Below, piece by piece: positions 1 through 64,000 of a stretch of 64,000 nt of DNA. The number at the start of each line of letters is the position of its first letter. Positions within the stretch are counted from its first letter, which is position 1. This DNA comes from Polaromonas sp. (GTDB taxonomy: Bacteria > Pseudomonadota > Gammaproteobacteria > Burkholderiales > Burkholderiaceae_C). Location: NCBI RefSeq assembly GCF_043778355.1, contig NZ_JAYWHI010000031.1, positions 60,202-124,201 on the forward strand, given 5' to 3'. The notes under the pieces are model-generated. The model saw only the letters and a program-made list of their open reading frames with translations. It did no database searches and had not been told where the DNA came from. Both the position numbers and the translations under genes were made by a program.

Positions 1-117
1 CAAAAGAGGTGGAAAAACAGGTGGTGATCATCAGACCGGGCATGACCCCGCTTGCAAAAATCAGTTTATCCCAGCTGCAAAGCTGCAGCGCAAACCGCTT
101 TCATGCAGTCTCGGATA

Positions 118-891
118 TCAATGCTCGACCGGAAACCGCCGTGACGCAATCTCCAGCAAACCATCAAAAATCAGGCCTTCCACCAACTCGAACTTCACCG
201 ACATGCTGGGCCCCATCTTCCATCCCGCGCCGCCGGTCATGATGCATTCGGGCGCCTCGCCGCAATGCCGCGTGACGTTCTCCACCATGCGTTGAACGGC
301 GCCAGCAATGGCAAAGGTGCCGCCACTGGTCAGCGCGTCGCTGGTGTTGGTAGGGAAATCTTTCACGTCACCGGTCGGGACATGCAGACCGGCGGTGCCG
401 GACTCCAGCGCGCGCAGCATGATGCCGTGGCCGGGCAGAATGATGCCGCCAAGAAATTTTCCTGACGCATCAATGGCCTCGACCGTGACTGCGGTGCCCA
501 CCATCACCACCACGCAGGGCTTTTGAATGTCCCGTGCCAGCAGGCGGTGCCGGGCACCTATCATGGCCACCCAGCGGTCGGCACCGAGGCGCGCCGGGTG
601 GTCATACCCATTGGTCACGCCGGCTTCCTGGGCACTCGGGATGACCCAGCGCGGAGCCACATCCCAGAGTTCCATCTGTTCGATGACACGCCGCTTGACC
701 GCGTCGCCGGCCACGATACAGCCGAGGATGCGCGACGGCGGGGGCAGACCGCTCCACTCGTCGTCGGCAAGTTTGTCGATATTCTCGAGAAATACGGCGC
801 CGTGGGCCAGCACCCGCGCTCCCGAAACCGGGGCCTCGTACTGGGCCCACTTCAGGCGGGTATTGCCCACGTCAAGTGCTAGAAAAGTCAT
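118..891 (-). CDS. coaX: Type III pantothenate kinase
   Basis: N-terminal [24 protein letters not shown] and FLGGIILPG motifs typical of type III PanK; 257 aa. Confidence 0.92.
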
Positions 892-956
892 GTGACAGGA
901 TTATGAACAGGTTCTGGCCTGTCAACGGGAAGGGCTTACCTGAAGGACCCTGTCAC

Positions 957-2399
957 TCAGTGCGGCGTCACCGGCCGCGCAAAGTCCACCGTGCCAGCTC
1001 GTGCAGCTTCATAGGCCCGCGAGGCCCGCAGCACCAGTGCATCACCAAACATGGGGCCGACAAACTGCAGGCCGATCGGCAAACCATCGGTGGTCATCCC
1101 GCAAGGCACGGTGCTGGCGGGTTGCTGGGTCAGGTTGAAGGGGTAGGAAAACGGCGTCCAGCCCAGCATGGTCACCGGGTCCATGGGGGAGTGCCCGGCC
1201 GGCCGCGCCTCAAAGGCCGGCACCGCCACGCTGGGCGTGACCAGCAGGTCGAAGCGCTGCATGAACTGGCGCATCTGCGAGCCCAGCGCGCCGCGCTGCA
1301 AATGCAGGCGCTGGATATCGAGCAGGCTGAGCTTTTCGCCCAGCAGCGCCTCAGCGCGGAAGTCCGGGTCGGTCAGCGCCTGCTGCGCTGGGCTCAAGGT
1401 GTTCCAGACGGTCCAGGCGCCCGCAAACCACAGGCCAGTGGTGATCTCCAGCGGATCGTCGAAACCGGGGTCGATCTGTTCAACGTGCGCGCCCAGCTCC
1501 GACAGTTGCGCAACGGCCTGCGCGACTGAACGCGCCACCTCGGGATGCACGTTTTTGGCAAAGCCCAGTGTCGGCGACCAGGCGATGCGCAAGCCGCGGA
1601 TGCCGTCTTCCAGTCCCAGCAGGTAGTCGCTGCTGTCCGGCGGCAACGAGGTCCAGTCGCGCGCGTCGGGCTTTTTCAGCACGTTCATCATCAGCGCCGC
1701 ATCTGGCACGCTGCGGCTGTGTGGCCCCAGGTGCGCGACCGATCCAAACGGTGACAGCGGATAGGCCGGCACCCGGCCGAAACTCGGCTTGAGGCCCACG
1801 TTCCCGCAAAAGGCCGCCGGGATGCGCACCGAACCGGCGCCGTCGGTGCCCACGGCGAGCGGCCCCATGCCGGAGGCCACAGCGGCGGCAGCGCCACCCG
1901 AGGACCCGCCCGGTGTTTTTGACAGATCCCACGGATTGCGCGTGATGCCGGTACGCGGTGAGTTGGTCTCGCCCTTGCACCCAAACTCTGGCGTGTTGGT
2001 CTTGCCGAGGATGACGGCGCCGGCTTCACGCAGGCGCGCCGTGGCCGGCGCATCCACGTCCCAGGGCTGGTCGGGATCAACCGTCTGGCTGCCACGCAGC
2101 GTGGGCATGCCGCGCGTCAGGATGATGTCCTTGATGGATACGGGCACACCGTCGAGTTCACCGCAGGGGGCGCCGCCTTTGCGAAATTTCTGCCAGCGCG
2201 TTTCGCTGCCACGGGCAGCCTGCAGCGCCGTCTCGTGCGCCACCAGGCAAAACGCATTGAGTTGTGGATTCAGCGCGTCAATCCGGGCCAGCACCGCACG
2301 GGTGGCGTCCACTGGTGAGGCCTCACCTGTTTGATAAAGCTGCAGCAGTTCAGTGGCGGTGTAGTCGGAAAGATCGGTGCGGGGGGCGGAGAGCGTCAT
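957..2399 (-). CDS. Amidase signature (AS) family amidase
   Basis: GVPVSIKD, TPGGSSGG and GTDGAGSVRIPAAFCG motifs; start trimmed to ATG 2399 (MTLSAPR) because the track start overlaps the upstream gene. Confidence 0.9.
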   Translation of the reverse strand: MTLSAPRTDLSDYTATELLQLYQTGEASPVDATRAVLARIDALNPQLNAFCLVAHETALQAARGSETRWQKFRKGGAPCGELDGVPVSIKDIILTRGMPTLRGSQTVDPDQPWDVDAPATARLREAGAVILGKTNTPEFGCKGETNSPRTGITRNPWDLSKTPGGSSGGAAAAVASGMGPLAVGTDGAGSVRIPAAFCGNVGLKPSFGRVPAYPLSPFGSVAHLGPHSRSVPDAALMMNVLKKPDARDWTSLPPDSSDYLLGLEDGIRGLRIAWSPTLGFAKNVHPEVARSVAQAVAQLSELGAHVEQIDPGFDDPLEITTGLWFAGAWTVWNTLSPAQQALTDPDFRAEALLGEKLSLLDIQRLHLQRGALGSQMRQFMQRFDLLVTPSVAVPAFEARPAGHSPMDPVTMLGWTPFSYPFNLTQQPASTVPCGMTTDGLPIGLQFVGPMFGDALVLRASRAYEAARAGTVDFARPVTPH

Positions 2400-2427
2400 C
2401 GGATACTCCAAAAACTGGAATTTCGAG

Positions 2428-3927
2428 CTAAGGCTTGCGCCGCATCGAAGCAGGCAAGTTCTTCCACGGCAAATCGGCCGGATCGGCCGCCATCGGGCCA
2501 GCGGCCTTGGCCACAATGATGTCGGTTTTTGCATCAGCCACCAGCGGCGTAAAGTCCGCGCGGAAGTGGTTGGAGCTTTTGACCACGATGATTTTCATGG
2601 CTTCGGGTGTTATGCCGACCATGCGGAACAATTCTCGGTCCAGCATCTGCATCTGGCCACTGGCCACGGCCACCAGCACACCGTCGATCTCAAGGCAGGC
2701 GCAAGGCCCGAGCGTCGCGGCCATGCCGGTCATCATCGGGCCCTTGAGAGTCACCTGGCCGTCGCAAAGTGCGCGCACCCGGAAATCGCCGGTCACCGGC
2801 GGATCGCTGCGCTGGCCGGTGAAGGTCGGCACCGCCTGCCCCAGGCTGAGCGACACGGTCGCGCCCACGCCAGCAGCAAACGCGGCTTGCGCAGCGGCGG
2901 GGTCAAACATCAATCCCAACGCCACCTGACCGGGGAACTGCCGGCCTGCGCCTTGCGCGAGCAGCGCATGCAAGAGGCCGGTGGTGTTGCTGCTGCCGCC
3001 GGCGCCGGGATTGTCCTGGGTGTCGGCGATCACCAGCGGCGTGTGCATGGATGCCGCGCGAGTCAGCACATGCGCGACCGCATCTCGCGCCGGCAAAAAA
3101 TCCAGCGTCCATTGGCTGGGCTCGGCGACGCGCGCATACAGGTGCTCCAACGCCTCCTGCGCACGTTCGCCATGGGCCCAGACCATGGGGCCGCACTCGT
3201 CGAAATCCGAGGCCGGAAAACCCATGCAAAAACTCAGTCGGACATTGAACTCTTCATCTGCCGCCGTCAGCGCCTCGTACAGCCCCTGCGCAGGCGCCAT
3301 CCAGGTGCTTTGTGCGTTGAGCGGGATCAGAAAAGGCAGGCGCCGGAACTGGACCTCTTCCTTGCGGCCTCCTGCTATCCTGCGCGCCAGCAATTCGGCG
3401 GCCAGCGCACCGGTCGACGCCATGTCAACGTGCGGGTAGGTGCGGTAGGCGACCAGGGCGTCCGCTTGCGTCAGCATGGTTTTGGTCACATTGGCGTGCA
3501 GGTCCAGGCTGGCGACAATCGGAAGGTCTGGTCCGACCAGCTTGCGAATGCGGTCTATCAGTTCACCTTCGGTATCGGCCACGTGTTCCGCCACACCGGC
3601 GCCGTGCAGGTCAAGATAGACCGCATCAAAACCGCCCCTGGCGACATCGGCCAACACGGCAGCGCTGATCCGTTCAAAAGCATCCTGCGTCACGTAGGAA
3701 GATGGCGAGGCCCCGCACCAGCTTCCCGGCAGCACCTGCCAGCCGCGCGCCCGGGCTGCGACGATAAAGCCGCTGGCCGGCAGGTTCACGCCGCTGAGCT
3801 GGTCCAGCATGGCCTGGCCTTGCATGAAGGCCGGAAACACATCACCGCGGTTGAACGCGTCCCAGTCGGCTTTCAGGGGTGCAAAGGTGTTGGTTTCGTG
3901 CTGGTAGCCGGCGACAAGGATTTTCAA
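2428..3927 (-). CDS. M81 family metallopeptidase (MlrC-like)
   Basis: MKILVAGYQHETNTF, LDLHGA, LDLHAN, RTYPHVD, DTQDNPGAG and VKSSNHFRADF motifs; TTG start overlaps the ABC ATPase stop. Confidence 0.88.
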   Translation of the reverse strand: MKILVAGYQHETNTFAPLKADWDAFNRGDVFPAFMQGQAMLDQLSGVNLPASGFIVAARARGWQVLPGSWCGASPSSYVTQDAFERISAAVLADVARGGFDAVYLDLHGAGVAEHVADTEGELIDRIRKLVGPDLPIVASLDLHANVTKTMLTQADALVAYRTYPHVDMASTGALAAELLARRIAGGRKEEVQFRRLPFLIPLNAQSTWMAPAQGLYEALTAADEEFNVRLSFCMGFPASDFDECGPMVWAHGERAQEALEHLYARVAEPSQWTLDFLPARDAVAHVLTRAASMHTPLVIADTQDNPGAGGSSNTTGLLHALLAQGAGRQFPGQVALGLMFDPAAAQAAFAAGVGATVSLSLGQAVPTFTGQRSDPPVTGDFRVRALCDGQVTLKGPMMTGMAATLGPCACLEIDGVLVAVASGQMQMLDRELFRMVGITPEAMKIIVVKSSNHFRADFTPLVADAKTDIIVAKAAGPMAADPADLPWKNLPASMRRKP

Positions 3928-5570
3928 AAAGCAGCTCCGGGCGCGGCAGCCAGCAGCCGGCGCGTGTAGTCATGTTGGGGGTGGGCATAGAGCTCGGTCG
4001 TCGGCCCTTCTTCGACAATTTGTCCCTGGTGCATCACGATGACCCGGTCGCACAACTGGGCAGCGACACGCAGGTCATGGGTAATGAACAGTAGACCCAG
4101 GCCGAGCTCGGCCTGGATCTCACGCAGCAGGCTCAGAATTTGTGCCTGTACGCTGACGTCAAGCGCACTGACGGCCTCGTCCGCCACCAGCACACGCGGC
4201 CGGCAGGCCAGCGCGCGCGCGATCGCGATGCGCTGGCGCTGGCCGCCCGAGAACTGGCTGGGGTAGCGCTGCAAGCCTTCGACAGGCAAACGCACCTTGT
4301 CCATCAGGCTGGCGGCCAGCGCCAGGGCCTCCGCGCGGCTGGCCCCGAAATTGATCGCGCCTTCAATGATGGAATCGCCCACTTTGCGGCGCGGATTGAG
4401 CGAACGGTTCGGGTCCTGGAACACCACCTGGACCTGGCTGCGCAGTGGCCGGAGCCGACCTTCGGTGAAACTGGCGACATCGGTCAGCGCGCCGTCCGCA
4501 TCCTTGCCAGGGGCGCGCCACAACACCTGGCCGGCGGTCGGGTCGATCAGGCGGATCAGGCAACGCGCCAGCGTCGATTTGCCGGACCCGGACTCGCCGA
4601 CCACCCCCACCGTTTCGCCGGCCGACACCGCCACCGAGGCAGCCTGCAAGGCCTGCGTGAGGCGCTGGCGGCCCAGCCAGTCGCGCGCGACATAGGTCTT
4701 GCTGACGTCCTGCCCGCGCAGCAACGGCGGCCCCTGAGGCGCCGGGCGCGCCGGCGGTGGTGTCATGCCAGGCACTGCGGCAAGAAGCATTTTTGTGTAG
4801 TCAGCCTGCGGGTTGCGCAGCACGGCGTCACGCGTGCCGTACTCCACGGCCCGCCCCTGGTTCATCACCAGCACCTCGTCGGCAATGTCGGCCACCACAC
4901 CCATGTCGTGCGTGATGAACAACACGGCGCAGCGGTGGCCGCCCGACAGGTCGGCCTGCAACTCCTCGATCAACTTGAGGATTTCCTTTTGCGTGGTGAC
5001 ATCGAGCGCCGTGGTCGGCTCGTCGCAGATCAGCAGGGCCGGCTGCAGGATCACCGCCATGGCGATCACGATGCGCTGACGCTGGCCGCCCGAGAGCTGA
5101 TGCGGGTAGCTGCGCAGCATGCGCTCCGGCTCGGGCAGTTTGACCCGCTGCAGGATGTTCAGCACCGCTTCGCCGCGCCGCCTGGCGTTCCAGTCGGTGT
5201 GCTGCCTGAGCAGCTCGTCAATCTGGTCGCCGCAGCGCATCACCGGATTCAGCGCCGTCATCGGCTCCTGGAACACCATGCCCATGGCCTGGCCGCGCAA
5301 GGCGCGCAGGCGCTGCGGGCTGGCATCGAGCAGGGATTCCCCCTGCAGCACGATACCGCCCGGACCAGGTTTGAGCTCGCGCGCCAGCAGGCCCATGACA
5401 GCCGTAGCCATGACTGATTTCCCAGATCCCGATTCGCCGACCACACACAGGGTCTGGCCGGCGTGGATGCGCAAGCTGATGTCTTCCACCGCATACGCGC
5501 GGTCGCTGCCGCTTGGGAGGGCCACATGCAGCTTGTCGATGACGAGAACGGGTGCGACAGCTGTGCTCAT
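3924..5570 (-). CDS. Peptide/nickel ABC transporter, fused double ATPase (DppD/DppF-like)
   Basis: Two Walker A GESGSGKS motifs and two LSGGQRQR/FSGGQRQR signatures; start trimmed to ATG 5570 (MSTAVAP), overlapping the upstream permease stop. Confidence 0.9.
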   Translation of the reverse strand: MSTAVAPVLVIDKLHVALPSGSDRAYAVEDISLRIHAGQTLCVVGESGSGKSVMATAVMGLLARELKPGPGGIVLQGESLLDASPQRLRALRGQAMGMVFQEPMTALNPVMRCGDQIDELLRQHTDWNARRRGEAVLNILQRVKLPEPERMLRSYPHQLSGGQRQRIVIAMAVILQPALLICDEPTTALDVTTQKEILKLIEELQADLSGGHRCAVLFITHDMGVVADIADEVLVMNQGRAVEYGTRDAVLRNPQADYTKMLLAAVPGMTPPPARPAPQGPPLLRGQDVSKTYVARDWLGRQRLTQALQAASVAVSAGETVGVVGESGSGKSTLARCLIRLIDPTAGQVLWRAPGKDADGALTDVASFTEGRLRPLRSQVQVVFQDPNRSLNPRRKVGDSIIEGAINFGASRAEALALAASLMDKVRLPVEGLQRYPSQFSGGQRQRIAIARALACRPRVLVADEAVSALDVSVQAQILSLLREIQAELGLGLLFITHDLRVAAQLCDRVIVMHQGQIVEEGPTTELYAHPQHDYTRRLLAAAPGAAF

Positions 5571-6454
5571 GGACTGCGCTTTGAAAACTTCGGATCGAGC
5601 ACATCGCGCAGCCCATCGCCCAGCAGGTTGATGGCCAGTACGGTGGGCACCAGGAACAGCGCCGGGAACAGCACATTGCCAGGGTACTGGGTGAACTGCA
5701 CCCGGCCCTCGGCCATGATGTTGCCCCAGGTCGGGATGTCGGCGGGCAGCCCCAAACCGAGAAAACTCAGGATCGCCTCGGTCAACACGGCCGATGCGGC
5801 CACAAACGTGCCCTGGACAATCAGTGGCGCCATGGCGTTCGGCAGGATGTGCCGCCACAGAATCACCGGGGTCGGCGTCGCCAGCGCGCGTGCGGCTTCC
5901 ACAAACGGCTCCTCACGCAGCGTCAGCACCATCGAACGCACCAGGCGCGTGACACGCGGAATCTCCGGGATCGCGATCGCCACCACCACGGTCCAAAGTT
6001 GCGCGCCCAACGCGGCCACCAGCGCGATCGCCAGCAGGATCGCCGGAATCGCCATCAGCCCGTCCATGAAACGCATCAGCACGGCGTCGACAATACGAAA
6101 GTAACCCGCCAGCATGCCCAGCAGAGCGCCGACCCCAATCGCCACAACAGCGGTGAAAGCCGCCACCAGCAGCGACGTGCGCGTGCCGTAGATCACCCGG
6201 CTGAAAATGTCGCGGCCAAAGTTGTCGGCGCCCATCCAGAAAGTGTGTGGGACCACCGTGCCGTCGCGTTGCGCAAAGTCGCCGCGCACGCCTGCAGCGG
6301 TATTGATGTGGGCCGAATCCATGGCAGCAGGGTCTACCGTCCCCAGCACTGGCGCCAGCGCGGCCAGCAGCAATAGCACGCCAATCACACCGGCGCCGAA
6401 GCGAAACGCACTGTTGCCCCAGAGCCTTCGCCAGAGAAGTAGCCCGGCGCCCAT
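5567..6454 (-). CDS. Peptide ABC transporter permease (DppC/OppC-like)
   Basis: WMGADNFGRDIFSR, EAARALA (EAA loop), ILPNAMAP; start trimmed to ATG 6454. Confidence 0.9.
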   Translation of the reverse strand: MGAGLLLWRRLWGNSAFRFGAGVIGVLLLLAALAPVLGTVDPAAMDSAHINTAAGVRGDFAQRDGTVVPHTFWMGADNFGRDIFSRVIYGTRTSLLVAAFTAVVAIGVGALLGMLAGYFRIVDAVLMRFMDGLMAIPAILLAIALVAALGAQLWTVVVAIAIPEIPRVTRLVRSMVLTLREEPFVEAARALATPTPVILWRHILPNAMAPLIVQGTFVAASAVLTEAILSFLGLGLPADIPTWGNIMAEGRVQFTQYPGNVLFPALFLVPTVLAINLLGDGLRDVLDPKFSKRSP

Positions 6455-7407
6455 CAGTAACGGATCCTCGGGTCCAGAAACAGGTAACTGACGTCCACCA
6501 GCAGATTCACCCCGACATACAGCAAGCTGAAAAACAGCACCAGCCCCTGGATCACCGGAAAGTCGCGGTTCAGCACCGCGTCGACGGTCAGAGAGCCCAG
6601 GCCGGGAATCGAATAAACCGTCTCGGTCACCACCACGCCCCCGATCAGCAGAGCCACACCGATACCGACCACCGTGACGATGGGCACCGCCGCATTGGCC
6701 AGCGCATGGCGCATCAGCACCGCTGATTCGGCCAGGCCTTTGGCGCGCGCGGTGCGGATGTAGTCTTCCGTCAGAGCCTCCGACACGCTGGCGCGCGTGA
6801 CACGGGCAATCAGCGCCACATAAATCATGGCCAGCGTGATCCAGGGCAGCACCAGCTGGCGCGCCCAGGCCCAGATCCCCTGCCCGTCGCCACCGAACAG
6901 ACGCCGGTAGCCTTGCACCGGAAACCACTCCAACTGCACGGCAAACACGTAAATCAGAAGGTAGCCGGTAACAAACACCGGAATCGAGAAACCCGCCACT
7001 GAAAAACCCGACAGCAGCCGGTCCAGCCAGCCGCCCATGCGCCAGGCAGCGATGGTGCCCAGCGGCACCGCCACCAGCACCGCCATCACCAGGGTGCCGG
7101 CAGCCAGGCTCAGCGTGGGCTCCAAGCGCTGCGTGATCAATTCGGTGACGGGGCGATTCAGGTAGAAGGAGTACCCGAGATCGCCCTGCAATACACCGCC
7201 GAACCAGATCCAGAACTGGGTCAGCAGCGGCTTGCTCAACCCCAGGGTCTCACGGATTCTTTCGATGTCTTCATTGGTCGAGTTGTTACCGGCAATCACA
7301 GCCGCAGGATCACCCGGCGTGAGCCGCAGGATCAGGAACACGACGATGGCCACCACCAGCAACACCGGGATGGTCGCCAGCAGGCGTTGCAGCAGGAATC
7401 TCAGCAT
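6454..7407 (-). CDS. Peptide ABC transporter permease (DppB/OppB-like)
   Basis: PGDPAA, GDLGYS, DYIRTARAKGL, VVVTETVYSIPGLG motifs; start trimmed to ATG 7407 (MLRFLLQR). Confidence 0.9.
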   Translation of the reverse strand: MLRFLLQRLLATIPVLLVVAIVVFLILRLTPGDPAAVIAGNNSTNEDIERIRETLGLSKPLLTQFWIWFGGVLQGDLGYSFYLNRPVTELITQRLEPTLSLAAGTLVMAVLVAVPLGTIAAWRMGGWLDRLLSGFSVAGFSIPVFVTGYLLIYVFAVQLEWFPVQGYRRLFGGDGQGIWAWARQLVLPWITLAMIYVALIARVTRASVSEALTEDYIRTARAKGLAESAVLMRHALANAAVPIVTVVGIGVALLIGGVVVTETVYSIPGLGSLTVDAVLNRDFPVIQGLVLFFSLLYVGVNLLVDVSYLFLDPRIRY

Positions 7408-7435
7408 GGGGATTTGTTGGCGGACGGTATCTTGG

Positions 7436-7506
7436 TTGTCATGCCGGATCTGATCCGGCATCGATGACGCGCGAGCCTAGATTGCAGGTCAAGCCCGCAA
7501 TGACAA
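7436..7506. repeat. Composite palindromic REP-like element (GTCATGCCGG..CCGGCATC / GATTGC..GCAATGAC)
   Basis: TTGTCAT...ATGACAA terminal inverted repeat enclosing two internal hairpins; a related half element lies at 25782-25810. Confidence 0.75.
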
Positions 7507-7524
7507 TTCAACCAGCCCACAGGC

Positions 7525-9108
7525 TTAGTTCTTCTTAATATTCCAGTACACCTGCGCGCCGCCTGGCACCAGGCCGGAGATGTTGCTGCGCAGTGCCGCC
7601 GGATTGTTGTACTGGCCCAGATGTACATGCGAGGCGGTTTCAATCGCGCGTGTCTGCAGTTGCTCTGCAAGCTTCTTCTTCTCGGCCTCGGTGCCGGCCT
7701 GGGCGAATTTGACCTTCAGTTCCTCGATGACCTTGTCATCCTGCCAGCCAAACCAGCCCTTGTCGCCGGTGGCATTGAGCATGGCCATGGTCAGCGGGTT
7801 CTGGATGTCGCCGGCGGTCCAGGCTGTCATGAAGGCGTTCCAGCCACCCTTGTCCGGCGCATCTTTCTTGGCGCGGCGTGCCAGCAGCGTGGCCCAGTCG
7901 GACTGCTGCATGTCCACCTTGAAGCCAGCGGCTTCAAGCTGCTGCTTGGCCACCAGCGGCAGCTTGGCGATCGAGGCCAGGTCGGTCGGCCGCATCAGCA
8001 CAATCGGCTCACCCTTGTAACCGGCATCGGCCAGCATCTGCTTGGCCTTGACCGGATTGGCCATGCCGGTATAAATACCGGTGTTGTCACTGGCGTAAGG
8101 CGTGCCGCAAGGAAAAATGCTTTTGCAGTACTTGTACATGCCGGGTGCGCCGACCTGGGTTTTCAGGAAGGCCTCCTGACCCATGGCCACCATGGCGGCC
8201 TGGCGGATCTTCACATTGTCAAACGGCGCGTGCAGGTGGTTGAAGCGGAAGATGTATTGCAGACCGGCTGGCTGCGCATCGACAATCTGCACATCCTTGG
8301 CGGCCTTGAGGGAGGCGTACTGCTCAAAAGCTGGCTGCTCAATGATGTCCACCTCCCCGGCGATCAGCGCATTGAACTGGGTCTGCGGATCACGGATGAT
8401 GATCCACTCGACCCGGTCCAGATAGACGTTTTTGCCGCCGGTTGTACCGTTGGGCGCTTCGCTGCGCGGCTTGTATTTGTCGTTCTTGACATAGACCAGT
8501 TTTTCACCGGGCTTGTACTCGGCCGTGACAAACTTGTAGGGGCCCGAGCCGATGTTCTCCTTGATCTGCTCACTGCCAGGCGTGGCCGCGATACGCGCCG
8601 GCATGATGAAGGGCACATTTGACGAAGGTTTGCCGAGTGCTTCGAGCATCACACCAAACGGCTGGTTGAATTTGATGATGAAGGTCTTCGCATTGGGCGT
8701 CTCATAACTGGCCAGACTTTTGGCCATGACGCCGCCAAAACTGTCGCGGCTGGCCCAGCGCTTGAGCGAGGCCACCACATCCTCGCTGGTGACCGGTTTT
8801 CCATCATGGAACTCAAGCCCGTCGCGCAGGGTAAAGGACCAGACCTTGTTGTCCTTGGACGCGCTGTAGGTGTCCACCATCTGCGGCTTGACCTTGCCTT
8901 CCAGATCGGTGCCGAACAAGGTGTCGTAAATCATGTAACCGTGGTTGCGGGTCACAAACGCCGTGGTCCAGACCGGGTCCAGAATGGTGATGTTCGCGTG
9001 CGGCACCACTTTGAGGGTTTTGGCCTGGGCCTGGACGGCAGCGGGCAGCAGCAAGGAGGACAGCAGCGCGGCAGAAGTGGCCAGAGCGACAAGGGAACGA
9101 CGTTTCAT
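7525..9108 (-). CDS. ABC transporter substrate-binding protein, family 5
   Basis: Signal peptide, IYDTLFG, FTLRDGLEFHDGKPVTSEDVVASLKRW, GSGPYKF. Confidence 0.92.
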   Translation of the reverse strand: MKRRSLVALATSAALLSSLLLPAAVQAQAKTLKVVPHANITILDPVWTTAFVTRNHGYMIYDTLFGTDLEGKVKPQMVDTYSASKDNKVWSFTLRDGLEFHDGKPVTSEDVVASLKRWASRDSFGGVMAKSLASYETPNAKTFIIKFNQPFGVMLEALGKPSSNVPFIMPARIAATPGSEQIKENIGSGPYKFVTAEYKPGEKLVYVKNDKYKPRSEAPNGTTGGKNVYLDRVEWIIIRDPQTQFNALIAGEVDIIEQPAFEQYASLKAAKDVQIVDAQPAGLQYIFRFNHLHAPFDNVKIRQAAMVAMGQEAFLKTQVGAPGMYKYCKSIFPCGTPYASDNTGIYTGMANPVKAKQMLADAGYKGEPIVLMRPTDLASIAKLPLVAKQQLEAAGFKVDMQQSDWATLLARRAKKDAPDKGGWNAFMTAWTAGDIQNPLTMAMLNATGDKGWFGWQDDKVIEELKVKFAQAGTEAEKKKLAEQLQTRAIETASHVHLGQYNNPAALRSNISGLVPGGAQVYWNIKKN

Positions 9109-9240
9109 GACAAATTTTCCTTAGAAACAAGGGGTGGAACAGTCAGGCCGGAAGCACTGGGGCCCCCTGGGTAATGTAACCATAGTTCAGATGCAATATT
9201 CAAGCCACCGGGAAACCACCGTGACAGCGTCCGGTCGGCC

Positions 9241-9954
9241 TCAGATCACACCCAGCCAGCAGGCGCGTTGAATCGCCGACATCTTGTTGTCCACTCTGAG
9301 TTTGGCCATGGCGTTGGCCATGTGGTAATTGACCGTGCGCTCGGTGCAGCGCAGGCGCTCGCCGGTCTGTCGGGCGGTCAGGCCTTCGAAAGCAAGCGCC
9401 AGGCATTCGCTCTCGCGCGGACTGAGCGGACTGCTGGCAGCGGCCAAGGTGCGTTTGAACAGGGGCCAGATGTTGAGCGCCGACCAGACCAGCGCGGCAG
9501 CTTCAGCCCGGTCATGGAACTGGCGAGGACTGAACATGAAACATTCGAAGGCGCGTCCAGAAGGCAGGGGAAACTCAACCCGCACCACGCTCTGAAACCC
9601 GTGGGCCAGCCACAACAGACGCCAGCGGTCGCCCCCCGTGTCTGAATTGCCAATGTGCTGCCAGGCCACCATCGGTGCATCGGACTCCCGCCAGGGCGCG
9701 CCAAAGTCCTGGCTTTCGGCGAGGGCCAGCGCTGGCTCCTGCAGGCGCGGGGGGTGGACCGCTGCCACCACCCGGTCCTGGCGCTGCCCGAAAGGGTCAG
9801 GCCCCAGGACAACGACGGCCTCGACCGCATAGTCGCGCAGGGCAGAAATCCAGTCGGCCAGCATGCTGTCCAGCGCAAGACTGTCAAAGTTGACAGGTTG
9901 GCGCACTTTCAGTTTTCCCCCAGAATTGCGCCCATGTGTGGAGAACTGTCCCAA
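9241..9954 (-). CDS. LuxR-family transcriptional regulator with divergent autoinducer-binding-like N-domain
   Basis: C-terminal HTH LSPRESECLALAFEG...TERTVNYHMANAMAKL; N-domain retains P-x-x-W and HG; start uncertain (9954 TTG, 9906 GTG or 9864 ATG). Confidence 0.85.
   Translation of the reverse strand: MGQFSTHGRNSGGKLKVRQPVNFDSLALDSMLADWISALRDYAVEAVVVLGPDPFGQRQDRVVAAVHPPRLQEPALALAESQDFGAPWRESDAPMVAWQHIGNSDTGGDRWRLLWLAHGFQSVVRVEFPLPSGRAFECFMFSPRQFHDRAEAAALVWSALNIWPLFKRTLAAASSPLSPRESECLALAFEGLTARQTGERLRCTERTVNYHMANAMAKLRVDNKMSAIQRACWLGVI
9879..9898. promoter_or_regulatory. lux-box-like palindrome at luxR 5' end
   Basis: Minus strand ACCTGTCAACTTTGACAGTC, CTGT-N8-ACAG spacing; 15/20 identical to the site upstream of cqsA. 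Confidence 0.5.
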
Positions 9955-10201
9955 AATTTATTCATGATCCAGAATTTCAGATTGCCGGGCAGAACCAGAT
10001 GACAAATTCATTGGCCTTGGCGCTTGACGGACATAGTGACGCGAGGAAAGGGCCGGTTTACAGCTTGACCCCATCGGAAACAAGCGCGTCCTATTTTGCA
10101 CCCGCCACAGTATCGTCGCCGGTAGCCGAAACAGAAACGCTGCATGCATTCGCGAAAGCGGGTGTTCGTACAAGATTGATCATTGACCGAGCGTCCGTGC
10201 C

Positions 10202-11638
10202 GTGGTCTCGGCGAAGGGGATGCCGGGCGGGCAGCGCCCCCACAACGATGACAATTCGCCAGCAAAGCCTAGCCCGACCGCCTGTGTGAACAAACCCGCA
10301 TCCTCCTGCCCCGGCACCACCCATACTCTGCGGGAGGTCCAGACGTCAACGACGCTGCGGGGATCGGCCTGGAGCCGCGTCGTGCGCTGGCTCAGGGAAG
10401 AAGTCATCACCTCGCCGCTGGTGCCGGTACTTCATCCCACGCCCCTGCGTATCAAGGGTCTGGGCTTGTTCACATTGATCGGGCACCCGCTGTTCTGGTG
10501 GGTCTGGTCCGTGTTGCTGCCCCAGCCCTATGAAAATCTGGGTCTCCGGATTTTTACGAGCTCATTGGGACTGCTTTTAATCAGCAACCGGATCAGCCGC
10601 CAGCCGTCGAGTGCTCTTGCCGGCCATGTCTTCAGTGCGGTGATCTGGTTTGAGTTGCCATTTCTTTTTTCCTACATGTACCTTTGCAATGGGGGCAACA
10701 CGGCATGGCTGTCGAGCATGGCGGCAATGATCCTGATCTACTATTTTGTGACGGACTGGCGCATTGCCACCTTGGGTCTGGCTGCAGCAGCCCTGCTGGC
10801 AGGCGCCGTCTTCTGGTTATGGGGTCCCGCCGTGCCACCCATGACGACAACCACCCTGCTGACTGGCGCGATGGTGATTTTTTTCTGTGTGAGCATGGGC
10901 CTCCTGCTGGGCTTGTCTTCGGCCAACCTCCGGCGCGAGCAGTTGAACCACACGCTGACGACCATGGGTATCATGGCGCACGAATTGCGTACCCCCCTGG
11001 CCACCATGTCGCTGATAGGAGACGCTTTGAGAAATGAAGCCCGGCAGCCCAGGAACGCAGGGAGCGATCAACGGTTTGAGCAACTCGTGATCAGACTGCA
11101 CAGTATGGTGCGTACCATGAACCAGCAAATCGACACTCAAATCGTCAACGCGGGCCTGCAGCGCCTGCCGACCCATAAGGAAACAGTGACGGCCTCTGAA
11201 CTGCTGCGCAATGTGGTCAGGGACTATCCCTACCGCAATTCGCGGGAACGGGACAGCGTCGTGCTGGTGCTTCGCAAGGACTTTTCCTTCGAGTCGTCCG
11301 GTCGGCTTTTTACCCAGGTCATCAACAACCTCCTGAAGAATGCTTTTCGTTCTCTGGCGGCAGGCAGTTCTTCCCCCAATCCGGGCGATTTGCGTATCGA
11401 AGTCGGCGTTCTCAACGGCTCCGGTCGAATTTTCATCGAGGATCAGGGGGTTGGCATCGCACCTGAATTGCAGACCCGGATTTTTGAGCCCTTTTTTTCC
11501 ACCGATTACGGTACCGGTCACGGTCTGGGACTGGCCTTTTGCCAGCAGGTCGTGCAAAGCGCTCATGGGAGCATCCGGGTCAAATCGGAACCCGGCCGCG
11601 GCGCCCTGTTCATCATTGAGCTTCCAGTCCTGACCTAG
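10202..11638 (+). CDS. cqsS: CqsS/LqsS-type membrane sensor histidine kinase (alpha-hydroxyketone receptor, no receiver domain)
   Basis: About 6 hydrophobic segments with PQPYENLGLR (CqsS-type PQxYENLGLR), H-box AHELRTPL, N-box NLLKNA, G-boxes DQGVGI and GHGLGL; start uncertain (10202-10220 or later). Confidence 0.85.
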   Translation: MVSAKGMPGGQRPHNDDNSPAKPSPTACVNKPASSCPGTTHTLREVQTSTTLRGSAWSRVVRWLREEVITSPLVPVLHPTPLRIKGLGLFTLIGHPLFWWVWSVLLPQPYENLGLRIFTSSLGLLLISNRISRQPSSALAGHVFSAVIWFELPFLFSYMYLCNGGNTAWLSSMAAMILIYYFVTDWRIATLGLAAAALLAGAVFWLWGPAVPPMTTTTLLTGAMVIFFCVSMGLLLGLSSANLRREQLNHTLTTMGIMAHELRTPLATMSLIGDALRNEARQPRNAGSDQRFEQLVIRLHSMVRTMNQQIDTQIVNAGLQRLPTHKETVTASELLRNVVRDYPYRNSRERDSVVLVLRKDFSFESSGRLFTQVINNLLKNAFRSLAAGSSSPNPGDLRIEVGVLNGSGRIFIEDQGVGIAPELQTRIFEPFFSTDYGTGHGLGLAFCQQVVQSAHGSIRVKSEPGRGALFIIELPVLT

Positions 11639-11653
11639 AAGAATGCGCTTCCT

Positions 11654-12631
11654 ATGAGTTTTCCTCTTTTTCGCCGTCCGGGGACGGTCGTTTTTCTGGA
11701 TGATGATCAGGCCTATCTGGAAATGCTGGCCATGGTGCTGCCGGAGCAATGGCATATCCGGTTCTATCTGCGGCCACAGGTTTGCATCAACCAGTTGCAG
11801 CAGGAGCCTCCGCTGTGGGAGGCAGACGCCTGGGCGCAGCAGGAGATCATTGACAACTGGCGCGCAGGCAGGCCGCTGATACCGCAAATCCTGCGCTACT
11901 GGGCGACCGAGCCGGGGCGTTTTGGGCTGACCCAGGTATGTGTCTTTGACTACGCGATGCCCGGTATGGACGGCCTGCAGGCACTGGGCGAACTCACCGA
12001 CTGGCCAGGGGGACGGGTGCTGCTGACGGGTCAAGCCGACGAACATGTAGCGGTCAGTGCCTTCAACCGGGGACTGATTGACCAGTTCATCGCCAAGCAG
12101 ACGCCCGATATTTCCCAGTACCTCATCGCGGTGGTCCAACGCATGATTGACAGGCCGCAAATGCGCCATTCCCAAATCTGGCGAACCGCGCTCAGTCAAC
12201 CGCAGCACGCCTTGCTACAGGTGCCCTCGGTCGCGCGACAACTTGGCAGTCTGGCCAGCGCCCACTGGGTGGAGCATGTGGTTATTGGCCAGCCTTTCGG
12301 CATTTTGGGCATGGATGCAGAAGGGCGTGTCAGCTGGCTGCAACTGGAATCTGCTGCAGACCTGGCGGAACTGGCGGAGCTGGCTGAAATCCAGGGCGTG
12401 GGCGCTGCGGAGGCGGCAGATATCCGGGATGGCCGGACACTGGTGGATCTGGAGCTCCAGCAGGCCTTGGGGCAGTTAGGCCCTGCCCGGCGGGCTCAGG
12501 CGTTTTCAATCGGCCATGAAGGTTCGTTGCTGGCCGCATTGTTCCCGGTTGACTCCTCCGCAAACCCACCCGGACTGACAGGCTACGGCCAGTGGCTCAG
12601 ACAACACGGCCACCGCACAGTCCAGGACTAG
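11654..12631 (+). CDS. lqsR: LqsR-like response regulator
   Basis: VVFLDDD, FDYAMPGMDG phospho-acceptor, LLTGQADE, AFNRGLIDQFIAK as in LqsR; no HTH output domain; 15 bp downstream of the kinase. Confidence 0.8.
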   Translation: MSFPLFRRPGTVVFLDDDQAYLEMLAMVLPEQWHIRFYLRPQVCINQLQQEPPLWEADAWAQQEIIDNWRAGRPLIPQILRYWATEPGRFGLTQVCVFDYAMPGMDGLQALGELTDWPGGRVLLTGQADEHVAVSAFNRGLIDQFIAKQTPDISQYLIAVVQRMIDRPQMRHSQIWRTALSQPQHALLQVPSVARQLGSLASAHWVEHVVIGQPFGILGMDAEGRVSWLQLESAADLAELAELAEIQGVGAAEAADIRDGRTLVDLELQQALGQLGPARRAQAFSIGHEGSLLAALFPVDSSANPPGLTGYGQWLRQHGHRTVQD

Positions 12632-13914
12632 GATTTTCTGCCGCCATCCTGATTGCCAGCCACTTCGGCAGCTCGTGCACGTCGGGCGATTGGCCAGTCC
12701 CAGGGCTTCACCACAAGCGCCACCTCACGCGTTGCTGCCTCGACGTGGTCGAGTTCGGCGTCGGTCAGGGCCGCGTGCAGCGTGAGCCGCACCATCGCGC
12801 GGTTGCGGCTGGTGGCGGGCGCGCAGAAGATCGAACCGACCACACCGCGTGATTCCAACTCGTCGCGCAACACCATGGCGGCCGCCTCCGTGCCTGCTTC
12901 GAGCGCAATGATCTGTTCGGTGCCGTGGTGAATGGGAAAACCCGAATCGGCAAGACTCTGGCGCAAACGCGCGGTGTTCGCATGCAGGCGCTGGCGCGCC
13001 TCGTCACTGTCGCGGATCACGCCCAGGGTCGCTGACAAACCCGCGATCTCGTGGGGCAGCAGGGAAGAACTGAAAATATTCGGAAAACTTGAAATGAGCG
13101 TGTAGTAGCGCATGCTGGCCGGCGCCGTAAAAAACCCGGCCCTGCCGGCGAAAGCCTTGGCAAGACTTGCGGTAATGAAGTGCACCCGATGCGTCACGCC
13201 AAGCTCCGCGCACAATCCGGCACCCCGAGGTCCATGCGTGCCCAGCGAATGCGACTCATCGACCACGATCATACTGTGATGACGCTCCACCACCTCCAGG
13301 ATGTCCAGCAACGGGCACAAGGCCCCCGTGGTGCTGTACACCGAGTCGACCACAACAACACCGGGGCCGTGACGCTGCAACATGCGGTCCAGGTGTTCGG
13401 GGTCGTTGTGGCGGAACGCGTGGGCTGGCGCCTTTGCGGCACGGGCGCCTTCCCACAAGGACATGTGCGCCAATCCGTCGAGGTAGACCGGCGTGTCCTC
13501 GTCCGCGATGATCTGCAGCAACCCCATGTTGGCCGTGTAGCCAGACTGGCAGAGGTAGCCGTCCTCCTTGCCAAGCCAATGCGACAGATCAGCCTCAAAC
13601 GCATGCACAGGATGGCCGCCCAGAAGAAATACGCCGGACTGCACAACAGCCTCGCTGTCCTGGCGCAGCGCAGTAATCTGCGCCCCAACAATATCCGGAT
13701 GACCGGTGACGTTGAGGTAGTCGTTTCCGTCCAGACGCACCGCATCAGGTCCCACTGCACGGCCGTGCAGCACAAATTTGCCGCCCCACTGGTGCTCCCA
13801 TCGGGGGGCAAAGTCGCGAGTGATACGTTGCTGCAAATGTGCGGACAACGCGGGCTCGACCGCTGGTTTTATTGAAACATCCTGGGCAGAGTGATCAAGA
13901 AGAGGTGTTGGCAT
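12628..13914 (-). CDS. cqsA: CqsA/LqsA-type alpha-hydroxyketone autoinducer synthase (PLP-dependent, AONS-like fold)
   Basis: CQSGYTAN, FRHND, VVDSVYST, VDESHSLGTHG and PLP-lysine motif TASLAKAF match CqsA rather than BioF; convergent with lqsR. Confidence 0.9.
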   Translation of the reverse strand: MPTPLLDHSAQDVSIKPAVEPALSAHLQQRITRDFAPRWEHQWGGKFVLHGRAVGPDAVRLDGNDYLNVTGHPDIVGAQITALRQDSEAVVQSGVFLLGGHPVHAFEADLSHWLGKEDGYLCQSGYTANMGLLQIIADEDTPVYLDGLAHMSLWEGARAAKAPAHAFRHNDPEHLDRMLQRHGPGVVVVDSVYSTTGALCPLLDILEVVERHHSMIVVDESHSLGTHGPRGAGLCAELGVTHRVHFITASLAKAFAGRAGFFTAPASMRYYTLISSFPNIFSSSLLPHEIAGLSATLGVIRDSDEARQRLHANTARLRQSLADSGFPIHHGTEQIIALEAGTEAAAMVLRDELESRGVVGSIFCAPATSRNRAMVRLTLHAALTDAELDHVEAATREVALVVKPWDWPIARRARAAEVAGNQDGGRKS

Positions 13915-13973
13915 GGTGTTACCGTGTGAAGAAGTAACACCATTGAAAAGGAAATTGACAATTTCGCCTCCGT

Positions 13974-13999
13974 GACCCCTGTCAACATTAACAGGGGTC
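13974..13999. promoter_or_regulatory. lux-box-like palindrome upstream of cqsA
   Basis: GACCCCTGT-CAACATTA-ACAGGGGTC, 9-bp perfect arms, CCTGT-N8-ACAGG geometry, centred about 72 bp upstream of the cqsA ATG. Confidence 0.55.
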
Positions 14000-14061
14000 C
14001 AGCACAGAAATGCAGATCAGAGGCGACTCTTTACCAAATTAAGACCTTTTGTACTACCGCG

Positions 14062-15372
14062 TCAGGCGGTTTGTGTGCCTCGGGTCAGACTCAAAGCGGC
14101 CAACGCCATGATTTTTGCGCTGTCCACCAGTTCCTGTATGCCCACATATTCGTCCGGCTGATGCGCCAGATCCAGGATGCCGGGACCGTAGGCAATACAG
14201 GCGTCAAGCTTACCGGTGCGCACAATGTGTTTCTGATCGTAAGTGCCGGGGCTGGAGATGTAGCTGGCCTCGCGGCCCAGCACGCGGGCAATCGCTCGGG
14301 CAGTCGCCAGCACCACCGGCGCATCCTTTGGCGTGGCGGTTGGCACAAAACTCATGATGTCCTTGATGCCGTAGTTGAAACCCGGCCGACTGCGCTTGAG
14401 CTCTTCGAGCATGGCGACGATTTCAGCTTTCACGGCCTCCAGGTTTTCTTCGGCAATGAAACGCCGATCCAGCACCGCGCGGCAGGAGTGCGCGACCACG
14501 GGTGAGGGCAGGTCGCCGGTTGGTCGGTTCAGGGCGTCCATGGCGAACCGTTGTTCGACCTGGCCACCATGCAGGCTGTTGATGTTAAGTGTGCTGACCC
14601 GAGCGCCGGAGGGCTCCACCGGCTCGGCGGTGTGGCGCTGCGACAGACGCGGCTGCAGTTGCGTTTCCAGCAGATGGATGAAAGCACTCATGTGGTTGAT
14701 GGCGCTGTCGCCCAGAAAAGGCATGGAGCCGTGGGCGATCCGCCCCAGGGTTTCAACCTCGCCCCACCAGACGCCGCGATGGCCCAGGCAGATGCGGTCC
14801 ACACCGAGCGGCTCGGGAATGATCACGTGATGCACACGTGGTTTGGAGAAGTAGCCACGCTCGGCCAGGTAACCGACGCCGGCAAACCCGCCCGACTCCT
14901 CATCCACCGTGCCGGAAATTTCCAGTGCACCGGCAAACGGCAGGCCCTCTTCCAAAATCGCCTCGCAGGCAATCACGCTGGAGGCCAGCCCGCCTTTCAT
15001 GTCGCAGGTGCCGCGTCCAAAGATCTTGCCGTCCCGGATGTCGGCGCCGAAGGGGTCGCTGCTCCAGCCGGAGCCTGCTTCGACCACATCGATGTGGCTG
15101 TTGAAATGCACACACTCGCCGCCGGGCTGGCCTTCATAACGCGCCACCACATTGATGCGTGGGTGCGAATCGCGGTCACCCGGCGCGCCAGTGGCGCGTA
15201 TGTATTCGACGGCAAAGCCGCGCCTGGCAAGCCGTTCACCAAGCAAGCGGGCACAGGCTTCGTAGGCGTCGCCGGGCGGATTCGTTGTAGGGATGCGCAC
15301 CAGGTCTTGCGTGAGGGCCACCACCTCATCGCGTTTGGACTCGATGCGTTTGAGCAGGCTGTCGTTGTTCAT
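14062..15372 (-). CDS. M20 family metallopeptidase (ArgE/DapE-like deacylase)
   Basis: HFNSHIDVV, GRGTCDMKGG, VDEESGG, IIPEP, AHQPDEY metal-binding motifs. Confidence 0.9.
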   Translation of the reverse strand: MNNDSLLKRIESKRDEVVALTQDLVRIPTTNPPGDAYEACARLLGERLARRGFAVEYIRATGAPGDRDSHPRINVVARYEGQPGGECVHFNSHIDVVEAGSGWSSDPFGADIRDGKIFGRGTCDMKGGLASSVIACEAILEEGLPFAGALEISGTVDEESGGFAGVGYLAERGYFSKPRVHHVIIPEPLGVDRICLGHRGVWWGEVETLGRIAHGSMPFLGDSAINHMSAFIHLLETQLQPRLSQRHTAEPVEPSGARVSTLNINSLHGGQVEQRFAMDALNRPTGDLPSPVVAHSCRAVLDRRFIAEENLEAVKAEIVAMLEELKRSRPGFNYGIKDIMSFVPTATPKDAPVVLATARAIARVLGREASYISSPGTYDQKHIVRTGKLDACIAYGPGILDLAHQPDEYVGIQELVDSAKIMALAALSLTRGTQTA

Positions 15373-15436
15373 GCAGTCAGTTTATGTGAACCGCGCTTCG
15401 CTGTCTCGCGGTCTCGGAACTCGTATTTTCAAGCCA

Positions 15437-15603
15437 GGGCCGCAGGTCCGGCTCTGCCGGCCCGCAGGCGCAGCGCCCCATCGGGTGGCAGCGACCACAC
15501 GCAGTGGGGAGCGTGGGGGTTGATGTTTTTTCGCAGGGTGACCCGAGAAAAAATGCGCCCCCTCGGGGGGCAGAGAGCTACACGAGGTGAGCGAACGTGG
15601 GGG
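15437..15603 (+). repeat. Tandem pair of CCCCCTCGGGGGGCAGCG...GTGGGGG palindromic repeats (intergenic)
   Basis: Units at about 15476-15519 and 15555-15603; same family as the copies inside the CDS at 35019-35173. Confidence 0.8.
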
Positions 15604-15605
15604 CT

Positions 15606-16727
15606 CTAACCCTGACGCCACGGCAACCCGCGAAACCGCCAGCCACCGCGCGTGCCGCGATGGGCTTCAGCGTCCGGGTCACCTTCAAAGCCCTCAAGGA
15701 TGTTGTAGGCCTCCAGCCCCAGTTCGGTGGCGCGTTTGGCCGCAGCAATCGAGCGCACCCCGCTTCTGCACAACATCACGGCCTTGCCGCCGGCAGGCAC
15801 GGCGGCCTGCAGGCCTTCGTCGAACTGCGGATTCATGGCCATGCCCGGCCACTGCTTCCAGGCCAGCGCCACCGCACCCGGCACAAAACCGACCCATTCG
15901 CGCTCGGCATCGCTGCGTACGTCAATCAGCACGGCCTGGCCGGCCTGCCACCACTGGCAGGCCAGTTCGGGCGACACATTGCCGGCATAGCCCTGGGCGG
16001 GTTGGACCTGCAGCAAACACGCACCGTCGGCATCCTGACGGCCACTGCCCAGGCCTGAGTTCAGATTCGCCGGCAGCGCCTCGTCGATACGCGCTGGCCG
16101 CGGCAGCTTGAGCTCGGCCATGGTGGCCACGAACTCCGCCAGGCTTTTGCCGGCAATCCGCGGATTGCCGGCCCTCTCCGCAGCGATCGTCGAATGACTC
16201 CGGCCCTGATAATCGTGTCCGGGCCAGACCACGGTGTGGTCTGGCAGTGTGAACAGCCGCTGCGTGATGCTGTGATACAGCGCCTCGGCGCTGCCGGACT
16301 GGAAATCGGTACGGCCACAACCCTTGATGAGCAAGGTGTCGCCGGTAAAAAGATGCTCGCGCCAAAGATAACTGACACTTCCGGCGGTGTGGCCCGGCGT
16401 ATGTATCACCGTGATCTGCTCGCCGCCCACCCGCAGCACGTCGCCCTCCTTGAGCTGACGTGCAGCGCTTGCGATGCCGCAAGCCTCAGGCGCCGCCGTT
16501 TGCGCCCCGGTGTGCTCGGCCAGTTGCCCGGCGCTGGTGATGTGGTCGGCATGGGCGTGGGTTTCAACCGTCCACCGCAGCTTGAGCCCATGGCCTCGAA
16601 GGACGGCGAGATCGCGCTCAAGTTGTTGATCCACCGGGTCGATGATGAGCGCCTCGTGTGTTGCTGGATCGAACAGCACATAGGTGTAGGTGCTGGAAGC
16701 AGGGTCGAAGAGTTGAAGCGGTTTCAT
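15606..16727 (-). CDS. Persulfide dioxygenase (ETHE1-like MBL fold) fused to C-terminal rhodanese
   Basis: ETHAHADH, TPGHT, FTGDTLL, GCGRTDFQ, WPGHDY, then rhodanese DVRS...MLCRSGVRS; start trimmed to ATG 16727. Confidence 0.88.
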   Translation of the reverse strand: MKPLQLFDPASSTYTYVLFDPATHEALIIDPVDQQLERDLAVLRGHGLKLRWTVETHAHADHITSAGQLAEHTGAQTAAPEACGIASAARQLKEGDVLRVGGEQITVIHTPGHTAGSVSYLWREHLFTGDTLLIKGCGRTDFQSGSAEALYHSITQRLFTLPDHTVVWPGHDYQGRSHSTIAAERAGNPRIAGKSLAEFVATMAELKLPRPARIDEALPANLNSGLGSGRQDADGACLLQVQPAQGYAGNVSPELACQWWQAGQAVLIDVRSDAEREWVGFVPGAVALAWKQWPGMAMNPQFDEGLQAAVPAGGKAVMLCRSGVRSIAAAKRATELGLEAYNILEGFEGDPDAEAHRGTRGGWRFRGLPWRQG

Positions 16728-16861
16728 GGCAATTCCGGGTTCGGGCAACGGACACTGACCATCGGCCAATGCATCAGCGCAGCGCCAAGTTTAGACCTGT
16801 GGCACGCGTTCAATCGCAGCGGCTGACCGAGCGCGCAGGTGCAATCACTGAAGCAACAAAT

Positions 16862-16927
16862 TGCTCCTTTTTTTATAGCTGCTCGCCCATGTCGGGCAGG
16901 GGCTAGAGACCAGAAAGGCTGAAAATC
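16862..16927 (+). repeat. ~65-bp dispersed repeat (TGCTAT..ATAGC family), copy 1
   Basis: TGCTCC-T-rich-ATAGCTGCTCGC..GGGCTAGAG..; shares its architecture with six other copies in the window. Confidence 0.7.
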
Positions 16928-17153
16928 AAGGCTGCAGCAACAACCCCGCGCCCTGCCGGGAGGTCAGCATGCGTTTGGGTCGCCGAATCTTGACGAAAAG
17001 CTGACAGCCGCAACGCAAATGGCGCGTTGATAAACAGTTTCACCCCATTTGGGTGCAATCATCGGCATCTCGTTGGTAAAAACCCTCTTTCAAGCCAAGC
17101 GGCAATCGCGAAAGATAGCTTGCTAACTTTCAATCACCATCAGGAGACACGCC

Positions 17154-18275
17154 ATGACAGATATCAAAACACCTCGCCGCCGCAGCCTGCTCAAGGGCGC
17201 CGCTGTCGCAGCGGGCGCCGGAGCCATGTCCGCACCGATGCTGGCCACTGCCCAGACCGCGACCACTCTGCGCTTCCAGAGCACCTGGCCATCGAAAGAC
17301 ATCTTCCATGAGTACGCGTCCGATTTCGCCAAAAAAGTAAATGACATGGCGAGTGGCAAGCTGAAAATCGAGGTGCTGCCTGCGGGCGCTGTTGTGCCTG
17401 CTTTCCAGCTGCTTGAGGCCGTCAACAAGGGCACGCTCGACGGCGGCCACGGCGTGGTGGCTTACCACTACGGCAAGAATTCAGCGCTCGCGCTGTGGGG
17501 TTCCGGTCCGTCCTTCGGCATGGACCCCAACATGCTGCTGGCCTGGCACAACTACGGCGGCGGCAAGGCGCTGCTGGAGGAGATCTACAAATCGATCAAC
17601 ATGGACGTGGTGTCCTACCTGTATGGCCCCATGCCGACCCAGCCGTTCGGCTGGTTCAAGAAACCCATCTCCAAGGTCGAAGACATCAAGGGCATAAAGT
17701 TCCGTACCGTGGGACTGGCCGTTGACATGTACACCGACATGGGCGCGGCGGTGAACCCGCTGCCCGGTGGTGAGATCGTGCCCGCGCTGGACCGCGGCCT
17801 GATCGATGGCGCCGAGTTCAACAACGCTTCGTCGGACAGGTTGCTGGGCTTCCCCGACGTGGTCAAGAACTGCATGCTGCAGAGCTTCCACCAGAGCGGC
17901 GAGCAGTTCGAGATTCTGTTCAACAAAGGCAAGCTCAACGCCCTGCCTGCCGAACTCAAGTCCATCATCGACTACGCCGTTCAGGCGGCCAGCGCCGACA
18001 TGAGCTGGAAGGCCACCGAGCGCAATTCACAAGACTACATCGAGCTCAAAAAGGCTGGCGTCAAGTTTTACAAAACGCCCGACGCGATCCTGCGCGCCCA
18101 GCTCGCGTCCTGGGACAAGATCATGGTCAAGAAGGGCGGAGAGAACGCACTGTTCAAGAAGGTGCTCGACTCGCAAAAAGCCTTTGCCGCACGCGCGGGC
18201 CAGTGGCACAACGATTACACCGTGGACTTCAAGATGGCCTACAACCATTATTTCGGCAAGGGCAAAAAAGCCTGA
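17154..18275 (+). CDS. TRAP transporter substrate-binding protein DctP (TakP-like)
   Basis: Tat-like RRSLLK leader, LRFQSTW, GKLKIEVLPAGAVV, ALDRGLIDGAEF. Confidence 0.9.
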   Translation: MTDIKTPRRRSLLKGAAVAAGAGAMSAPMLATAQTATTLRFQSTWPSKDIFHEYASDFAKKVNDMASGKLKIEVLPAGAVVPAFQLLEAVNKGTLDGGHGVVAYHYGKNSALALWGSGPSFGMDPNMLLAWHNYGGGKALLEEIYKSINMDVVSYLYGPMPTQPFGWFKKPISKVEDIKGIKFRTVGLAVDMYTDMGAAVNPLPGGEIVPALDRGLIDGAEFNNASSDRLLGFPDVVKNCMLQSFHQSGEQFEILFNKGKLNALPAELKSIIDYAVQAASADMSWKATERNSQDYIELKKAGVKFYKTPDAILRAQLASWDKIMVKKGGENALFKKVLDSQKAFAARAGQWHNDYTVDFKMAYNHYFGKGKKA

Positions 18276-18295
18276 GTTGAGCCACGGCCTCTGAG

Positions 18296-18326
18296 GGGCA
18301 CCTGAGGGTGCCCTTTTTGTTTTTTT
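18296..18326 (+). terminator. Intrinsic terminator/attenuator between dctP and dctQ
   Basis: GGGCACC-TGAG-GGTGCCC hairpin followed by a T-tract. Confidence 0.75.
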
Positions 18327-18354
18327 CTGGGACCGCTGGGCGGCGCAAGGAGTT

Positions 18355-18978
18355 GTGATGCAATCGTTTTTACTGGCGGTGGACCGCTTTTCAACCTGGA
18401 TCGGCAAGGCCTGCGCCTGGAGCGTGGTCGTGCTGACTTTGCTGATCAGTTGGGAAGTGTTCAACCGCTACGTACTCAACAATCCACACGCCTGGGTACT
18501 GGATGCGCAGATCATGCTGTATGGCCTGTTGTTCATGATGGCCGGCGCCTACACCCTGAGCAAGAACGGCCATGTGCGCGGTGACGTGCTGTATGGCTTT
18601 CTCCAGCCACGCACGCAGGCGATTGTGGATCTGACGCTCTACATCATCTTCTTCCTGCCGGGCGTGATTGCACTGACCTGGGCCGGTTGGACCTACGCCA
18701 ATGAGTCACTGGCGATCCGGGAGCAGACGTTCAATGCTGATCCGCTCCCGCTGTATCCCTTCAAATTCGTCATCCCGGTGTCGGGATTTATCTTGCTGCT
18801 ACAGGGCATCGTGGAAATCATCCGCTGTATCCAGTGCATACAGACCGGCGCCTGGCCGGCGCGCGAGGGCGATGTGGAGGAAGTGGACGTGGAAAAACTC
18901 AAGGAGATGGTGCACGTGAAAGACGAAGACATGGCCGCGCTGGAGCGCGACCTGGCCCTCAAGGGGAACCAGAAATGA
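18355..18978 (+). CDS. TRAP transporter small permease DctQ
   Basis: 4 TM segments, HVRGDVLY motif, position between dctP and dctM. Confidence 0.88.
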   Translation: MMQSFLLAVDRFSTWIGKACAWSVVVLTLLISWEVFNRYVLNNPHAWVLDAQIMLYGLLFMMAGAYTLSKNGHVRGDVLYGFLQPRTQAIVDLTLYIIFFLPGVIALTWAGWTYANESLAIREQTFNADPLPLYPFKFVIPVSGFILLLQGIVEIIRCIQCIQTGAWPAREGDVEEVDVEKLKEMVHVKDEDMAALERDLALKGNQK

Positions 18979-20945
18979 AGATTCGCAAGGAACTCTGGTT
19001 CGGCCTGTCCTTCATGGCGCTGGTGGTGATTGGCCTCGCCGCACTGCTGCTGAGCGTTGAGAAAATCACCAACGGGCACCTGGGCCTGCTGATGTTGGGC
19101 CTGGTGGTGACGGCCATCATGCTGGGTTTTCCGACGGCTTTCACGCTGATGGGCATGGGCATGATTTTTACCTGGCTGGCCTATGACAGGAACAGCACAA
19201 AAACGCTGGACCTGATGGTCCAGGCCGCCTTCAAGACCATGTCCAGTGACGTGTTGATCGCGATTCCGCTGTTTGTGTTCATGGGTTATCTGGTTGAACG
19301 GGCCAACCTGATCGAAAAACTCTTCAAGAGTCTGCACTTGGCGCTGGCCAGGGTTCCAGGTTCGCTGGCTGTGGCCACGCTGGTGACCTGCGCGATTTTT
19401 GCGACAGCCACCGGTATCGTGGGGGCGGTGGTTACGCTGATGGGCCTGCTGGCGCTGCCAGCCATGCTGCGCGCCGGTTATAGCGTGCCGCTTGCTGCAG
19501 GCGCCATCACGGCGGGCGGCTGCCTGGGCATCCTGATCCCCCCTTCCGTGTTGCTGATTGTTTACGGCGCCACGGCCGGGGTGTCCGTCGTGCAGTTGTA
19601 CGCAGGCGCGTTTTTTCCGGGCCTGATGCTCACGGGTCTTTACATCATTTATGTGATCATCATCGCCAAGATCAAGCCGCAGTGGGCGCCCCCCCTGTCG
19701 GCTGCAGACCGCATGGTGACGCTGCCGCCGCAGACGCAGCAGTTGACCACCAGCACAGCCGCACATGCCCTGACTGGCCTGTTCAACGCGCTCAAGGGCA
19801 AACGCAATGCCGGGGTGCCCTTGGGACACATCCTGCGGCAGTTGGCGGTTGTGATCCTGCCGGGCCTGCTCTTTCTGCTGGTGCTTGTCACCAGCTACCG
19901 GGCGGTCACCACGGTTGAGGCCGATGCTGTCTACGACATCCAGCAGATAGGCGCCTCCAGCGCGTCCGTCGCCCCAGGCGCTGATTCTGGCGGTTTGCAG
20001 GAGCCTCCCCAGGAGGGCAGCTTGAAGGAGCCGCCTGCCGAAGGCGGCCTTCAGGAGCCCCCGTCAGGCGATGTCAAGGAGCCACCACCCGGCGCTGAAA
20101 CTCCCGCTGCGCCCGCAGCCGCAGCTGTGGCAGAACCGCCCGCAGCAGCCACCGCCAGCGCCGACACAACAACTGCTGGCGCAACCACACGCGATGCGCC
20201 GACCTGGTGGTGGGTCTGCTTTGCCATTCTCGGCGCGCTGGTCACCCTCTTCTATCTTTTCCTGAGTTTTGCGCGGCTGGAAATCTTCAAGATGCTCCTG
20301 ACCTCGTTCTTCCCGCTGATGATTCTCATCATCTCGGTGCTTGGGTCCATCGTGATGGGGCTGGCCACACCGACGGAAGCCGCGGCCATGGGCGCCTTGG
20401 GTGGATTTGTTCTGGCCATCGCCTACAAACGCCTGACACTGTCGGTGCTTCAGGAGTCGGTTTTCCTGACTGCCAAGACCTCCGCCATGGTGTGCTGGCT
20501 GTTCGTTGGCTCGGCCATTTTCTCGGCGGCCTTTGCACTGCTGGGCGGCCAGGAACTGGTGGAGACCTGGGTGCTCAGCATGAACCTGAGCAAGACCCAG
20601 TTTCTGGTGTTGAGCCAGGCGATTATTTTCATTCTGGGCTGGCCGCTGGAATGGACCGAAATCATCGTGATCTTCATGCCCATCTTCATCCCGTTGCTCG
20701 ACAACTTCGGGGTCGATCCCTTGTTTTTCGGCCTGCTGGTGGCGCTGAATTTGCAAACGGCTTTCCTGAGCCCGCCGGTGGCCATGGCCGCCTTCTACCT
20801 CAAAGGCGTGGCACCGAAACACGTCACCTTGAACCAGATTTTCCTGGGCATGCTGCCGTTCATGGGCATCCAGATTCTGGCCATCATCCTTCTGTACCAG
20901 TTTCCCGCGATCGGCCTGTGGCTACCGCAACTGCTGTACAAATAA
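18975..20945 (+). CDS. TRAP transporter large permease DctM with low-complexity insertion
   Basis: AIPLFVFMG, GCLGILIPPS, ATPTEAAA, AFLSPP motifs; start trimmed to ATG 18975 overlapping the dctQ stop. Confidence 0.9.
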   Translation: MKIRKELWFGLSFMALVVIGLAALLLSVEKITNGHLGLLMLGLVVTAIMLGFPTAFTLMGMGMIFTWLAYDRNSTKTLDLMVQAAFKTMSSDVLIAIPLFVFMGYLVERANLIEKLFKSLHLALARVPGSLAVATLVTCAIFATATGIVGAVVTLMGLLALPAMLRAGYSVPLAAGAITAGGCLGILIPPSVLLIVYGATAGVSVVQLYAGAFFPGLMLTGLYIIYVIIIAKIKPQWAPPLSAADRMVTLPPQTQQLTTSTAAHALTGLFNALKGKRNAGVPLGHILRQLAVVILPGLLFLLVLVTSYRAVTTVEADAVYDIQQIGASSASVAPGADSGGLQEPPQEGSLKEPPAEGGLQEPPSGDVKEPPPGAETPAAPAAAAVAEPPAAATASADTTTAGATTRDAPTWWWVCFAILGALVTLFYLFLSFARLEIFKMLLTSFFPLMILIISVLGSIVMGLATPTEAAAMGALGGFVLAIAYKRLTLSVLQESVFLTAKTSAMVCWLFVGSAIFSAAFALLGGQELVETWVLSMNLSKTQFLVLSQAIIFILGWPLEWTEIIVIFMPIFIPLLDNFGVDPLFFGLLVALNLQTAFLSPPVAMAAFYLKGVAPKHVTLNQIFLGMLPFMGIQILAIILLYQFPAIGLWLPQLLYK

Positions 20946-20972
20946 GCAGCCTCGTTACCTGTTTCACACATC

Positions 20973-20996
20973 AGGGGCGCGAAAGCGCCCCTTTTT
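20973..20996 (+). terminator. Rho-independent terminator after dctM
   Basis: AGGGGCGC-GAAA-GCGCCCCT followed by TTTT. Confidence 0.85.
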
Positions 20997-21015
20997 CATT
21001 GTCAAACACGCTAAG

Positions 21016-21039
21016 ATTGACGTTTACGTAAACGTCAAT
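21016..21039. promoter_or_regulatory. Perfect 24-bp palindrome, LiuR-like operator upstream of ppk2-icmF
   Basis: ATTGACGTTTACGTAAACGTCAAT; ACGT-N2-ACGT core resembles the LiuR (MerR family) motif; contains the -35-like hexamer TTGACG. Confidence 0.7.
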
Positions 21040-21079
21040 AAGACCGGCAGTCCGTGCTGCCGGCTGAACGGAGACAGTC

Positions 21080-21922
21080 ATGGCGAAAAAAAACCTGTCC
21101 TCACCCCTGCTGGCCAGTTGGCAGCCGCCGGTCGGAAACCGCGCGACGGCCTTTTCGCTGGCCGCGCTGGACCCAGCCGCCAAGCCCTGGTCCAGCGGTG
21201 ACAAGGAAGCCGACAAGGCACGCGTCGATGCGCTGGCCATGGAGCTCGACACGCTGCAGGACCAGTTCTACGCCGACCGGCGCTTCAAGCTGCTGGTGGT
21301 GCTGCAGGGCACGGACACCTCGGGCAAGGACGGCACGCTGCGCAGCGTGTTCAGCCGCACCAGCCCACTCGGCGTGCACACCATCGGCTGGAAAGCGCCC
21401 TCTGCCGCCGACAAGGCCCATGACTACCTGTGGCGCATCCACCAGGCGGTGCCGGGTGCTGGCGAAATGGTGATCTTCAACCGCAGCCACTACGAAGACG
21501 TCCTAGTGCCCGTGGTCAACGGCTGGATCACGCCGGCGCAAACCAGACAGCGTTACCAGCAGATCAACGACTTCGAGCGCATGCTCAGTGAGACCGGCAC
21601 GGTGATCCTGAAGTTCATGCTGCACATCGGCTTTGAGGAGCAGCGCGAGCGCCTGCAGGAGCGCGTCGACGACCCGGCCAAACACTGGAAATTCAGCATG
21701 GACGACCTCACCGTGCGCAAGCAGTGGGGCGACTACCAGAAGGCCTACCAGGCGCTGCTGCGCGCGACCAGCACCGCGCACGCACCCTGGACCATCGTTC
21801 CCGCCAATTCCAAGACACACCGCAACCTGATGATCGCCACCGTCGTGCGCGATACCCTGAAAAAACTCAAGCTGCGTTATCCCCCCAGCGACCCCCGGCT
21901 TGCCGGCCTGAAGATCCGCTGA
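21080..21922 (+). CDS. ppk2: Polyphosphate kinase 2 family, class III-like
   Basis: LQGTDTSGKDG Walker A, FNRSHYEDVL Walker B region, KHWKFS lid. Confidence 0.88.
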   Translation: MAKKNLSSPLLASWQPPVGNRATAFSLAALDPAAKPWSSGDKEADKARVDALAMELDTLQDQFYADRRFKLLVVLQGTDTSGKDGTLRSVFSRTSPLGVHTIGWKAPSAADKAHDYLWRIHQAVPGAGEMVIFNRSHYEDVLVPVVNGWITPAQTRQRYQQINDFERMLSETGTVILKFMLHIGFEEQRERLQERVDDPAKHWKFSMDDLTVRKQWGDYQKAYQALLRATSTAHAPWTIVPANSKTHRNLMIATVVRDTLKKLKLRYPPSDPRLAGLKIR

Positions 21923-21943
21923 AGCCCCCCGAGAAAGAGCACC

Positions 21944-24900
21944 ATGACCGATCTGTCCGCCGAATACAAAGCCCTCGCCAGCTACCGTCCCACGCACAAA
22001 GTGCGTTTTGTCACCGCCGCATCGCTGTTTGACGGGCATGACGCTGCCATCAACATCATGCGGCGCATCTTGCAGGGCATGGGCGCCGAGGTGATTCACC
22101 TGGGGCACAACCGCAGTGTTGACGAGGTCGTGACCGCCGCGCTACAGGAAGACGCGCAGGGCATTGCCATCAGTTCCTACCAGGGCGGCCATGTAGAGTA
22201 CTTCAAGTACATGGTGGACCTGCTCAAAAGCCGCGGCGGCGAACACATCCAGGTCTTTGGCGGTGGCGGCGGCGTGATTGTGCCGCCGGAAATTCGCGAA
22301 CTGCAGGCCTACGGCGTGACGCGCATCTACAGCCCCGAAGACGGCCAGAAAATGGGCCTGGCAGGCATGATCGGCGAGATGGTGATGCGCTGCGACAAGG
22401 ACCTGACCGGCTTTGCGCCGGCGGACATCCAGGCCATCCAGGGCCATGGCGAAATGGCCTGGCGGGCGCTGGCCCAGCTCATCACTGCTCTGGAAAACGG
22501 CCAGGCAGATACGAGCCTGGTGCAAACCTTGGGAATACAGGCCCTGGATAAAAAGATACCGGTGCTTGGCATCACCGGCACCGGCGGCGCCGGCAAGTCC
22601 TCGCTGACCGACGAGCTGATCCGACGCCTGCGGCTGGACCAGAACGACCAGTTGCGCGTGGCCATCATCAGCATCGATCCCTCGCGGCGCAAGAGCGGCG
22701 GCGCGCTGCTCGGCGACCGCATCCGCATGAACGCCATCAATCCGTGGGCTGGCGGACAACGGGTGTTTATGCGATCTCTGGCCACGCGCGACTTCGGCTC
22801 CGAAATCAGCAAGGCACTGCCCGACGTGATCGCTGCCTGCAAGGTCGCGGGCTTCGACCTGATTGTGGTCGAGACCTCGGGCATCGGCCAAGGCGACGCG
22901 GCCATCGTGCCGCATGTGGACGTGCCGCTGTACGTGATGACGCCCGAGTTCGGCGCGGCCAGCCAGCTTGAAAAAATCGACATGCTGGACTTTGCCGAGT
23001 TCATCGCGATCAACAAGTTCGACCGCAAGGGCTCGCTCGACGCCCTGCGCGATGTGGCCAAGCAGGTGCAGCGCAACAAGGAGGCCTGGACCACGCCAGC
23101 CGACCAGATGCCGGTGTTCGGTACCATGGCGGCGCGCTTCAACGATGACGGCGTCACCGCGCTCTACCAGGCGCTGAAACCGCGTCTCGCCGGGCTGGGC
23201 CTGACGCTGTCCGCAGGCACCCTGCCGATGGCCGAGGTGCGCCACAGCACTAACCAGACACCGGTGGTGCCTGCGGCGCGCACGCGTTACCTGGCCGAAA
23301 TCAGCGACACGGTGCGCGGGTACAAGAAGCGCGCCCGCGCCCAGGCACAGCTCGCGCGTGAAGTGCAACAGCTCAAGGCCGCTGCTGCCATGCTCAAGAT
23401 CGACAAACCTGGCCGCGCCCCCGCCGCCGAAGCCGCGCTGGACCTGGCCGGTCACCGCAAGGCGCGCATGGATGGCGACGCGCGTGCCCTGCTGGCCCAG
23501 TGGCCCGACATGCAGGCCGCCTATGCCGGCGATGAATACGTCGTCAAAATTCGCGACAGGGAAATCCGCACGGCACTGACCACCAAATCACTGTCGGGCA
23601 CCACCATCCGCAAGGTGGCGCTGCCGCAGTACGAGGACCACGGCGAAATCCTCAAGTGGCTGATGCTCGACAACGTGCCGGGCAGCTACCCCTACACCGC
23701 CGGCACCTTCGCCTTCAAGCGCGAGGGCGAGGACCCGACCCGCATGTTTGCCGGCGAGGGCGACGCCTTCCGGACCAACACACGTTTCAAGCTGCTGTCC
23801 GAAGGCATGGCCGCCAAGCGCCTGTCCACCGCGTTCGACTCGGTCACGCTGTATGGCAACGACCCGGCCCTGCGGCCCGACATCTACGGCAAGGTCGGCA
23901 ACTCCGGCGTATCGATTGCCACGCTGGACGACATGAAGGTGCTGTACGACGGTTTTGATTTGTGCAACCCGTCGACCTCCGTGTCCATGACCATCAACGG
24001 GCCGGCGCCCAGCATCCTCGCGATGTTCATGAACACCGCCATCGACCAGAATCTCGACAAGTTCAAGAAGGACAATGGCCGGGACCCGACGCCGACCGAG
24101 ACCGAAAAAATCCGCGAGTGGGTGCAGGAAAACGTGCGCGGTACCGTGCAGGCGGACATCCTGAAAGAAGACCAGGGCCAGAACACCTGTATTTTTTCGA
24201 CCGAATTCAGCCTCAAGGTGATGGGGGACATTGCGCAGTATTTTGTGCACAACCGGGTGCGCAACTTCTACAGCGTCTCCATCAGCGGTTATCACATTGC
24301 CGAAGCCGGCGCCAATCCGATCAGCCAGCTGGCTTTCACGCTGTCCAACGGTTTCACCTTTGTCGAAGCCTACCTCGCGCGTGGCATGCACATCGACGAC
24401 TTCGCGCCGAATTTGAGTTTTTTCTTCAGCAACGGCATGGACCCGGAATACACCGTGATGGGCCGCGTCGCGCGCCGTATCTGGGCCGTCGCCATGAAGG
24501 AAAAATACGGCGCGAACGAACGCAGCCAGAAGCTCAAGTACCACATCCAGACCTCGGGCCGCAGCCTGCATGCGCAGGAAATCCAGTTCAACGACATCCG
24601 CACCACCCTGCAGGCGCTGATCGCGATTTACGACAACTGCAACAGCCTGCATACCAACGCCTTTGACGAAGCCATCACCACGCCGACCGAAGAATCGGTG
24701 CGCCGCGCGATGGCAATACAGCTCATCATCAACCGCGAGTGGGGCCTTGCAAAAAACGAGAACCCCTCACAGGGCGCTTTCATCATCGAGGAACTGACTG
24801 AATTGCTCGAAGAAGCCGTGCTGCTGGAGTTCGAACGTATTGCCGAACGCGGCGGCGTGCTGGGCGCCATGGAAACCGGCTACCAGCGCGGCCGCATCCA

Positions 24901-25237
24901 GGACGAGTCCATGCATTACGAGATGCTCAAACACACCGGCGAACTGCCCATCATCGGCGTCAACACCTTTCGCAATCCGCACGGCGACGCGGTGCAGGAC
25001 AAGCTGGAACTGGCCCGCTCCACCGACGAGGAAAAGCAAAATCAGCTCCAGCGCCTGAATGACTTCCGTGCCCAACACGCCGCCGAATCCCCGGCGATGC
25101 TCAAGCGCTTGCAGCAGGCGGTGATTGAAAACGCCAATGTGTTTGAAGTGCTGATGGACGCGGTGCGTGTCTGCTCACTGGGGCAGATCACCAATGCCCT
25201 GTTCGAAGTGGGTGGGCAATACCGGCGGAATATGTAG
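21944..25237 (+). CDS. icmF: Fused isobutyryl-CoA mutase / MeaB-like GTPase (IcmF)
   Basis: N-terminal B12-binding [21 protein letters not shown]-loop, [13 protein letters not shown]-terminal mutase barrel [17 protein letters not shown]; 1097 aa. Confidence 0.96.
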
Positions 25238-25240
25238 AGT

Positions 25241-25306
25241 TGCTATTTATTTGATAGCTGGTGGCGCTTGTTGCATATCGGTCAGAAGCACTTTTTACCA
25301 AAAATC
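25241..25306 (+). repeat. ~65-bp dispersed repeat (TGCTAT..ATAGC family), copy 2
   Basis: TGCTATTTATTTGATAGCTGGTGGCGC...; begins 3 bp after the icmF stop. Confidence 0.75.
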
Positions 25307-25353
25307 CAGCGTCACGCTGCTGCTGTGGCTTGCTACGAGCAGCAGTTTCAACT

Positions 25354-25408
25354 CCCCACTCCCATCCCCCCGCCCTTCCCTCGCCCCGCTGGGCGAGAGA
25401 AGGGAGCC
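25354..25408. repeat. CCCTCTCCC..GGGAGAGGG-type hairpin repeat variant
   Basis: CCCTTCCCTCGCCC-CGCT-GGGCGAGAGAAGGG imperfect stem preceded by a C-rich leader. Confidence 0.5.
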
Positions 25409-25524
25409 TCATTTGGCCGCGTGTGCGGCGCTCACGTGCAGACATGACGGTCTGTTGGGATTCCCGTGCTTAAAGCGCTTCGCGCTTCCTGCACTCCGGA
25501 TTTGGTATTGGTATTCAGCCTTCT

Positions 25525-25755
25525 CTGCCACCCGTCGGGCTGGGCCGAGGAGCGCAGCCGAAAACGGATCAGGACGGGCGATTGTCTGAGTGCAGCGAGT
25601 TCGAGCCCGGCCCCGGTTTCGGCGAGCACCGCAGGTTGCCCCGAAGCGCAGCGCAGGGGACCCAGACCATCGGGTCGCCTTCTCTTTGCTTACTTTCTCT
25701 TGGCGAAGCAAGAGAAAGTGAGTCGCCCGCCGGGGCGAGACCCGGCTTGCTGGCC
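25525..25755 (+). repeat. ~230-bp structured dispersed element (GGGTCGCCTT..TTTGCTTACTTTCTCTTGGCGAAGCAAGAGAAAGTGAGTCGCCCGCCGGGGCGAGACCCGG)
   Basis: Multiple hairpins such as ACTTTCTCTTG-GCGAAG-CAAGAGAAAGT; I recall similar sequence as a recurrent intergenic element of Burkholderiales (not verified here). Confidence 0.6.
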
Positions 25756-25781
25756 TATCCAACTGCACGAGTTGTCCAACA

Positions 25782-25810
25782 TGGATCCCGAATCAAGTCC
25801 GGGATGACAA
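25782..25810. repeat. Half REP-like element TGGATCCCG..CGGGATGAC
   Basis: Related to the right arm of the 7436-7506 element. Confidence 0.6.
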
Positions 25811-25824
25811 GTCCAATCCAACAT

Positions 25825-26550
25825 TCAATTCAGAGCCGTCCACAACAAAGCCACCCCCGAACACAACAACAAACCATCCAGCACATACCCATGTGCCGCA
25901 GCACTCATGCGCAGCACCAGCGCCTTGCCCGCAAAGGTGCCTGCCATCAGCGAGGCGCCAACGATCAGCCCTTGCAGCAGCACGTCGACCGGCAGCGCGC
26001 CAAACTCGCGGAAGGTCAGCGCTTTGCTGATGTAGATGAACAGCGAACTGGCAGCTTCCGTCGCCAGGAAAGCGCCCTTGACCAAACCATAGGCCAGGAA
26101 CACCGGAACACTGAGCGGGCCGGTGGACAACACGACGCCGGTGAGAAACCCGATCACTGCGCCGGCAGTCGCCAGATGCCACAGCCTGGCCTTCCATTGC
26201 AGGCGCATCAACAGGTGGCGGACGGGAATCATGGCCAGAAAAAACACGCCCAGCGAAACTTCAATGAGGCGCGGTGGCAGGGCCAGCAAGGTGCGGGCAC
26301 CCAGGGCCGCTGCCGGCACGCCGGTGACGGCGTAGGCAGCCACCGCTTTCCAGTCCACCTCGCGCCACCAGGCCAGCACCCGCGCCAGGTTGGCCATCAG
26401 CGCAGCTATCGCCATGATGGGCACAGCCTGCTTCGGCCCAAAGCTGTGGACAAGCACCGGCAACAACATGATGGAGGAACCAGCGCCAATGATGCCGCTG
26501 AGGCAGCCGGCGGCAAAACCGGCGAGCAGGACGAAGATGTAGACCGCCAT
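25825..26550 (-). CDS. Sulfite exporter TauE/SafE family membrane protein
   Basis: GCLSGIIGAGSSIMLLP, GFLTGVVLSTGP repeats; about 8 TM segments. Confidence 0.82.
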   Translation of the reverse strand: MAVYIFVLLAGFAAGCLSGIIGAGSSIMLLPVLVHSFGPKQAVPIMAIAALMANLARVLAWWREVDWKAVAAYAVTGVPAAALGARTLLALPPRLIEVSLGVFFLAMIPVRHLLMRLQWKARLWHLATAGAVIGFLTGVVLSTGPLSVPVFLAYGLVKGAFLATEAASSLFIYISKALTFREFGALPVDVLLQGLIVGASLMAGTFAGKALVLRMSAAAHGYVLDGLLLCSGVALLWTALN

Positions 26551-26579
26551 GTGTCAGGCGGGTCCGTCTGACGCGCAGC

Positions 26580-26603
26580 AAAAAGCCCCGCAGGACGGGG
26601 CTT
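26580..26603 (-). terminator. Intrinsic terminator downstream of the 54-aa ORF
   Basis: Minus strand GCCCCG-TCCTG-CGGGGC-TTTTT. Confidence 0.65.
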
Positions 26604-26656
26604 GCTGCAAAGACACCCCCATCAGTCAGTCACGATGGAAGTGGGCGCCTGAGGGC

Positions 26657-26821
26657 TTAACCGCCTTTGTGCGGGCGCTTGCCAGGGTTCTTTTTGCTGC
26701 GGGTCCAGGTGCCACGCTCCAGGCTGACCTTCTGGCCACGGCCAGCGGTGCGGGTCATGCCAGGTGCGGGAACGGGTTTGGGGGCGCAGATGTCGGCTTC
26801 GACGCGGATTTTTTTGGGCAT
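26657..26821 (-). CDS. Small basic protein, 54 aa (absent from ORF track)
   Basis: MPKKIRVEADICAPKPVPAPGMTRTAGRGQKVSLERGTWTRSKKNPGKRPHKGG*; GGAG 6 nt before ATG; downstream terminator. Confidence 0.6.
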   Translation of the reverse strand: MPKKIRVEADICAPKPVPAPGMTRTAGRGQKVSLERGTWTRSKKNPGKRPHKGG

Positions 26822-27075
26822 GGAGGGCTCCGGGTTGGAAAAATGGCAGAACCCGGTATTTTAAGCCACCGGGAGGGCTCCTGGGCCAGGGCTTGATTCG
26901 GCCCATGGGTCTGCCCGGAAATTCAGATCATTTCCAGCGCAGAGGGCCCCAATCGAGGCGGGAGCAGCAGGTCGAGATCAGTCCGTTGCGCCGTATCCAG
27001 CAAAAGATCTGCGGCCGCGACGCCCAGCGCGGAGGAGCGACTCACCGCAAGGCCATCGCACGGTTTTCATGGCAC

Positions 27076-28137
27076 TCACACCGGCGCGCGCAGCGGCAGA
27101 TTGACCAGCAGGTTCTGCGGCTTGACCCGAAGCACCCGGTCGGCATTCATCATCAGGCCCAGGTAGACCGGTTTGCCGGCCACGTCGGCGCGCATCTCCT
27201 GCGGATCGGCGAAATCCAGCCGGAACAGGCTGACCAGGCGCTGCATACGTTCGGGCGCGACGTCGCTGCCTTCGTACAAATCATTGAGCAGCGCGGTCGC
27301 ATCAATGTCCAGACCCACATGCCAGCGCCAGGCCTCGTCATCCACTTTTTGCAGCGGCCGGATGGTGACAGCCACGCCGAGGAAATGCTGCACCCATTTC
27401 TCCAGCACACGGGCCAGCGCCTTCAGACCGGAGCGCGCGCGTGTCAGGGTGAACACCAGGCCGTGGCTCAGGTCGTTGTTGATTTCGTGCGTCAGATCCA
27501 GCAGGAAGCTGTGGCGCTCGCTGTTGGCCCAGTAATCGGGGGCGTTGCTGTCTGACAGCACCTGCATCTCGATGCTGCGCAGCGGCGCCTTGGCTTCCGC
27601 GAGGAAGCGCCCGAAGTCGCCGAGTCCGCCGTGGTCCTTGAGCATGTCGAGCCGGTCGCGGTCGCCCGCCAGCACCTGCCCGTCCTCGGTGGAGATGCGC
27701 TGCGGCCGAAACAACATCTCGGCAGCACGCACTTCATAGGCATCGGTCACGTCGTCGAGCAGGTTGCGGACGATGGCCTGCGCGAGCAGGTCAAGAAACA
27801 GCGGCGGGATGCTGATGCTGCCAGCGCGGAACAGGCCCAGGTAATAGGCCTCCAGGGTGCCGGCGTCCAGCAGCCCATCGCGAAAACGCAGGAACAGGCC
27901 GTAACTCTCACGTGCGTCAGGGTCCTGCAGGGCCTGCAATTCGGCCTCGCTCACCGGCCGCGCCGGAGCGGTCTGCAAGGCTGCATGCAGCGCCTGCTCG
28001 GCCGCGCAGGACTCGGGCAGCAAGGCCAGCTCAGGGCGGCCCAGGAACAGGCGCAGGTAATCGTCGGAGGGCTGCAACCAGCCGCGCGGGTTGCGCTGGA
28101 GCTGGGTGAAACCGCTGGAAGGCCAGAAATCTTGCAT
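27076..28137 (-). CDS. Conserved hypothetical protein (DUF6352-like)
   Basis: MQDFW..LFLGRPEL..PESCAAE, WRWHVGLD, KPVYLGLMM..KPQNLLVNLP recalled from the family; start trimmed to ATG 28137. Confidence 0.6.
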   Translation of the reverse strand: MQDFWPSSGFTQLQRNPRGWLQPSDDYLRLFLGRPELALLPESCAAEQALHAALQTAPARPVSEAELQALQDPDARESYGLFLRFRDGLLDAGTLEAYYLGLFRAGSISIPPLFLDLLAQAIVRNLLDDVTDAYEVRAAEMLFRPQRISTEDGQVLAGDRDRLDMLKDHGGLGDFGRFLAEAKAPLRSIEMQVLSDSNAPDYWANSERHSFLLDLTHEINNDLSHGLVFTLTRARSGLKALARVLEKWVQHFLGVAVTIRPLQKVDDEAWRWHVGLDIDATALLNDLYEGSDVAPERMQRLVSLFRLDFADPQEMRADVAGKPVYLGLMMNADRVLRVKPQNLLVNLPLRAPV

Positions 28138-28172
28138 GGTGCAATCGTCGCATATTGGCAGAGGCATCAATT

Positions 28173-28239
28173 TGCTATGTTTTTAATAGCTGCTTGCGCT
28201 TGCTGGCTATGGGCTGGGGTCCGATTTGATGCTTAAAAC
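28173..28239 (+). repeat. ~65-bp dispersed repeat (TGCTAT..ATAGC family), copy 3
   Basis: TGCTATGTTTTTAATAGCTGCTTGCGCTTGCTGGCTATGGGCTGG..CCGATTTGA; core nearly identical to the copy at 61903-61970. Confidence 0.8.
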
Positions 28240-28345
28240 CCGACGCAGAGGTGGTTTCTGGAGGGAAATCGACCTGCAGCCAATGTCTTCCGCTTTGCGT
28301 ACAGTAAGGCATCGTGCGTTGCCGCGCGCCAGATGGAGAACAGCC

Positions 28346-28864
28346 ATGCACCCCGTCCCGAACATCAATCGCCCCACTTTTGTCACACTGCTGCTCGCCG
28401 GCCTGTCGGCAGGCGTGATGCTGCCGGCCTACGCCCAGTTTCCAACAGTCACCACCCGCACCGAGATCTGGCGCGGCAACGCCCAGCCACTGGATCAGCA
28501 TACGGAGCGTTTGCAATGGGAGCAATGGCAACTGCAGCGCGAACAACAGCGCCGCCAGCTTGAGCTGACGCGCCTGCAAGACACCCAATTGAGCCAGAGC
28601 CAGGAGTCGCTGGGCCAGCGCGCGCTGCGTGAGCAGGCCCAGCGCAACGGCACATGGGCGCCTCCTCCGCCCGGTCTCAGCGACCAGGAGCGTGTCTGGC
28701 GCGACCAGCAGCAATTGCAGCGCGAACAATGGCGCCAGCAACGCGACCAGATCCGCCAGGACGACCAGCGCATCCGCCAGGAAAGCGAATCACCGGGCCA
28801 GCGCGCGCTGCGTGAACAGGCGCAGAACCGGCGTGAGCAGGGCCGCATGGCCACACCCCGCTGA
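28346..28864 (+). CDS. Secreted Gln/Arg-rich coiled-coil hypothetical protein
   Basis: GGAGAA RBS, signal peptide ending AYA, duplicated GQRALREQAQ motif. Confidence 0.65.
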   Translation: MHPVPNINRPTFVTLLLAGLSAGVMLPAYAQFPTVTTRTEIWRGNAQPLDQHTERLQWEQWQLQREQQRRQLELTRLQDTQLSQSQESLGQRALREQAQRNGTWAPPPPGLSDQERVWRDQQQLQREQWRQQRDQIRQDDQRIRQESESPGQRALREQAQNRREQGRMATPR

Positions 28865-28871
28865 ACGCCTC

Positions 28872-29783
28872 TTAACCGGCAGGCGCAGCGCTTCGGTACC
28901 GCAGCGCTTCTTCTTCCAGCCAGGCGCGAAACAGCGCAAGCGCGGTGTTGTCCGACTTCTGCTCTGGATAAATGAAGTAATAACGGCGGTCACTGACGAA
29001 TTCATGTTTCACAAGTTCGACCAGCCGGCCCTGCTTCAAATCGTCCTCGATCAGAAAACGCGGAATCAGCGCCAGCCCCTGGCCATGGATCGCCGCTTCG
29101 GTGGTGATGGAAAACAGCTCCATGCGCGCGCCGGCCAGGTCGCCCTCGACCGTCAGCCCCAGCGAGGTGAACCACTGGCGCCAGGCATAAGGCCGGGTAC
29201 TCATCTGCAGCAAGGGCACGCCGTTCAGGTCGCCAGCCTTCAGCGAGCGCTTTGGTTTGACCAGCGCCGGGCTGCCGACGGCGACGATGCTTTCGTCCAT
29301 CAGGAAGCAGGACTCGGTGCCGGGCCAGCCGGCCTCCACCGCGCAAATGGCCGCATCGAGCGCGGTATCGGCAAACAAAAACGGCCGGGTGCGCGAAGAC
29401 AGATGCACCGTGATGTCGGGATGCCCTTGGTGAAAACGCGCCAGCCGCGGTACCAGCCAGCGCGCAGCAAAAGTCGGCACTACACCAAGTTCCAGCGCAC
29501 CGCCGGCGCCGCCACGCGCCATCATGTCCAGCGTGTCGCGCTCCACATCGTCGAGCCGGGAGCGCACATTGCGCGCATAACTGGCACCGGCCTCGGTCAG
29601 CAACACGCCGCGTTTGGTACGCCGGAACAGCTTGACGCTGAGAAAGTCCTCCAGACCCGCGATTTGCCGGCAGACCGCGCTTTGCGTCACCGAATGCTCC
29701 TCAGCGGCCTGGGTGAAGCTCTGATGGCGCGCGGCGGATTCAAACAAGGCCAATGCCGTGGTAGAAGGGATGTTGCGACGCAT
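28872..29783 (-). CDS. LysR family regulator (GcvA-like; GcdR position divergent from gcdH)
   Basis: FESAARHQSFTQAAEE..TQSAVCRQI HTH; divergent from glutaryl-CoA dehydrogenase. Confidence 0.88.
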   Translation of the reverse strand: MRRNIPSTTALALFESAARHQSFTQAAEEHSVTQSAVCRQIAGLEDFLSVKLFRRTKRGVLLTEAGASYARNVRSRLDDVERDTLDMMARGGAGGALELGVVPTFAARWLVPRLARFHQGHPDITVHLSSRTRPFLFADTALDAAICAVEAGWPGTESCFLMDESIVAVGSPALVKPKRSLKAGDLNGVPLLQMSTRPYAWRQWFTSLGLTVEGDLAGARMELFSITTEAAIHGQGLALIPRFLIEDDLKQGRLVELVKHEFVSDRRYYFIYPEQKSDNTALALFRAWLEEEALRYRSAAPAG

Positions 29784-29955
29784 GGCATCTCCTGGTGTCA
29801 GGTTTCGGAATTCGTTTTAAGCACAGATCTGTGACAAATCATGGTTTGCGCAGACGACCTGCACAACGTATGCTCAGGGCTGCCGCAAAAATAATTGCCC
29901 GCCCGAGTTGCGATTTTCGCACACAGAGCCCCTACCCCCACCTTTGGAGACCTTC

Positions 29956-31146
<1,191 letters not shown>

Positions 31147-31150
31147 AGCC

Positions 31151-32362
31151 ATGAGTAGCACTGACGTGCGCCCGCCGCCGCTGACCGGCGTGCGGGTGCT
31201 CGATCTGTCGCGCGTGCTCGCCGGTCCCTGGGCCGGCCAGTTGCTGGCGGATTTGGGCGCCGACGTGGTCAAGGTCGAAAAACCCGACACCGGCGACGAC
31301 ACCCGCGCCTGGGGCCCGCCCTATTTGAAGGACGCCTCCGGCCGCGACACCAGCGAGGCGACCTATTTCCTCTGCGCCAACCGCAACAAACGCTCGGTTG
31401 CCATCGACATGGGCACAGCCGAAGGCCAGACGCAGATACGCGCACTGGCGCAACAAGCAGACGTTGTTCTGGAGAACTTCAAGGTTGGCGGGCTCAAGCG
31501 TTACGGTCTGGACTACGCGAGCCTGAAACAAGCGAACCCGCGCCTGGTGTATTGCTCGATCACCGGCTTCGGCCAGACCGGGCCCTATGCGGCGCGCGCC
31601 GGTTACGACTTTTTGATCCAGGGCATGGGCGGGCTCATGAGTGTGACCGGCCAGCCCGACGGTGAACCCGGCGCCGGACCGCAAAAGGTCGGCGTCGCGC
31701 TGACCGACATCATGACCGGCCTCTACGCGACGATTGCGGTGCAGGCGGCGCTGGCCGAACGTGAAAAGTCAGGTCTGGGACAACACATCGATCTTGCGCT
31801 GCTCGACGTGCAGATCGCCTGTCTGGCGAATCAGGCCTCTAACTACCTGGCAGGCGGACTGGTGCCGCGCCGCATGGGCAATGCGCATCCGAACATCGTG
31901 CCCTACCAGGCTTTTCCGACGGCTGACGGCGACATCATCCTGGCGGTTGGCAACGACGGCCAGTTCGCGAAATTCTGCGCTGTAGCTGGCCACCCGGAAT
32001 GGTCAAGCGATGCGCGTTTTGCAAGCAACGCCCAGCGTGTATCGAACCGTGCGGTGCTGGTGCCTTTGCTGCGCCAGGCGACAGTGATGCGAACCTCCGC
32101 TGACTGGATTGCGGCGCTGGAGGCCGCCGGTGTCCCCTGCGGCCCGATCAATCGCATCGACAAAGTGTTTGCGGACCCGCAGGTGATTGCACGCGGCCTG
32201 AAGATCGACCTGCCGCACGCGCTGGCGGGCAGCGTGCCGCTGGTGGCAAATCCGATCCGCCTGTCCGGCTCGCCGGTGGCCTACCAGCGCCCGCCGCCAC
32301 TGCTGGGTGAACACACCGACGAAGTGCTGGCGCAGTGGCTGGGTGCGGCAGCCGCGGCCTGA
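31151..32362 (+). CDS. CaiB/BaiF class III CoA-transferase (probable succinyl-CoA:glutarate CoA-transferase)
   Basis: VLDLSRVLAGPWAGQLLADLGADVVKVE, NRNKRS, GYDFLIQ; 4 bp downstream of gcdH. Confidence 0.85.
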   Translation: MSSTDVRPPPLTGVRVLDLSRVLAGPWAGQLLADLGADVVKVEKPDTGDDTRAWGPPYLKDASGRDTSEATYFLCANRNKRSVAIDMGTAEGQTQIRALAQQADVVLENFKVGGLKRYGLDYASLKQANPRLVYCSITGFGQTGPYAARAGYDFLIQGMGGLMSVTGQPDGEPGAGPQKVGVALTDIMTGLYATIAVQAALAEREKSGLGQHIDLALLDVQIACLANQASNYLAGGLVPRRMGNAHPNIVPYQAFPTADGDIILAVGNDGQFAKFCAVAGHPEWSSDARFASNAQRVSNRAVLVPLLRQATVMRTSADWIAALEAAGVPCGPINRIDKVFADPQVIARGLKIDLPHALAGSVPLVANPIRLSGSPVAYQRPPPLLGEHTDEVLAQWLGAAAAA

Positions 32363-32378
32363 TCCGCTGCAGCGGCCC

Positions 32379-32443
32379 GAAGTCAAGCCAAATGCACCTC
32401 TAGCCCATGTCCCACATGGGTAATACGCTATTTATTTAGTAGC
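32379..32443 (-). repeat. ~65-bp dispersed repeat (TGCTAT..ATAGC family), copy 4
   Basis: Minus strand GCTACTAAATAAATAGCG..CCCATGTGGGACATGGGCTAGAGG..; overlaps the last codons and stop of the molybdoenzyme gene. Confidence 0.75.
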
Positions 32444-35400
32444 GTCCTGGCGCAGGCGAGCCACCGCAGCCGGCAGCGCGTCCCAGGCCGCACGCCCCGG
32501 CGCATACCGGCTGCGCATGTAGGCCGCCAACTCGGCGATTTGCGCATCACTGAGGCTGTGGCGAAACGCCGGCATGAACCCCACCTGTGCCGACACTGGC
32601 TCGCGGATGCCGTCCAGAATCACCCGCACCAGGTTGTCGGGCCGCGCACTGTGTAGCTTGCTGTTAAGCGCCAGCGGCACATTGGCGCCCAGCAGCGTCG
32701 GGCCTTCGCCGTCGTGGTGGCAGGAGGCGCAGGCGCCGGTAAACAGGCGCTGGCCGGGGCCCGGCAGGGCCAGGGTGGTTTGCTGCGCAGCGAGTACCGC
32801 CTGGCTGGCGCGCAAGGCACTGTAAGGTTCGGTCAGCGGCTGGTTGTACGAGGCCAGGTAGGTCGCCATGGCGCGGATGTCGGCGTCGGGCAAAGCAGCC
32901 AACTCCTTCACCACCGGCGCCATCGGTCCGGCGGCGATGCCGTGTTGTGGCGAATGGCCGGTACGCAGGTAGCTGTAGAGCTGTTCGCGGGTCCAGGGCA
33001 CCGGCGCACGCGACAGCGCGGTCAGCGCCGGCGCTTCCCAGCCATCGACCATCGCACCGCTTAAAAAGGCCTTGCCGCCACGTTCGGCGCCGACGGCATT
33101 GCGCGGCGTGTGGCAGGCGCCGCAGTGGCCCAGGCCGTTGACCAGGTAGGCGCCGCGGTTCCATTCGACGGTTTGCGTGACATCCGGCTGGTAGGGCGCG
33201 GCATCGTGAAAGAGTGCGTTCCAGCCGGCCATCAATGGCCGCACGCTGAACGGAAAGGCCAACTGTGTGGCCGGAACTTCTGAACGCACCGCTGGCTGCG
33301 CCATAAGGTAGGCATACAGCGCGGTCAGGTCCTCGTCACTGGTTTTGGCAAAGGCTGTGTAGGGAAAGGCCGGGTACAGATGGTGGCCGTCGCGCGAGAT
33401 GCCTTCGCGCATGGCGCGCTGGAAAGCACTGAAGGACCAGAGGCCGATACCGGTCTGGGCATCGGGGGTGATGTTGGTGGTCACTACCTTGCCGAAGGGC
33501 GTGTCCATGGCCAGACCACCCGTATTGGGCACACCGCCGGGGGCGGTGTGGCAAACCACGCAATCACCCGCAGCGGCGAGCTGGCGGCCGCGCTCGATGG
33601 TGGCAGCGGTGTAGATGGCCCCGCTGCTGGCGGCCACCGGCGCGATGGCCGGACGCCAGCCCAGCAGCGCGGTCGCGATGCCAAACACGCTGGCGAGGAC
33701 GGCGCCACCGCGCACCCAGGCTTTGCGCTTGCGTGGCCAGACTGCCGTTGTGGGTAGTGGGTTGTCGATGGGTTCAGGCGTCGACTGCAGACGCGCTGTC
33801 TCGCCGTCCGGCGCCGGGTTCAGCGCCGCGCGAATCACTTCGGGCGTGAACGGCGGCTGGCGGAAACGCACACCGGTTGCATCAAAAATCGCATTCGCAA
33901 TCGCTGCCGTGCCAGGCACCGAGGCCGACTCGCCAGCGCCCAAAGGCGGCTCGCCCGGCCGCGCCATGGTCACCACCTCGATCACAGGCACATCGCGGAA
34001 ATTGAGGATAGGGTAAGCGCCCCATTCAAGCGCAGCGACCGTGTTGTTCACCGGATTCAACGCCACCTGCTCGGTCAGCGCACGGCTGGTGGTTTGCACC
34101 ACGTTGCCGTGGATCTGATGCTGCACACCGGCCGGGTTGATCAGCGTGCCGGCGTCGTGACCGACCACGACGCGCCGCACATGGACTTCGCCAGTTTTAC
34201 GATTGACTTCCACGTCGGCGACCCAGGCGGCCCAGGCGGCGCCAAAACCCGGCCACTTGCTGTGCACATAACGCGCGTAGGCCACGCCCTGGCCTGTCAC
34301 GATGTCCGATGCGCCCTCCCCAGCCGCGTCACGATCCGGCGTCTGTTGCGGCTGGGTGTGTGCCTTCCAGCCGGCGCGCTCGGCGGTCGCGCGCACCAGC
34401 TCGGCGGCACGCGGCTCGCTGAGGTAACGCAGGCGGAACTCAACCGGATCGACACCGGCGGCGGTCGCGAGTTCGTCGATGTAGGACTCGTGCGCGAAGG
34501 AATTGGGCAGGGCCGAGACACCGCGCAGCCAGGACGCGCGCAGCATGGGCGCCATGTCGTTGACGCTGACACGCAGGTTGTCGTAATCGTAGGGCGGCCG
34601 CGCGCTGCGGTCACCCATCTCGTAGGCCTGCGCGACCGGTTCGATGGTGCGGGTCAGCAGCAACGCCAGCGTTGGCGAACCGTTGGAGGGGTAGGAGGTC
34701 TGGAAGTCATAGGCGGCGACCGAACCGTCGGCATTGAGGCCGCCGCGCACCTGCATCAGTTGCGCCGCGCCCTTGGGCTCCCAGGCGTGCTCCTGCTCGC
34801 GCGTGAGCTGCACCCGCACCGGCGCACCAACGGCGCGCGACAGCAGGGCGGCGTCAGCGGCCACGTCGTCGGCGCAATTGCGGCCATAACAACCCGCCGC
34901 TTCCATGCGGACGACGTCGATGGCTACGTCGGCCAGGCCCATCAGGCGCGACAGATCGGCGCGCAGCACATGCGGGTTTTGCGTGCCGGCCCAGACCGTG
35001 AGGTGAGGTCCCGCCGCCGGGCCGTTCCCAAGGCGGGATGCGGCCCCCTCGGGGGGCAGCGACCCACCCTCGGTGGGGGAGTGTGGGGGCACAGGCCGCC
35101 GCGAAGGGCCGCCCCGAGCAAGGCCAGCCCCCTCGGGGGGCAGCGACTCACACGCAGTGGGGGAGCGTGGGGGCCCTTCTTGCCAGTCGGCCAGCGCACA
35201 GGACGGGCCGATGGAGCCATGCATCTGGTAGGGCCAGACATAGTTGCGCGCCAAGGCCTGCGCGGCGCCGGCAATCGCCGCGTCCACATCGCCTTCATCA
35301 ACCAGCCTTCGCTGGGTGGACGGGTTGCTCTTGATCGCCTGTTCGAGGTCGTCGAGCTTCTGCAAACCCGGCCAGGCTTTCCAGGCCACCTTGAGGTCGC

Positions 35401-36247
35401 GCAGGGCCTGCTCGGCAAATTCCTCGCGTTCGGCAACGATGCCGACAAAATCGCGGATCACCACCACCGCGCGGATACCAGGAATATGCGCGATCGACGA
35501 TTCATCGACCGCCTGCAAGGTGTTGCCGATGAAGTCGCCATGGTCCGCGCCGGCATAAGGCGGTCGCACCACACGGCCATGCAGCATGCCGGGCACCCGC
35601 ATGTCATGCACAAAAGTCAGCGCACCGGTGGCCTTGGCGGGAATGTCGACACGCAGCTGGGCGGTGCCGACGATGCGATAGTCTTCGGGCGCCTTGAGTA
35701 AGGTGTCCGGAGCCAATGTCAACTCGACATGCTGGCCGCTGAGCAGCGCGCCATAGGCCAGCGACCGGCCAGCGTTATCGCTGATCACGCCTTCGCGTAC
35801 ACCCAGGGTGGTGAGGTCAGCCGCCAACTCTGCGGCGGCACGGGCCAGCAGCCAGGCACGCGCCTGCGCTGCGGCGGCGCGCAGCGGCGCCGAATGAATC
35901 TGTATCGAGGTGCTGGCTATCGTGGCGCCCTGGTTCGGCACACTGGCCGTGTCGCCCAGCACCATGTGGACTTGATGGAGCGCCACGTCGAGTTCTTCCG
36001 CCACGATCTGGCTAAGGGCCGTGCGTATGCCGGTGCCCAGATCGACATGGCCGTTCAGGGCCGTCACCCTACCGTCATCCCAGACCGCGAGCAGAATCTC
36101 CACGCCTTCGCGCGGGTTGGCGGTAACCAGCGGCGGTTGCCCAGGCGCCGCCGGCGGGGCTGGTGGTGGCGCACGCGTGACCAGCAGCACGCCGGACGCC
36201 GCGTGAAACCCGGCGCGTGTCAGCGACGTAACGGCACGGCGCGTCAT
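32432..36247 (-). CDS. Molybdopterin (MCD) oxidoreductase large subunit fused to tri-haem cytochrome c; NicB-like nicotinate dehydrogenase
   Basis: HVDLGTG, GCYG, SWLRG, LGAGES motifs; three CxxCH (CVVCH, CGACH, CASCH); carries a ~55-aa repeat-derived insertion. Confidence 0.85.
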   Translation of the reverse strand: MTRRAVTSLTRAGFHAASGVLLVTRAPPPAPPAAPGQPPLVTANPREGVEILLAVWDDGRVTALNGHVDLGTGIRTALSQIVAEELDVALHQVHMVLGDTASVPNQGATIASTSIQIHSAPLRAAAAQARAWLLARAAAELAADLTTLGVREGVISDNAGRSLAYGALLSGQHVELTLAPDTLLKAPEDYRIVGTAQLRVDIPAKATGALTFVHDMRVPGMLHGRVVRPPYAGADHGDFIGNTLQAVDESSIAHIPGIRAVVVIRDFVGIVAEREEFAEQALRDLKVAWKAWPGLQKLDDLEQAIKSNPSTQRRLVDEGDVDAAIAGAAQALARNYVWPYQMHGSIGPSCALADWQEGPPRSPTACESLPPEGAGLARGGPSRRPVPPHSPTEGGSLPPEGAASRLGNGPAAGPHLTVWAGTQNPHVLRADLSRLMGLADVAIDVVRMEAAGCYGRNCADDVAADAALLSRAVGAPVRVQLTREQEHAWEPKGAAQLMQVRGGLNADGSVAAYDFQTSYPSNGSPTLALLLTRTIEPVAQAYEMGDRSARPPYDYDNLRVSVNDMAPMLRASWLRGVSALPNSFAHESYIDELATAAGVDPVEFRLRYLSEPRAAELVRATAERAGWKAHTQPQQTPDRDAAGEGASDIVTGQGVAYARYVHSKWPGFGAAWAAWVADVEVNRKTGEVHVRRVVVGHDAGTLINPAGVQHQIHGNVVQTTSRALTEQVALNPVNNTVAALEWGAYPILNFRDVPVIEVVTMARPGEPPLGAGESASVPGTAAIANAIFDATGVRFRQPPFTPEVIRAALNPAPDGETARLQSTPEPIDNPLPTTAVWPRKRKAWVRGGAVLASVFGIATALLGWRPAIAPVAASSGAIYTAATIERGRQLAAAGDCVVCHTAPGGVPNTGGLAMDTPFGKVVTTNITPDAQTGIGLWSFSAFQRAMREGISRDGHHLYPAFPYTAFAKTSDEDLTALYAYLMAQPAVRSEVPATQLAFPFSVRPLMAGWNALFHDAAPYQPDVTQTVEWNRGAYLVNGLGHCGACHTPRNAVGAERGGKAFLSGAMVDGWEAPALTALSRAPVPWTREQLYSYLRTGHSPQHGIAAGPMAPVVKELAALPDADIRAMATYLASYNQPLTEPYSALRASQAVLAAQQTTLALPGPGQRLFTGACASCHHDGEGPTLLGANVPLALNSKLHSARPDNLVRVILDGIREPVSAQVGFMPAFRHSLSDAQIAELAAYMRSRYAPGRAAWDALPAAVARLRQDATK
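35019..35173 (+). repeat. Tandem CCCCCTCGGGGGGCAGCG..GTGGGGG repeats inserted in-frame in the CDS
   Basis: Units at about 35019-35089 and 35106-35173 encode two PPxSP...SLPPEGA peptides on the minus strand. Confidence 0.85.
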
Positions 36248-36735
36248 GCGTCAGCGCCGCCTGCGCTGCGCATCAATTCGGCGGCGCGCCGGACCGCCTT
36301 GAGGATTTCCAGATGGGTGCCGCAGCGGCAGAGGTTGCCGGACAGCTCGCGCCGTATTTCTTCATCCGTTGGATCAGGATTTCGCGCCAGCAGCGCTGCC
36401 GTCATCACCATCATGCCGCTCATGCAGTAGCCACATTGCGCCGCCTGTTCGTCGATGAAAGCCTGCTGCACCGGATGCAGGCGGTCCGCCCCACCCAGCC
36501 CTTCGAGCGTGGTGATGACCCGGCCGCCAGCGTGGACCGCCGGGATCACGCAGGACCTCGCCGCCACACCATCGACCAGCACGGTGCAGGCCCCGCATTC
36601 ACCGAGGCCGCAGCCGTACTTGGGGCTGTTCAGGCACAGGTCGTTGCGCAGCACGGTCAGCAGGCTGGTCTGTTGTGACACAGTCATGTCCCGCAACACG
36701 CCGTTGACGCTGAGAAGGACAGGCTGCAAGGTCAT
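36244..36735 (-). CDS. [2Fe-2S] subunit of the molybdoenzyme (NicA/CoxS-like)
   Basis: KYGCGLGECGACTV and QCGYC..GNLCRCG cysteine motifs; overlaps the large subunit start. Confidence 0.92.
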   Translation of the reverse strand: MTLQPVLLSVNGVLRDMTVSQQTSLLTVLRNDLCLNSPKYGCGLGECGACTVLVDGVAARSCVIPAVHAGGRVITTLEGLGGADRLHPVQQAFIDEQAAQCGYCMSGMMVMTAALLARNPDPTDEEIRRELSGNLCRCGTHLEILKAVRRAAELMRSAGGADA

Positions 36736-36777
36736 GGATGCGCGCGCAAGCCGGATGAAATGACGACAAAAGACGTG

Positions 36778-37508
36778 CTAGACGCTGAGATAGGCACGCC
36801 TGACCTCTTCATTGGCCGACAGGTCGGCCATGGTCCCCTCATAACGGATCTGGCCTTTTTCGAGCACATAGGCCCGGTCCGACACCAGCTCCGCAAAATG
36901 CATGTTCTGTTCGGACAGCAGGATGCTGACGCCCTGCGACTTGAGCTCCAGAATCATCAGTGCCATTTGTTCGACGATGACCGGCGCCACACCTTCGGAG
37001 GGTTCATCGAGCAGCACCAGGTAGGGGTTGCCCATCAGCGTGCGGGCCACCGTCAGCATCTGCTGCTCGCCGCCACTCATGCGACCACCCGGCCGGTCGG
37101 GCATTTCACCGAGATTGGGAAACAGCTTGAACAGTCGCTCGGGCGTCCACACCGGGGCGGCAGCACCGTCCGGCCAGTGCCGCGGGGGCTGCTTGCCGAC
37201 TTCGAGGTTCTCGAGCACCGTGAGGTCGGTGAACACACGTCTGTCCTCAGGCACAAAACCCAGGCCCAGCCGGGCCGCCACATGCGACTCGCTTCTGGAA
37301 ATGTCCTGCCCCAGAAAGCTCACCGCGCCCTTGCGCTTGGCCAGCATGCCGATCAAGGTTTTGAGTGTGGTGGATTTTCCAGCGCCGTTGCGGCCCATCA
37401 GGGCCACCACCTCGCCGCGCCGCACCTGCAGGTCCACATCGTAAAGAATCTGTGCGGCGCCGTACCAGGCACACAGGGCTTTGGCGTCGAGCAAAACAGC
37501 TGTGCTCA

Positions 37509-37509
<1 letters not shown>
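36778..37509 (-). CDS. Liv-type ABC ATPase (LivF-like)
   Basis: GRNGAGKS, MSGGEQQML, LDEPSEG. Confidence 0.92.
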
Positions 37510-38293
<784 letters not shown>

Positions 38294-38297
<4 letters not shown>

Positions 38298-40210
38298 GCT
38301 TTCACCTCGCCAGTGGTTGTGGGGGAGACCTTGTTGCGAAGCCGATCAAACATCAGCTTGGCCGAACCGGCAATGCCTTGCGGGAACAGCAGCACCAGCA
38401 GCAGGATGATGGCGCCGAGCATGGCGCGCCAGTAATCGGTGTTGCGTGCCACGGTGTCATGCAGCCAGGTGAAGGTCACCGCGCCCACCACCGGGCCAGC
38501 CAGGGTCTGGATGCCGCCGAGCAGCACCATGACCAGACCGTCCACCGATTTACCCACACTCAGGCTCTCGGGCGAAATGCTGCCTTTGGAAAACGCGTAA
38601 AGGGATCCAGCCAGACCGGCAGCCGCGCCGGCGATCACAAAAGCCGTCCATTGCATGCGTTTGACATCAATCCCGATCGCGTCGGCGCGCAGCACCGAAT
38701 CGCGTCCGGCACGCAGGGCATAACCGAAGGGCGAAAACAACACGCGGCGAAGCCACAACACGGCGCCGGCCACCAGCACCAGCGTGAGCCAGTAATACAT
38801 GCGTTTGTCAGACAGCCATTCTGACGGCCAGACGCCGGTGAGGCCGTTGCTGCCGCCGGTGAAAGAATCCCACTGGTAGGTGATGGCCCAGGTGATCTGC
38901 GCAAACGCCAGCGTCAGCATCGCGAGATACACGCCCGACAGCCGCACCGCGAACCAGCCATAAACAAACGCGCCCACGGCCGCCACCAGCGGCGCAACAA
39001 CAAGCGCGAGTTCCATCGGCATGCCGCTACTGCGCACCAGCAAAGCCGCTGCGTAGGCACCGAGTCCGAAGTAGGCCGCATGGCCGAAGGAGTGCATGCC
39101 AGCCGGGCCCATGATGAAGTGCAGACTGGCGGCAAACAGCGCAGCGATCAGCAGGTCGATCATCAATACTGTGGTGTAAGGCGAATTGACCGTGAACAAG
39201 GGCATCGCGGCCAGCACCAGACCCAGCACGGCGGCCGCCATGACATAGGTGCGGCTGCTCTTGCGCAGCGGTTCTTCCTGCATGCCCACATAGCGGCTGG
39301 GCGCCTGCGGCCGGCCGAACAGGCCCCAGGGTCGCCACACCAGCACAATGGCCATGACCAGGAAGTCAGCCACCAGCGTGAGTTTTGAAAAGGAGATGCT
39401 GTAGCCGAAGATATCGACCACACCGAGCCAGATACAAATCGCCTTGATTTCGGAGATCAGCAGCGCGGCCGCGTAAGCGCCGGGGATCGATCCCATGCCG
39501 CCTACCACCACCACCACAAAGGCCGAGCCTATGGTGTGCAGGTCCATCTCCAGCGTGGCCGGTTCACGTGGCAGTTGCAGCGCACCGCCCAGACCGGCCA
39601 GCATGGCGCCCAAGGCAAATACGGCAGTGAACAGCCAGGCTTGATTCACACCCAGCGCACTGACCATCTCGCGGTCCTGCGTGGCAGCACGCACCAGCGT
39701 GCCCCAGCGCGTGCGGGTCAGCAGCAACCACAGCAGGCCCAGAACCATCGGGCCCACCACAATCAGGAACAGGTCGTAGCTTGGAAACTGCCGGCCCAGG
39801 ATTTCGACCGCACCCGACAGGCCGGGCGCGCGCGGGCCGAGCAATTCGTCAGGGCCCCACAGATAAAGAACCAGATCCTTGATCACCAGCACCAACGCAA
39901 AGGTGGCCAGCAACTGGAACAGTTCCGGCGCCTTGTAGATGCGGCGCAGCAACACCATTTCAATCAGCGCGCCAATGATGCCGGTCGCCACGGCGGCCAA
40001 CAGCAAAGCGGGCCAGAAGCCCAGGCCGCCGCCCAGCTTCTCGACCAGCGTGTAGGCGATGTAGATGCCGACCATGAAAAACGAGCCGTGGGCAAAGTTG
40101 ACGATACGTGTGACGCCGAAAATCAGCGACAGGCCCGCAGCCACGAGAAACAGCGACGATGCGCCGGCCAGCCCGTTGAGCAACTGAACGATGAAACCGG
40201 AAAAACTCAT
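38294..40210 (-). CDS. Fused LivH/LivM-type ABC permease
   Basis: NFAHGSF in the N-half and SFGHAAYFG in the C-half; 638 aa. Confidence 0.9.
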
Positions 40211-40283
40211 TCAATGATCCTCAGGAGCCCGGCACAACACACCACGCCGCGATGCGGCGCAGTGCCTTGTTGGGCAGGTTTGC

Positions 40284-41489
40284 TCAGTCTGTGGCGCGCG
40301 ACTTCTTGACGTCGGCTGCAGGCGGCTGGAACTTGGCGCCGTCGAAATAGGTGTAGTCCACCATGACGCCCTTGCCGTTGTCGTTTTTGGTCTTGCCGAC
40401 AAACGCGCCCATGGTCGACTGGTGGTCTTCCGGACGGTAGGTGATCTTGCCGAAGGGGGTCGATACCTGCAGGCCCTTGAAGGCGGCCACCATCTTGGCC
40501 GATTCCGTGCTTTTGGCCTTGGCGGCTCCGGCGGCCACAGAATGGATCATGGCGTAACCGACCACCGAACCCAGACGCGGATAGTCCTTGTACTTGGCAT
40601 GGTAGGCGAGGAAAAAGGCCTTGTGCTCGGGCGTCTGGACGCCGTACCAGGGATAACCGGTGACGATCCAGCCGTTGGGCGTTTCTTCCTTGAGCGGGTC
40701 CAGGTATTCGGGTTCACCGGTCAACACACTGACCACGGTGCGGTCCTTGAACAGGCCACGCGTGTTGCCTTCACGCACAAACCTCAACAGGTCGGCGCCA
40801 AACAACACGTTGAAGATCGCATCGGGCTTGGCGTCGGACAGCGCCTGCACCACGCTACCGGCATCGACCCGGCCCAGCGGTGTGGCCTGCTCGGCCACAA
40901 ACTCGACATCGGGTTGCGCCGCCTTCAGCAACTGCTTGAAGGCCGCGACCGCCGACTGGCCATATTCGTAATTGGGGTACACGATGGCCCAGCGCTTTTT
41001 CTTGAGCTTGGCCGCCTCGGGGACCAACATTGCGGCCTGCATGTAGGTGCCGGGACGCAGACGGAAGGTGTACTGGTTGCCGCCCTGCCAGGTCATCTTG
41101 TCGGTCAGCGGCTCACCAGCAAGAAAGAAAAATTTCTTCTGTTTGGCAAAATCGGCCACAGCCAGGCCGGTATTGGACAGGAACGTACCGGTCAGCACAT
41201 CGATTTTTTCGCGCGAGATCAGCTCTTCGGCCACGCGCACCGCATCGCCCGGATTGGCATTGTCGTCACGCGTGATCAGCTCGATCTTCTTGCCGTTGAC
41301 GCCACCGGCCGCATTGATTTCTTCAACCGCCAGTTCCATGCCCTTTTTGTAGGGCTCGAGGAAGGCGGGCTGCGCCTTGTAGCTGTTGACCTCGCCGATT
41401 TTGATCACGCCCTGCGCTTGCGCTGTCACCAGCGAAGCCAGCAGACCCAGATAGGTCATGGTGCCCAGCACTCTGTATTGCATTTTCAT
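40284..41489 (-). CDS. Liv-type ABC substrate-binding protein (probable nicotinate/pyridine uptake)
   Basis: Signal peptide, GMELAVEEINAAGG, RDDNANP; located in the nicotinate cluster. Confidence 0.85.
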   Translation of the reverse strand: MKMQYRVLGTMTYLGLLASLVTAQAQGVIKIGEVNSYKAQPAFLEPYKKGMELAVEEINAAGGVNGKKIELITRDDNANPGDAVRVAEELISREKIDVLTGTFLSNTGLAVADFAKQKKFFFLAGEPLTDKMTWQGGNQYTFRLRPGTYMQAAMLVPEAAKLKKKRWAIVYPNYEYGQSAVAAFKQLLKAAQPDVEFVAEQATPLGRVDAGSVVQALSDAKPDAIFNVLFGADLLRFVREGNTRGLFKDRTVVSVLTGEPEYLDPLKEETPNGWIVTGYPWYGVQTPEHKAFFLAYHAKYKDYPRLGSVVGYAMIHSVAAGAAKAKSTESAKMVAAFKGLQVSTPFGKITYRPEDHQSTMGAFVGKTKNDNGKGVMVDYTYFDGAKFQPPAADVKKSRATD

Positions 41490-41533
41490 AAAAAACTCCT
41501 GTCGTGGATCGATTAAGCTGAAAAAACCCCGGA

Positions 41534-42118
41534 TTAGCGGAGCCCGTCTTCGCCCCTGATTTCGTGGATCTGCAGTCCGCCCACGCGCGGTAGAGGTCGG
41601 CCACTGTCTGTCACAACGACAGCGACCACAATTTCGTTGGCACGCGGCGCATCGGCGACACGGGCCTCCATCGCGTCGAAATGGCTGCGCACAAAAGCCG
41701 CGTCCTTATGCCCCAGGGGCACATCAATCGCGGTGCCCAGTCCACCGCGTTTTTTACTTGAAGGCACCAGGGCCGCGCCTTTTTCCACGGCAAGGCGCAG
41801 CGGCGCGCCCAGCTTGGGATGCAGGATGGCCGCGGCATGTTCGAGCTCGCCGGCCTCGCCAACGATCGCCGCCTTGCCATAACTCTGCGCCCGGCCCGGT
41901 GGGATGCCCAGCGCCTGCACGCATTTTTGCCCGAGCAAGGCACCCAGTTCCTCGCCGATGCTGACCAGTTCGTCCAGGTTTTCCTGGTAAACGCCGGCCA
42001 AGGGGTTCGCGATGACCGCCATGGCCAGCGCCCTGCGCGTCGGCGGGCTCACGGGTTGACCCATTTCCAGATGGATCTCGTCGACCTGAACAATGATTTT
42101 CCGGATGTTGGCTGTCAT
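41534..42118 (-). CDS. DUF1185 (amino acid synthesis family) protein 2
   Basis: ANPLAG, SYGKAAIVGEAGELEHAAA, VPSSKKRG, AFVRSHFD; start trimmed to ATG 42118. Confidence 0.8.
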   Translation of the reverse strand: MTANIRKIIVQVDEIHLEMGQPVSPPTRRALAMAVIANPLAGVYQENLDELVSIGEELGALLGQKCVQALGIPPGRAQSYGKAAIVGEAGELEHAAAILHPKLGAPLRLAVEKGAALVPSSKKRGGLGTAIDVPLGHKDAAFVRSHFDAMEARVADAPRANEIVVAVVVTDSGRPLPRVGGLQIHEIRGEDGLR

Positions 42119-42155
42119 GGATGGTCCTTGTGTTTGTTGCGATGGCGGCGGCGCT

Positions 42156-42797
42156 TCAGCGCAATCCGTCCCATTTGCTGATGGCGGCTGCGGCGAGGCC
42201 GCCGACACGCGCATGAATGCGCGGGCCCGTGCTCATCGCCAGGATAAAAACAATTTCATCGGCCAGCGGTGCGCCGGGAACCCGCACCTCGATCGCGTCA
42301 AAATGGCTGCGCACATAGGCGGCATTGATGTGGGTCATGGGCACGTCGAGTGCCGCGCCGGGTCCGCCCACCTTTTTGGTCGAGGGCACGATGGACAGGG
42401 CATTGCCCGCGCGTCCGGACTTTTCTTCGCCCTTGCCTTTGGCATAGGCCGCCGCATCCCCCTTCCAGCCCAGCAGTTCGCGCATGGCATAACCGCCAGG
42501 CACATGCCAGAGCGCGCCGTGTTCGAGCTCGCCGGCCGCACCGATGATGGCGCCCTTGCCATACCCCTCGATGCGCTCCGTGGGAACATCCATGGCCGCA
42601 AGCAGCTTGCGCGCCATCGTGAGCCCGACCGGGTCCAGCGCCGCCATCATCGGGAGGATCTCGGGCTCGAAGCGCCCGGCAAAGGGATTGGTAAGCACCA
42701 CACCGATGGCGCCACGTAGCAGCGGCACGGGCGCGACGGGCCCGAATTCATGCCGGATCTGCTCCACATGCGTGAAGATGCGTCGTATTTCAATCAT
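42156..42797 (-). CDS. DUF1185 (amino acid synthesis family) protein 1
   Basis: TNPFAG, GYGKGAIIGAAGELEHGA, VPSTKKVG, AYVRSHFD; start trimmed to ATG 42797. Confidence 0.8.
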   Translation of the reverse strand: MIEIRRIFTHVEQIRHEFGPVAPVPLLRGAIGVVLTNPFAGRFEPEILPMMAALDPVGLTMARKLLAAMDVPTERIEGYGKGAIIGAAGELEHGALWHVPGGYAMRELLGWKGDAAAYAKGKGEEKSGRAGNALSIVPSTKKVGGPGAALDVPMTHINAAYVRSHFDAIEVRVPGAPLADEIVFILAMSTGPRIHARVGGLAAAAISKWDGLR

Positions 42798-42819
42798 CGC
42801 TGTGCGTCCATCTGTTTCA

Positions 42820-43728
42820 TTAAGCAAATACCGAACCAGCTTGCTGATTGGCGCGGTGGTTTTCGAGCGTTCCCATGGCCGCAGTATCGGTGCTGGCGAT
42901 CTGATTCTGACAAATCAGCGCCGCCGACCAGATCAGGCGGGCGCCGCGCAGGGCCTGCGCACGTTTCAGACCGGCCCGCAAAGCCTGTTGTACCAGCGCC
43001 GGCTCCAGCGGCGGGACATCCACCGTGACCGCCAGATCTCCCAAGTCGGCGTTGTCTTTGAGCGCACACGCCGGACGGCGCTGAATCCGCGGATCGGTCA
43101 GGTTGACGGCATTGGCAATGACGGTGGCGGCCGCATCGGCCTCGGACGCCGTGCGCGCCAGCACCGTGACGCTGTCGGCGATGCCCAGTGAAAAGCTCCT
43201 GCCGCGCCAGCCGCTGGTGGCGACACCGCGTACCGGCAGCAGGCTGGATATGTCGAACTGCGCGTCCGTACGGATACCGCGTTGCAACTCGTCCAGGTTC
43301 AGACGCGCCAGATCCGCATACAGACCGATATGCACCGATTCGGATGGCGCCAGGTGCAAGGCAATATCGCCGCCGTTGTTGACCCAGGCCCGTGCCACGC
43401 CGCTGATCGAATAACAGGTAATCAGTTCCTGTGCAACGGCGCCGGCCACCGCCGCCATCGGCGTGATGAAACTGCTTTTGTAAGGCTGGCAGGCATGCCA
43501 CATCCGCCGTGCAATCGGGCCCTGCAACGGGCAGTTGCCCTGCACCGGAAGCCGTAACAGGGGGAGTTCTTCCACCAGTTCCCCCAGAATGCCGCGAAAA
43601 CGCAGCCATGCATCCTCGTGGGCACTGTCCACAGAATCGGGATCGCCGTTGGCACCGATCACGATATCTATGGGACCATGCTGCAGATGCCAGCGACCAT
43701 CGGGCAAACGGGTACGTTGAGCGTCCAT
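42820..43728 (-). CDS. UPF0280 family protein (ApbE-like superfamily)
   Basis: LQHGPIDIVI, ITPMAAVAGAVA, NNGGDIA, GVATSGWRGRSFSLGIADSVTV; start trimmed to ATG 43728. Confidence 0.8.
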   Translation of the reverse strand: MDAQRTRLPDGRWHLQHGPIDIVIGANGDPDSVDSAHEDAWLRFRGILGELVEELPLLRLPVQGNCPLQGPIARRMWHACQPYKSSFITPMAAVAGAVAQELITCYSISGVARAWVNNGGDIALHLAPSESVHIGLYADLARLNLDELQRGIRTDAQFDISSLLPVRGVATSGWRGRSFSLGIADSVTVLARTASEADAAATVIANAVNLTDPRIQRRPACALKDNADLGDLAVTVDVPPLEPALVQQALRAGLKRAQALRGARLIWSAALICQNQIASTDTAAMGTLENHRANQQAGSVFA

Positions 43729-43745
43729 ATCGGGGTCGGCCCCAC

Positions 43746-45359
43746 TCAACCAAGCAGGGGAGGACGCGCTAGTGGCCAGGGATTGGCGGCCGGCAAGGCA
43801 GTCCATTGCAGTGACGATGGCGCACCCTCGTTGTGCCAGGCACCGCGCGAGAGCGCTTCTTCCAGCGAGCGCACATGGTCCATGTGCCCGCCCAGAGCGC
43901 GGTAGTCTTCCAGCTTCATGCTGAACTCGATCGGCGCCACAATGGCCGGCGTGGGCACGGTGCCAAAACTGTTGTCGGGCATACGCATGACATCTACCAT
44001 CACCGTGATGCCGCCGCCCGGCCAGACATAGGCCGGCGCACCGCCGCAAGTGACATTGACCAGAGCGCTCTTGATGGCCCGCGTCAGCAGTACCGGGTTT
44101 TCGGTGACCCCGGCGCGCAAGCTGCCGCCGGCGCCGCCAAGGAATAACACCGTGGACAGGGAAGGCTCGCAGTTTTCGCCAATACGCTCGACCACCAGGC
44201 GCACCTCGGCCGGCATGTCCTGCTCGACGGGCACCAGGTCTTCATTGAGCACATACCAGCTCGCATGTTCCCCGGTGGTGGAGGTCATGAGCAGGCGCAA
44301 ACCCGGCCAGGCGGTATCGGGGTCCCAACTCTCGATGATGGACAGCGGTTCTGCGATGTCGGTGCCGCCCCAGCCGGTTCCTGGATTGGCCACCTGAAAA
44401 TAGCGGCCTGGCGTTGATTTGCGTCCGCGCATCTTGATGCCTGAGGAGCGCATGTCCAGGCACCGGCCCGCCTGGTGTTCGGTCAGCACACCCGTGATGT
44501 GGTCATCCACGACCACCACCTCGTCGAGCTTGCCGAACAGTTGTTTTGCAAAAATACCAATGGTCGCCGAGCCACAACCGACACGCATGCGCCGCTCTTC
44601 GACACCGTTGACAATCGGGGCGCGGCCGGCCTGAATCACGATCTGCGAGCCGCCGTCAATGGTGAACTCCACCGCCTTCTTGTTGCCCAGCAACTGCATC
44701 ATGTCCATGGTGACTCGGCCCTCTTTCTTGCTGCCACCGGTCAGGTGGTGCACGCCACCGAGCGAAAGCATCTGCGAGCCGTATTCCGCCGTCGTCACGT
44801 GGCCAACCACCTCGCCCTTGCAGCGCACATTGGCCTGCTCGGCGCCAAGAAAACGGTCGGTATCAATCTTCACCTTGAGGCTGCAGTAGCTGAAGATGCC
44901 TTCGGTGACGACCGTGACCATGTCCACACCGTCCACCTCGGAGGACACGATGAACGGCGCTGGCTTGTAATCGGGGTAAGTGGTCGAGGAACCGACGCCG
45001 GTGACAAAGACCTCGTCGGCCAGCAGCAGATCGCCGCTCCAGGACACCGGCGGAACCTGTCCGGTCGAATCGTCAGCCCCCTGCCGGCCGGCAAACGCGA
45101 GCACCTTTGCTTCACCCTGTGCCAGCGTGCGGCGCAGCAGCAGAACAGGATCCACACGAACCAGGGTGCCGCCACGATTCGCATACCGATCACATGCGCC
45201 GGTGCGGCCATCGGAAATCTGGCACAACACGGGGCAGGCATTGCACTCGATTTTCTCGCTGTTCATGCGGTCGTTACGCGGTCGGGCTTTTTCCAGCACC
45301 TGGCCAAAGGCCGGCGTATCCATGCCTGGCAAGCCGTCCGTTTTGGTGTGTTCCGTCAT
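43746..45359 (-). CDS. 6-hydroxynicotinate reductase-like Fe-S flavoprotein
   Basis: N-terminal CNACPVLC..GACDRY, TEGIFSYC, RVGCGSATIG, GAGGSLRAG; context with enamidase and NicAB; start trimmed to ATG 45359. Confidence 0.8.
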   Translation of the reverse strand: MTEHTKTDGLPGMDTPAFGQVLEKARPRNDRMNSEKIECNACPVLCQISDGRTGACDRYANRGGTLVRVDPVLLLRRTLAQGEAKVLAFAGRQGADDSTGQVPPVSWSGDLLLADEVFVTGVGSSTTYPDYKPAPFIVSSEVDGVDMVTVVTEGIFSYCSLKVKIDTDRFLGAEQANVRCKGEVVGHVTTAEYGSQMLSLGGVHHLTGGSKKEGRVTMDMMQLLGNKKAVEFTIDGGSQIVIQAGRAPIVNGVEERRMRVGCGSATIGIFAKQLFGKLDEVVVVDDHITGVLTEHQAGRCLDMRSSGIKMRGRKSTPGRYFQVANPGTGWGGTDIAEPLSIIESWDPDTAWPGLRLLMTSTTGEHASWYVLNEDLVPVEQDMPAEVRLVVERIGENCEPSLSTVLFLGGAGGSLRAGVTENPVLLTRAIKSALVNVTCGGAPAYVWPGGGITVMVDVMRMPDNSFGTVPTPAIVAPIEFSMKLEDYRALGGHMDHVRSLEEALSRGAWHNEGAPSSLQWTALPAANPWPLARPPLLG

Positions 45360-45437
45360 CGTGTTCGCCTTTTGTCGCCTACCATCGTGGTGCATCAACA
45401 CCAATGTAGTGCGCACTTAATTTAGATGTTGTATCTA

Positions 45438-45458
45438 CTACATTTAAAATCAATGTAG
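45438..45458. promoter_or_regulatory. Candidate operator in the divergent nicotinate promoter region
   Basis: CTACATT-N7-AATGTAG perfect inverted repeat; extra half-sites at 45403-45409 and 45551-45557; AT-rich intergenic. Confidence 0.5.
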
Positions 45459-45619
45459 CGCATGAAAATTCCCAGCGCAATAGCATTTCCACGGCAATAG
45501 CAAAATTATTTAAAAAATGTTGCGATGACTGAATTTTCATGTTGTGTTCACTACATTAGTGTGGCACATTGGCACCTGCATGAAAGATTTTCTCCGGACT
45601 TTCACCGCCAAGGACCGCT

Positions 45620-45787
45620 GTGACCCCCGTCGTAACCAACCCTCGTGTCGAAGATACCGACTGTGTCGAGATCTGCCCCGTAGACTGCTTCCGGGAAAGC
45701 CTCCCTTCCCCGGAGGCGGCACAATGGCAGGGTAAAACCGGTAAGCTTTCAAGCCTGGATCCGGCCCTGCTGGCCTTACCCCACTGA
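45620..45787 (+). pseudogene. fdxA: Internally deleted 7Fe ferredoxin (fdxA) remnant, 55 aa
   Basis: VTPVVTNPRVEDTDCVEICPVDCFRE joined directly to SLPSPEAAQWQGKTGKLSSL; AAGGA RBS; first two Cys and the whole second cluster motif missing; directly upstream of fpr. Confidence 0.75.
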
Positions 45788-45813
45788 TCACCAACTCCCA
45801 ACCTGCAATTACC

Positions 45814-46587
45814 ATGAGCGCTTTCAACGAAGAAACAGTTTTGTCCGTCCACCACTGGACCGACAAGCTGTTCACGTTCACCACCACCCGCGATACCTCC
45901 CTGCGCTTCAGCAATGGTCACTTCACCATGATCGGCCTGCGCGTCAACGACAAACCCCTGCTGCGCGCCTACAGCATCGTGAGCCCGAACCACGAGGAGC
46001 ATCTGGAATTTCTCAGCATCAAGGTCGCTGACGGTCCCCTGACCTCACGCCTGCAGCACATGAAGGTCGGCGACAAGATCATCGTTGGGCGCAAGCCAAC
46101 CGGCACACTGGTGATCGACTATCTGCTGCCGGGCAAACGCCTGTACCTGCTGTCGACCGGCACCGGCCTGGCGCCTTTCATGAGCATCATCCGCGACCCC
46201 GAGACCTACGAGCGTTTCGAGCAGGTGGTGCTGGTGCACGGTGTGCGTCAGGCCGACGAGCTGGCCTACCACGACCTGGTGGTCGAGCACCTGCCCCAGC
46301 ATGAATTTCTCGGCGACCTGATCTCCAAACAATTGCTGTATTACCCCACCGTCACGCGCGAAAGCTACCGCAACATGGGCCGTGTCACCGACCTGATGGA
46401 AACCGGCAAGATGTTTGCCGACCTGAATCTGCCGGCGCTGGACCCGGCCACCGACCGCGTGATGATCTGCGGCAGCCCGGGCATGCTCAAGGATTTGAAA
46501 CACATGCTGGAGCAAAAAGGCTTCCATGAGGGCAACACCTCCAAGCCAGGTGATTTTGTGATCGAACGGGCCTTCGCAGAGCAGTAA
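45814..46587 (+). CDS. fpr: Ferredoxin-NADP+ reductase (bacterial subclass I)
   Basis: RAYSIVS, GPLTSRL, LSTGTGLAPF, MICGSPGML, C-terminal ERAF. Confidence 0.93.
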   Translation: MSAFNEETVLSVHHWTDKLFTFTTTRDTSLRFSNGHFTMIGLRVNDKPLLRAYSIVSPNHEEHLEFLSIKVADGPLTSRLQHMKVGDKIIVGRKPTGTLVIDYLLPGKRLYLLSTGTGLAPFMSIIRDPETYERFEQVVLVHGVRQADELAYHDLVVEHLPQHEFLGDLISKQLLYYPTVTRESYRNMGRVTDLMETGKMFADLNLPALDPATDRVMICGSPGMLKDLKHMLEQKGFHEGNTSKPGDFVIERAFAEQ

Positions 46588-46625
46588 GACGCAGTTTTCC
46601 AGCCCTGGAAACCACTGATCACGCC

Positions 46626-47345
46626 ATGACCGCCAAACCTGCGAAAACCGCCAGCGCCGCCAAAACTGCGAAGGCCACGCGAAACCCCGCAGCCCGCCTC
46701 GCATCCGCCAAACGACCGGGCGTGCGCGAACAGGCGGCGCAGACCACGCGCGACAACATTCTGCGGGCCGCCACCAAGGTGTTTGCACGTTACGGCTACG
46801 AAGGCGGCAGCGTGGAGAAGATCTCCCAGTCGGCCAAGTCTTTCGACCGGATGATTTATTACTACTTCGGCAGCAAGGAAGGCCTGTTCATCGAAGTACT
46901 TGAAGACATGTACCGGCGCATGAACGACGCCGAGCTGGAGCTGACGCTGGACCTGGCGCAGCCGGTGGAGTCACTCAAGGACGTGATCAATTTTGTCGTG
47001 ACCTACTACAGCAAGAACCCTGAGTTCATCACGCTGCTCAACACCGAAAACCTGCACCGCGGCAAACATATCTCCAAGTCGGCGCGTGCCCGTGACTATT
47101 CGTCGCCAGCGATTGCCATCATCCGCCAGTTGCTCGAAAGCGGCGCGGCGCAGGGCGTGTTTCGCGCCGACGTGTCTGCACGCAATGTCTACCTGCTGAT
47201 TGCGGCCACCGGCTACTTCTACATTTCCAACCGCCACACGCTGTCGGCCTTCCTCGGCGAGGACCTGCAGACGCCGGAAGCGCTGGCGCAGTGGCAAGCC
47301 TTCATCATCAGCACCGTGCTGCGCACCGTGATGCTGAACCCCTGA
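46626..47345 (+). CDS. TetR family regulator (RutR/NicS-like)
   Basis: ILRAATKVFARYGYEG..MIYYYFGSKEGLF HTH; ENLHRG. Confidence 0.88.
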   Translation: MTAKPAKTASAAKTAKATRNPAARLASAKRPGVREQAAQTTRDNILRAATKVFARYGYEGGSVEKISQSAKSFDRMIYYYFGSKEGLFIEVLEDMYRRMNDAELELTLDLAQPVESLKDVINFVVTYYSKNPEFITLLNTENLHRGKHISKSARARDYSSPAIAIIRQLLESGAAQGVFRADVSARNVYLLIAATGYFYISNRHTLSAFLGEDLQTPEALAQWQAFIISTVLRTVMLNP

Positions 47346-47365
47346 CGTCTCACACGAAAGAAGCC

Positions 47366-48562
47366 ATGGCAGAAGCAGCAGCAAGCGGCAAGTCCGGCAA
47401 AGTTGTCATCACCAACATCGGCCTGCTCTTGTCGGGCGACGTCGACCGGCCGATTCTGGACGCCGACACCATTGTTGTGAACGACGGGCTGATCGTGGCC
47501 GTGGGCAAGGCCAAGGACTGCGACATGGCGCACGCCCAGACCACCATTGACGCACATCAGACCTGCGTCGCACCTGGCCTGATCGACAGCCATGTGCACC
47601 CGGTGTTTGGCGACTGGACACCACGGCAAAACCAGATCGGCTGGATCGATTCAACCATGCACGGCGGCGTGACCACCATGATTTCGGCCGGCGAGGTGCA
47701 CCTGCCTGGCCGGCCCAAGGACATCGTCGGCCTGAAGGCGCTGGCCATCACCGCCCAGCGCGCCTTCGACAACTTCAGGCCCGGCGGCGTGAAGGTGCTG
47801 GCCGGCGCGCCCATCATTGAAAAAGGCATGGTCGAGCAGGATTTCAAGGAACTGGCCGACGCGGGCGTGGGCTTGCTCGGTGAGGTCGGCCTGGGTTCCG
47901 TGAAAGCCGGCTATGAAGCCCAGCAAATGGTGGCCTGGGCGCGCAAATACGGCATCCAGAGCACCATCCACACGGGCGGCCCCTCGATTCCCGGCTCCGG
48001 CCTGATCGACAAGGATGTGGTGCTGGAGGCCGACGCCGACGTCATCGGCCACATCAACGGCGGGCACACCTCACTGTCGGAACAGCATGTTTGCGAGCTC
48101 TGCGAAAAATCCTCGCGCGCCATTGAAATCGTCCACAACGGCAACGAAAAAGTCGCGATTGCCGCTGCACAGGCCGCGCTGCAGCTTAAATGCCCGCACC
48201 GCGTGATCCTGGGCACCGACGGCCCGGCGGGATCGGGCGTGCAGCCGCTGGGCATGTTGCGCCTGATCTCATTGCTGTCCAGTCTGGGCAATATCCCGGC
48301 AGAGCTGGCCTTTTGTTTCGCCACCGGCAACACAGCACGCATCCGCAAGCTCAATTGCGGCCTGATCGAGGTCGGGCGCGACGCTGATTTTGTTTTCATG
48401 GACAAGGCACAGCACACGGCCGGTCGTGACCTGCTCGACAGCGTGCAGCGCGGCGACATCCCCGGCGTCGGTATGGTGATGATTGACGGCCTCGTGCGCT
48501 GCGGCCGCAGCCGCAACACGCCGCCAGCCACCACCATTCCCAGCGTGTCGGCGCAGGCCTGA
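47366..48562 (+). CDS. Enamidase-like amidohydrolase
   Basis: DSHVH, HGGVTTMISAG, PGRPKD, GEVGLG, HTGGPSIPGS, HINGG, SRNTPPA motifs closely follow Eubacterium barkeri enamidase as I recall it; start trimmed to ATG 47366. Confidence 0.85.
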   Translation: MAEAAASGKSGKVVITNIGLLLSGDVDRPILDADTIVVNDGLIVAVGKAKDCDMAHAQTTIDAHQTCVAPGLIDSHVHPVFGDWTPRQNQIGWIDSTMHGGVTTMISAGEVHLPGRPKDIVGLKALAITAQRAFDNFRPGGVKVLAGAPIIEKGMVEQDFKELADAGVGLLGEVGLGSVKAGYEAQQMVAWARKYGIQSTIHTGGPSIPGSGLIDKDVVLEADADVIGHINGGHTSLSEQHVCELCEKSSRAIEIVHNGNEKVAIAAAQAALQLKCPHRVILGTDGPAGSGVQPLGMLRLISLLSSLGNIPAELAFCFATGNTARIRKLNCGLIEVGRDADFVFMDKAQHTAGRDLLDSVQRGDIPGVGMVMIDGLVRCGRSRNTPPATTIPSVSAQA

Positions 48563-48572
48563 GGCGCAGGCC

Positions 48573-49187
48573 ATGCCGCAGTTTGCGTCACCGACGCGCG
48601 ATGAACTCGCGCTACTCGAGCCGCTGGATCGACTGGGCCCGGCCGATATCGTGCTGGTCGCCACCGAAGCGCAGGCCGAAGACGCCTGGAAGGTTCTGTC
48701 GGGCTGCAGCGTGCTCGGTTTCGACACCGAGTCCAAACCCACTTTTTTCCGCGACCAGGTGTCTGAAGGCCCGCACGTGGTGCAACTGTCCACACTCGAC
48801 AAGGCCTGGGTGTTTCAGCTCTTCGATGCGCGGTGCCGTGAAGTGGTGGCAGCGCTGCTGGAGGCCGAGCACATCACCAAGGTCGGTTTCGGCCTGGCTG
48901 GCGACCACACGCAGATCCGTCGCACCCTGGGCGTGGAGCCGCGCAATGTGCTGGACCTGAACGTGGTGTTCCGCAAAAAAGGGTATGCAAAAGAGATCGG
49001 CGTGCGTGGCGCGGTGGCCGTGCTGTTCAATCGCCGCTTCATGAAATCGAAAAAGGCGACCACCTCCAATTGGGCGAATCGCCAGCTCAGCGAAAGTCAG
49101 CTGGTGTATGCCGCGAACGATGCCTGGGCCGCCGCACTGGTGTTCGACGCGCTGGACTTGCCATCGGGCCGGGCGCGTGAACACTGA
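48573..49187 (+). CDS. 3'-5' exonuclease (DEDDy, RNase D/WRN-like)
   Basis: LGFDTESKP ExoI, VLDL, YAANDA ExoIII; start trimmed to ATG 48573. Confidence 0.85.
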   Translation: MPQFASPTRDELALLEPLDRLGPADIVLVATEAQAEDAWKVLSGCSVLGFDTESKPTFFRDQVSEGPHVVQLSTLDKAWVFQLFDARCREVVAALLEAEHITKVGFGLAGDHTQIRRTLGVEPRNVLDLNVVFRKKGYAKEIGVRGAVAVLFNRRFMKSKKATTSNWANRQLSESQLVYAANDAWAAALVFDALDLPSGRAREH

Positions 49188-49295
49188 GCGATGACGCTCT
49201 GTACCGCAGATAACCGCTTCTCGAGGCTATCGCAGCCAGATTGGCACGCAGGGTCTGCGCACGCAGACCACCACCTGCCGGACCATCAACGGGTG

Positions 49296-49805
49296 TCAGC
49301 CGCCGAACAGGCCCTGGATAATGTCCACGATCAGGTTGTTCTGCTGTTGCACCAATACGATGTCCCCGCCGATGCGGGTATAGCGGTAACCGTAAGGCGC
49401 AGGCGGTAGTTGCACAATAACGGGTTGCGGCACCGCGTAGGTTGTCACACCACGCGGAATCGGCTGTCCAACAGCCCAGTTGCGTGCCTGGCCTGGGGGC
49501 ATGCAGCCATTGTTCTTTTTGGCCAAGCCTGGAGGGCACTTTTTACCGCTCGCGTAATTTTGCGTGTAGTACTGACGCACAACCGTACGTTGCTGATCGT
49601 TGAAGTAGGTGCCAGCCTGGATGTCCTTGCGCTCCCGCTTGTCGGCCTTGGCGTGCTCCTTGGATTCGTGCTTCTGGGCGTATTTGCCCTTGCCTTTGCC
49701 ACCATGATCGTCATCGTCCTTTCCCTTTGACAACGCGGGTCCAGCAAGCATGACGGTAGCGATAGCCAATGTCAGCATGCGGGTTTTGGATAAAAAATGA
49801 GTCAT
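49296..49805 (-). CDS. Secreted RcnB-like protein
   Basis: Signal peptide, [19 protein letters not shown] motif, C-terminal [12 protein letters not shown]. Confidence 0.7.
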
Positions 49806-50015
49806 GGCGTGTTTCCTTAAAAGAAGCCGTGATTGGCTTGTGAACAGCTTGTCACGTTTTCTTACACCCTCTCGTAGGAGGTCAATCCCAGTGGAGGTAG
49901 GTCAGCGACGTCAGCAAATTCCGGGAGGCCATAAAGCAGTCAGCGACAGTCGGTGGCAGAGCATCGCGTCGTTACCCTTGGACGGATGCGTTTTGCCACG
50001 GATGGGCACCGTGTC

Positions 50016-50321
50016 CTAGTCCACGCCAAAACGCTGCCTGAACGCCGAGCAGAAATGGGCGCTGCCGCTGATGGACACAGTCAGCACATGCCAGGGCGGT
50101 GATGCGCCATCGGACTGCTCCTGCAGGTCGACATCCCACTCGCCACCTTCGTCCCGTGGTGCGCACTGTCCGGCAAACGCGGTGTCGGCCCAGCGCAGCA
50201 CTTCCGCGATGTCAGCACGAACCGCGTCAAGCTGTGCTGGCCGCACCGAAGCCATGGCGTCGAAGCTCCCACCACCCTGCGAGTCCTCGCTGTATTCGAA
50301 GTCAAGAAACTGCAGACTCAT
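50016..50321 (-). CDS. Small acidic hypothetical protein
   Basis: Overlaps the upstream stop by 4 bp (translational coupling); YLDFEYSED-like start and GGSFDAMASV. Confidence 0.65.
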   Translation of the reverse strand: MSLQFLDFEYSEDSQGGGSFDAMASVRPAQLDAVRADIAEVLRWADTAFAGQCAPRDEGGEWDVDLQEQSDGASPPWHVLTVSISGSAHFCSAFRQRFGVD

Positions 50322-50668
50322 CCGCCGGGTTCGGGGTCCTGCACGGCCGCCTCGCCGCCCTGTTGTTCCCCGTCCAGCGGGCGCGGTCGATGCGTGCGCC
50401 GGCCCGCTTTGGCCAGCATTTCCAGGTAAAAGGCTTCGGCGCCCTCTTTGGCAGCGGCATCAACCAGCGGCAGGATGGTCGCGAAGTGGACCACCTCGGC
50501 TGTGCCTTCGCTGGTGCCAAAGCGGCAGTCGAAGTCCCAGAAGTCCACGCCCTCGGGCAGCGGCACGCGGCGCTGCCGCTTGACGTATTTGCGGATGTCG
50601 TGTTTGACCGCGTCCAGCACGCGATCCCGGTTTTTGCCTTCGATATTGAGCTTGAATGTCTTTTTCAC
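50318..50668 (-). CDS. DUF6172-like protein
   Basis: MKKTFKL..KHDIRKYVKRQRR..LPEGVDFWDFDCRFG recalled from the family. Confidence 0.7.
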   Translation of the reverse strand: MKKTFKLNIEGKNRDRVLDAVKHDIRKYVKRQRRVPLPEGVDFWDFDCRFGTSEGTAEVVHFATILPLVDAAAKEGAEAFYLEMLAKAGRRTHRPRPLDGEQQGGEAAVQDPEPGG

Positions 50669-50824
50669 GGATGCCTTGAAGTCGATTGTTGACCGGCTCC
50701 TGAAAAGGGCCGGTTCGCCATCTGTCGATTATGCGGCTTGCCCTGCTGGGCGGCGGCGCTGGCGGGCTTAAACTGGGTGCTTGCGCGGCCTGTTCCGGCC
50801 CCTGCACCTCACAAAGCCCTGCTC

Positions 50825-52090
50825 ATGCCATTTTCATCCCTGGGCTTGTCCCCGGCCCTGCTGCGCGCCGTCAGCGCCAGGGATTACCAAACGCCCACCG
50901 CCATCCAGGCGGCCGCCATTCCGGCCGTGCTGCAGGGTCGCGACGTGCTGGCTTCGGCGCAGACCGGCTCGGGCAAAACCGCCGCCTTTGCGCTGCCGCT
51001 GCTGCAACTGCTGCAGCAGACGCCCAGCGACAAACCACGGCGCGTTCGCCTGCTGGTGATGGTGCCAACACGCGAACTGGCTGCGCAGGTCGGCGAAGAA
51101 ATACGCAACCTCGGGCAACACTTGCCGCAGGCGCTCAAGGTCGCCATTGTTTTCGGCGGCGTGTCCATCAACCCGCAGATGATGAATCTGCGCGGCGGCG
51201 CCGACATCGTGGTGGCGACACCGGGCCGGCTGCTGGACCTGGCCGACCACAACGCAGTGGTTCTCTCGGGCGTGGCGGCGCTGGTGCTTGACGAGGCCGA
51301 CCGCCTGCTGGACCTCGGTTTTTCCGAGGAACTGAACCGTATCCTCGTGCTGCTGCCGGCACAGCGGCAAAACCTGTTTTTCTCGGCGACCTTTCCGCTG
51401 GCTGTACAGGCATTGGCGCAGGGCCTGCTGCGCGACCCCGTGCATATCAACGCGCCGGCCGAGCCTGAAGGCGAACCAGACATCGCGCAGCGCGCGATTG
51501 CGGTTGATCCGGGCCGGCGCACACAGTTGCTGCGGCACCTGATCACACAAAACGCCTGGCGCCGGGTGCTGGTGTTTGTGGCCACCAAACACGCCGCCGA
51601 AATCGTCGCCGACAAACTGCGCAAGGCTAGGATTTATGCCGAGCCCTTCCATGGCGAGCTGAGCCAGGGCAAACGCACGCAGGTGCTGGCTGACTTCAAG
51701 GCCTCGCGGCTCAAGGTGGTGGTCGCCACCGATGTCGCCTCACGCGGCATCGACATCGCGCAGTTGCCGGTGGTCATCAACTACGACCTGCCGCGCTCGG
51801 CGCAGGACTACATCCACCGCATCGGCCGCACCGGGCGCGCCGGCGAGAGCGGTCTGGCCGTGAGTTTTGTCAGCGCCGGCACCGAAGCGCATTTCCGGCT
51901 GATCGAAAAACGCCAGGGTGTCAGCCTGCCGCTGGAGCAGGTCGAAGGCTTTGAGCCGCTGCCAACTGCGATCAGCGTGACGCCAGCCAGCGCGGCGTCC
52001 GCCAACGGCGGCATCAAGGGCAAACGCCCGAGCAAAAAGGACAAATTGCGGGCTGCGGCTGCCGCCGCCGGCGACGGCAGCGAAGCCTGA
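50825..52090 (+). CDS. DEAD-box RNA helicase (RhlE-like)
   Basis: Q motif PTAIQ, AQTGSGKT, PTREL, TPGRL, DEAD, SAT, HRIGRTGR; start trimmed to ATG 50825. Confidence 0.92.
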   Translation: MPFSSLGLSPALLRAVSARDYQTPTAIQAAAIPAVLQGRDVLASAQTGSGKTAAFALPLLQLLQQTPSDKPRRVRLLVMVPTRELAAQVGEEIRNLGQHLPQALKVAIVFGGVSINPQMMNLRGGADIVVATPGRLLDLADHNAVVLSGVAALVLDEADRLLDLGFSEELNRILVLLPAQRQNLFFSATFPLAVQALAQGLLRDPVHINAPAEPEGEPDIAQRAIAVDPGRRTQLLRHLITQNAWRRVLVFVATKHAAEIVADKLRKARIYAEPFHGELSQGKRTQVLADFKASRLKVVVATDVASRGIDIAQLPVVINYDLPRSAQDYIHRIGRTGRAGESGLAVSFVSAGTEAHFRLIEKRQGVSLPLEQVEGFEPLPTAISVTPASAASANGGIKGKRPSKKDKLRAAAAAAGDGSEA

Positions 52091-52098
52091 GGGCCTGC

Positions 52099-52344
52099 TC
52101 AGTCGCCAGCGTCCACCCGCGCATGGACACTGGTGATGGCATACCCTTTTTCACCGATCTGCTGCTCCAGTCCGGTGATCGCGTATTTGCCGAGTTGCTC
52201 GGCATGCGCGCCACCTTCGAGTCCACGGGCTTCGGTCTCCCAGTCGGTGTTGGTGGCTTCCTCGGGAATCACCCGACCCTCGGGCACGGCCAGATACGAA
52301 TAACGGTGCCCCGATTCGGCACGGCGGTAAATGTCCAATCGCAT
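52099..52344 (-). CDS. DUF6139-like small protein
   Basis: MRLDIYRRAE..SYLAVPEG..IPEEATNTDW..GYAIT recalled from the family. Confidence 0.65.
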   Translation of the reverse strand: MRLDIYRRAESGHRYSYLAVPEGRVIPEEATNTDWETEARGLEGGAHAEQLGKYAITGLEQQIGEKGYAITSVHARVDAGD

Positions 52345-52463
52345 GCTTGCTCCTTTGCGCTAGCTGGGCAGCCCACCTTAGCGGACTGCGACGCCAGCGC
52401 TGTAGGAGAAACCCGCATTCGCAATTCGAGGCACCTGTGAAGCACCCGTGCCCTGTCACCCTA

Positions 52464-52530
52464 CGCTCTGTTTTTGATAGCTGCCTACCCTTGTGGAACA
52501 TGGGCCACAGGCCATTTTTATCCAGATATT
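52464..52530 (+). repeat. ~65-bp dispersed repeat (TGCTAT..ATAGC family), copy 5
   Basis: ..TTTTTGATAGCTGCCTACCC..GGGCCACAGGCCATTTT. Confidence 0.65.
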
Positions 52531-52655
52531 GACAATACACGGCTCCGCGCACAGCTACCCACCCCAGACGCCCAGGTGACCGCTTGCCCCGGCCGTCCGC
52601 GCTAAGCTGCGCCGCATCGGGCTGAGATCCAGCCCCCCACGACAAGGAGCACAGC

Positions 52656-53420
52656 ATGCAAGATCTTTTTTCCCTGCAGGGCCGCACCGCGTTGATCACC
52701 GGCGGATCGCGCGGCATAGGCCGCATGATTGCCGCGGGTTTTCTGGCGCAGGGCGCTCGCGTTTACATTTCGGCACGTAAAGCGGCCGCTTGCGACCAGA
52801 CCGCCAAAGAACTCTCCAGCCAGGGCCACTGCGTCTCACTTCCATCCGACGTGTCCACCCAGGAAGGCATCGCCGGCCTGGTCGCCGCGTTTTCAAGGCA
52901 TGAAAGTCAGCTCGACATCCTGGTCAACAACGCCGGCGCGGCCTGGGGCGCACCGTTTGCCGAGTTTCCCGAAAGCGGCTGGGACAAGGTCGTGGACCTG
53001 AACCTCAAGACGCCCTTTTTCCTGACCCAGGCGCTGGCACCGCTGCTGCGAAAGGCGGCTGCGCAGCGGCCGGCCAAGGTCATCAACATCGCCTCCATCG
53101 ACGGCATTTCAGTCAATCCGATGGAAACCTATTCCTACGCGGCCAGCAAGGCCGGTCTGATCCAGCTCACGCGCCGCATGGCGCTGCGCCTGATCGAGGA
53201 CAACATTGTCGTGACCGCCATCGCGCCAGGGGCTTTTGCCTCCGACATGAACAAGGACGCGCGCGACCATGGCAAGGCGGTGGCAGCCCGCGTTCCCGCC
53301 GGTCGCGTTGGTGAAGACGCCGACATGGCTGGCGCTGCGATTTACCTGGCCTCGCGTGCCGGCGACTACGTGGTCGGCTCCACGCTGGTGGTTGATGGCG
53401 GGGTCACCCACGCGCGTTGA
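52656..53420 (+). CDS. Short-chain dehydrogenase/reductase
   Basis: TGGSRGIG, NNAG, YAASK. Confidence 0.92.
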   Translation: MQDLFSLQGRTALITGGSRGIGRMIAAGFLAQGARVYISARKAAACDQTAKELSSQGHCVSLPSDVSTQEGIAGLVAAFSRHESQLDILVNNAGAAWGAPFAEFPESGWDKVVDLNLKTPFFLTQALAPLLRKAAAQRPAKVINIASIDGISVNPMETYSYAASKAGLIQLTRRMALRLIEDNIVVTAIAPGAFASDMNKDARDHGKAVAARVPAGRVGEDADMAGAAIYLASRAGDYVVGSTLVVDGGVTHAR

Positions 53421-53590
53421 GCCATCGTTCAGCAGCGCCCAAGGCCGTCATTTTTTGCCCTCAAAACACTGCAAGTAAAACTACCTAAGTCCTAACCCGC
53501 TGGCGCCGGCCATCGCAACTCGTTAGCATCCCCCTTTCTTGTGGCGGACCTGCGCGTTCGCTGATTCGATTTAAATAGCCGGAGAGCAAT

Positions 53591-54364
53591 TTGCCAGCGG
53601 AGTTCATTCTTGAGACGCGGGGTTTGACCAAGGAATTCAAGGGATTCGTGGCCGTCAACCAGGTGGACCTGAAAGTCCAGCGCGGGCACATTCACGCCCT
53701 GATCGGACCCAACGGCGCCGGCAAGACGACTTTCTTCAACTTGCTGACCAAATTTCTGCACCCGACATCGGGCACCATTCTTTTCAACGGCAGCGACATC
53801 ACGACCGAGCAGCCGGCCCAGACGGCGCGGCGCGGCATCGTGCGTTCGTTCCAGATTTCGGCCGTTTTTCCGCACATGACGGTGCTGGAGAACGTGCGTG
53901 CCGCGCTGCAGCGCAACCTCGGCACCTCGTTTCACTTCTGGAAAGCCGAAAGCACGCTGTTTCATCTGCATGCACGGGCGCGCCAGTTGCTGGCCGAGGT
54001 CGATTTGCAGGACTTCGCCGACGAGCTGACCGTCAACCTGCCTTACGGCCGCAAACGCGCGCTGGAGCTCGCCACCACACTGGCACTGGAGCCCGAGCTG
54101 ATGCTGCTGGACGAACCGACCCAGGGCATGGGCCACGAAGACGTGGACCGCGTGACGCAACTGATCAAACAGGTATCGACCGGTCGCACCATCCTGATGG
54201 TGGAGCACAACATGAACGTGGTGGCCTCGATTGCCGACCGCATCACGGTGCTGCAGCGCGGCGCCATCATTGCCGACGGCCCCTATGCCGATGTCTCGAA
54301 AAATCCGCTGGTGATCGAGGCCTACATGGGCACAGCCAACACCGAGTTGCAAGGGGCTCATTGA
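53591..54364 (+). CDS. Branched-chain amino acid ABC ATPase LivG-like
   Basis: GPNGAGKT, LPYGRKR, DEPT; TTG start with GGAGAG RBS. Confidence 0.92.
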   Translation: MPAEFILETRGLTKEFKGFVAVNQVDLKVQRGHIHALIGPNGAGKTTFFNLLTKFLHPTSGTILFNGSDITTEQPAQTARRGIVRSFQISAVFPHMTVLENVRAALQRNLGTSFHFWKAESTLFHLHARARQLLAEVDLQDFADELTVNLPYGRKRALELATTLALEPELMLLDEPTQGMGHEDVDRVTQLIKQVSTGRTILMVEHNMNVVASIADRITVLQRGAIIADGPYADVSKNPLVIEAYMGTANTELQGAH

Positions 54365-55068
54365 TGTCGAAGGAACTCCTGAAAATCGAGGACCTGCACG
54401 CCTGGTATGGTGAATCGCATGTGCTGCACGGCGTCAACCTGACCGTGCACGAAGGCGAAGTCGTCACCCTGCTGGGGCGCAACGGCGCCGGTCGCACCAC
54501 CACCATGCGCGCCATCGTCGGCCTGACCGGCACCCGCAAAGGCTCAATTCGCATCCAGGGCGAAGAAACCATCAAACTGCCGCCGCACAAGGTCGCGCGT
54601 TTGGGCGTCGGCTATTGCCCTGAAGAACGCGGCATCTTCGCCAGCCTGACGGCCGAGGAGAACCTGATGCTGCCGCCGACCATTGGACCGGGGGGCATGA
54701 GCCTGGACGAGATCTACGACATGTTCCCCAACCTGAAGGAGCGCGCGTCCAGCCCCGGCACACGCCTGTCCGGCGGCGAGCAGCAGATGCTGGCGGTCGC
54801 GCGCATCCTGCGCACCGGCGCCCGCCTGCTGCTGCTTGATGAAATTTCTGAAGGCCTGGCGCCAGTCATCGTGCAAAAGCTCGGCGAGATGATTCTCACG
54901 CTCAAGGCCAAGGGTTACACCATCGTGCTGGTCGAGCAGAATTTCCGCTTTGCCGCACCGCTGGCCGACCGTTTTTATGTGATGGAGCACGGCACCATCG
55001 TCAAACAGTTTGCCCAGAATGAGTTGACCCAGAACATGGGCATGCTGCAGGAATACCTGGGTGTCTGA
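54361..55068 (+). CDS. Branched-chain amino acid ABC ATPase LivF-like
   Basis: GRNGAGRT, LSGGEQQML, DEISEG. Confidence 0.92.
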   Translation: MMSKELLKIEDLHAWYGESHVLHGVNLTVHEGEVVTLLGRNGAGRTTTMRAIVGLTGTRKGSIRIQGEETIKLPPHKVARLGVGYCPEERGIFASLTAEENLMLPPTIGPGGMSLDEIYDMFPNLKERASSPGTRLSGGEQQMLAVARILRTGARLLLLDEISEGLAPVIVQKLGEMILTLKAKGYTIVLVEQNFRFAAPLADRFYVMEHGTIVKQFAQNELTQNMGMLQEYLGV

Positions 55069-55129
55069 CAAGCGTCCGCTCCACCCCTCACCCTATTTTC
55101 CGCTTTCGACCACAACCCAAGGAGACCCC

Positions 55130-56323
55130 ATGAAACTCAAGACCCTCGTTGCCGCACTGGCCATAGGCTTCGGCGCCGCTGCTTACGCGCAGAACACCGG
55201 CCCCGTGAAGATAGGCTTCATCACCGACATGTCCAGCCTGTACGCCGATATCGACGGCCCTGCCGGCGGTGAAATGATCAAATGGGCGGCACAGGATTTC
55301 GGCGGCAAGGTGCTGGGCCGTCCGATCGAAGTGCTGACAGCCGACCACCAGAACAAAGCCGACGTCGCCAGCTCCAAGGCCCGCGAATGGATCGACAAGG
55401 ACGGCCTGTCCATGCTGATGGGTGGCACCAGCTCGGGCACTGCACTGGCCATGTCCAAGGTCGCGTCCGAAAAGAAGCGCCCCTTCATCGTGATCGGTGC
55501 CGGTTCGGCCCGTCTGACCAACGAAGACTGCTCGCCTTACACCGTGCATTACGCCTACGACACCGTGGCGCTGGCCAAGGTTGCCGGCAATGCCCTGGTC
55601 AAGGCCGGCAACAAGAACTGGTTTTTCCTGACGGCTGACTATGCCTTCGGTTATTCGCTTGAAGGTGACGCCTCCACCGTGGTCAAGGCCAATGGCGGCA
55701 CCGTCGCCGGCGCCGTGCGGCATCCGCTGAACGCTTCCGACTTCTCGTCCTTCCTGCTGCAGGCGCAGTCGTCCAAAGCCCAGATCCTGGGCCTGGCCAA
55801 CGCCGGCGGCGACTTCACCAACGCGATGAAGGCCGCCAAGGAATTCGGCATCAACAAGACCATGAAGGTCGCCGGCCTGCTGGTGTTCATCAACGACGTG
55901 CACAGCCTGGGTCTGGCCAATACGCAGGGTCTGCAGCTCGCCGACAGCTGGTACTGGAACCAGGACGATGCCTCGCGCAAGTTTGCCAAGCGTTTCTTTG
56001 ACAAGTACAAGCGCATGCCGTCCAGCCTGCAGGCAGCCGACTATTCGGCCGCAACGCAGTACCTGAACGCCGTCAAGACCGCCGGTACGACCGACGCCGA
56101 CAAGGTGATGTCCACGCTCAAGGGCATGAAGATCGACGATTTTTACAACAAGGGCCAGATCCGCGCCGACGGCCGCATGATCCACGACATGTACCTGTTT
56201 GAAGTCAAGTCGAGCAAGGAATCGACCACACCGTGGGACTACTACAAGACAGTCGCCAAGATACCGGGCGACCAGGCCTTCACCACCCTGGCCGACTCCA
56301 AGTGCGCGCTGGTCAAAAAGTAA
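55130..56323 (+). CDS. Liv-type ABC substrate-binding protein
   Basis: Signal peptide, ADHQNKADVA, FLTADYAFG, RADGR; start trimmed to ATG 55130 with GGAG RBS. Confidence 0.92.
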   Translation: MKLKTLVAALAIGFGAAAYAQNTGPVKIGFITDMSSLYADIDGPAGGEMIKWAAQDFGGKVLGRPIEVLTADHQNKADVASSKAREWIDKDGLSMLMGGTSSGTALAMSKVASEKKRPFIVIGAGSARLTNEDCSPYTVHYAYDTVALAKVAGNALVKAGNKNWFFLTADYAFGYSLEGDASTVVKANGGTVAGAVRHPLNASDFSSFLLQAQSSKAQILGLANAGGDFTNAMKAAKEFGINKTMKVAGLLVFINDVHSLGLANTQGLQLADSWYWNQDDASRKFAKRFFDKYKRMPSSLQAADYSAATQYLNAVKTAGTTDADKVMSTLKGMKIDDFYNKGQIRADGRMIHDMYLFEVKSSKESTTPWDYYKTVAKIPGDQAFTTLADSKCALVKK

Positions 56324-56334
56324 GCTAAGCCAAG

Positions 56335-56370
56335 GTGGCCGGTCGCGTTGCGGCCGGCCACTTCTGTTTT
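56335..56370 (+). terminator. Hairpin/terminator after the SBP gene
   Basis: GTGGCCGGTCGC-GTT-GCGGCCGGCCAC followed by a T-rich tract. Confidence 0.6.
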
Positions 56371-56419
56371 ATTCGTTTTTAACGTCCTTATTCTCTCGCG
56401 CGTGAACTGACGGGTCTCC

Positions 56420-57304
56420 ATGGAAATTTTCGGCATTCCCCACCAAGCCTTTCTCGGCCAGCTGATGCTGGGTCTGGTCAACGGCGCGTTCTACGCCATG
56501 CTCAGCCTGGGCCTGGCGGTTATCTTCGGCCTGTTGGACATCGTCAACTTCGCGCATGGCGCGCTCTACATGCTGGGCGCCTTTGCCGCCTGGATCATGC
56601 TCGACAAATGGGGGGTGAACTACTGGTTCGCCTTGATCCTTGCCCCGCTCGTCGTCGGCATTCTCGGCGTCGTGATCGAGCGCCTTTTTTTGAAACACCT
56701 GTACGGGCTGGACCCTTTGTACGGCCTGTTACTGACATTCGGTCTGTCACTGATTCTCGAAGGCATTTTCCGCGAACTGTACGGCGTCTCCGGCCAGTCC
56801 TACAACGTCCCCGAGCTGCTGTCGGGCGCCACCAACCTCGGCTTCATGATCCTGCCCAACTACCGCGCCTGGGTGGTGCTGGTTTCGCTGGTGGTCTGCC
56901 TGGGCACCTGGTACCTGATTGAACGCACCAGGCTGGGCGCCTACCTGCGCGCCGGCACTGAAAATGCCGCCTTGGTGCAGGCCTTCGGCATCAACGTGCC
57001 GCTGATGGTGATGCTGACCTACGGCGCCGGCGCCGCTTTGGCCGGACTGGCTGGCGTGCTGGCCGCGCCCATCATCCAGGTCAACCCGCTGATGGGTTCG
57101 AACCTGATCATCGTGGTGTTTGCCGTCGTGGTCATCGGCGGCATGGGCTCCATCATGGGTTCCATCCTGACCGGCCTCGGACTGGGCATTGTCGAAGGGC
57201 TGACACGGGTGTTCTACCCGGAAGCTTCCAGCATCGTGGTGTTCGTCGTCATGGTGATCGTACTGATGATCCGGCCAGCCGGGCTGTTCGGCAAAGAGGC
57301 ATGA
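56420..57304 (+). CDS. LivH-like permease
   Basis: NFAHGALYM, GGMGS motifs. Confidence 0.9.
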   Translation: MEIFGIPHQAFLGQLMLGLVNGAFYAMLSLGLAVIFGLLDIVNFAHGALYMLGAFAAWIMLDKWGVNYWFALILAPLVVGILGVVIERLFLKHLYGLDPLYGLLLTFGLSLILEGIFRELYGVSGQSYNVPELLSGATNLGFMILPNYRAWVVLVSLVVCLGTWYLIERTRLGAYLRAGTENAALVQAFGINVPLMVMLTYGAGAALAGLAGVLAAPIIQVNPLMGSNLIIVVFAVVVIGGMGSIMGSILTGLGLGIVEGLTRVFYPEASSIVVFVVMVIVLMIRPAGLFGKEA

Positions 57305-58308
57305 CCATGACCACAACCATCCAACCCACCGCCTACGACAAACTGATGACCCGCGCCGCCAAGCTGACACGCATCACCTACATTGCGCTGTTGATCCTCG
57401 CGCTGATCGCGCCCATGCTGGGGCTGTACCCGGTGTTTGTCATGAAGCTGCTGTGCTTCGCGATTTTTGCCTGCGCTTTCAACCTGCTGCTGGGCTTCAC
57501 CGGCCTGCTGTCTTTCGGCCATGCGGCATTTTTCGGTTCGGCCGCCTATGTCACCGGCTGGTTCATCAAGTCGCAGGCATGGACACCCGAACTGGCGATT
57601 GCAGCCGGTGTGCTGGCCTCTGGCCTGCTCGGTCTGATGGTCGGCGCCGTCGCCATCCGTCGTCAGGGGATCTACTTCGCCATGATCACACTGGCGATCG
57701 CGCAGATGATCTACTTTGTCTGCCTGCAGGCGTCCTTTACCGGGGGCGAAGACGGACTGCAGGGCGTACCGCGCGGCGCCTTGTTCGGCATGTTCTCTCT
57801 TGGATCCGACACCGCGATGTATTACCTGGTCGTTGCCGTCTTTGTGGCCTGCTTCCTGTTCATCTCGCGCGTCGTGCACTCGCCCTTCGGCCAGGTACTC
57901 AAGATGATCCGTGAAAACGAGCCGCGCGCCATCTCGCTGGGCTACAACGTCGACCGTTACAAGCTGCTGGCTTTCGTGCTGTCCGCCGCGCTGGCGGGTC
58001 TGGCCGGCTCGCTCAAAACCCTGGTGATGGGTTTTGCCACCCTGTCGGACGTGCACTGGTCCATGTCGGGCGAGGTCATCCTGATGACCCTGCTGGGCGG
58101 CGTCGGCACCTTCTTCGGACCGGTGTTCGGCGCGGGCATCGTGATCTCGCTGCAGAACCTGCTGGCCGACAAGGTCGGCTCCTGGGTCACCGTGATCATC
58201 GGCGTCATTTTCGTGATCTGCGTGCTGGCCTTCCGCAAAGGGGTGGTCGGCGAACTGCAGGCCTGGATGGAGCGGCGTCGGCGCGCTGCGATCACGCCAA
58301 GCGCCTGA
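57301..58308 (+). CDS. LivM-like permease
   Basis: SFGHAAFFG, IRENEPRA..LGY, LLGGVGT. Confidence 0.9.
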   Translation: MTMTTTIQPTAYDKLMTRAAKLTRITYIALLILALIAPMLGLYPVFVMKLLCFAIFACAFNLLLGFTGLLSFGHAAFFGSAAYVTGWFIKSQAWTPELAIAAGVLASGLLGLMVGAVAIRRQGIYFAMITLAIAQMIYFVCLQASFTGGEDGLQGVPRGALFGMFSLGSDTAMYYLVVAVFVACFLFISRVVHSPFGQVLKMIRENEPRAISLGYNVDRYKLLAFVLSAALAGLAGSLKTLVMGFATLSDVHWSMSGEVILMTLLGGVGTFFGPVFGAGIVISLQNLLADKVGSWVTVIIGVIFVICVLAFRKGVVGELQAWMERRRRAAITPSA

Positions 58309-58356
58309 CAACCCGCGCGCCCTTCTCTTGCCCAGCCGGCGCAAAACTGGCTTCGG

Positions 58357-58421
58357 CCTGTCATGAGCTCGTCGAAGGACCGCGCCGCAGGCGCATCCTT
58401 CGAAACGCTCAGAACGAACGG
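58357..58421. repeat. Palindromic repeat of the TGAGC.TGTCGAAGGA..TCCTTCGA.A.GCTCAG.ACGAACGG type
   Basis: Imperfect inverted arms TGAGCTCGTCGAAGGA / TCCTTCGAAACGCTCA between convergent genes. Confidence 0.65.
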
Positions 58422-58446
58422 AAAACTCGGTGAGCCAACGTGGGGC

Positions 58447-59319
58447 CTAATCGTCCACGCCTGCTGTCGACAGCGCTTCGTTGGTATGTTCGGGCAGTAC
58501 CAGGTTACCGCCATCGTCGGGCAGGGCCTCGATGCTGATCACCGGCGCTGAAGAACTGACACCCCCGAACATCGTGGCAAACGCAGCCGACGCTGCGTCG
58601 CGGCCGGTGGCAAACCGGACGAACCCCATGGGAATCGCCGTGCCCGAGGGATCAAACAGGTACCAGCGATGCCCCACATACACCTCCACGTAAGCGTGGA
58701 AGTCGGTCGGGCCCAGCGCCGGGTCGGCGCCGTAGTCGATGCCGCTGACAAAACGCGCCGGGATGTTGACCGCGCGGCACAGCGCAATCATCAGGTGCGC
58801 AAAGTCGCGGCAGACGCCAGCTTCGTCGATCAGCGTGTCCACCGCCGTGGTGTAGCCGGTCGAACTGTTGGAGGTGAAGGTCACGCGCTGGTTGACCCAG
58901 TCGCGAATCGCCAGCACCCGGCTGTAACCCTGGCGCAGGTGGCCGAATTCCTTGACCGCGAGCCGGTGCAGCCGGTCGGACTGGCAATAACGGCTGGGGT
59001 AGAGGTAAGGCAAGACCTGGCCGGGCAGCTGCAACACGCCAATCTCGGACAGGTTGTCTGGCGACTCGCGGAAGTGGTGCACATCCACTGTCGCTGCGTA
59101 GTTCACCGTCAGCGCTCCCGGCGCTGCATGAAAGCGCAGGTAGCGGTTGTGGCTGACAGCGTCGGTATGGATGTCGGGCTGCAACACCTGGCTGATGCCC
59201 AGGGTCTCATACACCACGACCTGCTGGCGCGTCTGCGCCGCGTGGATGTTGAACACAAAGTCGCACCCGGCGTCGGCCACCTGGTATGCGAGTTCAATCG
59301 AAAATTTAAGCCTGACCAT
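58447..59319 (-). CDS. Transglutaminase-like protein
   Basis: YLYPSRYCQSD, GVCRDFAHL (catalytic Cys), DFHAYVEVY, FDPS, GRDA. Confidence 0.9.
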   Translation of the reverse strand: MVRLKFSIELAYQVADAGCDFVFNIHAAQTRQQVVVYETLGISQVLQPDIHTDAVSHNRYLRFHAAPGALTVNYAATVDVHHFRESPDNLSEIGVLQLPGQVLPYLYPSRYCQSDRLHRLAVKEFGHLRQGYSRVLAIRDWVNQRVTFTSNSSTGYTTAVDTLIDEAGVCRDFAHLMIALCRAVNIPARFVSGIDYGADPALGPTDFHAYVEVYVGHRWYLFDPSGTAIPMGFVRFATGRDAASAAFATMFGGVSSSAPVISIEALPDDGGNLVLPEHTNEALSTAGVDD

Positions 59320-59570
59320 GGGGAGCTTCCTGAAAAGGTGCGGCAGCCAGCAGGCGCTGGGTGCAAAAATTGAGAGGGAAAAAGGGTGAGGTGCGAAAAC
59401 GGCAGCAGCCGCCGCGGCCGGGCATCACCGCCCGAGATTGATTGTGAAGACAAACAATGACCCTGCCGCCAACTCGCGGCAGCGCCCCATAAAGGGCTGC
59501 CACCGCGCCTGACACGCGCGCAGCACCTCCGCCTACAGACGGTTGGAGCCCGTCCCGAGGAGCTTCTATT

Positions 59571-59637
59571 TACTCTCTTTTTTATAGCTACCGACTCAAT
59601 CCAGGAAAGGGCTGACGCCCCATCTGGATCAGAATTC
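59571..59637 (+). repeat. ~65-bp dispersed repeat (TGCTAT..ATAGC family), degenerate copy 6
   Basis: ..TTTTTTTATAGCTACCGAC..AAGGGCTGACGCCCCAT..; ends at the SDR stop codon. Confidence 0.5.
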
Positions 59638-60375
59638 TCAAAAAGGCAAGGTCTGCCCGCGGTAGTCCACAAGAGCCCCGGTTGACGCCGGCGCCAGACC
59701 GGCAAGCACCGCCAGCAAATCGCCGGCAGCTTCCTGCGGCGGTCGCACGGTGAGCCCGGTTTTGGCGAAGGGCTGGCTCAGCGGCGTGTCCACCGTGCCG
59801 GGATGCAGCGCCACACAAATGCTTTCCCGGTTGCTGCGCGTGAGCTCGATGGCCGCGGTCTTGACCAGCTGGTTCAGCGCCGCCTTCGATGCGCGGTAGC
59901 CATACCAGCCGCCCAGCGCGTTGTCGCCGATGCTGCCAACCCGTGCCGACACAAAGCCGGCCACGCAGCGCCCCTGCCGCGGCAGCAGCGGGAAGAAATG
60001 TTTGATCAGAAGCGCCGGTCCGACCGTGTTGACCAAAAAAACATGTTGCAGGTAAGCGGCATCAAGGTGACGCCAACCGCGTTCAGGCTGACCCTGCTGC
60101 CCGTGCAGGAAACCGGTCGCAACCAGCAGCAGGCGCAAAGCGAGCCCGGACTCGGCGCAGAGGCCGGCGACGGCCTGGGCGCCAGCGGCGATGCTGCTCT
60201 CGTCTGCGTAGTCGAGGTGGATCTCGCTCGCGCGCCCCAGGCTCACAACCTGGTCGTAACGCCCCGCGTGCTGCAGTTGCGCCACCAAAGCCGCGCCCAG
60301 CCCGCCGCCGGCGCCCACCACCACGGCCAGCCCTGATCGGCCCGGCCCGTCGCTTGTGGCGGGGCTGCCGCTCAC
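59638..60375 (-). CDS. SDR oxidoreductase, C-factor (CsgA)-like
   Basis: GAGGGLG, SARVGSIGDNALGGWYGYRASKAALN, ALHPGTVDT; GTG start at 60375 overlaps the dbpA stop (GTGA). Confidence 0.85.
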   Translation of the reverse strand: MSGSPATSDGPGRSGLAVVVGAGGGLGAALVAQLQHAGRYDQVVSLGRASEIHLDYADESSIAAGAQAVAGLCAESGLALRLLLVATGFLHGQQGQPERGWRHLDAAYLQHVFLVNTVGPALLIKHFFPLLPRQGRCVAGFVSARVGSIGDNALGGWYGYRASKAALNQLVKTAAIELTRSNRESICVALHPGTVDTPLSQPFAKTGLTVRPPQEAAGDLLAVLAGLAPASTGALVDYRGQTLPF

Positions 60376-61811
60376 ACCTCGTCCATGAAACGTACCTTCA
60401 CGCTTTTGCCTTTGACGCCGCCATTGGCGAGCTTTTGCTGCGCCTGGTTGGCCAACGCGCGCTCCACTGCCACATAGGTCGAGAACTCGTTGACATTGAT
60501 CTTGCCGACCTGCTCGCGCGTGAAGGGGGGAATGTTGCCGGCATCCCCGGTCAAGGCGCCCAGCACGTCGCCGGCGCGGATTTTTTCCTTGCGGCCACCA
60601 ACAATCTGCAGGGTCACCATGGGCGGCAGCAGCGGCTCGTTGCTGGCAGAAGTCAGTTCGCCGAGCTTGTGCCACTCGGACTCGGCCTTCTGCAACACCT
60701 CGATTTTTCCGACGTAACCCATCTCGTCCATGCTGGCCAGGCTGATGGCCCAGCCCTCTTCATCAGCCCGGCCGGTGCGACCGATGCGGTGAATGTGCAC
60801 CTCGGCGTCCGGCGTCACGTCGACATTGATCACCATCGCGAGTTGTGCGATGTCCAGCCCGCGTGCCGCCACGTCGGTGGCCACCAGCACCGAGCAACTG
60901 CGGTTGGCAAACTGCACCAGCACCTGGTCGCGCTCACGCTGCTCAAGTTCGCCGAACAGGGCCAGCGCGCTGAAACCCTGTTCCTTCAAATAAGCCACGA
61001 GCGCACGGCACTGCGACTTGGTGTTGCAAAAGGCCAGCGTGCTGGCCGGGCGGAAGTGGCGCAACACCTGGGCGACGGCACCGAGGCGGGCTTCATCATG
61101 GTCGCTGTCGGGCACCTGGTACCAGCGCTGCTGGATTTTGGTTTTTTCATGCTGGGCCTGTACCGTGATGGTCTGCGGCGTTTTCATGAATTGCTGGCTC
61201 AGTTTGGCTATACCTTCCGGGTAGGTCGCCGAGAACAGCAGGGTCTGGCGCTCTTTCGGGCATTGTTTGGCGACGGTGACGATGTCCTCGAAAAAACCCA
61301 TGTCCAGCATGCGGTCGGCCTCGTCAAGCACCAGCGTGTTCATGGCTTCCAGCGTCAGGTGGCCGCGCGCCAGGTGGTCCATGATGCGGCCCGGCGTGCC
61401 GACCACGATGTGCGCGCCGTTTTCCAGGCTGGCGGTCTGGTTGCGCAGTGGCACACCGCCGCACAACACGACCACCTTGATGTTTTCCTCGGCGCGCGCG
61501 AGCCGGCGGATTTCAGTGGCGACCTGGTCGGCCAGTTCGCGCGTTGGGCACAGCACCATGGCCTGCACCGCAAAACGCCGCGCGTTGAGGTTGGCCAGCA
61601 GGGGAATCGCAAAGGCGGCGGTTTTGCCGCTGCCGGTTTTGGCCTGCGCGATGATGTCCTTGCCGGCCAGCGCCAGCGGCAGGCTGGCCGCCTGGATCGG
61701 CGTCATGGCGAGGTAGCCGAGGGTTTGCAGGTTGGCCTGCATCGCAGGGTTGAGCGGGAGCGAATTGAAGTCAGTGCTTGCTGCGCCGGAGGTCGAAGGG
61801 GAAGAAGTCAT
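60372..61811 (-). CDS. dbpA: ATP-dependent RNA helicase DbpA
   Basis: DEAD-box motifs plus C-terminal RNA-binding domain GGRKEKIRAGDVLGALTGD. Confidence 0.92.
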   Translation of the reverse strand: MTSSPSTSGAASTDFNSLPLNPAMQANLQTLGYLAMTPIQAASLPLALAGKDIIAQAKTGSGKTAAFAIPLLANLNARRFAVQAMVLCPTRELADQVATEIRRLARAEENIKVVVLCGGVPLRNQTASLENGAHIVVGTPGRIMDHLARGHLTLEAMNTLVLDEADRMLDMGFFEDIVTVAKQCPKERQTLLFSATYPEGIAKLSQQFMKTPQTITVQAQHEKTKIQQRWYQVPDSDHDEARLGAVAQVLRHFRPASTLAFCNTKSQCRALVAYLKEQGFSALALFGELEQRERDQVLVQFANRSCSVLVATDVAARGLDIAQLAMVINVDVTPDAEVHIHRIGRTGRADEEGWAISLASMDEMGYVGKIEVLQKAESEWHKLGELTSASNEPLLPPMVTLQIVGGRKEKIRAGDVLGALTGDAGNIPPFTREQVGKINVNEFSTYVAVERALANQAQQKLANGGVKGKSVKVRFMDEV

Positions 61812-61902
61812 GGGTCGATTATCGGCGCTGGCGCTTTTTCGCCATCCCGAGGAAGGTCAGGAGACCTTGCACGGCGCCAGCAGCACGCCATCGCCCTGTA
61901 TC

Positions 61903-61970
61903 GAAAATGCAGGTCAAATCGGCACCCAGCCCATAGCCAGCAAGCGCAAGAAGCTACTGTATTGATAGCA
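61903..61970 (-). repeat. ~65-bp dispersed repeat (TGCTAT..ATAGC family), copy 7
   Basis: Minus strand TGCTATCAATACAGTAGCTTCTTGCGCTTGCTGGCTATGGGCTGG..CCGATTTGA. Confidence 0.8.
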
Positions 61971-62083
61971 TTCAGCTCTGGCACAGAGCTCTGCAGCCAC
62001 CGCAAAAGTCGGGTCGGGCTCCCAAGCCTTAAGCTGGGAGCGCAAAACGGCGACACTTTTTGAAACCGCCTGAACCTGCTGCC

Positions 62084-62920
62084 ATGCCTGCTGACGATTT
62101 TTCCACCGCGCTCGTTTCAACCCTGGGCGCCCATGCCCTGCTGCTGTTTGCCGCGCTGCTGGCGCTGCTGCTGCCGCTGACAGCCGCGCTGTGGTGGCTG
62201 GCGCAGCGTTATGCGCTGCCGCGCGAAACCAGCCCCCTGAGCCCCGGCGTCTATCTGTTGATCCGACTCGCAGCAGGCTTTGTGGTACTGGTCGGCGGTG
62301 CAACGCTGTTTGCCGGCATCGCGGAAGAACTGGGCGACGGTGAACGCGCCGGCCAGCTCGACCAGCTGTTTTCAGACGCCGTGCGCGAGCACACCGCAGC
62401 CTGGGCCGTGCAAGCCTTTGCATGGATCACCCGGCTCGGTGACACCGCCACCCTGAGCCTGGTGTGTGTCGTGGTGGCGGCCGCGCTGCTGCTGCGCAGC
62501 CAGCGCTGGCTGGCGCTGGCCTGGTTGCTGGCGGTCGGCGGCAACGCCCTGCTCAACACCACCCTCAAGGCGGTGTTTGCCCGGACCCGGCCGCTGCACG
62601 AGGGCGGCCTGATCCAGGCCGAGGGCTGGAGTTTTCCGAGCGGACACAGCTCCGGCTCGGTTGTCCTCTACGGCATGCTCGCCTATGTGCTGATACGCAG
62701 CCTGCCGCCGGCCTTGGCCTGGCGCGCCAGCCTGCCGCTGGTGCTGCTGGCCGCCGCCATCGCCTTCAGCGTGGGCTGCAGCCGGATCTTCCTGCAGGTG
62801 CATTTCGCCACCGATGTGCTGGCCGGTTTTGCCTCAGGCGCCGCCTGGCTGGCGATTTGTGTCGCCAGCATCGAATGGGCCAGCCACACCCGTCAGTCCC
62901 GGCCCGCTACCTCAAGATAA
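62084..62920 (+). CDS. PAP2 family membrane phosphatase
   Basis: KAVFARTRP, SFPSGH, SRIFLQVHFATDV; start trimmed to ATG 62084. Confidence 0.9.
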   Translation: MPADDFSTALVSTLGAHALLLFAALLALLLPLTAALWWLAQRYALPRETSPLSPGVYLLIRLAAGFVVLVGGATLFAGIAEELGDGERAGQLDQLFSDAVREHTAAWAVQAFAWITRLGDTATLSLVCVVVAAALLLRSQRWLALAWLLAVGGNALLNTTLKAVFARTRPLHEGGLIQAEGWSFPSGHSSGSVVLYGMLAYVLIRSLPPALAWRASLPLVLLAAAIAFSVGCSRIFLQVHFATDVLAGFASGAAWLAICVASIEWASHTRQSRPATSR

Positions 62921-63873
62921 GGCGACAACTCCGCCGGACCCCAGCGCAGCGGCAACGACGCCTCGACGCGGCGCATCGACAGCACCTGCAAGCGCAGCAG
63001 GCGCTGTGCACCCTCGAACTGCTGCAGTTCATGACCGTCCCAGACCATGCTGGCTGTGACCGCCAGGTACAGCAGGTCGCCACTGTCAAAATCAATGAAC
63101 AGCAGCCCGGCACGCGGATTTACCGCGATATTTCCCAGGGTGTTGAAGAAAAAGTTGCCGGCATAGTCCGGCACGGTCAGCGTGCCATCGGCTGCCACGC
63201 GCACAAAGCCGGGGCTGCCACCACGGTGCGACACATCCACCCCGCCGGCGCGGCCGGCCTGCGCGCTGTCACCGGCATAGCCAGTCGCGATGAAAAACGT
63301 ATCGGCACACTTGATGATGCGGCGCGCCGCGTCGTCCAGTTGCGGTGACTCGTGCACAAGCGCAGTGGCGTCGGCGCGGTCGTTCACATACACCGGCTCA
63401 CGCGCCTGGATGTATTTGGGGCAGTTGCCAAAACTCTGGCTGACTTCCACCGAAAACTCAAACGCAAAGACTTGACGCAGCACGCCATTCATTCGGATGC
63501 GCCGCCGTGTCTGCGGCTCCAAACCCAACAAGCCGATGGGCGCGCCATCGGTCAAGCTGTCATTTAAGGGATCGCCTTGCAGCGGCTGCGCCCGCACCAC
63601 CAGGTGCTGCGGGTCCGGCGACGCGATAAATCCTGGTGGATTCGCCAGGACGGAAGCCCAGGGCTGGCCCCGCGCATCAACCGTTCCGGCGATTAAGAAG
63701 GGTAATTGGCTGAAAAATTCACGATGCTGCTCGGACATCAAGTCCCGAATCGCATTGCGTCCCACTGCCGCCAATTGCTCTTGCACGCCAAACCGCTCTT
63801 GCACAGCGCGTTCGCCTTCATGAAACACTTGTGCGTCTGCTGATTCGTCTCGCGATAAGGGCATGGGCGCCAT
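62893..63873 (-). CDS. Pyridoxamine 5'-phosphate oxidase-family FMN-binding protein (tandem split barrel)
   Basis: FHEGE, RRRIRMNG, FGNCPKYIQAR, DVSHRGG, PDYAGN..FNTLGN. Confidence 0.85.
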   Translation of the reverse strand: MAPMPLSRDESADAQVFHEGERAVQERFGVQEQLAAVGRNAIRDLMSEQHREFFSQLPFLIAGTVDARGQPWASVLANPPGFIASPDPQHLVVRAQPLQGDPLNDSLTDGAPIGLLGLEPQTRRRIRMNGVLRQVFAFEFSVEVSQSFGNCPKYIQAREPVYVNDRADATALVHESPQLDDAARRIIKCADTFFIATGYAGDSAQAGRAGGVDVSHRGGSPGFVRVAADGTLTVPDYAGNFFFNTLGNIAVNPRAGLLFIDFDSGDLLYLAVTASMVWDGHELQQFEGAQRLLRLQVLSMRRVEASLPLRWGPAELSPYLEVAGRD

Positions 63874-63874
63874 C

Positions 63875-64000
63875 TCAGTACCCCGCCGCTGCCGGCGTCA
63901 GATGGCGGGTCAGCGCCCAGAACAAGAGAGCCAGTGTACTGATCGCTGCGCCCACCAGGCAGACGCCGTTCCAGCCGGCTAGTGCATAAACAAGCGTCGA
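63875..64000 (-). CDS. MFS transporter, C-terminal fragment (runs off the window)
   Basis: ..STLVYALAGWNGVCLVGAAISTLALLFWALTRH..* typical last MFS helices. Confidence 0.6.
   Translation of the reverse strand, partial: STLVYALAGWNGVCLVGAAISTLALLFWALTRHLTPAAAGY

Follow-up and report, generated by a model that had tools for sequence, protein, structure and literature searches.

A Conserved Alpha-Hydroxyketone Quorum-Sensing Module with a Candidate LuxR-Family DNA-Binding Arm in Polaromonas

On balance, we read four adjacent genes of a Polaromonas sp. as a self-contained alpha-hydroxyketone (AHK) quorum-sensing module, in which a LuxR-family protein probably acts as the DNA-binding arm and is most likely set by an LqsR-type response regulator. 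The passage of the AHK signal from LqsR-type regulators to genes is an acknowledged open question, and a 2023 study of PhcX stated that the regulatory mechanism "awaits further investigation" (PMC10653808). For a large group of environmental Betaproteobacteria, a concrete answer that can be tested emerges from this locus and its relatives, namely a small dedicated GAF-HTH family whose operators can be identified at the synthase and sensor genes. We found no published description of an AHK cassette joined to this LuxR-type regulator.

Results

We computed the gene identities, the conservation of the unit and its operators, the constraint on operator 2, the N-domain fold, the regulator–LuxR linkage, and the hairpin covariation. 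The features below lie in the window, i.e., the whole 64-kb stretch analyzed, which was derived from a biofilm metagenome; no RNA runs containing it were found.

9241-9906, minus strand: luxR, predicted LuxR-family transcription factor gene, 221 aa (GerE HTH, homologue lengths)
9879-9898, no strand assigned: operator 2, putative lux-box-type palindrome in luxR codons 4-9 (motif scan and weight matrix)
9907-10381, no strand assigned: luxR–kinase spacer with divergent promoters (sequence and comparison with relatives)
about 10382-11638, plus strand: predicted CqsS/LqsS-type membrane histidine kinase gene (HisKA and HATPase_c; homology to cqsA-adjacent kinases)
11654-12631, plus strand: predicted LqsR-family response regulator gene, 325 aa (PDB 6sy9 match)
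12628-13914, minus strand: cqsA, predicted CqsA/LqsA-type alpha-hydroxyketone autoinducer synthase gene, PLP-dependent (NCBIfam NF005526)
13912-13947, minus strand: cqsA leader hairpin (RNAfold, RNAalifold, covariation)
13977-13996, no strand assigned: operator 1, putative lux-box-type palindrome upstream of cqsA (conservation and matrix score)

The initial annotation had described the kinase, the response regulator, and the convergent synthase as an AHK cassette, and these genes and luxR were all found at the coordinates listed. The placement of luxR beside the cassette proved to be conserved. Comparison of 80 related loci from four genera (Polaromonas, Ramlibacter, Caenimonas, and Hydrogenophaga) showed luxR, divergent from the kinase, followed by the kinase, regulator, and cqsA genes in identical order and orientation in 75. 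The contig breaks off short of the luxR position in four of the other five loci. The fifth, L061, is the sole sufficiently long locus without luxR; its cqsA box is also absent, although this is one case only and the region upstream of its cqsA is rearranged as a whole. The identity across the related loci was higher for LuxR (63–98%) than for the kinase (45–90%) or the regulator (47–94%). The genes flanking the module in the window are common to only 20–37 of the 80 loci, the number varying by gene; the conserved unit thus consists of the four genes alone. The module persists in lineages with 30–50% identical proteins.

CqsA scored 552.9 bits with NF005526 (alpha-hydroxyketone-type autoinducer synthase; 428-bit cutoff) over residues 18–408, and the related BioF/Kbl models scored far under their own cutoffs. 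PF00155 was also matched (E = 7e-33), in keeping with a class I/II aminotransferase fold, and homologues carry the source name CAI-1 autoinducer synthase. We assign the protein by homology as a CqsA/LqsA-type synthase with a predicted AHK product. Its gene is convergent with the regulator gene, with a 4-nt overlap. The cqsA leader contains a conserved hairpin (TTCAATGG ... CCATG), in which an anti-Shine–Dalgarno arm is base-paired to the ribosome-binding site and the initial bases of the start codon. RNAfold yielded energies of about -6 to -19 kcal/mol across the loci, and RNAalifold revealed compensatory changes. Pairing was retained in 90.9% of cells versus 35–48% in slid controls, and the covariation score was reached by none of 500 shuffles. 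A search of Rfam with the hairpin gave no match. The hairpin may gate cqsA translation by hiding the ribosome-binding site and start codon, so that AHK synthesis would also be controlled post-transcriptionally.

The kinase contains HisKA and HATPase_c domains (Pfam). HATPase_c ends at residue 476 of 478, and no receiver domain was detected in the protein, which places it in the LqsS subtype rather than in the hybrid Vibrio CqsS subtype. Alignment with cqsA-adjacent kinases of V. campbellii, Ralstonia, and Cupriavidus showed 26–30% identity over residues ~83–477 (E = 7e-38 to 3e-43). The V. campbellii kinase aligned over residues 87–477 (26% identity), including the membrane domain, and six hydrophobic segments were read by eye from the sequence. 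Homology through the membrane sensor domain points to a CqsS/LqsS-type AHK sensor kinase.

The luxR gene had been reported as directly abutting the kinase gene. The two are indeed divergent neighbors, but the spacer between them is longer than in the relatives, at ~475 bp versus roughly 100–140 bp in most of them. It contains the remnant of an ancestral kinase start (ATG at 9964, with a stop after 12 codons), and is common to L001 only, at 77% identity. Because of this unusual length, the kinase start is uncertain: the open reading frame can be extended to 10202, a GTG at 10382 is preceded by a GGAG at a distance of 8 nt, and related kinases align with the window kinase from residue ~53–60 on.

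For the response regulator, the best PDB match was 6sy9 (E = 6e-18, residues 2–248), with the last ~75 residues outside the alignment. This entry was deposited as 'Response regulator', and we take it to be L. pneumophila LqsR. The regulator motif VFDYAMPGMDGL aligned with VVDYAMPGMDGL of the 6sy9 chain; the Pfam Response_reg match was below the cutoff. We found both features by which we define the LqsR family, a receiver with the phospho-acceptor Asp in a DYAMPGMDG motif and a family-specific, non-DNA-binding C-terminal domain. The protein is thus a predicted LqsR-family regulator.

The LuxR-family protein comprises a GAF-like, autoinducer-receptor-like N-domain (residues 1–~157) and a GerE HTH (residues ~160–215). 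The ORF start in the window would give 237 aa; as the homologues have 221–237 aa, we preferred the GTG at 9906 as the luxR start. The HTH was the only domain matched in Pfam (PF00196, E = 1.4e-15, 57 bits versus the 23.5-bit cutoff), and the family profile matched LuxR proteins in the PDB through the HTH alone. Neither the window protein nor 10 distant relatives matched the autoinducer-binding domain PF03472, and the hallmark AHL-pocket residues could not be recognized by eye in the family alignment. We therefore did not file the protein as a quorum-sensing LuxR-type receptor, and rejected its assignment as a canonical AHL-type receptor, its likeness being at the fold level only. This protein family is invisible to PF03472-based surveys.

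The best Foldseek matches of the full-length AlphaFold model were the AHL receptors QscR, RhlR, LasR, and TraR, over ~240 columns, and CviR and SdiA were also among the best. For the N-domain (pLDDT 94.7), the search returned GAF domains and the ligand-binding domains of TraR, CepR2, QscR, RhlR, LasR, and VqsR (E = 6e-5 to 3e-3), with a TM score of 0.65 for QscR. Its identity to the matched AHL receptors was 9–17%. The model indicates an alpha/beta/alpha (GAF/PAS-like) ligand-binding fold. The N-domain family is small, with 93 representative clusters among 1.84 billion proteins.

Matched lux-box-like sites had been proposed at luxR and cqsA, and our comparison bears this out: there are two sites, conserved in position and sequence across the related loci. 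Scanning for CTG-N10-CAG palindromes with ≤1 mismatch yielded two in the 64-kb window, at 9880-9897 and 13978-13995, versus 0.02 expected from shuffles. A weight matrix built from the relatives recovered just operators 1 and 2 in the 64 kb, operator 1 with the best score, and gave exactly two matches in 71 of the 80 loci. Operator 1 (20 bp, CCCTGTYA-N4-TRACAGGG) occurs at cqsA in 79 of the 80 loci; its arms are invariant and its center varies. It precedes the cqsA start codon by 62 nt and a conserved TTCAAT motif by 29 nt. In lineages with 33–47% identical LuxR proteins (L086, L088, and L094), a box with variant or partly decayed arms precedes a TTCAAT/CTCAAT motif by ~29 nt. The position of operator 1 relative to the cqsA promoter is ambiguous: a transcription start in the conserved CAAT would place its center at about -42.5, and nnCAAT as the -10 element would place it at about -51 to -53. 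Since its right arm reads TTGACA, a -35-like hexamer, the site could equally well serve repression, by promoter occlusion, or activation.

Operator 2 (CCT GTC AAC TTT GAC AGT) occupies luxR codons 4–9, upstream of the divergent kinase/regulator operon. It reads CCTGTYAACTTTGACAG in nearly all loci, with CCTGCC in the left arm in some Polaromonas lineages. Its DNA was invariant among the 72 distinct full-length luxR 5' sequences compared, synonymous positions included. Pro4 is CCT in 72 of 72, versus mixed codons for Pro36, and Phe7 is TTT in all 72. This pattern argues for a constraint at the DNA level. Judged by their ~20-bp length, their CTG-N10-CAG core, and their location near the synthase and regulator promoters, both inverted repeats are predicted lux-box-type operators.

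To the proposal that the LuxR-family protein is a transcriptional or feedback arm of the LqsR-type regulator, distant relatives lend support, even where cqsA is missing. An LqsR-like regulator adjoins the LuxR gene in 14 of 16 non-core lineages of the family; a CqsS/LqsS-like kinase is found in at least 11, and cqsA in only four. In L089, L096, L097, and the P0247 contig, the stop of the regulator gene is directly adjacent to, or overlaps, the start of LuxR. Two divergent plasmid copies of luxR (L101 and L103) stand alone, with neither regulator nor kinase. Within 6–7 kb of cqsA loci that have no adjacent LqsR-like regulator (Ralstonia, Cupriavidus, Vibrio, Streptomyces, and Tistrella), no LuxR of this family was found. 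The literature consulted describes no partner of this kind for the LqsR-type regulators of Legionella, Janthinobacterium, and Ralstonia, so any coupling would not extend to the whole LqsR family.

Discussion

In the circuit that we propose, CqsA would make the AHK signal, and the six-helix LqsS/CqsS-type kinase would sense it and exchange phosphate with the LqsR-type regulator. Since the latter has no DNA-binding domain, we regard it and the LuxR-family protein as a possible split response regulator, in which the regulator most likely sets the LuxR activity. As a dimer, the LuxR-family protein would bind both 20-bp CTG-N10-CAG palindromes. Operator 1, at the cqsA promoter, would provide a feedback loop on signal synthesis. 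Operator 2, between the luxR promoter region and the divergent kinase/regulator operon, may serve autoregulation or sensor-gene control. We infer the binding of the palindromes by this LuxR, its control by the regulator, and the sign of the regulation (activation or repression).

A broader form of this idea, which we put forward tentatively and hold to be somewhat less than an even bet, is that LqsR-family regulators in these bacteria act through a dedicated GAF-HTH partner encoded next to them. Kinase, regulator, and LuxR would then constitute a three-protein relay, where the phosphorylated regulator switches the GAF-like domain of its partner, and plasmids and phage-like elements would also carry the module in synthase-free form, for eavesdropping. 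The switch might operate by direct contact, or by a nucleotide bound or made by the GGDEF-like domain of the regulator; the LqsR-family output domain is here taken to be degenerate diguanylate cyclase-like, of no known function.

The LuxR-family protein might instead serve as an additional receptor, located in the cytoplasm, with the AHK or a derivative bound directly in its GAF-like pocket, so that cqsA autoinduction runs parallel to, and independent of, the kinase and regulator. Such a role would be akin to that of LuxR with AHL, or of the non-AHL receptors VqmA and PluR/PauR, and AHKs, being hydrophobic, could reach the cytoplasm. The match to AHL-receptor ligand-binding domains and GAF small-molecule sensors fits ligand binding equally well, and classical autoinducer circuits have the same architecture, a sensor domain joined to a GerE HTH and a CTG-N10-CAG box at the promoter of the synthase. 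However, the family tracks the LqsR-like regulator and not the synthase, it was never found with cqsA alone, and the overlap of the regulator and luxR genes suggests a protein pair. The lack of a PF03472 match and of AHL-pocket hallmarks recognizable by eye also tells against a direct receptor, which we consider unlikely.

We give a similarly low probability to a local housekeeping role, for example as an autorepressor occluding the cqsA promoter, which would respond to an unrelated cue or none and stand upstream of the module instead of being its output. One operator inside its own coding start is typical of autorepression, and the box arm doubling as a -35-like hexamer would suit occlusion. 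With only two local sites in the 64 kb and in the ~20-kb loci, no wider regulon is visible. Against such a role, the conserved, high-confidence sensor domain, in a protein with greater identity than the kinase or the regulator, argues for a regulated activity, and a simple repressor would not need the lasting linkage to the regulator or the overlap of the two genes, which are seen even where cqsA is missing. It is very improbable that the adjacency of luxR is fortuitous and that the palindromes are sites of another factor or structural elements such as terminators. The comparative data already contradict this: the unit stays together although its flanks vary, and also where its proteins have diverged widely, no terminator-like feature was seen at the palindromes, and the two sites far exceed the number expected.

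The joining of the cassette to its own DNA-binding regulator and two operators, across a family of freshwater and soil bacteria, hints at how LqsR-type regulators may reach their targets. Versions of AHK signaling modules that lack the synthase also occur on mobile elements. The reagents for experiments are at hand, i.e., two defined 20-bp operators and culturable hosts such as Polaromonas, Ramlibacter tataouinensis, and Hydrogenophaga.

Comparison with Known Systems

The circuit proposed here resembles the Lqs system of Legionella pneumophila (lqsA-lqsR-hdeD-lqsS; signal LAI-1) in its PLP-dependent LqsA/CqsA-type synthase. Both combine a non-hybrid six-helix kinase with a separate LqsR-type regulator having a non-DNA-binding output domain (PMC3376566; PMC10653808). 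They differ in gene order, hdeD is absent from the Polaromonas module, and the dedicated LuxR-family regulator and two lux-box operators belong to the Polaromonas unit. In Legionella, unlinked factors such as LvbR are reported to connect the system to transcription. The LqsR mechanism was stated to be unknown (PMC10653808).

With the Vibrio CqsA/CqsS system (CAI-1), the module shares a synthase that is 44% identical to V. campbellii CqsA and a homologous sensor domain. The output of Vibrio CqsS enters the shared LuxU-LuxO-Qrr-HapR/LuxR(TetR) cascade (PMC3376566), and an LqsR-like or LuxR(GerE)-type gene is absent within 6 kb of cqsA. A response regulator is also adjacent in JqsA/JqsS/JqsR of Janthinobacterium (PMC3566124), for which the literature consulted describes no LuxR-type partner.

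The two-domain layout, an alpha/beta sensor domain plus a GerE HTH, is shared with LuxI/LuxR AHL circuits and with LuxR solos for non-AHL signals, such as VqmA for DPO and PluR/PauR. The AHL circuits also have an inverted repeat of 20 bp (CTG-N10-CAG) at the promoter of the synthase gene and an autoregulatory logic. In contrast to them, the Polaromonas module has neither LuxI nor a PF03472 match, its regulator is tied to a two-component pair and not to the synthase alone, and one operator sits within the coding sequence of the regulator itself.

PhcX of Ralstonia solanacearum belongs to the same response-regulator family, uncoupled from lqs, and shows that LqsR-type regulators control large regulons despite the missing DNA-binding domain (PMC10653808). 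It differs in being linked to the phc genes, and that study reports no partner transcription factor and does not mention a LuxR (PMC10653808); in Polaromonas and its relatives, the LuxR-family protein is our candidate for this part.

Genes of the cassette

The four genes proposed in the initial annotation were all recovered between 9241 and 13999: an alpha-hydroxyketone (AHK) synthase, a kinase, an LqsR-like regulator and a divergent GerE/LuxR gene. The sample behind the window was a biofilm metagenome, and the nearest relatives of the window are Polaromonas-like Comamonadaceae.

Genes of the cassette
9241–9906, minus strand: luxR-family gene, divergent; the sequence match is to the GerE/LuxR helix-turn-helix (HTH) only
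ending at 11638, plus strand: kinase gene with HisKA and HATPase_c domains, without a receiver domain
11654–12631, plus strand: LqsR-type response regulator gene; sub-threshold Pfam receiver-domain match, and a match to PDB chain 6sy9
12628–13914, minus strand: cqsA; NCBIfam equivalog for alpha-hydroxyketone-type autoinducer synthases, 553 bits

The CqsA score compares with a model cutoff of 428 bits, and the scores against the BioF, Kbl and serine palmitoyltransferase models fell far under their cutoffs. The response regulator aligned with 6sy9, which we take to be Legionella LqsR, over residues 2–248 (E = 6e-18), and its phospho-acceptor motif is kept. Kinase residues ~83–477, membrane part included, aligned with the cqsA-adjacent kinases of Vibrio campbellii, Ralstonia and Cupriavidus. 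Searched by sequence, the PDB returned generic kinase cores only, with CqsS absent among the matches. The synthase, kinase and regulator are ordinary Lqs/Cqs family members. The luxR start was placed at the GTG at 9906 from homologue lengths of 221–237 aa; the names SolR and CsgD-family that the protein bears in source annotations stem from HTH similarity. Rfam gave zero matches for the cqsA leader or elsewhere in the window, which holds no tRNA genes.

Conservation of the four-gene unit

A CqsA-profile scan with one genome per species yielded 80 loci from Polaromonas, Ramlibacter, Caenimonas, Hydrogenophaga and other Comamonadaceae. The co-occurrence of luxR with the cassette across genomes, raised by the initial annotation, was evident in 75 of these 80 loci, which have the order of the window: cqsA, then on the other strand the regulator and the kinase, and then luxR, divergent from the kinase. 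Four exceptions were contigs that end too early. Across the loci, LuxR was 63–98% identical, second only to CqsA (kinase, 45–90%; regulator, 47–94%). Since the flanking genes of the window are common to just 20–37 of the 80 loci, gene by gene, it is the four genes and not the neighbourhood that is retained.

L061 (9700–10010 and 13560–13700) is the one luxR-less locus whose contig is long enough to be informative, and it looks like a natural knockout. There, luxR is deleted right behind the position of its start codon, with the upstream ATTGTC region still in place. It is also the sole related locus without the palindromic box at cqsA, and its cqsA leader is likewise gone.

In a plasmid and chromid collection, the distant cqsA loci (Ralstonia, Cupriavidus, Vibrio, Streptomyces, Tistrella) had neither a nearby LqsR-like regulator nor a LuxR of the cassette family. 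One of them, on the linear plasmid of Streptomyces sp. NBC_01426 (6986–8176), places a cqsA, annotated as such and 48% identical, in an actinomycete; it is flanked by STAS-domain genes, with no Lqs-type kinase or regulator within 7 kb.

On its cqsA side, the cassette is accompanied by the following gene:
15606–16769, minus strand: metallo-beta-lactamase-fold/rhodanese fusion gene

It occupies this side in 37 of the 80 loci. Distant or degraded modules also carry the fusion (L061, L094, L099) or a plain rhodanese gene (L095); either synteny or a functional link could account for this. Among public runs, only metagenomic DNA data and a single high-depth run whose kind is unclear contain the locus, and they yielded no transcription start sites. 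Run X5, which is organism-named and belongs to a study with Hi-C runs as well, covers 9000–14300 at ~500–1100x assembler depth with ~1% differences. This suggests that the sample, host-associated or contaminated, is rich in a close relative of the window bacterium.

Partners of the LuxR family in divergent lineages

Sixteen lineages were tallied, namely 12 divergent members of the LuxR family that were looked up (29–51% identity) and 4 copies on plasmids of cultured strains.

Gene content around the LuxR family in 16 lineages
Full four-gene module: 4 lineages (L086, L088, L093, L094)
Kinase, regulator and LuxR, without synthase: 7 lineages (L089, L090–92, L095, L096, L097, L102, P0247 contig)
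Regulator and LuxR only: 3 lineages (L098, L099, L100)
Solo LuxR copies, very divergent and plasmid-borne: 2 lineages (L101, L103)

The family lies beside an LqsR-like response regulator in 14 of the 16 lineages and with a synthase in 4, and therefore tracks the regulator far more faithfully than the synthase. The distant regulators aligned with the LqsR-like protein of the window over nearly the full length of the latter, and the distant kinases from the membrane domain onward. The synthase-free trios often form co-directional operons, with the stop of the regulator gene directly at the start of LuxR or overlapping it, and they are located on plasmid-like or phage-like DNA or are tandemly duplicated.

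Synthase-free versions with or without the kinase (L089, L090–L092, L097, L098, L100, L102 and the P0247 contig) are found both on plasmid-like DNA (Rep3/ParAB/IS605; IncP plasmid pPNAP01 of P. naphthalenivorans CJ2) and in phage-like regions (integrase, DpdA), and one contig holds a tandem pair of trios. Some of the regulators, a subgroup of 343–349 aa, have an extra N-terminal domain of ~130 aa that has no Pfam match. In two full modules (L086, 774–5632; L088, 652–5609), cqsA closes a co-directional set with a pyridine-nucleotide disulfide oxidoreductase, an alpha/beta hydrolase and a cytochrome P450; this gene set hints at a chemically modified AHK signal.

Candidate operators

The matched lux-box-like sites reported at luxR and cqsA were found again by two routes. 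The pattern CCTGTYA-N4-TRACAGG had 2 matches in 64 kb at up to 1 mismatch (9880–9897 and 13978–13995), where shuffles predict 0.02. Exactly the same two sites in the window, at 27 and 31.5 bits, were the hits of a weight matrix derived from 140 related sites. Upstream of cqsA, CCCTGTYA-N4-TRACAGGG was present in 79 of the 80 loci, with invariant arms and a free centre, a pattern characteristic of DNA-binding proteins that act as dimers.

The second box lies within coding sequence:
luxR codons 4–9 (CCT GTC AAC TTT GAC AGT), inside the luxR coding start: second box

In all of the 72 distinct sequences compared, CCT encodes Pro4, TTT encodes Phe7 and GAC encodes Asp8, whereas the equally invariant residues Pro36, Pro38, Phe26 and Phe39 have mixed codons. 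Codons 4–9 are therefore constrained as DNA, beyond the peptide. AT-rich codon bias near start codons was rejected as the cause, because the neighbouring codons vary and the frozen stretch agrees with the consensus of the cqsA box in 17 of 18 core positions.

Scans for consensus sigma-70 promoters and terminators found nothing at either regulatory region. We rejected the cqsA palindrome as a terminator of the upstream peptidase gene, since the scans showed no terminator-like hairpin. At cqsA, the spacing from the box to TTCAAT is 28–29 nt in 67 of 79 loci, and on the kinase-operon side the luxR box lies 30–31 nt from GACAAT, so that the two boxes share a geometry. The nnCAAT motif would be either a −10 element, which puts the box centre at ~−51 to −53, or the initiation region, which puts it at the canonical −42.5. 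In the Polaromonas kinase promoter, TGTGACAAT resembles an extended −10. Repression by occlusion could also apply, because the right arm of the box is TTGACA.

The arrangement recurs ahead of cqsA in L086, L088 and L094, where a box is followed ~29 nt on by TTCAAT/CTCAAT and a hairpin. The arms of these distant boxes are variant or partly decayed (L086, left arm only; L088, CCCTGACAA/TTGTCAGGG; L094, CCCGTAA/TTACAGG).

luxR–kinase spacer and cqsA leader

Two further regions of the window deserve description:
9907–10381: luxR–kinase spacer, ~475 bp versus ~100–140 bp in most relatives
13912–13947, minus strand: cqsA leader hairpin, found in the same place in nearly every one of L001–L080 and in L086, L088 and L094

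The luxR gene had been described as divergent from and directly abutting the kinase; the divergence stood, but the spacer separates the two in the window. The expanded spacer is common only to L001 (77% identity) and is a fast-evolving replacement of the short spacer of the relatives. The ancestral kinase start (ATG at 9964) now meets a stop after 12 codons, and the GACAAT conserved in relatives is GCCCAT. The kinase start in the window is thus uncertain, and the start and perhaps expression may have been altered in this lineage.

In the hairpin, a 5' arm made of TTCAATGG and an anti-Shine-Dalgarno stretch is complementary to the ribosome-binding site and to the first four bases of CCAUG. It spans the conserved TTCAATGG through the start codon and is foldable in nearly every locus; the arm sequences are lineage-specific, with complementarity kept through compensatory changes. 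Pairing held in 90.9% of cells versus 35–48% with slid partners, and the covariation score of 0.50 (versus at most 0.235) was reached by 0 of 500 shuffles. The hairpin argues that cqsA transcription would begin at or ahead of AAUGG, which would fit a box centre near −42.5 (a start in CAAT). Temperature may open it, in which case it would be a thermosensor, or else a small RNA or a protein may do so.

The LuxR-family protein and the proposed circuit

For the full-length protein, a model from a shallow alignment gave AHL (acyl-homoserine lactone) receptors as best fold matches (QscR, RhlR, LasR, TraR, CviR, SdiA) over ~240 columns, beating HTH-only matches by three orders of magnitude. A deeper alignment yielded an N-domain model (pLDDT 94.7) with a five-stranded alpha/beta/alpha sandwich, which matched GAF domains and AHL-receptor ligand-binding domains at 9–17% identity. 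PF03472 had zero matches in the window protein and in its distant relatives, and a profile comparison with LuxR proteins in the PDB matched within the HTH only; judged by sequence, the N-domain is not an autoinducer-binding domain. Its family is tiny: at E ≤ 1e-3, a search of 1.84 billion proteins gave 93 representative clusters. A search with a profile of the distant LuxR relatives returned the close Comamonadaceae group alone and added nothing.

With moderate confidence, we propose that the module acts on DNA through its LuxR-family protein. This protein would bind the palindromes at cqsA and inside luxR, close a feedback loop on cqsA, luxR itself and the sensor genes, and stand under the control of the LqsR-type regulator. 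Binding is suggested by the type of site and its duplicate at the regulator's own gene, by the joint loss of luxR and box in L061, and by the persistence of a box in distant lineages. The coupling step is drawn entirely from gene linkage and overlap.

There are two main rival readings, both of which we consider unlikely. In one, the protein is a purely local regulator, independent of the kinase/regulator relay; the persistent linkage and gene overlap with the LqsR-like regulator speak against this. In the other, the GAF-like domain of the protein senses AHK directly, as the fold resemblance might suggest; against this, the N-domain lacks the sequence match, and most of the divergent lineages lack the synthase. 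Chance adjacency of luxR and the cassette is effectively excluded, given the order kept across the related loci.

Comparison with known systems

Clusters of lqs genes were known earlier from Polaromonas and other Betaproteobacteria (PMC3376566; PMC10653808), and 6,937 genomes have been surveyed for them (PMC10653808). A LuxR-type partner is unmentioned in these two papers and in the Janthinobacterium paper (PMC3566124): where PMC3376566 speaks of LuxR, it refers to the AHL-type protein or to the TetR-type LuxR of Vibrio, and the word is absent from PMC10653808 and PMC3566124. A literature search including full text found no paper joining lqsS/lqsA with a LuxR family partner. Within the literature covered, the dedicated regulator, its candidate operators and the leader hairpin are undescribed; the initial annotation likewise knew of no description of the hybrid AHK/LuxR circuit. 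LuxR-solo surveys define solos through their autoinducer-binding domain (PMC4338825), to which the LuxR family of the cassette shows no sequence match.

Follow-up and report, generated by a model that had tools for sequence, protein, structure and literature searches.

The stretch of DNA analysed here (64 kb at its full length, hereafter the window) carries a gene for a LuxR-type transcriptional regulator beside the genes of a two-component alpha-hydroxyketone signalling system, namely a sensor histidine kinase, a response regulator and an autoinducer synthase (Table 1). On the minus strand, positions 9241..9954 form an open reading frame of 237 aa that opens at a TTG codon; the true start is most likely the GTG at 9906 rather than this TTG, because most homologues have a length of 221-226 aa and they span 92% of the 237-aa frame, a coverage from which it follows that the first 16 codons are probably untranslated. 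A GGGGGA sequence sits 9 nt upstream of this GTG, and in related genomes the counterpart of the extension is a short divergent intergenic region. Residue numbers of the LuxR-type regulator refer throughout to the 221-aa protein. A search of 5.8 billion proteins returned 810 homologues, the best 120 of which are 69-96% identical to the query, and the homologues that carry an organism name come from Polaromonas and Ramlibacter. The sequence itself is contained in DNA runs from biofilm and sediment metagenomes and was found in no RNA run, the runs that hold it being solely metagenomic DNA. Within the 64 kb, an HMM of the family matched a single frame, the LuxR-type gene itself (E 1e-104), and detected no second member of the family elsewhere. 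The names that annotation pipelines give to family members ('SolR', 'CsgD family' or a metagenomic label) are uninformative.

Table 1. Coordinates of the features described at the LuxR-type locus and in the adjoining signalling cluster.
Feature	Position	Strand	Basis and remarks
LuxR-type regulator CDS	9241..9906	-	221 aa + stop, probable GTG start; homologue lengths, GGGGGA
N-terminal GAF-like alpha/beta domain (predicted), aa 1-132	9511..9906	-	AF2, Foldseek; uncharacterised family
Long connecting helix (predicted), aa 133-158	9433..9510	-	DSSP on AF2 models; conserved W141, W147, P148
GerE/LuxR-type HTH domain, aa 159-221	9244..9432	-	Pfam PF00196, hhalign, conserved E165/L169/G175
5' extension of mechanical ORF (TTG 9954)	9907..9954	-	probably untranslated; uncovered by most homologues
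Window-specific stretch between the divergent genes	9968..10416		missing from relatives
LqsS-like sensor histidine kinase	10202..11638	+	membrane sensor, HisKA + HATPase, without receiver domain (Pfam)
LqsR/PhcX-family response regulator, 325 aa	11654..12631	+	PDB 6sy9 match, E 6e-18
CqsA/LqsA-type alpha-hydroxyketone autoinducer synthase	12628..13914	-	NCBIfam NF005526, PDB CqsA

The kinase is transcribed divergently from the LuxR-type gene and has a hydrophobic N-terminus; comparison of this N-terminus with that of a related locus (L004) shows homology from near 10370 and points to a GTG at 10382 as the likely start. The kinase is called LqsS-like here, its sensor part being a putative counterpart of that of CqsS/LqsS. 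The response regulator matches a structure deposited as 'Response regulator', which we take to be LqsR of L. pneumophila, and because Pfam finds a receiver domain only, the protein probably lacks a DNA-binding domain. The synthase scores 552.9 bits against the CqsA equivalog model (cut-off, 428 bits) and matches the CqsA structures in the PDB at E 5e-95. The synthase, kinase and regulator of an Lqs/Cqs cluster (a PLP-dependent CqsA/LqsA-type synthase, a membrane kinase and an LqsR-type regulator) are present in the window. An HMM built from LasI and LuxI sequences detected no LuxI-type synthase in the 64 kb, in agreement with an earlier, sequence-only reading of this DNA, which had reported no luxI there; neither was a canonical AHL-binding domain detectable in the window. 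The two divergent genes are set apart by a stretch that relatives do not have, blastn giving a gap of 450 nt in the window versus about 110 nt in four related loci (L001, L003, L004 and L008). No other copy of this stretch was found, and it has no Rfam match; a scan of the divergent region likewise brought up nothing meaningful in the way of palindromes, promoters, terminators or Rfam matches. In the relatives, the short intergenic region holds a conserved ATTGTC box.

The C-terminal part of the LuxR-type protein is a GerE/LuxR-type HTH, the Pfam model for GerE (PF00196) giving a match to aa 160-214 with 1.4e-15. The sequence RESECLALAFEG contains the E165-x3-L169-x5-G175 pattern, which the sequence-only reading had noted, with a spacing equal to that of the invariant E178/L182/G188 of TraR and LasR. 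These three residues are kept across the family, and all full-length members have the same HTH; when full profiles were compared by hhalign, the HTH part alone aligned with that of TraR/LasR, at 95% probability. Pfam and NCBIfam scans of the whole protein recognised the HTH alone, and nothing beyond it was picked up among PDB sequences by phmmer or HMM searches.

The N-terminal domain gave a different picture. The Autoind_bind model (PF03472), a comparison that the sequence-only reading had proposed, did not match the LuxR-type protein at E<=10 or any of 52 diverse family members at E<=1, and it is absent from the precomputed annotation of the best 120 of the 810 homologues. An HMM of the N-domain found no LuxR receptor chain and no relevant match among PDB sequences; GAF-family Pfam profiles had no sequence match in the N-domains of the window protein and the 52 members. 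Alignment by hhalign of the family N-domain with the corresponding TraR/LasR profile gave a probability of 0.5% (E 0.12) and was out of register, the comparison profile being narrow, as the seeded search yielded close TraR and LasR relatives only. Using aa 1-156 as a phmmer query against 1.84 billion cluster representatives, 93 were retrieved at E<=1e-3, a family size counted in clusters at 50% identity. The N-domain thus appears to form a small, separate family, present mainly in Polaromonas, Ramlibacter and other Comamonadaceae, with a subgroup of 330-349 aa that bears an additional N-terminal extension of about 130 aa. The family would be a new one, with no Pfam or NCBIfam model and no description in the literature searched. 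A reportedly sulfonamide-responsive LuxR solo of Comamonas was considered and dismissed, as it has a recognised autoinducer-binding domain and belongs to a different family. Conserved positions of the family include P36, R45, P52, W82, W95, G103, R109, E121, W141, W147 and P148, and the N-domain as a whole is strongly conserved, charged residues included, with a mean distance of 0.12 in close pairs, as low as that of the LqsR receiver.

In order to place the canonical AHL residues, two N-domain profiles were merged with MAFFT, an alignment whose stretch between strands 2 and 3 is of low confidence. The numbering of the TraR and LasR sequences used reproduces W57, Y61, D70, P71, W85, G113, E178, L182 and G188, and a database search with them returned LasR and TraR clusters carrying PF03472. 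TraR W85 corresponds to W82 (W in 38 of 52 family members), Y53 to H51 (H, Y or F in the family), G109 to G103 (47/52) and G113 to V107. The segment HPPRLQEPALALAESQDFG occupies aa 51-69, where A59/L60 stand at the place of D70/P71 with no conserved Asp-Pro, the register between strands 2 and 3 being uncertain; for W57 and Y61, the profile-merged alignment offers no counterpart. The formal alignment consequently shows no intact set of AHL residues, W85 alone being retained among W57, Y61, D70, P71, W85 and G113. The replacement of the W57/Y61/D70-P71 equivalents had been noticed by eye in the sequence-only reading, as had the absence of the M/W pattern of plant-responsive solos, and the alignment agrees on both counts. 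Two motifs that the same reading took as kept need correction: its P-x-x-W is P-x-x-x-W (PMVAW), although the Trp is indeed the W85 equivalent, W82, and the Gly of its HG is kept as G103, which equals G109 and not G113. If the register is right, R109 and E121 lie at the pocket-lining positions of LasR T115 and A127, which would make the site polar and not greasy. Because the canonical AHL-contact residues are missing and the domain is unrecognised as autoinducer-binding (no PF03472 match; hhalign, 0.5%), an AHL is unlikely to be the ligand, as had been proposed.

Structure prediction relates the protein to the quorum-sensing (QS) receptors by another route. AlphaFold2, run on a 52-sequence alignment, modelled the full protein with a pLDDT of 96.7 and a pTM of 0.91, and the N-domain by itself with a pLDDT of 95.4. 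According to DSSP, the model consists of a helix (10-22), strands 30-36 and 45-51, helices 53-64 and 70-74, strand 80-84, helix 94-101, strands 106-114 and 118-126, the long helix 133-158 and the HTH. In a Foldseek search of the PDB with the full-length model, the top 32 matches were all TraR, QscR, RhlR, SdiA, LasR or CviR (E 2e-9 to 1e-5, TM 0.4-0.55), in support of the original assignment to the LuxR-type regulators. The N-domain alone matched GAF domains and LuxR ligand-binding domains about equally, at 9-18% identity: GAF domains 3hcy, 3eea, 3o5y and 3k2n with TM 0.5-0.65 and E 4e-5 to 2e-4, and the ligand-binding domains of RhlR, QscR, TraR, CepR2, LasR and VqsR with TM 0.5-0.62, that of VqsR (5xhx) at TM 0.58. 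The DPO-sensing VqmA appears among the weak matches. The predicted N-domain displays the antiparallel sheet flanked by helices that is typical of the GAF fold, and the modelled protein has the build of a QS receptor, i.e., GAF-like domain, long helix and HTH. The model therefore describes the N-domain as a divergent GAF-like fold, which would have departed from the AHL family or been foreign to it from the outset. Taken together, these analyses show a LuxR-family (GerE HTH) transcription factor with the architecture of a QS receptor and an N-domain that lacks the AHL-binding residues of such receptors.

The genomic context of the gene was assessed across genomes. With one genome per species, the scan gave 80 loci, whose proteins are 67-94% identical, from Polaromonas, Ramlibacter, Caenimonas, Hydrogenophaga and unclassified Burkholderiales; a figure of 577 relatives from the genome scan is not a family count, because the pattern searched for was located in the HTH. 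Among loci with sufficient flanking sequence, an LqsR/PhcX-type response regulator gene adjoins the LuxR-type gene in all 75 informative loci, an LqsS-like kinase gene is adjacent in 68 of 76, and CqsA is present in the cluster in 57 of 68. The 11 loci that miss cqsA, 8 of which miss the kinase as well, all retain the LuxR-type and LqsR-like pair, the 8 having that pair only. The LuxR-type gene is thus a constant part of a module made of an LqsS-type kinase, an LqsR/PhcX-type regulator and, usually, a CqsA-type synthase, and the label of 'solo' under which it had been described is misleading.

Distant members of the family (31-52% identity) often follow an LqsR-family gene directly, with kinases nearby and cqsA mostly absent, the homology of their neighbours having been confirmed by phmmer (E 1e-31 to 1e-107). 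The junctions between LqsR-like and LuxR-type genes consist there of a 4-nt overlap or of gaps of 0, 3 or 14 nt. A JGI contig carries kinase, LqsR-like and LuxR-type genes (4-nt overlap) as a triplet repeated in tandem; locus L081 reads LqsR-like, kinase, LqsR-like, LuxR-type; in L083 and L087 an LqsR-like gene abuts the LuxR-type gene and a kinase is close by; in L084 the LuxR-type gene follows an LqsR-like gene; and L088 has this pair alone. One distant locus, L085, shows the same arrangement as the window, cqsA included. Such operons, in which the codons of the two genes abut or overlap, are in keeping with a joint action of their products. Two copies are found on conjugative plasmids: that of P. 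naphthalenivorans CJ2 pPNAP01 has an LqsR-like gene and lacks the kinase, and that of Polaromonas JS666 plasmid 1 stands alone, beside an IS5.

The reading that we favour, tentatively and with a probability of roughly 0.45, is that the LuxR-type factor acts below the LqsR-like regulator in the pathway or jointly with it. The hydroxyketone would be sensed at the membrane by the kinase, the phosphorylation state would be handed to the LqsR-like regulator, and this regulator would control the LuxR-type factor through the GAF-like domain, more likely by direct protein contact and less likely by a small-molecule relay. The LuxR-type factor would then bind DNA and set the transcription of its targets, the divergent lqs genes probably among them. 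Such a three-protein output chain, in which the kinase senses, the LqsR-like protein is phosphorylated and the GAF-HTH protein binds DNA, may be regarded as the most economical model. The lone copy on JS666 plasmid 1 and the CJ2 copy without a kinase count against the partner model, and the conserved R45, R109 and E121 of the GAF-like domain could equally make up a small-molecule site. Furthermore, LqsR does not universally need a LuxR-type partner, as the Legionella and Janthinobacterium clusters, by the descriptions in the literature searched, run without it. A more specific version is a long shot, namely that the degenerate GGDEF-like domain of LqsR and the GAF-like domain form a private relay, based on a nucleotide-type messenger or on direct docking; it is just as speculative that the phosphorylated regulator makes, binds or hands over such a messenger, which the GAF-HTH protein would read into transcription. 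Were this relay true, the LuxR-type protein would be the long-sought output device of LqsR/PhcX-family regulators.

The alternative closest to the sequence-only reading, which had named the alpha-hydroxyketone made nearby as the natural ligand candidate, is that the protein is a direct cytoplasmic receptor for this CqsA-made molecule, whose binding in the GAF-like pocket would drive dimerisation and DNA binding as in TraR and LasR. Hydroxyketones are hydrophobic, and their entry into the cytoplasm is plausible. The full-length model matches the fold of QS LuxR receptors, LuxR-type proteins that sense signals other than AHLs do exist (e.g., VqmA with DPO), and a CqsA equivalog is present, cqsA being in the cluster in the 57 of 68 close relatives mentioned above and in the distant L085. 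However, a membrane sensor for that class of signals is already encoded next door, and the family persists with LqsR-like genes in the absence of cqsA in 11 close and most distant loci. The conserved charged residues R109 and E121, if the alignment register places them correctly on the pocket side, would also be odd for an acyl-chain tunnel.

A comparison of pairwise protein distances by domain across 56 clusters (Spearman rho) also bears on this alternative. CqsA and the membrane sensor of the kinase diverge together (rho 0.69 for all pairs, 0.90 for close pairs), as expected for a signal and its receptor, whereas CqsA and the LuxR-type N-domain do not (0.22 and 0.26, respectively). Between the window and L001, for instance, identity reaches 95% for the flanking genes and 94% for the N-domain, with the kinase sensor at 56% and CqsA at 74%; against L019, L022 and L026, the values are 71-73% for the N-domain, 72-74% for the sensor and 79-81% for CqsA. 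The N-domain correlates with the LqsR receiver (0.86 for all pairs, 0.61 for close pairs), for which slow vertical inheritance alone may account, and with the catalytic part of the kinase (0.73 and 0.13); the informative outcome is that it does not co-vary with the synthase. Synthase and kinase sensor diversify together like pherotypes, and the components further down remain constant. Three things weaken the hydroxyketone as a ligand, namely the redundancy of the membrane sensor, the phyletic pattern and this co-divergence test; they do not refute it, because a receptor for an invariant head group need not co-vary. We consider this alternative unlikely.

Also rather doubtful is a role of the protein as a local regulator whose GAF-like domain detects a different small molecule (e.g., a nucleotide or metabolite) and which controls the lqs genes from the divergent promoter, bringing to the QS circuit a second input independent of contact with the LqsR-like protein. 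The predicted N-domain resembles generic GAF sensors as well as it does LuxR ligand-binding domains, the charged triad R45/R109/E121 is conserved, a divergent arrangement is typical of local regulators, and the ATTGTC box of the relatives would suit such a role. No candidate ligand was identified, however, and this explanation accounts neither for the distant operons in which the LuxR-type gene abuts or overlaps the LqsR-like gene nor for the survival of the pair after loss of kinase and synthase.

A ligand-independent factor, whose N-domain would serve for folding or dimerisation only and whose control would lie in its expression level, is consistent with the very confident AlphaFold2 model obtained without any ligand and with the presence of the VqsR ligand-binding domain among the fold matches. 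VqsR, an orphan of the LuxR type, reportedly does not bind AHL. The strong conservation of the N-domain, charged residues included, and the strict linkage to signalling genes argue against this possibility, which we hold to be quite improbable. Lastly, an ordinary AHL-responsive solo eavesdropping on the AHLs of neighbours, to which the modelled overall architecture and the 'SolR' label of JGI pipelines might point, appears effectively excluded by the failure of PF03472 to match any of the 52 members, the hhalign result, the missing equivalents of W57, Y61, D70 and G113, and the lack of a luxI match in the window with LasI/LuxI queries; the 'SolR' and similar names that pipelines give to these genes are wrong.

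Compared with known systems, the protein shares with the AHL receptors TraR, LasR, QscR, RhlR, SdiA and CviR an alpha/beta/alpha sensor followed by a long helix and a GerE HTH, in 221 aa versus 234-250 aa, and it keeps the E/L/G triad of the HTH and the equivalents of W85 and G109. Unlike these receptors, its sensor domain shows no sequence relation to theirs, W57, Y61, D70 and G113 are gone, and the gene has no luxI partner and is linked to a two-component hydroxyketone system. The non-AHL solos PluR/PauR of Photorhabdus, the plant-signal solos OryR/XccR/PsoR and VqsR of P. aeruginosa are likewise LuxR-type proteins whose sensor has drifted from AHL binding. These are still recognisable as PF03472, with substituted motif residues (e.g., M/W at 57/61); conversely, the N-domain described here is unrecognised by that model and lacks the M/W pattern. 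LuxR-type regulators with non-AHL sensor domains are thus already known, and by its sequence the present sensor family would be an uncharacterised variant among them.

Regarding the cluster, the window resembles the Lqs, Cqs and Jqs systems and PhcX (lqsA-lqsR-hdeD-lqsS in L. pneumophila, cqsA-cqsS in V. cholerae, jqsA-jqsS-jqsR in Janthinobacterium, PhcX in Ralstonia) in having a CqsA equivalog, a receiver-less LqsS-like kinase and an LqsR homologue. Polaromonas had already been counted among the carriers of lqs clusters (PMC3376566). The Legionella Lqs (PMC3376566) and Janthinobacterium Jqs clusters have been described with synthase, kinase and regulator genes only, and no LuxR-type gene was found as a component of the Lqs, Cqs, Jqs or PhcX systems in the literature searched (including PMC3376566 and PMC10653808). 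LqsR/PhcX has a degenerate GGDEF-like output domain in which no diguanylate cyclase activity was detected, and controls large regulons through a regulatory mechanism that is said to await elucidation (PMC10653808); the term 'DNA-binding' is absent from the text of that article. In Legionella and Ralstonia, proteins of this family govern virulence, motility, competence and biofilm traits. A transcription factor family tied genetically to LqsR-like regulators in many environmental Betaproteobacteria offers a concrete candidate partner for the outstanding route of these regulators to DNA.

Functional analogies to such a partnership can be drawn from two kinds of systems, neither of which shows homology to the LuxR-type protein outside the HTH, the matches of RcsA, BglJ, RcsB and VpsT being at the HTH level only. 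RcsA, BglJ and GadE, which work with RcsB, are auxiliary LuxR-type partners of a response regulator; RpfC/RpfG, which act through c-di-GMP on Clp, and VpsT exemplify a second-messenger relay to a transcription factor. In the parallel that RcsA/BglJ/GadE and RpfG/Clp/VpsT provide, a kinase and a response regulator reach DNA through a separate transcription factor. The LuxR-type protein may be a candidate missing link, i.e., the DNA-binding output of LqsR/PhcX signalling.

The divergent gap between the LuxR-type gene and the LqsS-like kinase gene is ~340 nt longer in the window than in its relatives, where only ~58 nt separates the LuxR-type start from the kinase ATG, and the additional sequence (see the table) yielded no second copy when one was searched for, and no match in Rfam. 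This extra stretch takes the place of the initial ~20 kinase codons, and in the window the kinase probably restarts at GTG 10382, preceded by GGAG 7 nt upstream, or at GTG 10202. An ATTGTC(A/C)C box lies ~25-30 nt 5' of the LuxR-type start, with the version ATGGGCGC in the window; nearly invariant across 19 aligned relatives, from Polaromonas to Ramlibacter, it may constitute a -10 element or an operator.

Features located in the window and on plasmids
Feature	Replicon	Position	Strand	Basis or identity
ATTGTC(A/C)C box	window	9925-9945	minus	aligned with upstream regions from related loci L001-L078
Window-specific extra stretch	window	9968-10416		separates the LuxR-type gene from the divergent kinase gene; comparison with relatives
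Plasmid locus L089	P. naphthalenivorans CJ2 pPNAP01	266362-266949		LuxR-type family member
Plasmid locus L090	Polaromonas JS666 plasmid 1	9896-10534		LuxR-type family member

The LuxR-type family is also carried by large conjugative plasmids. The copy on JS666 plasmid 1 is solitary and adjoins an IS5 transposase; that on pPNAP01 has an LqsR-like gene at 1.9 kb, and no kinase homologue was found around it. Within the family, a subgroup of 317-349 aa (P0157, P0170, P0179, P0184, P0189, P0195 and P0197) has a conserved N-terminal extension of ~130 aa preceding the GAF-like domain (alignment A1, columns 1-140), for which a Pfam scan returned zero matches.

Gene arrangements vary among loci. The JGI contig encoding homologue P0127 carries the kinase, LqsR-like and LuxR-type triplet twice in tandem, with a Methyltransf_2 gene upstream of both triplets, and at the distant locus L081 (1135-5329) one kinase is flanked by two LqsR-like paralogues, followed by the LuxR-type gene. 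At two loci of the Ramlibacter terrae H242 chromosome (L023 and L048), an intact LuxR-type gene is accompanied by no more than fragments (104-288 aa) matching the kinase, the LqsR-like regulator and CqsA, which suggests decay of the lqs genes or assembly frameshifts.

The lqs cluster of the window may represent a more mobile or faster-evolving insert: its genes share 68-83% identity with those of other Polaromonas, versus 90-97% for the flanking SBP_bac_5 and M20 genes, and G+C content at 8001-12000 is 0.586-0.596 over the LuxR-type and kinase region, compared with 0.62-0.67 in the flanks. When the window was compared with the related loci L001-L080, the synthase CqsA (12628-13914) and the kinase's membrane sensor region (10382-10940) were found to co-diversify independently of the flanks. 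With respect to L001, identity reaches 95% in the flanks, versus 56% in the kinase sensor and 74% in CqsA, and the window's alleles resemble those at L015, L019, L022 and L026 more closely. The joint variation of synthase and sensor is a pherotype-like pattern.

Follow-up and report, generated by a model that had tools for sequence, protein, structure and literature searches.

We have found two matched, lux-box-like palindromes in an alpha-hydroxyketone (AHK) gene cluster of Polaromonas, one inside the 5' end of a luxR-type gene (site A) and one upstream of the autoinducer synthase gene (site B). Judged from comparison of related loci, the two sites are probably operators of the cluster's own LuxR-type regulator, with site B activating the synthase promoter and site A autorepressing luxR. 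If so, they tie a LuxR-type switch to hydroxyketone-type quorum sensing of the Legionella/Vibrio kind. No published description of these matched operators in an AHK cluster was found. The stretch of DNA analyzed, 64 kb in length, is referred to as the window.

The AHK gene cluster

By its gene content, the cluster is identified as lqsA/cqsA, lqsR and lqsS joined by a fourth, luxR-type gene, the latter being transcribed divergently from cluster genes. The following features are present:

9241-9906, minus strand: LuxR-type regulator gene (221 aa, GTG start), with an N-terminal alpha/beta ligand-binding-like domain and a C-terminal GerE/LuxR helix-turn-helix (HTH)
9955-10105, plus strand: diverged remnant of an ancestral kinase 5' end, whose frame opens at ATG 9955 and is stopped after 12 codons; it separates luxR from the present-day kinase gene
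10202-11638, plus strand: LqsS/CqsS-like membrane sensor histidine kinase with HisKA and HATPase_c domains and without a receiver domain
11654-12631, plus strand: LqsR-family response regulator with a receiver domain and a non-DNA-binding output domain
12628-13914, minus strand: cqsA/lqsA, AHK-type autoinducer synthase

The synthase scores 552.9 bits with NCBIfam NF005526, whose cut-off is 428, and its homologues are labelled CAI-1 or AHK autoinducer synthases by their sources; the original prediction of a bona fide AHK synthase is thereby borne out. The N-terminal half of the kinase is hydrophobic and its synteny is found in about 70 loci. Its start codon is uncertain, with homology to orthologues beginning at about residue 52-57. 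The kinase remnant was recognized by alignment with loci L001, L004, L005 and L006, and the distance from luxR to the start of kinase homology is ~440-460 nt in the window and in L024 versus ~120 nt in other Polaromonas. The LqsR-type protein matches PDB 6sy9_A (E=6e-18 over residues 2-248), an entry titled just 'Response regulator' that we take to be Legionella LqsR, and has a weak Response_reg match. Its gene adjoins the LuxR-type gene even where cqsA and the kinase are missing. A PLP-dependent synthase, together with a multi-pass membrane kinase and an LqsR-family regulator in conserved synteny, gives the cluster the make-up of an Lqs/Cqs system.

The LuxR-type regulator

The HTH of the regulator matches Pfam GerE (PF00196, E=1.4e-15), and its invariant residues E165, L169 and G175 are spaced as E-x3-L-x5-G, the invariant HTH residues of the LuxR family. 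A Pfam search at E<=0.01 gave no match to Autoind_bind (PF03472), and the regulator is therefore not a canonical LuxR receptor. Profile searches of NCBIfam and PDB matched essentially the HTH alone, with one TraR match (2q0o) reaching back to residue 95. The N-terminal part is not a receiver, nor can an AHL-binding domain be recognized in it. In a Foldseek search of the PDB with the AF2 model (pLDDT 85.9), ranks 1-33 were all TraR, RhlR, QscR, SdiA, LasR or CviR (E 7.6e-10 to 3.5e-5), at TM-scores of only 0.32-0.52. The regulator is accordingly predicted to have the two-domain fold of a LuxR-type quorum-sensing receptor, similar to TraR, LasR and SdiA. In the sequence, the invariant residues W72, D76, P78, W82 and G103 are spaced unlike the conserved AHL-contact residues W57, Y61, D70, P71, W85 and G113 of TraR. 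There is no LuxI-type gene in the five-gene neighborhood, and the regulator belongs to a small, separate family, for which 1.8 billion representatives yielded 39 clusters at E<=1e-30.

Sequence and conservation of the palindromes

The two sites are as follows:

9879-9898, site A: 20-bp lux-box-like palindrome, read on the minus strand as ACCTGTCAACTTTGACAGTC, with the core CTGTCAACTTTGACAG at 9881-9896
13977-13996, site B: 20-bp palindrome CCCTGTCAACATTAACAGGG, with its core at 13979-13994

Both palindromes are present where the original prediction had placed them and, counted by hand, have 15 of 20 positions in common. The core of site A, CTGTCAA-N2-TTGACAG, is a perfect 7-2-7 inverted repeat, and that of site B, CTGTCAA-N2-TTAACAG, is a 7-2-7 repeat with one mismatch. 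The CTGT-N8-ACAG geometry that had been claimed for them holds for both, as do the CTG-N10-CAG core and the length (18-22 bp) of a lux-box-type dyad.

A pattern scan of the 64-kb window returned sites A and B alone, two matches against 0.39 expected, in a circular comparison for which the pattern was built from the sites themselves. In a non-circular test, the window contained 24 matching 7-2-7 inverted-repeat pairs compared with ~14 in Markov shuffles, and the A/B pair is therefore unremarkable when judged by the window alone. The 20-mer by itself is unspecific, with 121 matches in metagenomes, mostly in unrelated contexts. The weight given here to the likeness of the two sites comes from conservation, not from window statistics.

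Eighty orthologous loci from Polaromonas, Ramlibacter, Caenimonas and other Comamonadaceae were compared. The phylogenetic footprinting that had been suggested earlier came out in favor of both palindromes: site A was found in 80/80 loci, and site B, as CCCTGTCA-N4-TGACAGGG, in all 63 loci reaching the synthase 5' flank (counted among genome loci as CTGTCA-N4-TGACAG with at most one mismatch, up to 260 nt ahead of the synthase gene). In this family consensus the arms are invariant and the central N4 varies freely, a pattern that would fit a dimeric HTH site. The outer C:G pairs of site B are retained in 100/93/82% of loci. Each ~16-kb locus has two such sites only, each at the 5' end of a cluster gene, and the palindromes and the regulator gene strictly co-occur in the 80 genome loci, down to 65% identity. 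A related palindrome, the TCAAT box and the hairpin still precede cqsA in more distant cassettes, with regulators of just 42-47% identity. Where loci have the LuxR/LqsR pair without cqsA, the same palindrome-TTCAAT module precedes a PF14518 enzyme gene.

Site A lies within the luxR-type coding sequence

The original prediction had site A at the luxR 5' end. It is indeed near the gene start, but it is not upstream of the gene, lying instead inside the coding sequence at codons 4-9, where its core encodes P-V-N-F-D-S. The start of the gene was set at GTG 9906 because homologues of 221-222 aa open with M-x-x-PVNFDS. The palindrome is found in codons 4-9 of 81/81 luxR-type genes, in all of which the codons CCT, AAC, TTT and GAC are fixed, with GTY and AGY each in 80/80; codon entropy at other conserved residues of the gene is 0.8-1.8 bits. 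The fixed codons include two that are rare gene-wide, CCT (14%) and TTT (38%), and GTG is never used at Val5 though it makes up 53% gene-wide. These patterns show selection on site A at the nucleotide level, acting through synonymous positions. In L204, where the regulator is 47% identical, the PANFES codons are non-palindromic and, in their place, a CTGTAG-N4-TGACAG palindrome spans the ATG; what is retained there is the DNA site rather than the peptide.

Upstream of site A lies a candidate promoter element:

9930-9935, minus strand: position of the ATTGTC box, invariant in the family and here mutated to ATGGGC

In the kinase direction the box has the sequence GACAAT; in the luxR direction it appears as TGnTATTGT, a putative extended -10 of luxR. 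Site A would then lie ~35-45 nt past the putative start of luxR transcription, where a bound regulator would most likely exert negative autoregulation as a roadblock. In some lineages the site might in addition act on the divergent kinase/response-regulator operon. The mutation of the putative luxR -10 box in this window counts against the operator reading.

Site B and the cqsA promoter

Two further features lie downstream of site B, at the synthase 5' end:

13942-13947, minus strand: TTCAAT box within the conserved CTTCAATGG, candidate -10 of the cqsA promoter
13912-13944, minus strand: cqsA 5' leader hairpin, AAUGGUGUUAC...GUAACACCAUG, whose 3' arm sequesters the Shine-Dalgarno (SD) sequence and the first two bases, AU, of the start codon

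Site B is centered at 13986.5, 72.5 nt from the ATG at 13914, in agreement with the ~72 bp given originally, and its perfect complementarity extends to 13974-13999 (GACCCCTGT..ACAGGGGTC). TTCAAT begins 32 nt past the core. Measured from the core, its CAAT part has an offset of 33 in 58/68 loci, and five further loci deviate by no more than one base; the full TTCAAT is present in 62 of the 63 loci with a CAAT box at that position, and three sRNA-like metagenome loci have (A/C)ACAAT at equal spacing from the palindrome. TTCAAT is the sole conserved -10-like element. Site B has the location, in the promoter region of the synthase gene, and the conservation with the cassette that characterize a lux-box-type operator. 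A search of RNA-seq runs found none that contains the sequence.

Under the proposed mechanism, a dimer of the GerE-HTH protein would recognize CCCTGTCA-N4-TGACAGGG through the conserved CTGTCA arms and make no contact with the four bases in the middle. At site B it would sit just upstream of a -35-less promoter with the weak, conserved -10 TTCAAT and switch on the synthase gene, which would create a positive feedback loop on the AHK signal. The regulator would be controlled by the AHK itself or by the LqsR-type response regulator as its partner. Two features of the promoter count against the operator reading. With TTCAAT as the -10, the center of site B is predicted at about -51.5, a departure from the classic class II position of -42.5, which would apply only with a transcription start at the base of the leader hairpin, on the leading A of AATGG. 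The hairpin itself (-13.8 kcal/mol, z=-6.0 in the window) has a mean z of -3.0 across 51 non-redundant loci, with arm sequences that differ between lineages, and its conservation implies that some transcripts begin upstream of the TTCAAT-derived start.

The right arm of site B contains TTGACA, a perfect -35, which makes it possible that the LuxR-type protein is instead an EsaR/ExpR-like repressor that binds free of signal, blocks a TTGACA promoter and is released by the signal. Most copies of site B have TTGACA in their right arm, Polaromonas loci have ATTGTC or TTTGTC 17 nt downstream, from which a start would take in the whole leader hairpin, and the position of site A within a coding sequence suits repression. 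However, this candidate -10 at +17 to +22 is unconserved between genera while TTCAAT is conserved, CTGACA replaces TTGACA in many orthologues, and strict spacing to a weak, -35-less box would be typical of activator-dependent promoters. We regard repression at site B as unlikely.

Site B could also function mainly as an RNA hairpin, a terminator or insulator for the co-oriented upstream gene, with only incidental likeness to site A. In the window it folds into a GC-rich stem of 11 bp, the M20-cqsA intergenic RNA has z=-4.6, and the upstream gene is co-oriented in both genera (M20 here, secA in Ramlibacter). At least six additional complementary flank pairs, differing in sequence, are found in 12/68 loci, and in L022-L024 a T-rich tract comes after a long stem. 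A T-tract is nonetheless absent from 64/68 loci, including the window; the arm sequence itself is invariant, not merely its pairing, while the loop varies; the core is shared with site A in the luxR coding sequence, where a terminator would do harm; and the palindrome keeps its fixed spacing to TTCAAT and accompanies cqsA or the PF14518 gene regardless of the gene upstream. A hairpin role as the main explanation of site B is thus quite improbable. Termination of the M20 gene, which the original prediction had itself named as a counter-reading, is unsupported as the main role, since secA may replace M20 and 64/68 loci lack the T-tract. No Rho-independent terminator was called at the site B hairpin, and at least five T in the 8 nt after the stem were present in 4/68 loci.

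The C-to-T variants of site B all fall on the arm where G:U pairing survives in the sense RNA, and this, together with the extra flank pairing, hints at an additional role as an RNA hairpin. The same one-sided changes would be in keeping with an RNA-binding protein acting on CUGUCA-N4-UGACAG stem-loops in the luxR mRNA and a long cqsA leader; equally, since binding by the LuxR-type protein is something we infer, a different factor from outside the cluster might occupy the DNA. Against either, the palindromes strictly co-occur with the regulator in the 80 genome loci and related ones are kept by its 42-47% identical relatives, the asymmetry of site A is accounted for by coding constraint, and a variable loop on an invariant stem would be the reverse of usual RNA-protein recognition. 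Such binding partners are very unlikely in our view, and the cluster's own LuxR-type regulator is the preferred one.

Comparison with known systems

The lux box of Vibrio fischeri reads ACCTGTAGGATCGTACAGGT. Like it and the tra, las/rhl and cep boxes, the sites described here are 20-bp dyads with a CTG-N10-CAG core and outer CCTGT...ACAGG, and like the luxI loop, the cluster has a site upstream of an autoinducer synthase gene, a GerE-HTH regulator and a divergent regulator gene. It differs in that the synthase is a PLP-dependent CqsA/LqsA rather than LuxI, the regulator is without detectable PF03472 and belongs to its own small family, one putative operator is within the regulator coding sequence, and the predicted box center is at about -51.5 rather than -42.5, unless the base of the hairpin is where transcription starts. 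The cluster additionally includes a membrane kinase and a regulator of the LqsR type.

Dimers of GerE-family proteins of the NarL type bind inverted heptamers 2 bp apart (7-2-7), and repressors of the EsaR/ExpR type have an operator placed to repress the regulator's own gene. The present sites share the 7-2-7 arrangement and the operator at the regulator's own gene. Unlike in these systems, neither ligand-released repression nor a phosphorylated DNA-binding protein is indicated here, and the N-terminal domain, as stated above, is no receiver and no recognizable AHL-binding domain.

In Janthinobacterium, the JAI-1 motif TTGA-N6/7-TCAA occurs 80-339 bp upstream of the start codons at JQS-regulated promoters, including that of jqsA (PMC5080296). 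It is likewise a palindrome upstream of an AHK synthase gene in a beta-proteobacterial CqsA-type system. The sequence and geometry here are different, CTGTCA-N4-TGACAG with an inner TCAA-N2-TTGA, and for JAI-1 no LuxR-type cluster gene is described (PMC5080296).

In gene content the cluster resembles Lqs of Legionella (LqsA-LqsR-LqsS/LqsT) and CqsA/CqsS of Vibrio, which share the synthase and the receiver-less, multi-pass kinase, and an LqsR-family regulator in the cluster. Homologous Lqs/Cqs clusters in Polaromonas have been mentioned (PMC3376566), and the output mechanism of LqsR/PhcX is given as unknown (PMC10653808). Published descriptions of Lqs/Cqs clusters include neither a DNA-binding partner of the LuxR type nor a defined operator, whereas the present cluster is conserved together with a fourth gene and a matched pair of putative operators.

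Cluster and regulator

The genes concerned occupy the following positions in the window:

9241-9906, minus strand: GerE/LuxR HTH protein of 221 aa (luxR-type gene)
10202-11638, plus strand: membrane histidine kinase without a receiver domain
11654-12631, plus strand: response regulator of 325 aa
12628-13914, minus strand: PLP-dependent aminotransferase-fold enzyme (cqsA; NCBIfam NF005526)
14062-15372, minus strand: M20 peptidase

The synthase scored 552.9 bits against NF005526 ('alpha-hydroxyketone-type quorum-sensing autoinducer synthase'; cut-off, 428 bits) and the response regulator matched PDB 6sy9 (E=6e-18), which we take to be the Legionella LqsR structure. Judged by these two matches, the cluster is of the Lqs/Cqs type with a fourth, luxR-type gene. 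Homologues of the fourth gene product are 221-222 aa long with the N-terminus M-x-x-PVNFDS, which sets the start of the luxR-type gene in the window at GTG 9906 and makes site A, the first of the two palindromes described below, intragenic. Scanning genomes with the regulator alignment identified 80 loci (65-91% identity) in Polaromonas, Ramlibacter, Caenimonas and other Comamonadaceae, most of them in the order cqsA(+) / lqsR(-) / lqsS(-) / luxR-type(+).

No autoinducer-binding domain was matched in the regulator by Pfam, and PDB and NCBIfam profile searches matched little outside its HTH, so membership in the canonical AHL-LuxR family was rejected at the sequence level. The AlphaFold model (pLDDT 85.9) predicts an N-terminal alpha/beta domain of five strands, followed by a long linker helix and an HTH of four helices. 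In a Foldseek search of this model against the PDB, ranks 1-33 were all TraR, RhlR, QscR, SdiA, LasR or CviR (E from 7.6e-10 to 3.5e-5), with the low TM-scores (0.32-0.52) expected if domain orientation differs. The family is small: a search of 1.8 billion representatives gave 39 clusters at E<=1e-30. The cluster encodes no other DNA-binding protein, and the assignment of this regulator as the likely reader of both palindromes is well supported but indirect.

The two palindromes

Both 20-mers were found where the original prediction had placed them, site A at 9879-9898 on the minus strand (ACCTGTCAACTTTGACAGTC) and site B at 13977-13996 upstream of cqsA (CCCTGTCAACATTAACAGGG), and the 15/20 positions it counted as common to them were confirmed. 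Each has a 7-2-7 inverted repeat, CTGTCAA-NN-TTGACAG, as its core, without mismatch in site A and with one in site B. A pattern scan of the 64-kb window allowing <=2 mismatches returned sites A and B as sole matches, although this test is circular. The non-circular count of matching 7-2-7 inverted-repeat pairs, 24 in the window versus ~14 in Markov-shuffled sequence, is not significant, so the pair is not shown to exceed chance from the window alone. There is no convincing third site in the window, and each ~16-kb locus likewise carries just the two. The las/rhl-box-like palindrome CTGCCA-N4-TGGCAG at 15944-15961 (CCTGCCACCACTGGCAGG) was rejected as an extra site, having two mismatches to the cluster motif, lying inside an ORF and occurring as often as expected by chance.

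Two other repeats were observed. A second perfect palindrome (7-1-7; GAAATTGACAATTTC) at 13951-13965, between site B and the TTCAAT box described below, holds a TTGTCA half-site-like element, and its region is conserved in Polaromonas only. Two similar imperfect inverted repeats, TGTTGT-N4-ACTACA, at 45427-45442 and 45540-45555 (113 nt apart) sit in the divergent intergenic region 45417-45813 and may be the operator pair of an unrelated local regulator.

Site B

Phylogenetic footprinting bore out site B, as CTGTCA-N4-TGACAG with at most one mismatch was present in 63/63 loci whose contig extends 260 nt upstream of the synthase. Their consensus, CCCTGTCA-N4-TGACAGGG, has invariant arms and a freely varying center of four bases; the three outer C:G pairs are retained in 100, 93 and 82% of loci. 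Invariant arms around an unconstrained center give the look of a dimeric HTH site, from which an RNA hairpin read through its loop would differ.

Among the findings that the prediction itself had named as undoing it was that site B acts as a terminator of the M20 gene. In its broader form, site B would be mainly an RNA hairpin, a terminator or insulator of the co-oriented gene upstream, with an incidental resemblance to site A. Although site B does form a strong hairpin, no terminator was called there and a T-rich tract follows the stem in only 4/68 loci. The M20-cqsA intergenic RNA fold has z=-4.6, yet it is sequence rather than pairing that is conserved at site B. In each genus the gene upstream (M20 in Polaromonas, secA in Ramlibacter) runs in the same direction as cqsA, but the element accompanies the synthase promoter and its core recurs inside the luxR coding sequence. 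We thus regard the terminator explanation as improbable. Extra flank complementarity at site B in 12/68 loci, together with C-to-T changes limited to the G:U-compatible arm, would nevertheless be compatible with an additional, insulating function in some lineages.

In three loci (L029, L057 and L071) cqsA is deleted and the palindrome still directly follows secA; L057 keeps, besides the palindrome, the TTCAAT box, the leader hairpin and the opening codons of cqsA. These strains may sense the signal without producing it.

Site A within the luxR-type gene

Site A had been predicted at or within the luxR 5' end; its position at that end holds, and it is more precisely within the coding sequence, at codons 4-9 (P-V-N-F-D-S). 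Among 81 distinct orthologous genes, these six codons are CCT (81/81), GTY (80/80), AAC (81/81), TTT (81/81), GAC (81/81) and AGY (80/80). Gene-wide, CCT accounts for 14% of Pro codons and TTT for 38% of Phe codons, GTG makes up 53% of Val codons, and codon entropy at other conserved residues is 0.8-1.8 bits. Selection at the nucleotide level acts on site A. In L204, a distant relative whose regulator is 47% identical, the PANFES codons are non-palindromic and CTGTAG-ATGT-TGACAG straddles the start codon; other distant members retain CCT ATC AAC TTT GAC AGT or CCT GTT AAC TTT CAC AGT. Comparison of these sequences indicates that the conserved entity at the 5' end of the gene is a DNA site and not merely a peptide.

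An ATTGTC box upstream of luxR is invariant across the family. Its luxR-strand sequence is TGnTATTGT, an extended -10, in loci of the Ramlibacter type and CATTGT in those of Polaromonas; the kinase strand has GACAAT. The box is spaced bimodally from site A, with 45 loci at 34-35 nt (33-36) and 31 at 42-45 nt. The simplest reading is that the box is the luxR promoter with site A at ~+35 to +45, a position that suggests autorepression by roadblock. Site A as an activator site for the divergent kinase operon was rejected because of the bimodal spacing and the extended -10 on the luxR strand, although such activation is possible in the 34-35 nt group.

The window has ATGGGC, a mutated form, in place of this box. 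Between luxR and the present kinase gene, 150 bp survive of the decayed 5' end of an older kinase; its ATG is at 9955 and a stop follows 12 codons later. The luxR-kinase intergenic region (9920-10367) is ~340 nt longer than in most Polaromonas, an arrangement also seen in locus L024. Compared with loci L001-L023, the kinase, response regulator and synthase of the window are only 67-83% identical, whereas LuxR, M20 and an ABC binding protein are 78-97% identical, which suggests that the sensor/synthase module has been exchanged in a pherotype-like diversification.

Candidate promoter and leader of cqsA

The sequence CTTCAATGG is conserved at a fixed distance after the site B core. In 58/68 loci CAAT has an offset of 33, from which five others deviate by one base at most, and 62/63 loci with a CAAT box there have TTCAAT, the candidate -10; there is no -35-like hexamer 17 bp upstream of it. 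A leader hairpin directly follows CTTCAATGG (box plus hairpin, 13912-13947, minus strand); the arrangement is common to all loci with cqsA, and the hairpin sequesters the ribosome-binding region and start codon of the gene. Its arms differ by lineage (GGUGUUAC/GUAACACC, GCACC/GGUGC, GGGACACC/GGUGUCCC and GGAACUC/GAGUUCC) with pairing kept, the 3' arm always holds the Shine-Dalgarno region, and AAUGG pairs with CCAUG at the start codon. The window leader folds at -13.8 kcal/mol (z=-6.0), and the mean z over 51 non-redundant loci is -3.0. Structure was judged from folds of the individual sequences and from counts of register, because RNAalifold gave none for a MAFFT alignment of the cqsA leaders in which the variable loops were misaligned.

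If TTCAAT is the -10, the palindrome would be centered at ~-51.5 with the start site inside the hairpin's 5' arm, so that transcripts made under the regulator would lack this inhibitory arm and read-through from the gene upstream would be translationally silent. If the start is instead the first A of AATGG, the center would fall exactly at -42.5. Public runs containing the window sequence are metagenome DNA only.

Occurrence of the module elsewhere

Palindrome, box and hairpin also precede a PF14518 iron-containing redox enzyme in loci that have the LuxR/LqsR pair and no cqsA. In this alternative cassette (L028, L031, L033 and L041; palindrome at ~860-1830) the haem-oxygenase-like enzyme is ~240 aa long and is followed by genes for a LuxN-like hybrid kinase, a receiver-kinase fusion, and LqsR-type and LuxR-type proteins. 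Possibly this enzyme makes another signal and is controlled in the same way.

Three metagenome loci (L127 2931-3100, L192 42-211 and L195 697-866) carry, in order, the palindrome, exactly 33 nt, (A/C)ACAAT, CTGTCAC, an untranslated stretch of ~70-90 nt and a terminator-like hairpin; seven T in a row come after the hairpin in L127 and L192. The element lies beside an M16-peptidase-like gene, which the short L192 contig does not show upstream, and is bordered on the other side by an rsmD-like gene at least in L192. It resembles a small RNA gene with a promoter of this type. Rfam contained no family for the window region or these loci. Both the PF14518 loci and the three sRNA-like loci support nnCAAT as the -10.

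A metagenome scan for the 20-mer gave at least 121 matches, most in unrelated contexts, where CCCTGTCACTTGTGACAGGG recurs. Among the matches listed, ~17 adjoin Lqs-type cluster genes, most before cqsA, and the three sRNA-like loci are also present. Given the many matches in unrelated contexts, the 20-mer is not diagnostic and cannot by itself define a regulon. On the metagenome contigs L108 (9536) and L140 (499), the 20-mer lies among arrays of CTGTCAA/TTGACAG half-sites (gttgacagtaCCCTGTCAATCTTGACAGGGtactgtcaag), and L150 has a tandem pair of TGTCACCGGTGACA at 6056; these contexts are apparently unrelated.

Discussion

Sites A and B are under functional constraint. Control of the lux-box/LuxR type is probably wired into the alpha-hydroxyketone system here. 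We consider it possible, though doubtful, that LqsR-family regulators reach DNA through this LuxR-type protein as their missing output, or that it is a cytoplasmic hydroxyketone receptor. On such a scheme the membrane kinase and the LqsR-type protein would gate the LuxR-fold factor by protein-protein contact; the factor would drive the synthase gene via the lux-box-like operator, restrain itself through the operator within its own codons and possibly control a small RNA. The LuxR/LqsR pair and operator module would be portable, standing in some Ramlibacter before the haem-oxygenase-like iron enzyme and LuxN-like hybrid kinase, a placement that suggests a second signal chemistry under the same control logic.

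The Lqs-type cluster of many Comamonadaceae and distant relatives has a LuxR-fold factor and two matched operators, which could provide a concrete output route and an autoinduction loop for hydroxyketone signaling. Site A is a clean case of a regulatory site imposed upon coding sequence. In the communities of glacier-fed streams, freshwater and soil, where the carriers are abundant, signaling of this kind is unstudied. Cultivable carriers include Polaromonas eurypsychrophila CGMCC 1.15322, Caenimonas koreensis DSM 17982 and Ramlibacter terrae H242.

No DNA-binding domain is present in the LqsR family, which includes Legionella LqsR and Ralstonia PhcX, and how its members reach DNA is reported to be unknown (PMC10653808). 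Lqs clusters have been mentioned in Polaromonas without a LuxR-type gene or operator (PMC3376566), and we found no description in the literature of a LuxR-type gene with matched operators in an Lqs-type cluster. Surveys of LuxR solos require PF03472 (PMC10134790) and would therefore miss this regulator family. The cluster palindrome was rejected as the Janthinobacterium JAI-1 motif, which is a different palindrome (PMC5080296). With the lux box of V. fischeri, the cluster palindrome has CCTGT...ACAGG and the CTG-N10-CAG geometry in common.

Follow-up and report, generated by a model that had tools for sequence, protein, structure and literature searches.

A molybdenum hydroxylase gene of a Polaromonas strain encodes, at a position where its relatives have a loop of only a few residues, a long peptide whose DNA resembles a palindromic repeat found elsewhere on the same contig, and this raises the question of whether repeat DNA has become protein sequence in a conserved enzyme. 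The original prediction, made from a 64,000-nucleotide stretch of the contig (the window), was that a palindromic repeat has been inserted in frame as a tandem peptide into a NicB-like enzyme, in parallel with the Rickettsia palindromic elements (RPEs). The analysis below confirms that two repeat units lie in frame in this gene, and we consider it likely that they are RPE-like, one old and one young, and that the enlarged loop is tolerated.

The host gene and its enlarged loop

The host ORF is open for 1271 codons, as predicted, and Pfam analysis of the 1271-aa product identified MoCoBD_2/MoCoBD_1 domains followed by three C-terminal cytochrome c domains. The 3' end of a [2Fe-2S] small-subunit gene shares 4 nt with the start of the host gene, and the same small-/large-subunit pair is present at the orthologous loci L201-L208. 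The host gene encodes the large subunit of a two-component molybdenum hydroxylase that is NicB-like in architecture only, and its substrate is unassigned. As in NicB of Pseudomonas putida, molybdopterin-binding domains are fused to three cytochrome c domains and a [2Fe-2S] small-subunit gene precedes, but unlike that gene the host lies outside any nic cluster; inspection of the neighbouring genes with Pfam found no nicC, nicX, nicD, nicE or nicF near it, and the neighbours are branched-chain-type ABC transporter genes, a CoA-transferase, an acyl-CoA dehydrogenase and a LysR regulator. The label NicB-like is therefore apt for the MoCo domains, cytochrome c domains and [2Fe-2S] partner, but not for the surroundings. 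The positions of the features discussed are collected in Table 1.

Table 1. Positions in the window of the repeat copies, the enlarged loop and the genes that carry or adjoin it.
Feature	Position	Strand	Description or basis
Intergenic copy A	15428..15520	+	longer type-2 left module (..CCGGCTCTGCCGGCCCGCAGGCGCAGCG), core 15476-15519
Intergenic copy B	15526..15604	+	type-1 left module TTTTTTCG..CGAGAAAAAA, core 15558-15603
Host gene, molybdenum hydroxylase large subunit	32432..36247	-	ORF list and translation, Pfam
Whole enlarged loop, 59 codons (EGPPRS...AAGPH)	35003..35179	-	translation, alignment to empty orthologues
Unit 2 (old copy, gene-distal)	35009..35089	+	diagnostic variant common to orthologues
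Unit 1 (young extra copy)	35090..35173	+	not in listed homologues; different left module
[2Fe-2S] small-subunit gene, NicA/IorA-like	36244..36735	-	Pfam Fer2_2 and Fer2

Translation reproduced exactly the peptide predicted between SCALADWQE and LTVWAGTQNPH, which reads ...SCALADWQ-EGPPRSPTACESLPPEGAGLARGGPSRRPVPPHSPTEGGSLPPEGAASRLGNGPAAGPH-LTVWAGTQNPH, with the loop bounded by GPSCALADWQ and LTVWAGTQNPH; the position first given for it, 35010-35180, was correct to a few bases. At this site the loop is 3-4 residues long in the closest orthologues and in solved structures of the xanthine-oxidase family. Compared to the 3-residue loop of empty orthologues the net gain is 168 nt (56 aa), and the match to the best solved relative, 8gy3_C, implies ~56 extra residues in the host protein. 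When the 3 loop residues of the nearest empty orthologue were put in place of the insert, the region aligned to solved structures nearly without gaps, as with PaoC (5g5g_C, EPHASMAVWDGNKLTLWTSNQ), a single extra residue being needed across the site for nicotinate dehydrogenase (3hrd_A), and the claim that the family has only a few residues here is therefore correct. Loop length does vary among orthologues at the site, but an equally long loop in a repeat-free orthologue, which would have refuted the prediction, was not seen among those aligned.

The MoCoBD_1 match begins only at profile position 57 (residue 414), past the insert. The insert is predicted to occupy the turn of a beta-hairpin in the molybdenum-binding subunit, with the conserved GTQNPH motif on the strand that follows; surface exposure has not been shown. 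An AlphaFold2 model of residues 1-800, built with 51 close homologues, was too poor for a fold search (mean pLDDT 56, pTM 0.39), and in this model the insert is low-confidence coil between strands 350-356 and 415-420.

Assembly error, or removal of the insert from the transcript or the protein in the manner of an intron or intein, has nothing in its favour but the odd sequence, and we give it next to no weight. Contigs of two independent public runs, X1 and X2, span both units with 0 differences (contig coverage over the insert in X2 ~470-800x), which excludes an artefact. No Rfam intron or other RNA family matches the insert; at 57 aa it is too short for an intein, and its junctions (Q/EG..., ...PH/L) lack the Cys/Ser/Thr and His-Asn splice residues. 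Moreover, single units are read in frame in orthologues of many lineages. Translation of the insert is inferred from the open frame, without RNA or protein evidence; predicted tryptic peptides spanning it include SPTACESLPPEGAGLAR and LGNGPAAGPHLTVWAGTQNPHVLR.

Stops are rare in such G+C-rich DNA: all six frames are stop-free in 54-90% of repeat copies. The host gene might thus be a recently inactivated pseudogene that is open by coincidence, a reading that the youth of the second unit and the absence of enzyme activity data for this strain would allow, but one that we regard as highly improbable. Comparison with orthologues gave dN/dS of 0.07-0.13 at dS 0.58-1.3, indicating purifying selection and therefore a gene that is, as far as can be inferred without such data, no pseudogene. 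The frame runs without a stop through 1271 codons, catalytic and haem motifs are preserved (three CxxCH motifs, GTQNPH and GAGES), and the operon partner is intact; many lineages retain single-unit alleles that are under the same constraint, and genic copies of the repeat family use two frames only. Inactivation of the gene, the second outcome that would have refuted the prediction, thus finds no support.

A family of three-hairpin repeats

The insert DNA consists of two head-to-tail units of an ~84-nt three-hairpin repeat, with 48-nt units at 35043-35090 and 35127-35174 that are 90% identical and spaced by 84 nt. The repeat core, CCCCCTCGGGGGGCAGCGA, was found at four window sites at ≤3 mismatches (15476, 15558, 35044 and 35128) compared to 0.05 expected in shuffles. 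An intergenic occurrence of the same repeat had been placed at 15437-15603; it was confirmed at 15428-15604 as two head-to-tail copies that can be aligned with the intragenic doublet. An M20 peptidase gene (14062-15372, minus strand) and an MBL-rhodanese gene (15606-16769, minus strand) lie either side, and copy B ends 2 nt short of the neighbouring gene's stop codon.

Units in the family are ~84-110 nt long and comprise a left hairpin with a covarying stem and conserved loop (GGGCCGCCCCAAG), a hairpin CCCCC-TCG-GGGGG, the linker CAGCG, a variable hairpin with a GNA triloop, and the end AGCGTGGGGG. Single-copy folding energies were no better than those of shuffles in this G+C-rich DNA, copy B excepted (DNA fold z = -3.5), and the hairpin structure rests on covariation. 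In the variable hairpin, compensatory changes were found at core pairs 21-34 (G-C 31, C-G 11, T-A 6), 22-33 (C-G in 21 copies, T-A in 20) and 25-31 (A-T 23, G-C 18), with 24-32 and 26-30 fixed as C-G, and the left stem covaries as well. A GNA-triloop hairpin of the GCGAAGC type fits a single-stranded DNA hairpin, as in d(GCGAAGC) mini-hairpins.

The family comprises at least 132 copies in 120 loci, from Polaromonas, Rhodoferax, Hydrogenophaga, Ramlibacter, Variovorax, Acidovorax, Ottowia, Xenophilus, Curvibacter, Achromobacter and Pigmentiphaga; it is common in Comamonadaceae and REP-like. Among multi-copy loci, 25 have a single orientation and 10 are mixed. Head-to-tail neighbours occur in the window doublets and at L004, L012, L015, L016, L042, L076 and L077, close inverted pairs only at L014 (92 nt) and L084 (238 nt), and the ORFs between inverted copies are ordinary genes (ilvC, soxA-like, gcvT). 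No Rfam family corresponds to the repeat, rnk_pseudo at 20.5 bits (gathering score 55) being a chance match, and a literature search found no paper with the core sequence in a bacterial context or with such a family in Comamonadaceae; the family is apparently undescribed. Because it also occurs intergenically here, in many genera, and in unrelated proteins in both orientations, the insert is repeat DNA and not ancestral protein sequence.

Neither the fetched loci, the window nor the comparison of filled and empty sites yielded a transposase, terminal inverted repeats or a target-site duplication, and mobility is therefore inferred from distribution only. The 45-nt core alone has 7-of-8 complementary ends (CCCCCTCG / CGTGGGGG), but the whole unit does not. 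The RAYT motif (HUH ... YxxxNP) was absent from the window and the fetched loci (~1.2 Mb of flanking DNA), a sample that cannot exclude a RAYT because these genes are single-copy. GTGG is present only within the 3' end of the unit, and none of the three hairpins has a GT[AG]G in front of it.

An old unit and a young unit in one gene

The two units in the gene have different histories. Unit 2, with a left hairpin module at 35009-35043 (stem TCCCGCC/GGCGGGA) and a core at 35044-35089 (CCCCCTCGGGGGG CAGCG CCCACC-CTC-GGTGGG AGTGTGGGGG), has the antisense translation PPHSPTEGGSLPPEGAASRLGNGPAA. Its diagnostic left stem, spacer and extra A are shared with L121, L122 and L201-L207, and about 18 of the 120 homologues listed carry one unit of the same diagnostic variant at the same site, patchily distributed on the tree. 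Unit 2 is thus orthologous to the single unit of these homologues and is an old, inherited insertion. Unit 1 starts right after the GTGGGGG end of unit 2, consists of a left module at 35090-35127 (CACAGGCCGCCGCGAAGGGCCGCCCCGAGCAAGGCCAG) and a core at 35128-35173, and has the antisense translation PPRSPTACESLPPEGAGLARGGPSRRPV; it is in none of the 120 homologues listed. Its left module belongs to another, common subfamily and is 94% identical to a copy in L109. In run X2 the unitig is interrupted at 35117-35146, inside unit 1, and contigs ≥90% similar to this unit have a summed depth of ~25x single copy. Unit 1 was added recently and belongs to a subfamily with many copies in this genome. Both units are read in the antisense frame (..SLPPEGA..), one of the two frames used by genic copies. 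The tandem peptide of the original prediction therefore does consist of two head-to-tail units, but these did not arise by simple tandem duplication, which the difference between their left modules rules out; an independent young copy adjoins an old one.

Aligning orthologues, the check first proposed for this locus, defined the empty site as a 3-residue loop. Most orthologues listed, the closest included, are without the unit, and the nearest (P0004, 94% identity) have an empty site. In P0030 a 15-aa remnant is left by partial deletion, and in L208/P0066 the length of the unit is kept with its sequence decayed by substitutions. Empty sites retain either the left or the right flanking triplet, and the old unit has been lost by at least two different in-frame deletions. 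Many orthologues inherited the old unit, and in others it was deleted, shortened or left to decay.

The same distribution could reflect repeated independent insertions of one subfamily into a preferred target, possibly with seamless excision. Filled and empty alleles alternate in at least 12 places on the tree, and the insert contains homoplasies. The same loop was targeted again by unit 1 and, by an element in opposite orientation, in L126 and L133, where a remnant persists; in a FemAB_like gene, one and the same codon position holds differing variants of the element in four genera (L015, L069, L071 and L115), and a weak AT-rich consensus follows GTGGGGG. We nevertheless think this history unlikely, given that the diagnostic left stem, spacer and extra A are found together in every one of the 10 filled alleles sequenced, a combination that the most similar copies at other loci lack (the extra A recurs in L016 only). 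In the genome behind run X2, where unit 2 lies in an unbranched unitig, the variant is unique. The empty sites of different clades also keep different flanking triplets, as expected of separate deletions, and inheritance followed by loss remains our preferred reading.

The old insert is also unusually conserved. Its per-site difference is 0-10% in comparisons of lineages that differ by 30-48% at third codon positions of the flanks, and it forms a 78-nt island from which the flanks diverge at the first codon on each side. Of the third positions, 9 of 26 vary in the insert as against 99 of 120 in the flanking sequence (Fisher p = 3e-6). Third positions are about three times more conserved in the insert. 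These figures come only from correctly registered comparisons (insert, downstream flank and one eight-sequence set), and judging from them, the old insert does not evolve like neutral junk.

Such conservation might mean that the old unit is selected for and not merely tolerated, be it for its peptide, which could form a flexible arm close to the active-site strand or at a contact between subunits, or for a structured DNA or RNA site within the coding region (a protein-binding site, translational pause or mRNA-stability element). Its retention over dS ~0.6-1.3 and the invariance of the family core across genera are in keeping with this idea. However, the unit is absent from most orthologues, even those at 94% identity, has been deleted, trimmed or allowed to decay in others, and is replaced in solved homologues by a turn of 3-4 residues that suffices. 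Unrelated copies of the family are equally conserved, and the conservation may therefore be a property of the family, for example through ectopic conversion, and not of this locus. We hold selection for the old unit to be doubtful, and favour tolerance of the enlarged loop.

In-frame copies in other proteins and relation to known repeats

Of the at least 132 copies sampled, about 15% are in-frame parts of real proteins; the other ~85% lack coding-like flanks in one frame. Genic copies were called by a spanning ORF and Pfam, strict-threshold GC3 frame calling having been dropped as too noisy, and in 18-20 of the 20 spanning ORFs tested, and also in gcvT, Pfam domains flank the copy on either side or extend across it. 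In-frame copies, in both orientations, thus occur in some 20 different conserved proteins, including ValRS, GlnD, PutA, RadA, topoisomerase, PGI, GspE, MCC-alpha, CobQ, threonine synthase, radical SAM and AMP-binding proteins, and FdsA-like, FemAB_like and APH proteins (two each). A search of representative proteins with the 57-aa insert gave 30 hits, mostly proteins of 40-200 aa; the short hits probably stem from ORF calls in intergenic arrays, and the search is unfit for counting host families. The insert peptide compared to an index of 5.8 billion proteins returned 11 word-sharing candidates, none of them scored, and with so low-complexity a query this is uninformative on absence.

Only two of the six frames are used by validated genic copies, sense 'APSGGS..SVGA' and antisense 'APTL..SLPPEGA..ALGRPGG'. 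The four unused frames are stop-free in 54-88% of copies, and the restriction to two therefore implies selection on the translated products. On this basis we propose that the element spreads as selfish or repeat DNA, that genic copies would survive only in permissive surface loops, and that the surviving frames would be the two giving flexible, non-basic peptides rich in Pro, Gly, Ser and Ala; the enzyme studied here would tolerate its enlarged loop rather than need it. Unit 1 was placed directly after the resident GTGGGGG end, as in head-to-tail arrays elsewhere. The mobilising enzyme remains unidentified and might act, for example, by single-strand hairpin recognition as for REP/RAYT or IS200/IS605.

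More speculatively, and with little confidence, the family could be a site-specific hairpin element that inserts and excises seamlessly with its own recognition protein, resident genic copies being maintained at the nucleotide level; that maintenance could come from selection for a DNA or RNA function in coding regions or from element-directed conversion. If so, a conserved system shared among genera of Comamonadaceae would time and again write the same two peptides into permissive loops of housekeeping enzymes. Apart from that conjecture, the insertions are a natural map of loops where conserved proteins tolerate extra residues, and because a single gene offers alleles that are empty, filled once or twice, trimmed or decayed, the route from repeat DNA to protein can be studied directly. 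The conservation of an old intragenic copy at the nucleotide level raises the question of what maintains such repeats. For annotation, caution is warranted where an insert splits domain models and ORF lengths differ between strains.

Among known repeats, REP/BIME/REPIN-RAYT elements are likewise abundant, imperfect palindromes of high G+C content in which compensatory changes preserve the stems (PMC2817692), and they are mostly extragenic, clustered and conserved across related genera (Nunvar et al. 2010, PMC2817692). In contrast, arrays of the present family are mostly head to tail and not alternating inverted pairs, no GTAG/GTGG head was seen 5' of the palindrome, with GTGG only inside the 3' end AGCGTGGGGG, no RAYT gene was found in the flanks sampled, and many copies lie in frame within genes. 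ERIC, BOX, the Nezha/Anabaena MITEs and Correia elements are small non-autonomous repeats with occasional in-frame ORF fusions (PMC10969869). The present unit is a similarly small repeat able to form in-frame fusions with host ORFs, but it has no spanning terminal inverted repeats, target-site duplication or known parent IS, and its in-frame frequency and frame restriction are far above the occasional cases reported (PMC10969869).

The closest parallel is with the RPEs (Ogata et al. 2000, Science 290:347; 2002, Genome Res 12:808), as summarised in a 2024 review (PMC10969869). This review names RPEs as the extreme case, with only conjecture elsewhere. According to it, RPEs too are a short hairpin-forming family found between genes and in frame in many unrelated conserved genes, a preferred frame yields a conserved peptide in host proteins that stay functional (here there are no activity data), and insertions are polymorphic between related lineages (PMC10969869). 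With ~20 conserved proteins and two preferred frames, the parallel is stronger than originally claimed. By analogy, the family may be placed in an RPE-like functional class, but not among RPEs by descent, for which there is no evidence (RPE sequences were not compared, and the hosts here are Burkholderiales). It also differs in that its units of ~84-110 nt have three hairpins and use one frame in each of both orientations, in forming head-to-tail arrays, even within a gene, and in the strong nucleotide-level conservation of the resident copy. Protein-coding palindromes have been presented as a peculiarity of Rickettsia, reduced intracellular alphaproteobacteria; a comparable family is now found in free-living betaproteobacteria, the high-G+C, large-genome Comamonadaceae, inside housekeeping enzymes.

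A repeat doublet within a molybdenum hydroxylase gene

Translation of the host gene, which encodes the large subunit of a two-component molybdenum hydroxylase, confirmed that its frame continues without a stop through 1271 codons. The original prediction that palindromic repeat DNA lies in frame within this gene was borne out by the open ORF, the two units within it, the intergenic doublet with which they can be aligned, and the short turn found in relatives; the finding is real, and its initial interpretation is supported. The core CCCCCTCGGGGGGCAGCGA occurs at 4 sites in the window, compared to 0.05 expected by chance, and a looser scan of the 64 kb revealed no copies beyond these four. The intergenic copies almost fill the 233-nt spacer up to the start of an M20 peptidase gene.

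Coordinates of the repeat units and associated features in the window
Feature	Position	Strand	Remarks
Host gene	32432..36247	minus
Loop peptide EGPPRSPTACESLPPEGAGLARGGPSRRPVPPHSPTEGGSLPPEGAASRLGNGPAAGPH	35003-35179		between ...GPSCALADWQ and LTVWAGTQNPH...
Unit 2	35009-35089
Unit 1	35090-35173
48-nt repeat units	35043-35090 and 35127-35174		84 nt apart, 90% identity
Core sites	15476, 15558, 35044, 35128
Intergenic copy A	15428-15520
Intergenic copy B	15526-15604		ends 2 nt before TAG stop of MBL-rhodanese gene (15604-15608)
MBL-rhodanese gene	15606-16769	minus

That the insert is an assembly artefact, or is removed post-transcriptionally, is extremely improbable; against an artefact, contigs from the biofilm metagenome X1 and from run X2 (single-organism label, about 470-800x), both public and independent of each other, span both units with 0 differences.

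Pfam analysis identified MoCoBD_2, MoCoBD_1, and three cytochrome c domains in the host protein, with the MoCoBD_1 match picking up after the insert only at profile position 57. A [2Fe-2S] subunit gene precedes the host gene with a 4-nt overlap, branched-chain-type ABC transporter genes lie upstream, and the other neighbours encode a CoA-transferase, an acyl-CoA dehydrogenase, and a LysR regulator. Since no nic genes are among these neighbours, the description of the enzyme as NicB-like holds for its architecture only.

The best solved relative is 8gy3_C, a membrane aldehyde dehydrogenase large subunit, and judging by the two blocks aligned with it, the window protein has about 56 additional residues. 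When the 3-residue loop found in the nearest empty orthologue took the place of the insert, PaoC 5g5g_C (EPHASMAVWDGNKLTLWTSNQ) and aldehyde oxidase 5y6q_C could be aligned through the turn with no gap; nicotinate dehydrogenase 3hrd_A required one extra residue. These alignments place the insertion site at a tight turn between two strands, consistent with the expectation of only a few residues here in the xanthine-oxidase family. In this family the strand after the turn ends in a conserved glutamine, the (S/G)TQ residue of the molybdenum site. An AF2 model based on 51 close homologues was poor (pLDDT 56); in it, low-confidence coil at residues 360-411 separates strands 350-356 and 415-420.

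Against nine orthologues, dN/dS was mostly 0.07-0.14 (0.21 for the most distant), with values of 0.07-0.13 at dS 0.58-1.3 for the five closest, and three CxxCH motifs, GTQNPH, and GAGES are all intact. By these measures the gene is alive, with enzyme activity untested, and both observations make it very unlikely that it is a pseudogene.

History and conservation of the insertion site

The best 120 homologues, placed on a neighbour-joining tree, derive from Polaromonas where named, except for one from Ramlibacter and two with no label beyond Pseudomonadota. The site is empty (DWQ-GES-LTVW) in the closest, P0004-P0009, which share 93-94% identity outside it. A single unit, adding 29 residues (..PPRSPTSCGSLPPEGAASRLGSGPAA..), occupies precisely this position in about 18 of the 120, spread over at least 12 separate places in the tree and down to 71% identity; two units were found in the window only. 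Comparison of DNA from ten filled and several empty alleles indicated that three features are common to all filled alleles: the spacer, the TCCCGCC/GGCGGGA left stem, and an additional A in GGGAGCGG. The most similar copies at other loci lack this combination. One ancient insertion is the most economical reading. Unit 2 bears these diagnostic states and is the old copy, orthologous to the others. In unit 1 the left module is of another, widespread subfamily, and the unit matches the copy in L109, a less certain M20 peptidase locus, at 94% identity; an X2 unitig breaks inside it, with contigs at least 90% similar stacking to about 25x single-copy depth, while unit 2 sits in an unbranched unitig. 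Unit 1 is thus a young, separate insertion that abuts the resident copy at its GTGGGGG end. A tandem duplication of unit 2 was ruled out, as the left modules differ.

In two metagenomes (X3 and X4), contigs at least 90% similar to the window jump from ~35000 to ~35182 with 13-37 unrelated bases between (region 34993-35183), and related strains whose loop is empty or short occur together in these samples. No single-unit allele was seen among near-identical sequences across this region.

None of the later events at the site breaks the frame. In the empty sites, one clade preserves the left flanking triplet (GES) and another the right (EHR), P0030 retains a 15-aa remnant, and L208/P0066 retains the insert length with its sequence decayed by substitutions. 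In a more distant clade, L126 and L133 carry the 3' 36 nt of the element in opposite orientation in the same loop (35/36 match). Together with units 1 and 2, this remnant implies that the loop was hit at least three times. A hot-spot history of repeated insertion or excision seems unlikely, yet is compatible with the explanation we favour below. The L126 remnant, between GPSCALA and RVWAGSQ, reads GGCAGCGACCCACACGCAGTGGGGAAGCGTGGGGGC (translated GGSDPHAVGKRGG), and the L133 version is decayed. Two further orthologues, L139 and L142, have 20-residue loops of unrelated sequence (EESKESKGSDGERPAGTTATR, DGSEALEMPAAGPATGTTATR), which could be another old insertion or plain loop growth.

An unexplained point of interest is nucleotide-level conservation of the old insert, which differs by 0-10% per site between lineages with 30-48% difference at flanking third positions. 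Pairwise divergence by codon position was 0.044, 0.071, and 0.138, compared to about 0.41 at flanking third positions, and 9/26 third positions vary in the insert versus 99/120 in the flanks (p = 3e-6). Since divergence returns in the first codon on either side, recombination with hitch-hiking is an unlikely source. Unrelated copies in other genera are 85-92% identical to the old insert, implying that the whole family is held constant. The data do not separate three candidate causes: selection for a DNA or RNA structure or binding site, selection acting at the peptide level, and ectopic conversion limited to the element. That the old copy was exapted is possible, if doubtful. Homoplasies inside the insert hint at some exchange.

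The repeat family and its in-frame copies

A scan for CCCCCTCGGGGGGCAG-N20-25-GTGGGGG in one genome per species listed at least 120 loci and at least 132 copies, in Polaromonas, Rhodoferax, Hydrogenophaga, Ramlibacter, Variovorax, Acidovorax, Ottowia, Xenophilus, Curvibacter, and some Alcaligenaceae. Perfect copies in bins labelled Bordetella parapertussis, Synechococcus, or Kapabacteria (L012, L014, L062) are probably on mis-binned Comamonadaceae contigs rather than in true hosts. The parts of each unit are a left module (about 30-39 nt in type 1 and about 50 nt in type 2), the CCCCC-TCG-GGGGG hairpin, a CAGCG linker, a variable GNA-triloop hairpin, and the end AGCGTGGGGG, with a weak AT-rich consensus after it. 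Compensatory covariation is clear in the variable hairpin and left stem, and neighbouring copies run head to tail. Two Ottowia loci contain long arrays of this kind, with units about 81-87 nt apart: L016 has up to 4 in a row and L076 has 3, the latter within a long, unvalidated open frame. An Rfam search returned no family matching the repeat, and the core was not found in a bacterial context in the literature searched.

Among the copies listed, 26 sit inside long ORFs whose GC3 is coding-like to either side of the copy. Pfam analysis of 20 of these ORFs indicated 18-20 real proteins, with domains flanking both sides of the copy or straddling it: GspE-type ATPase, methylcrotonyl-CoA carboxylase alpha, PutA, RadA, topoisomerase, GlnD, ValRS, FemAB_like (two genera), APH (two), FdsA-like (two), a radical-SAM protein, threonine synthase, CobQ, PGI, and an AMP-binding enzyme. 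L109 and L020 (UvrA-like) are less certain. The glycine-cleavage T protein gene gcvT (L116:303-1601), which turned up during the transposase search between inverted copies, has an in-frame copy at about residue 139, within the GCV_T domain.

Genic copies use only two frames, sense APSGGS..SVGA or antisense APTL..SLPPEGA..ALGRPGG. Stop codons were ruled out as the cause, as each of the six frames lacks stops in 54-90% of copies, with a value of 88% for RPLGGQR.., a sense frame that goes unused. The unused frames are Arg- or Cys-rich, and selection on the peptide is the explanation we infer for the restriction.

In FemAB_like genes from four genera (Hydrogenophaga, Polaromonas, Acidovorax, and one more; L015:4308-5819, L069:5840-7381, L071:1-150, L115:6662-7921), the element follows the same codons (..HTVQFHW-x-N-x|APT..). 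The variants have type-1 or type-2 left modules and unlike variable hairpins, with two tandem units in L015, which points to a target hit repeatedly or to turnover at one fixed position.

Mobility and comparison with known palindromic repeats

Mobility is inferred from the distribution, polymorphism, and young unit, with no mechanism shown. A search of the sampled flanks yielded no transposase, RAYT-like or other, inverted copy pairs flank ordinary genes, and neither terminal inverted repeats spanning the unit nor a target duplication was seen. We consider it likely that REP-like repeat DNA is tolerated as an extension of a permissive beta-turn, which would carry an inherited old copy and a recent second one. 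The likeness to REPs, known palindromic repeats with their own transposase (RAYT), has two gaps: the inverted-pair feature failed, and no RAYT was shown.

A 2024 review treats Rickettsia palindromic elements (RPEs) as an extreme case, with the same in other prokaryotes only conjectured (PMC10969869). The main interest of the present family is its frame-restricted colonisation, family-wide, of housekeeping genes in free-living bacteria. We do not class the repeat as an RPE by descent, but it works like one, and the proposed parallel is upheld by frame-restricted, in-frame copies in many conserved proteins, matching the behaviour described for RPEs.
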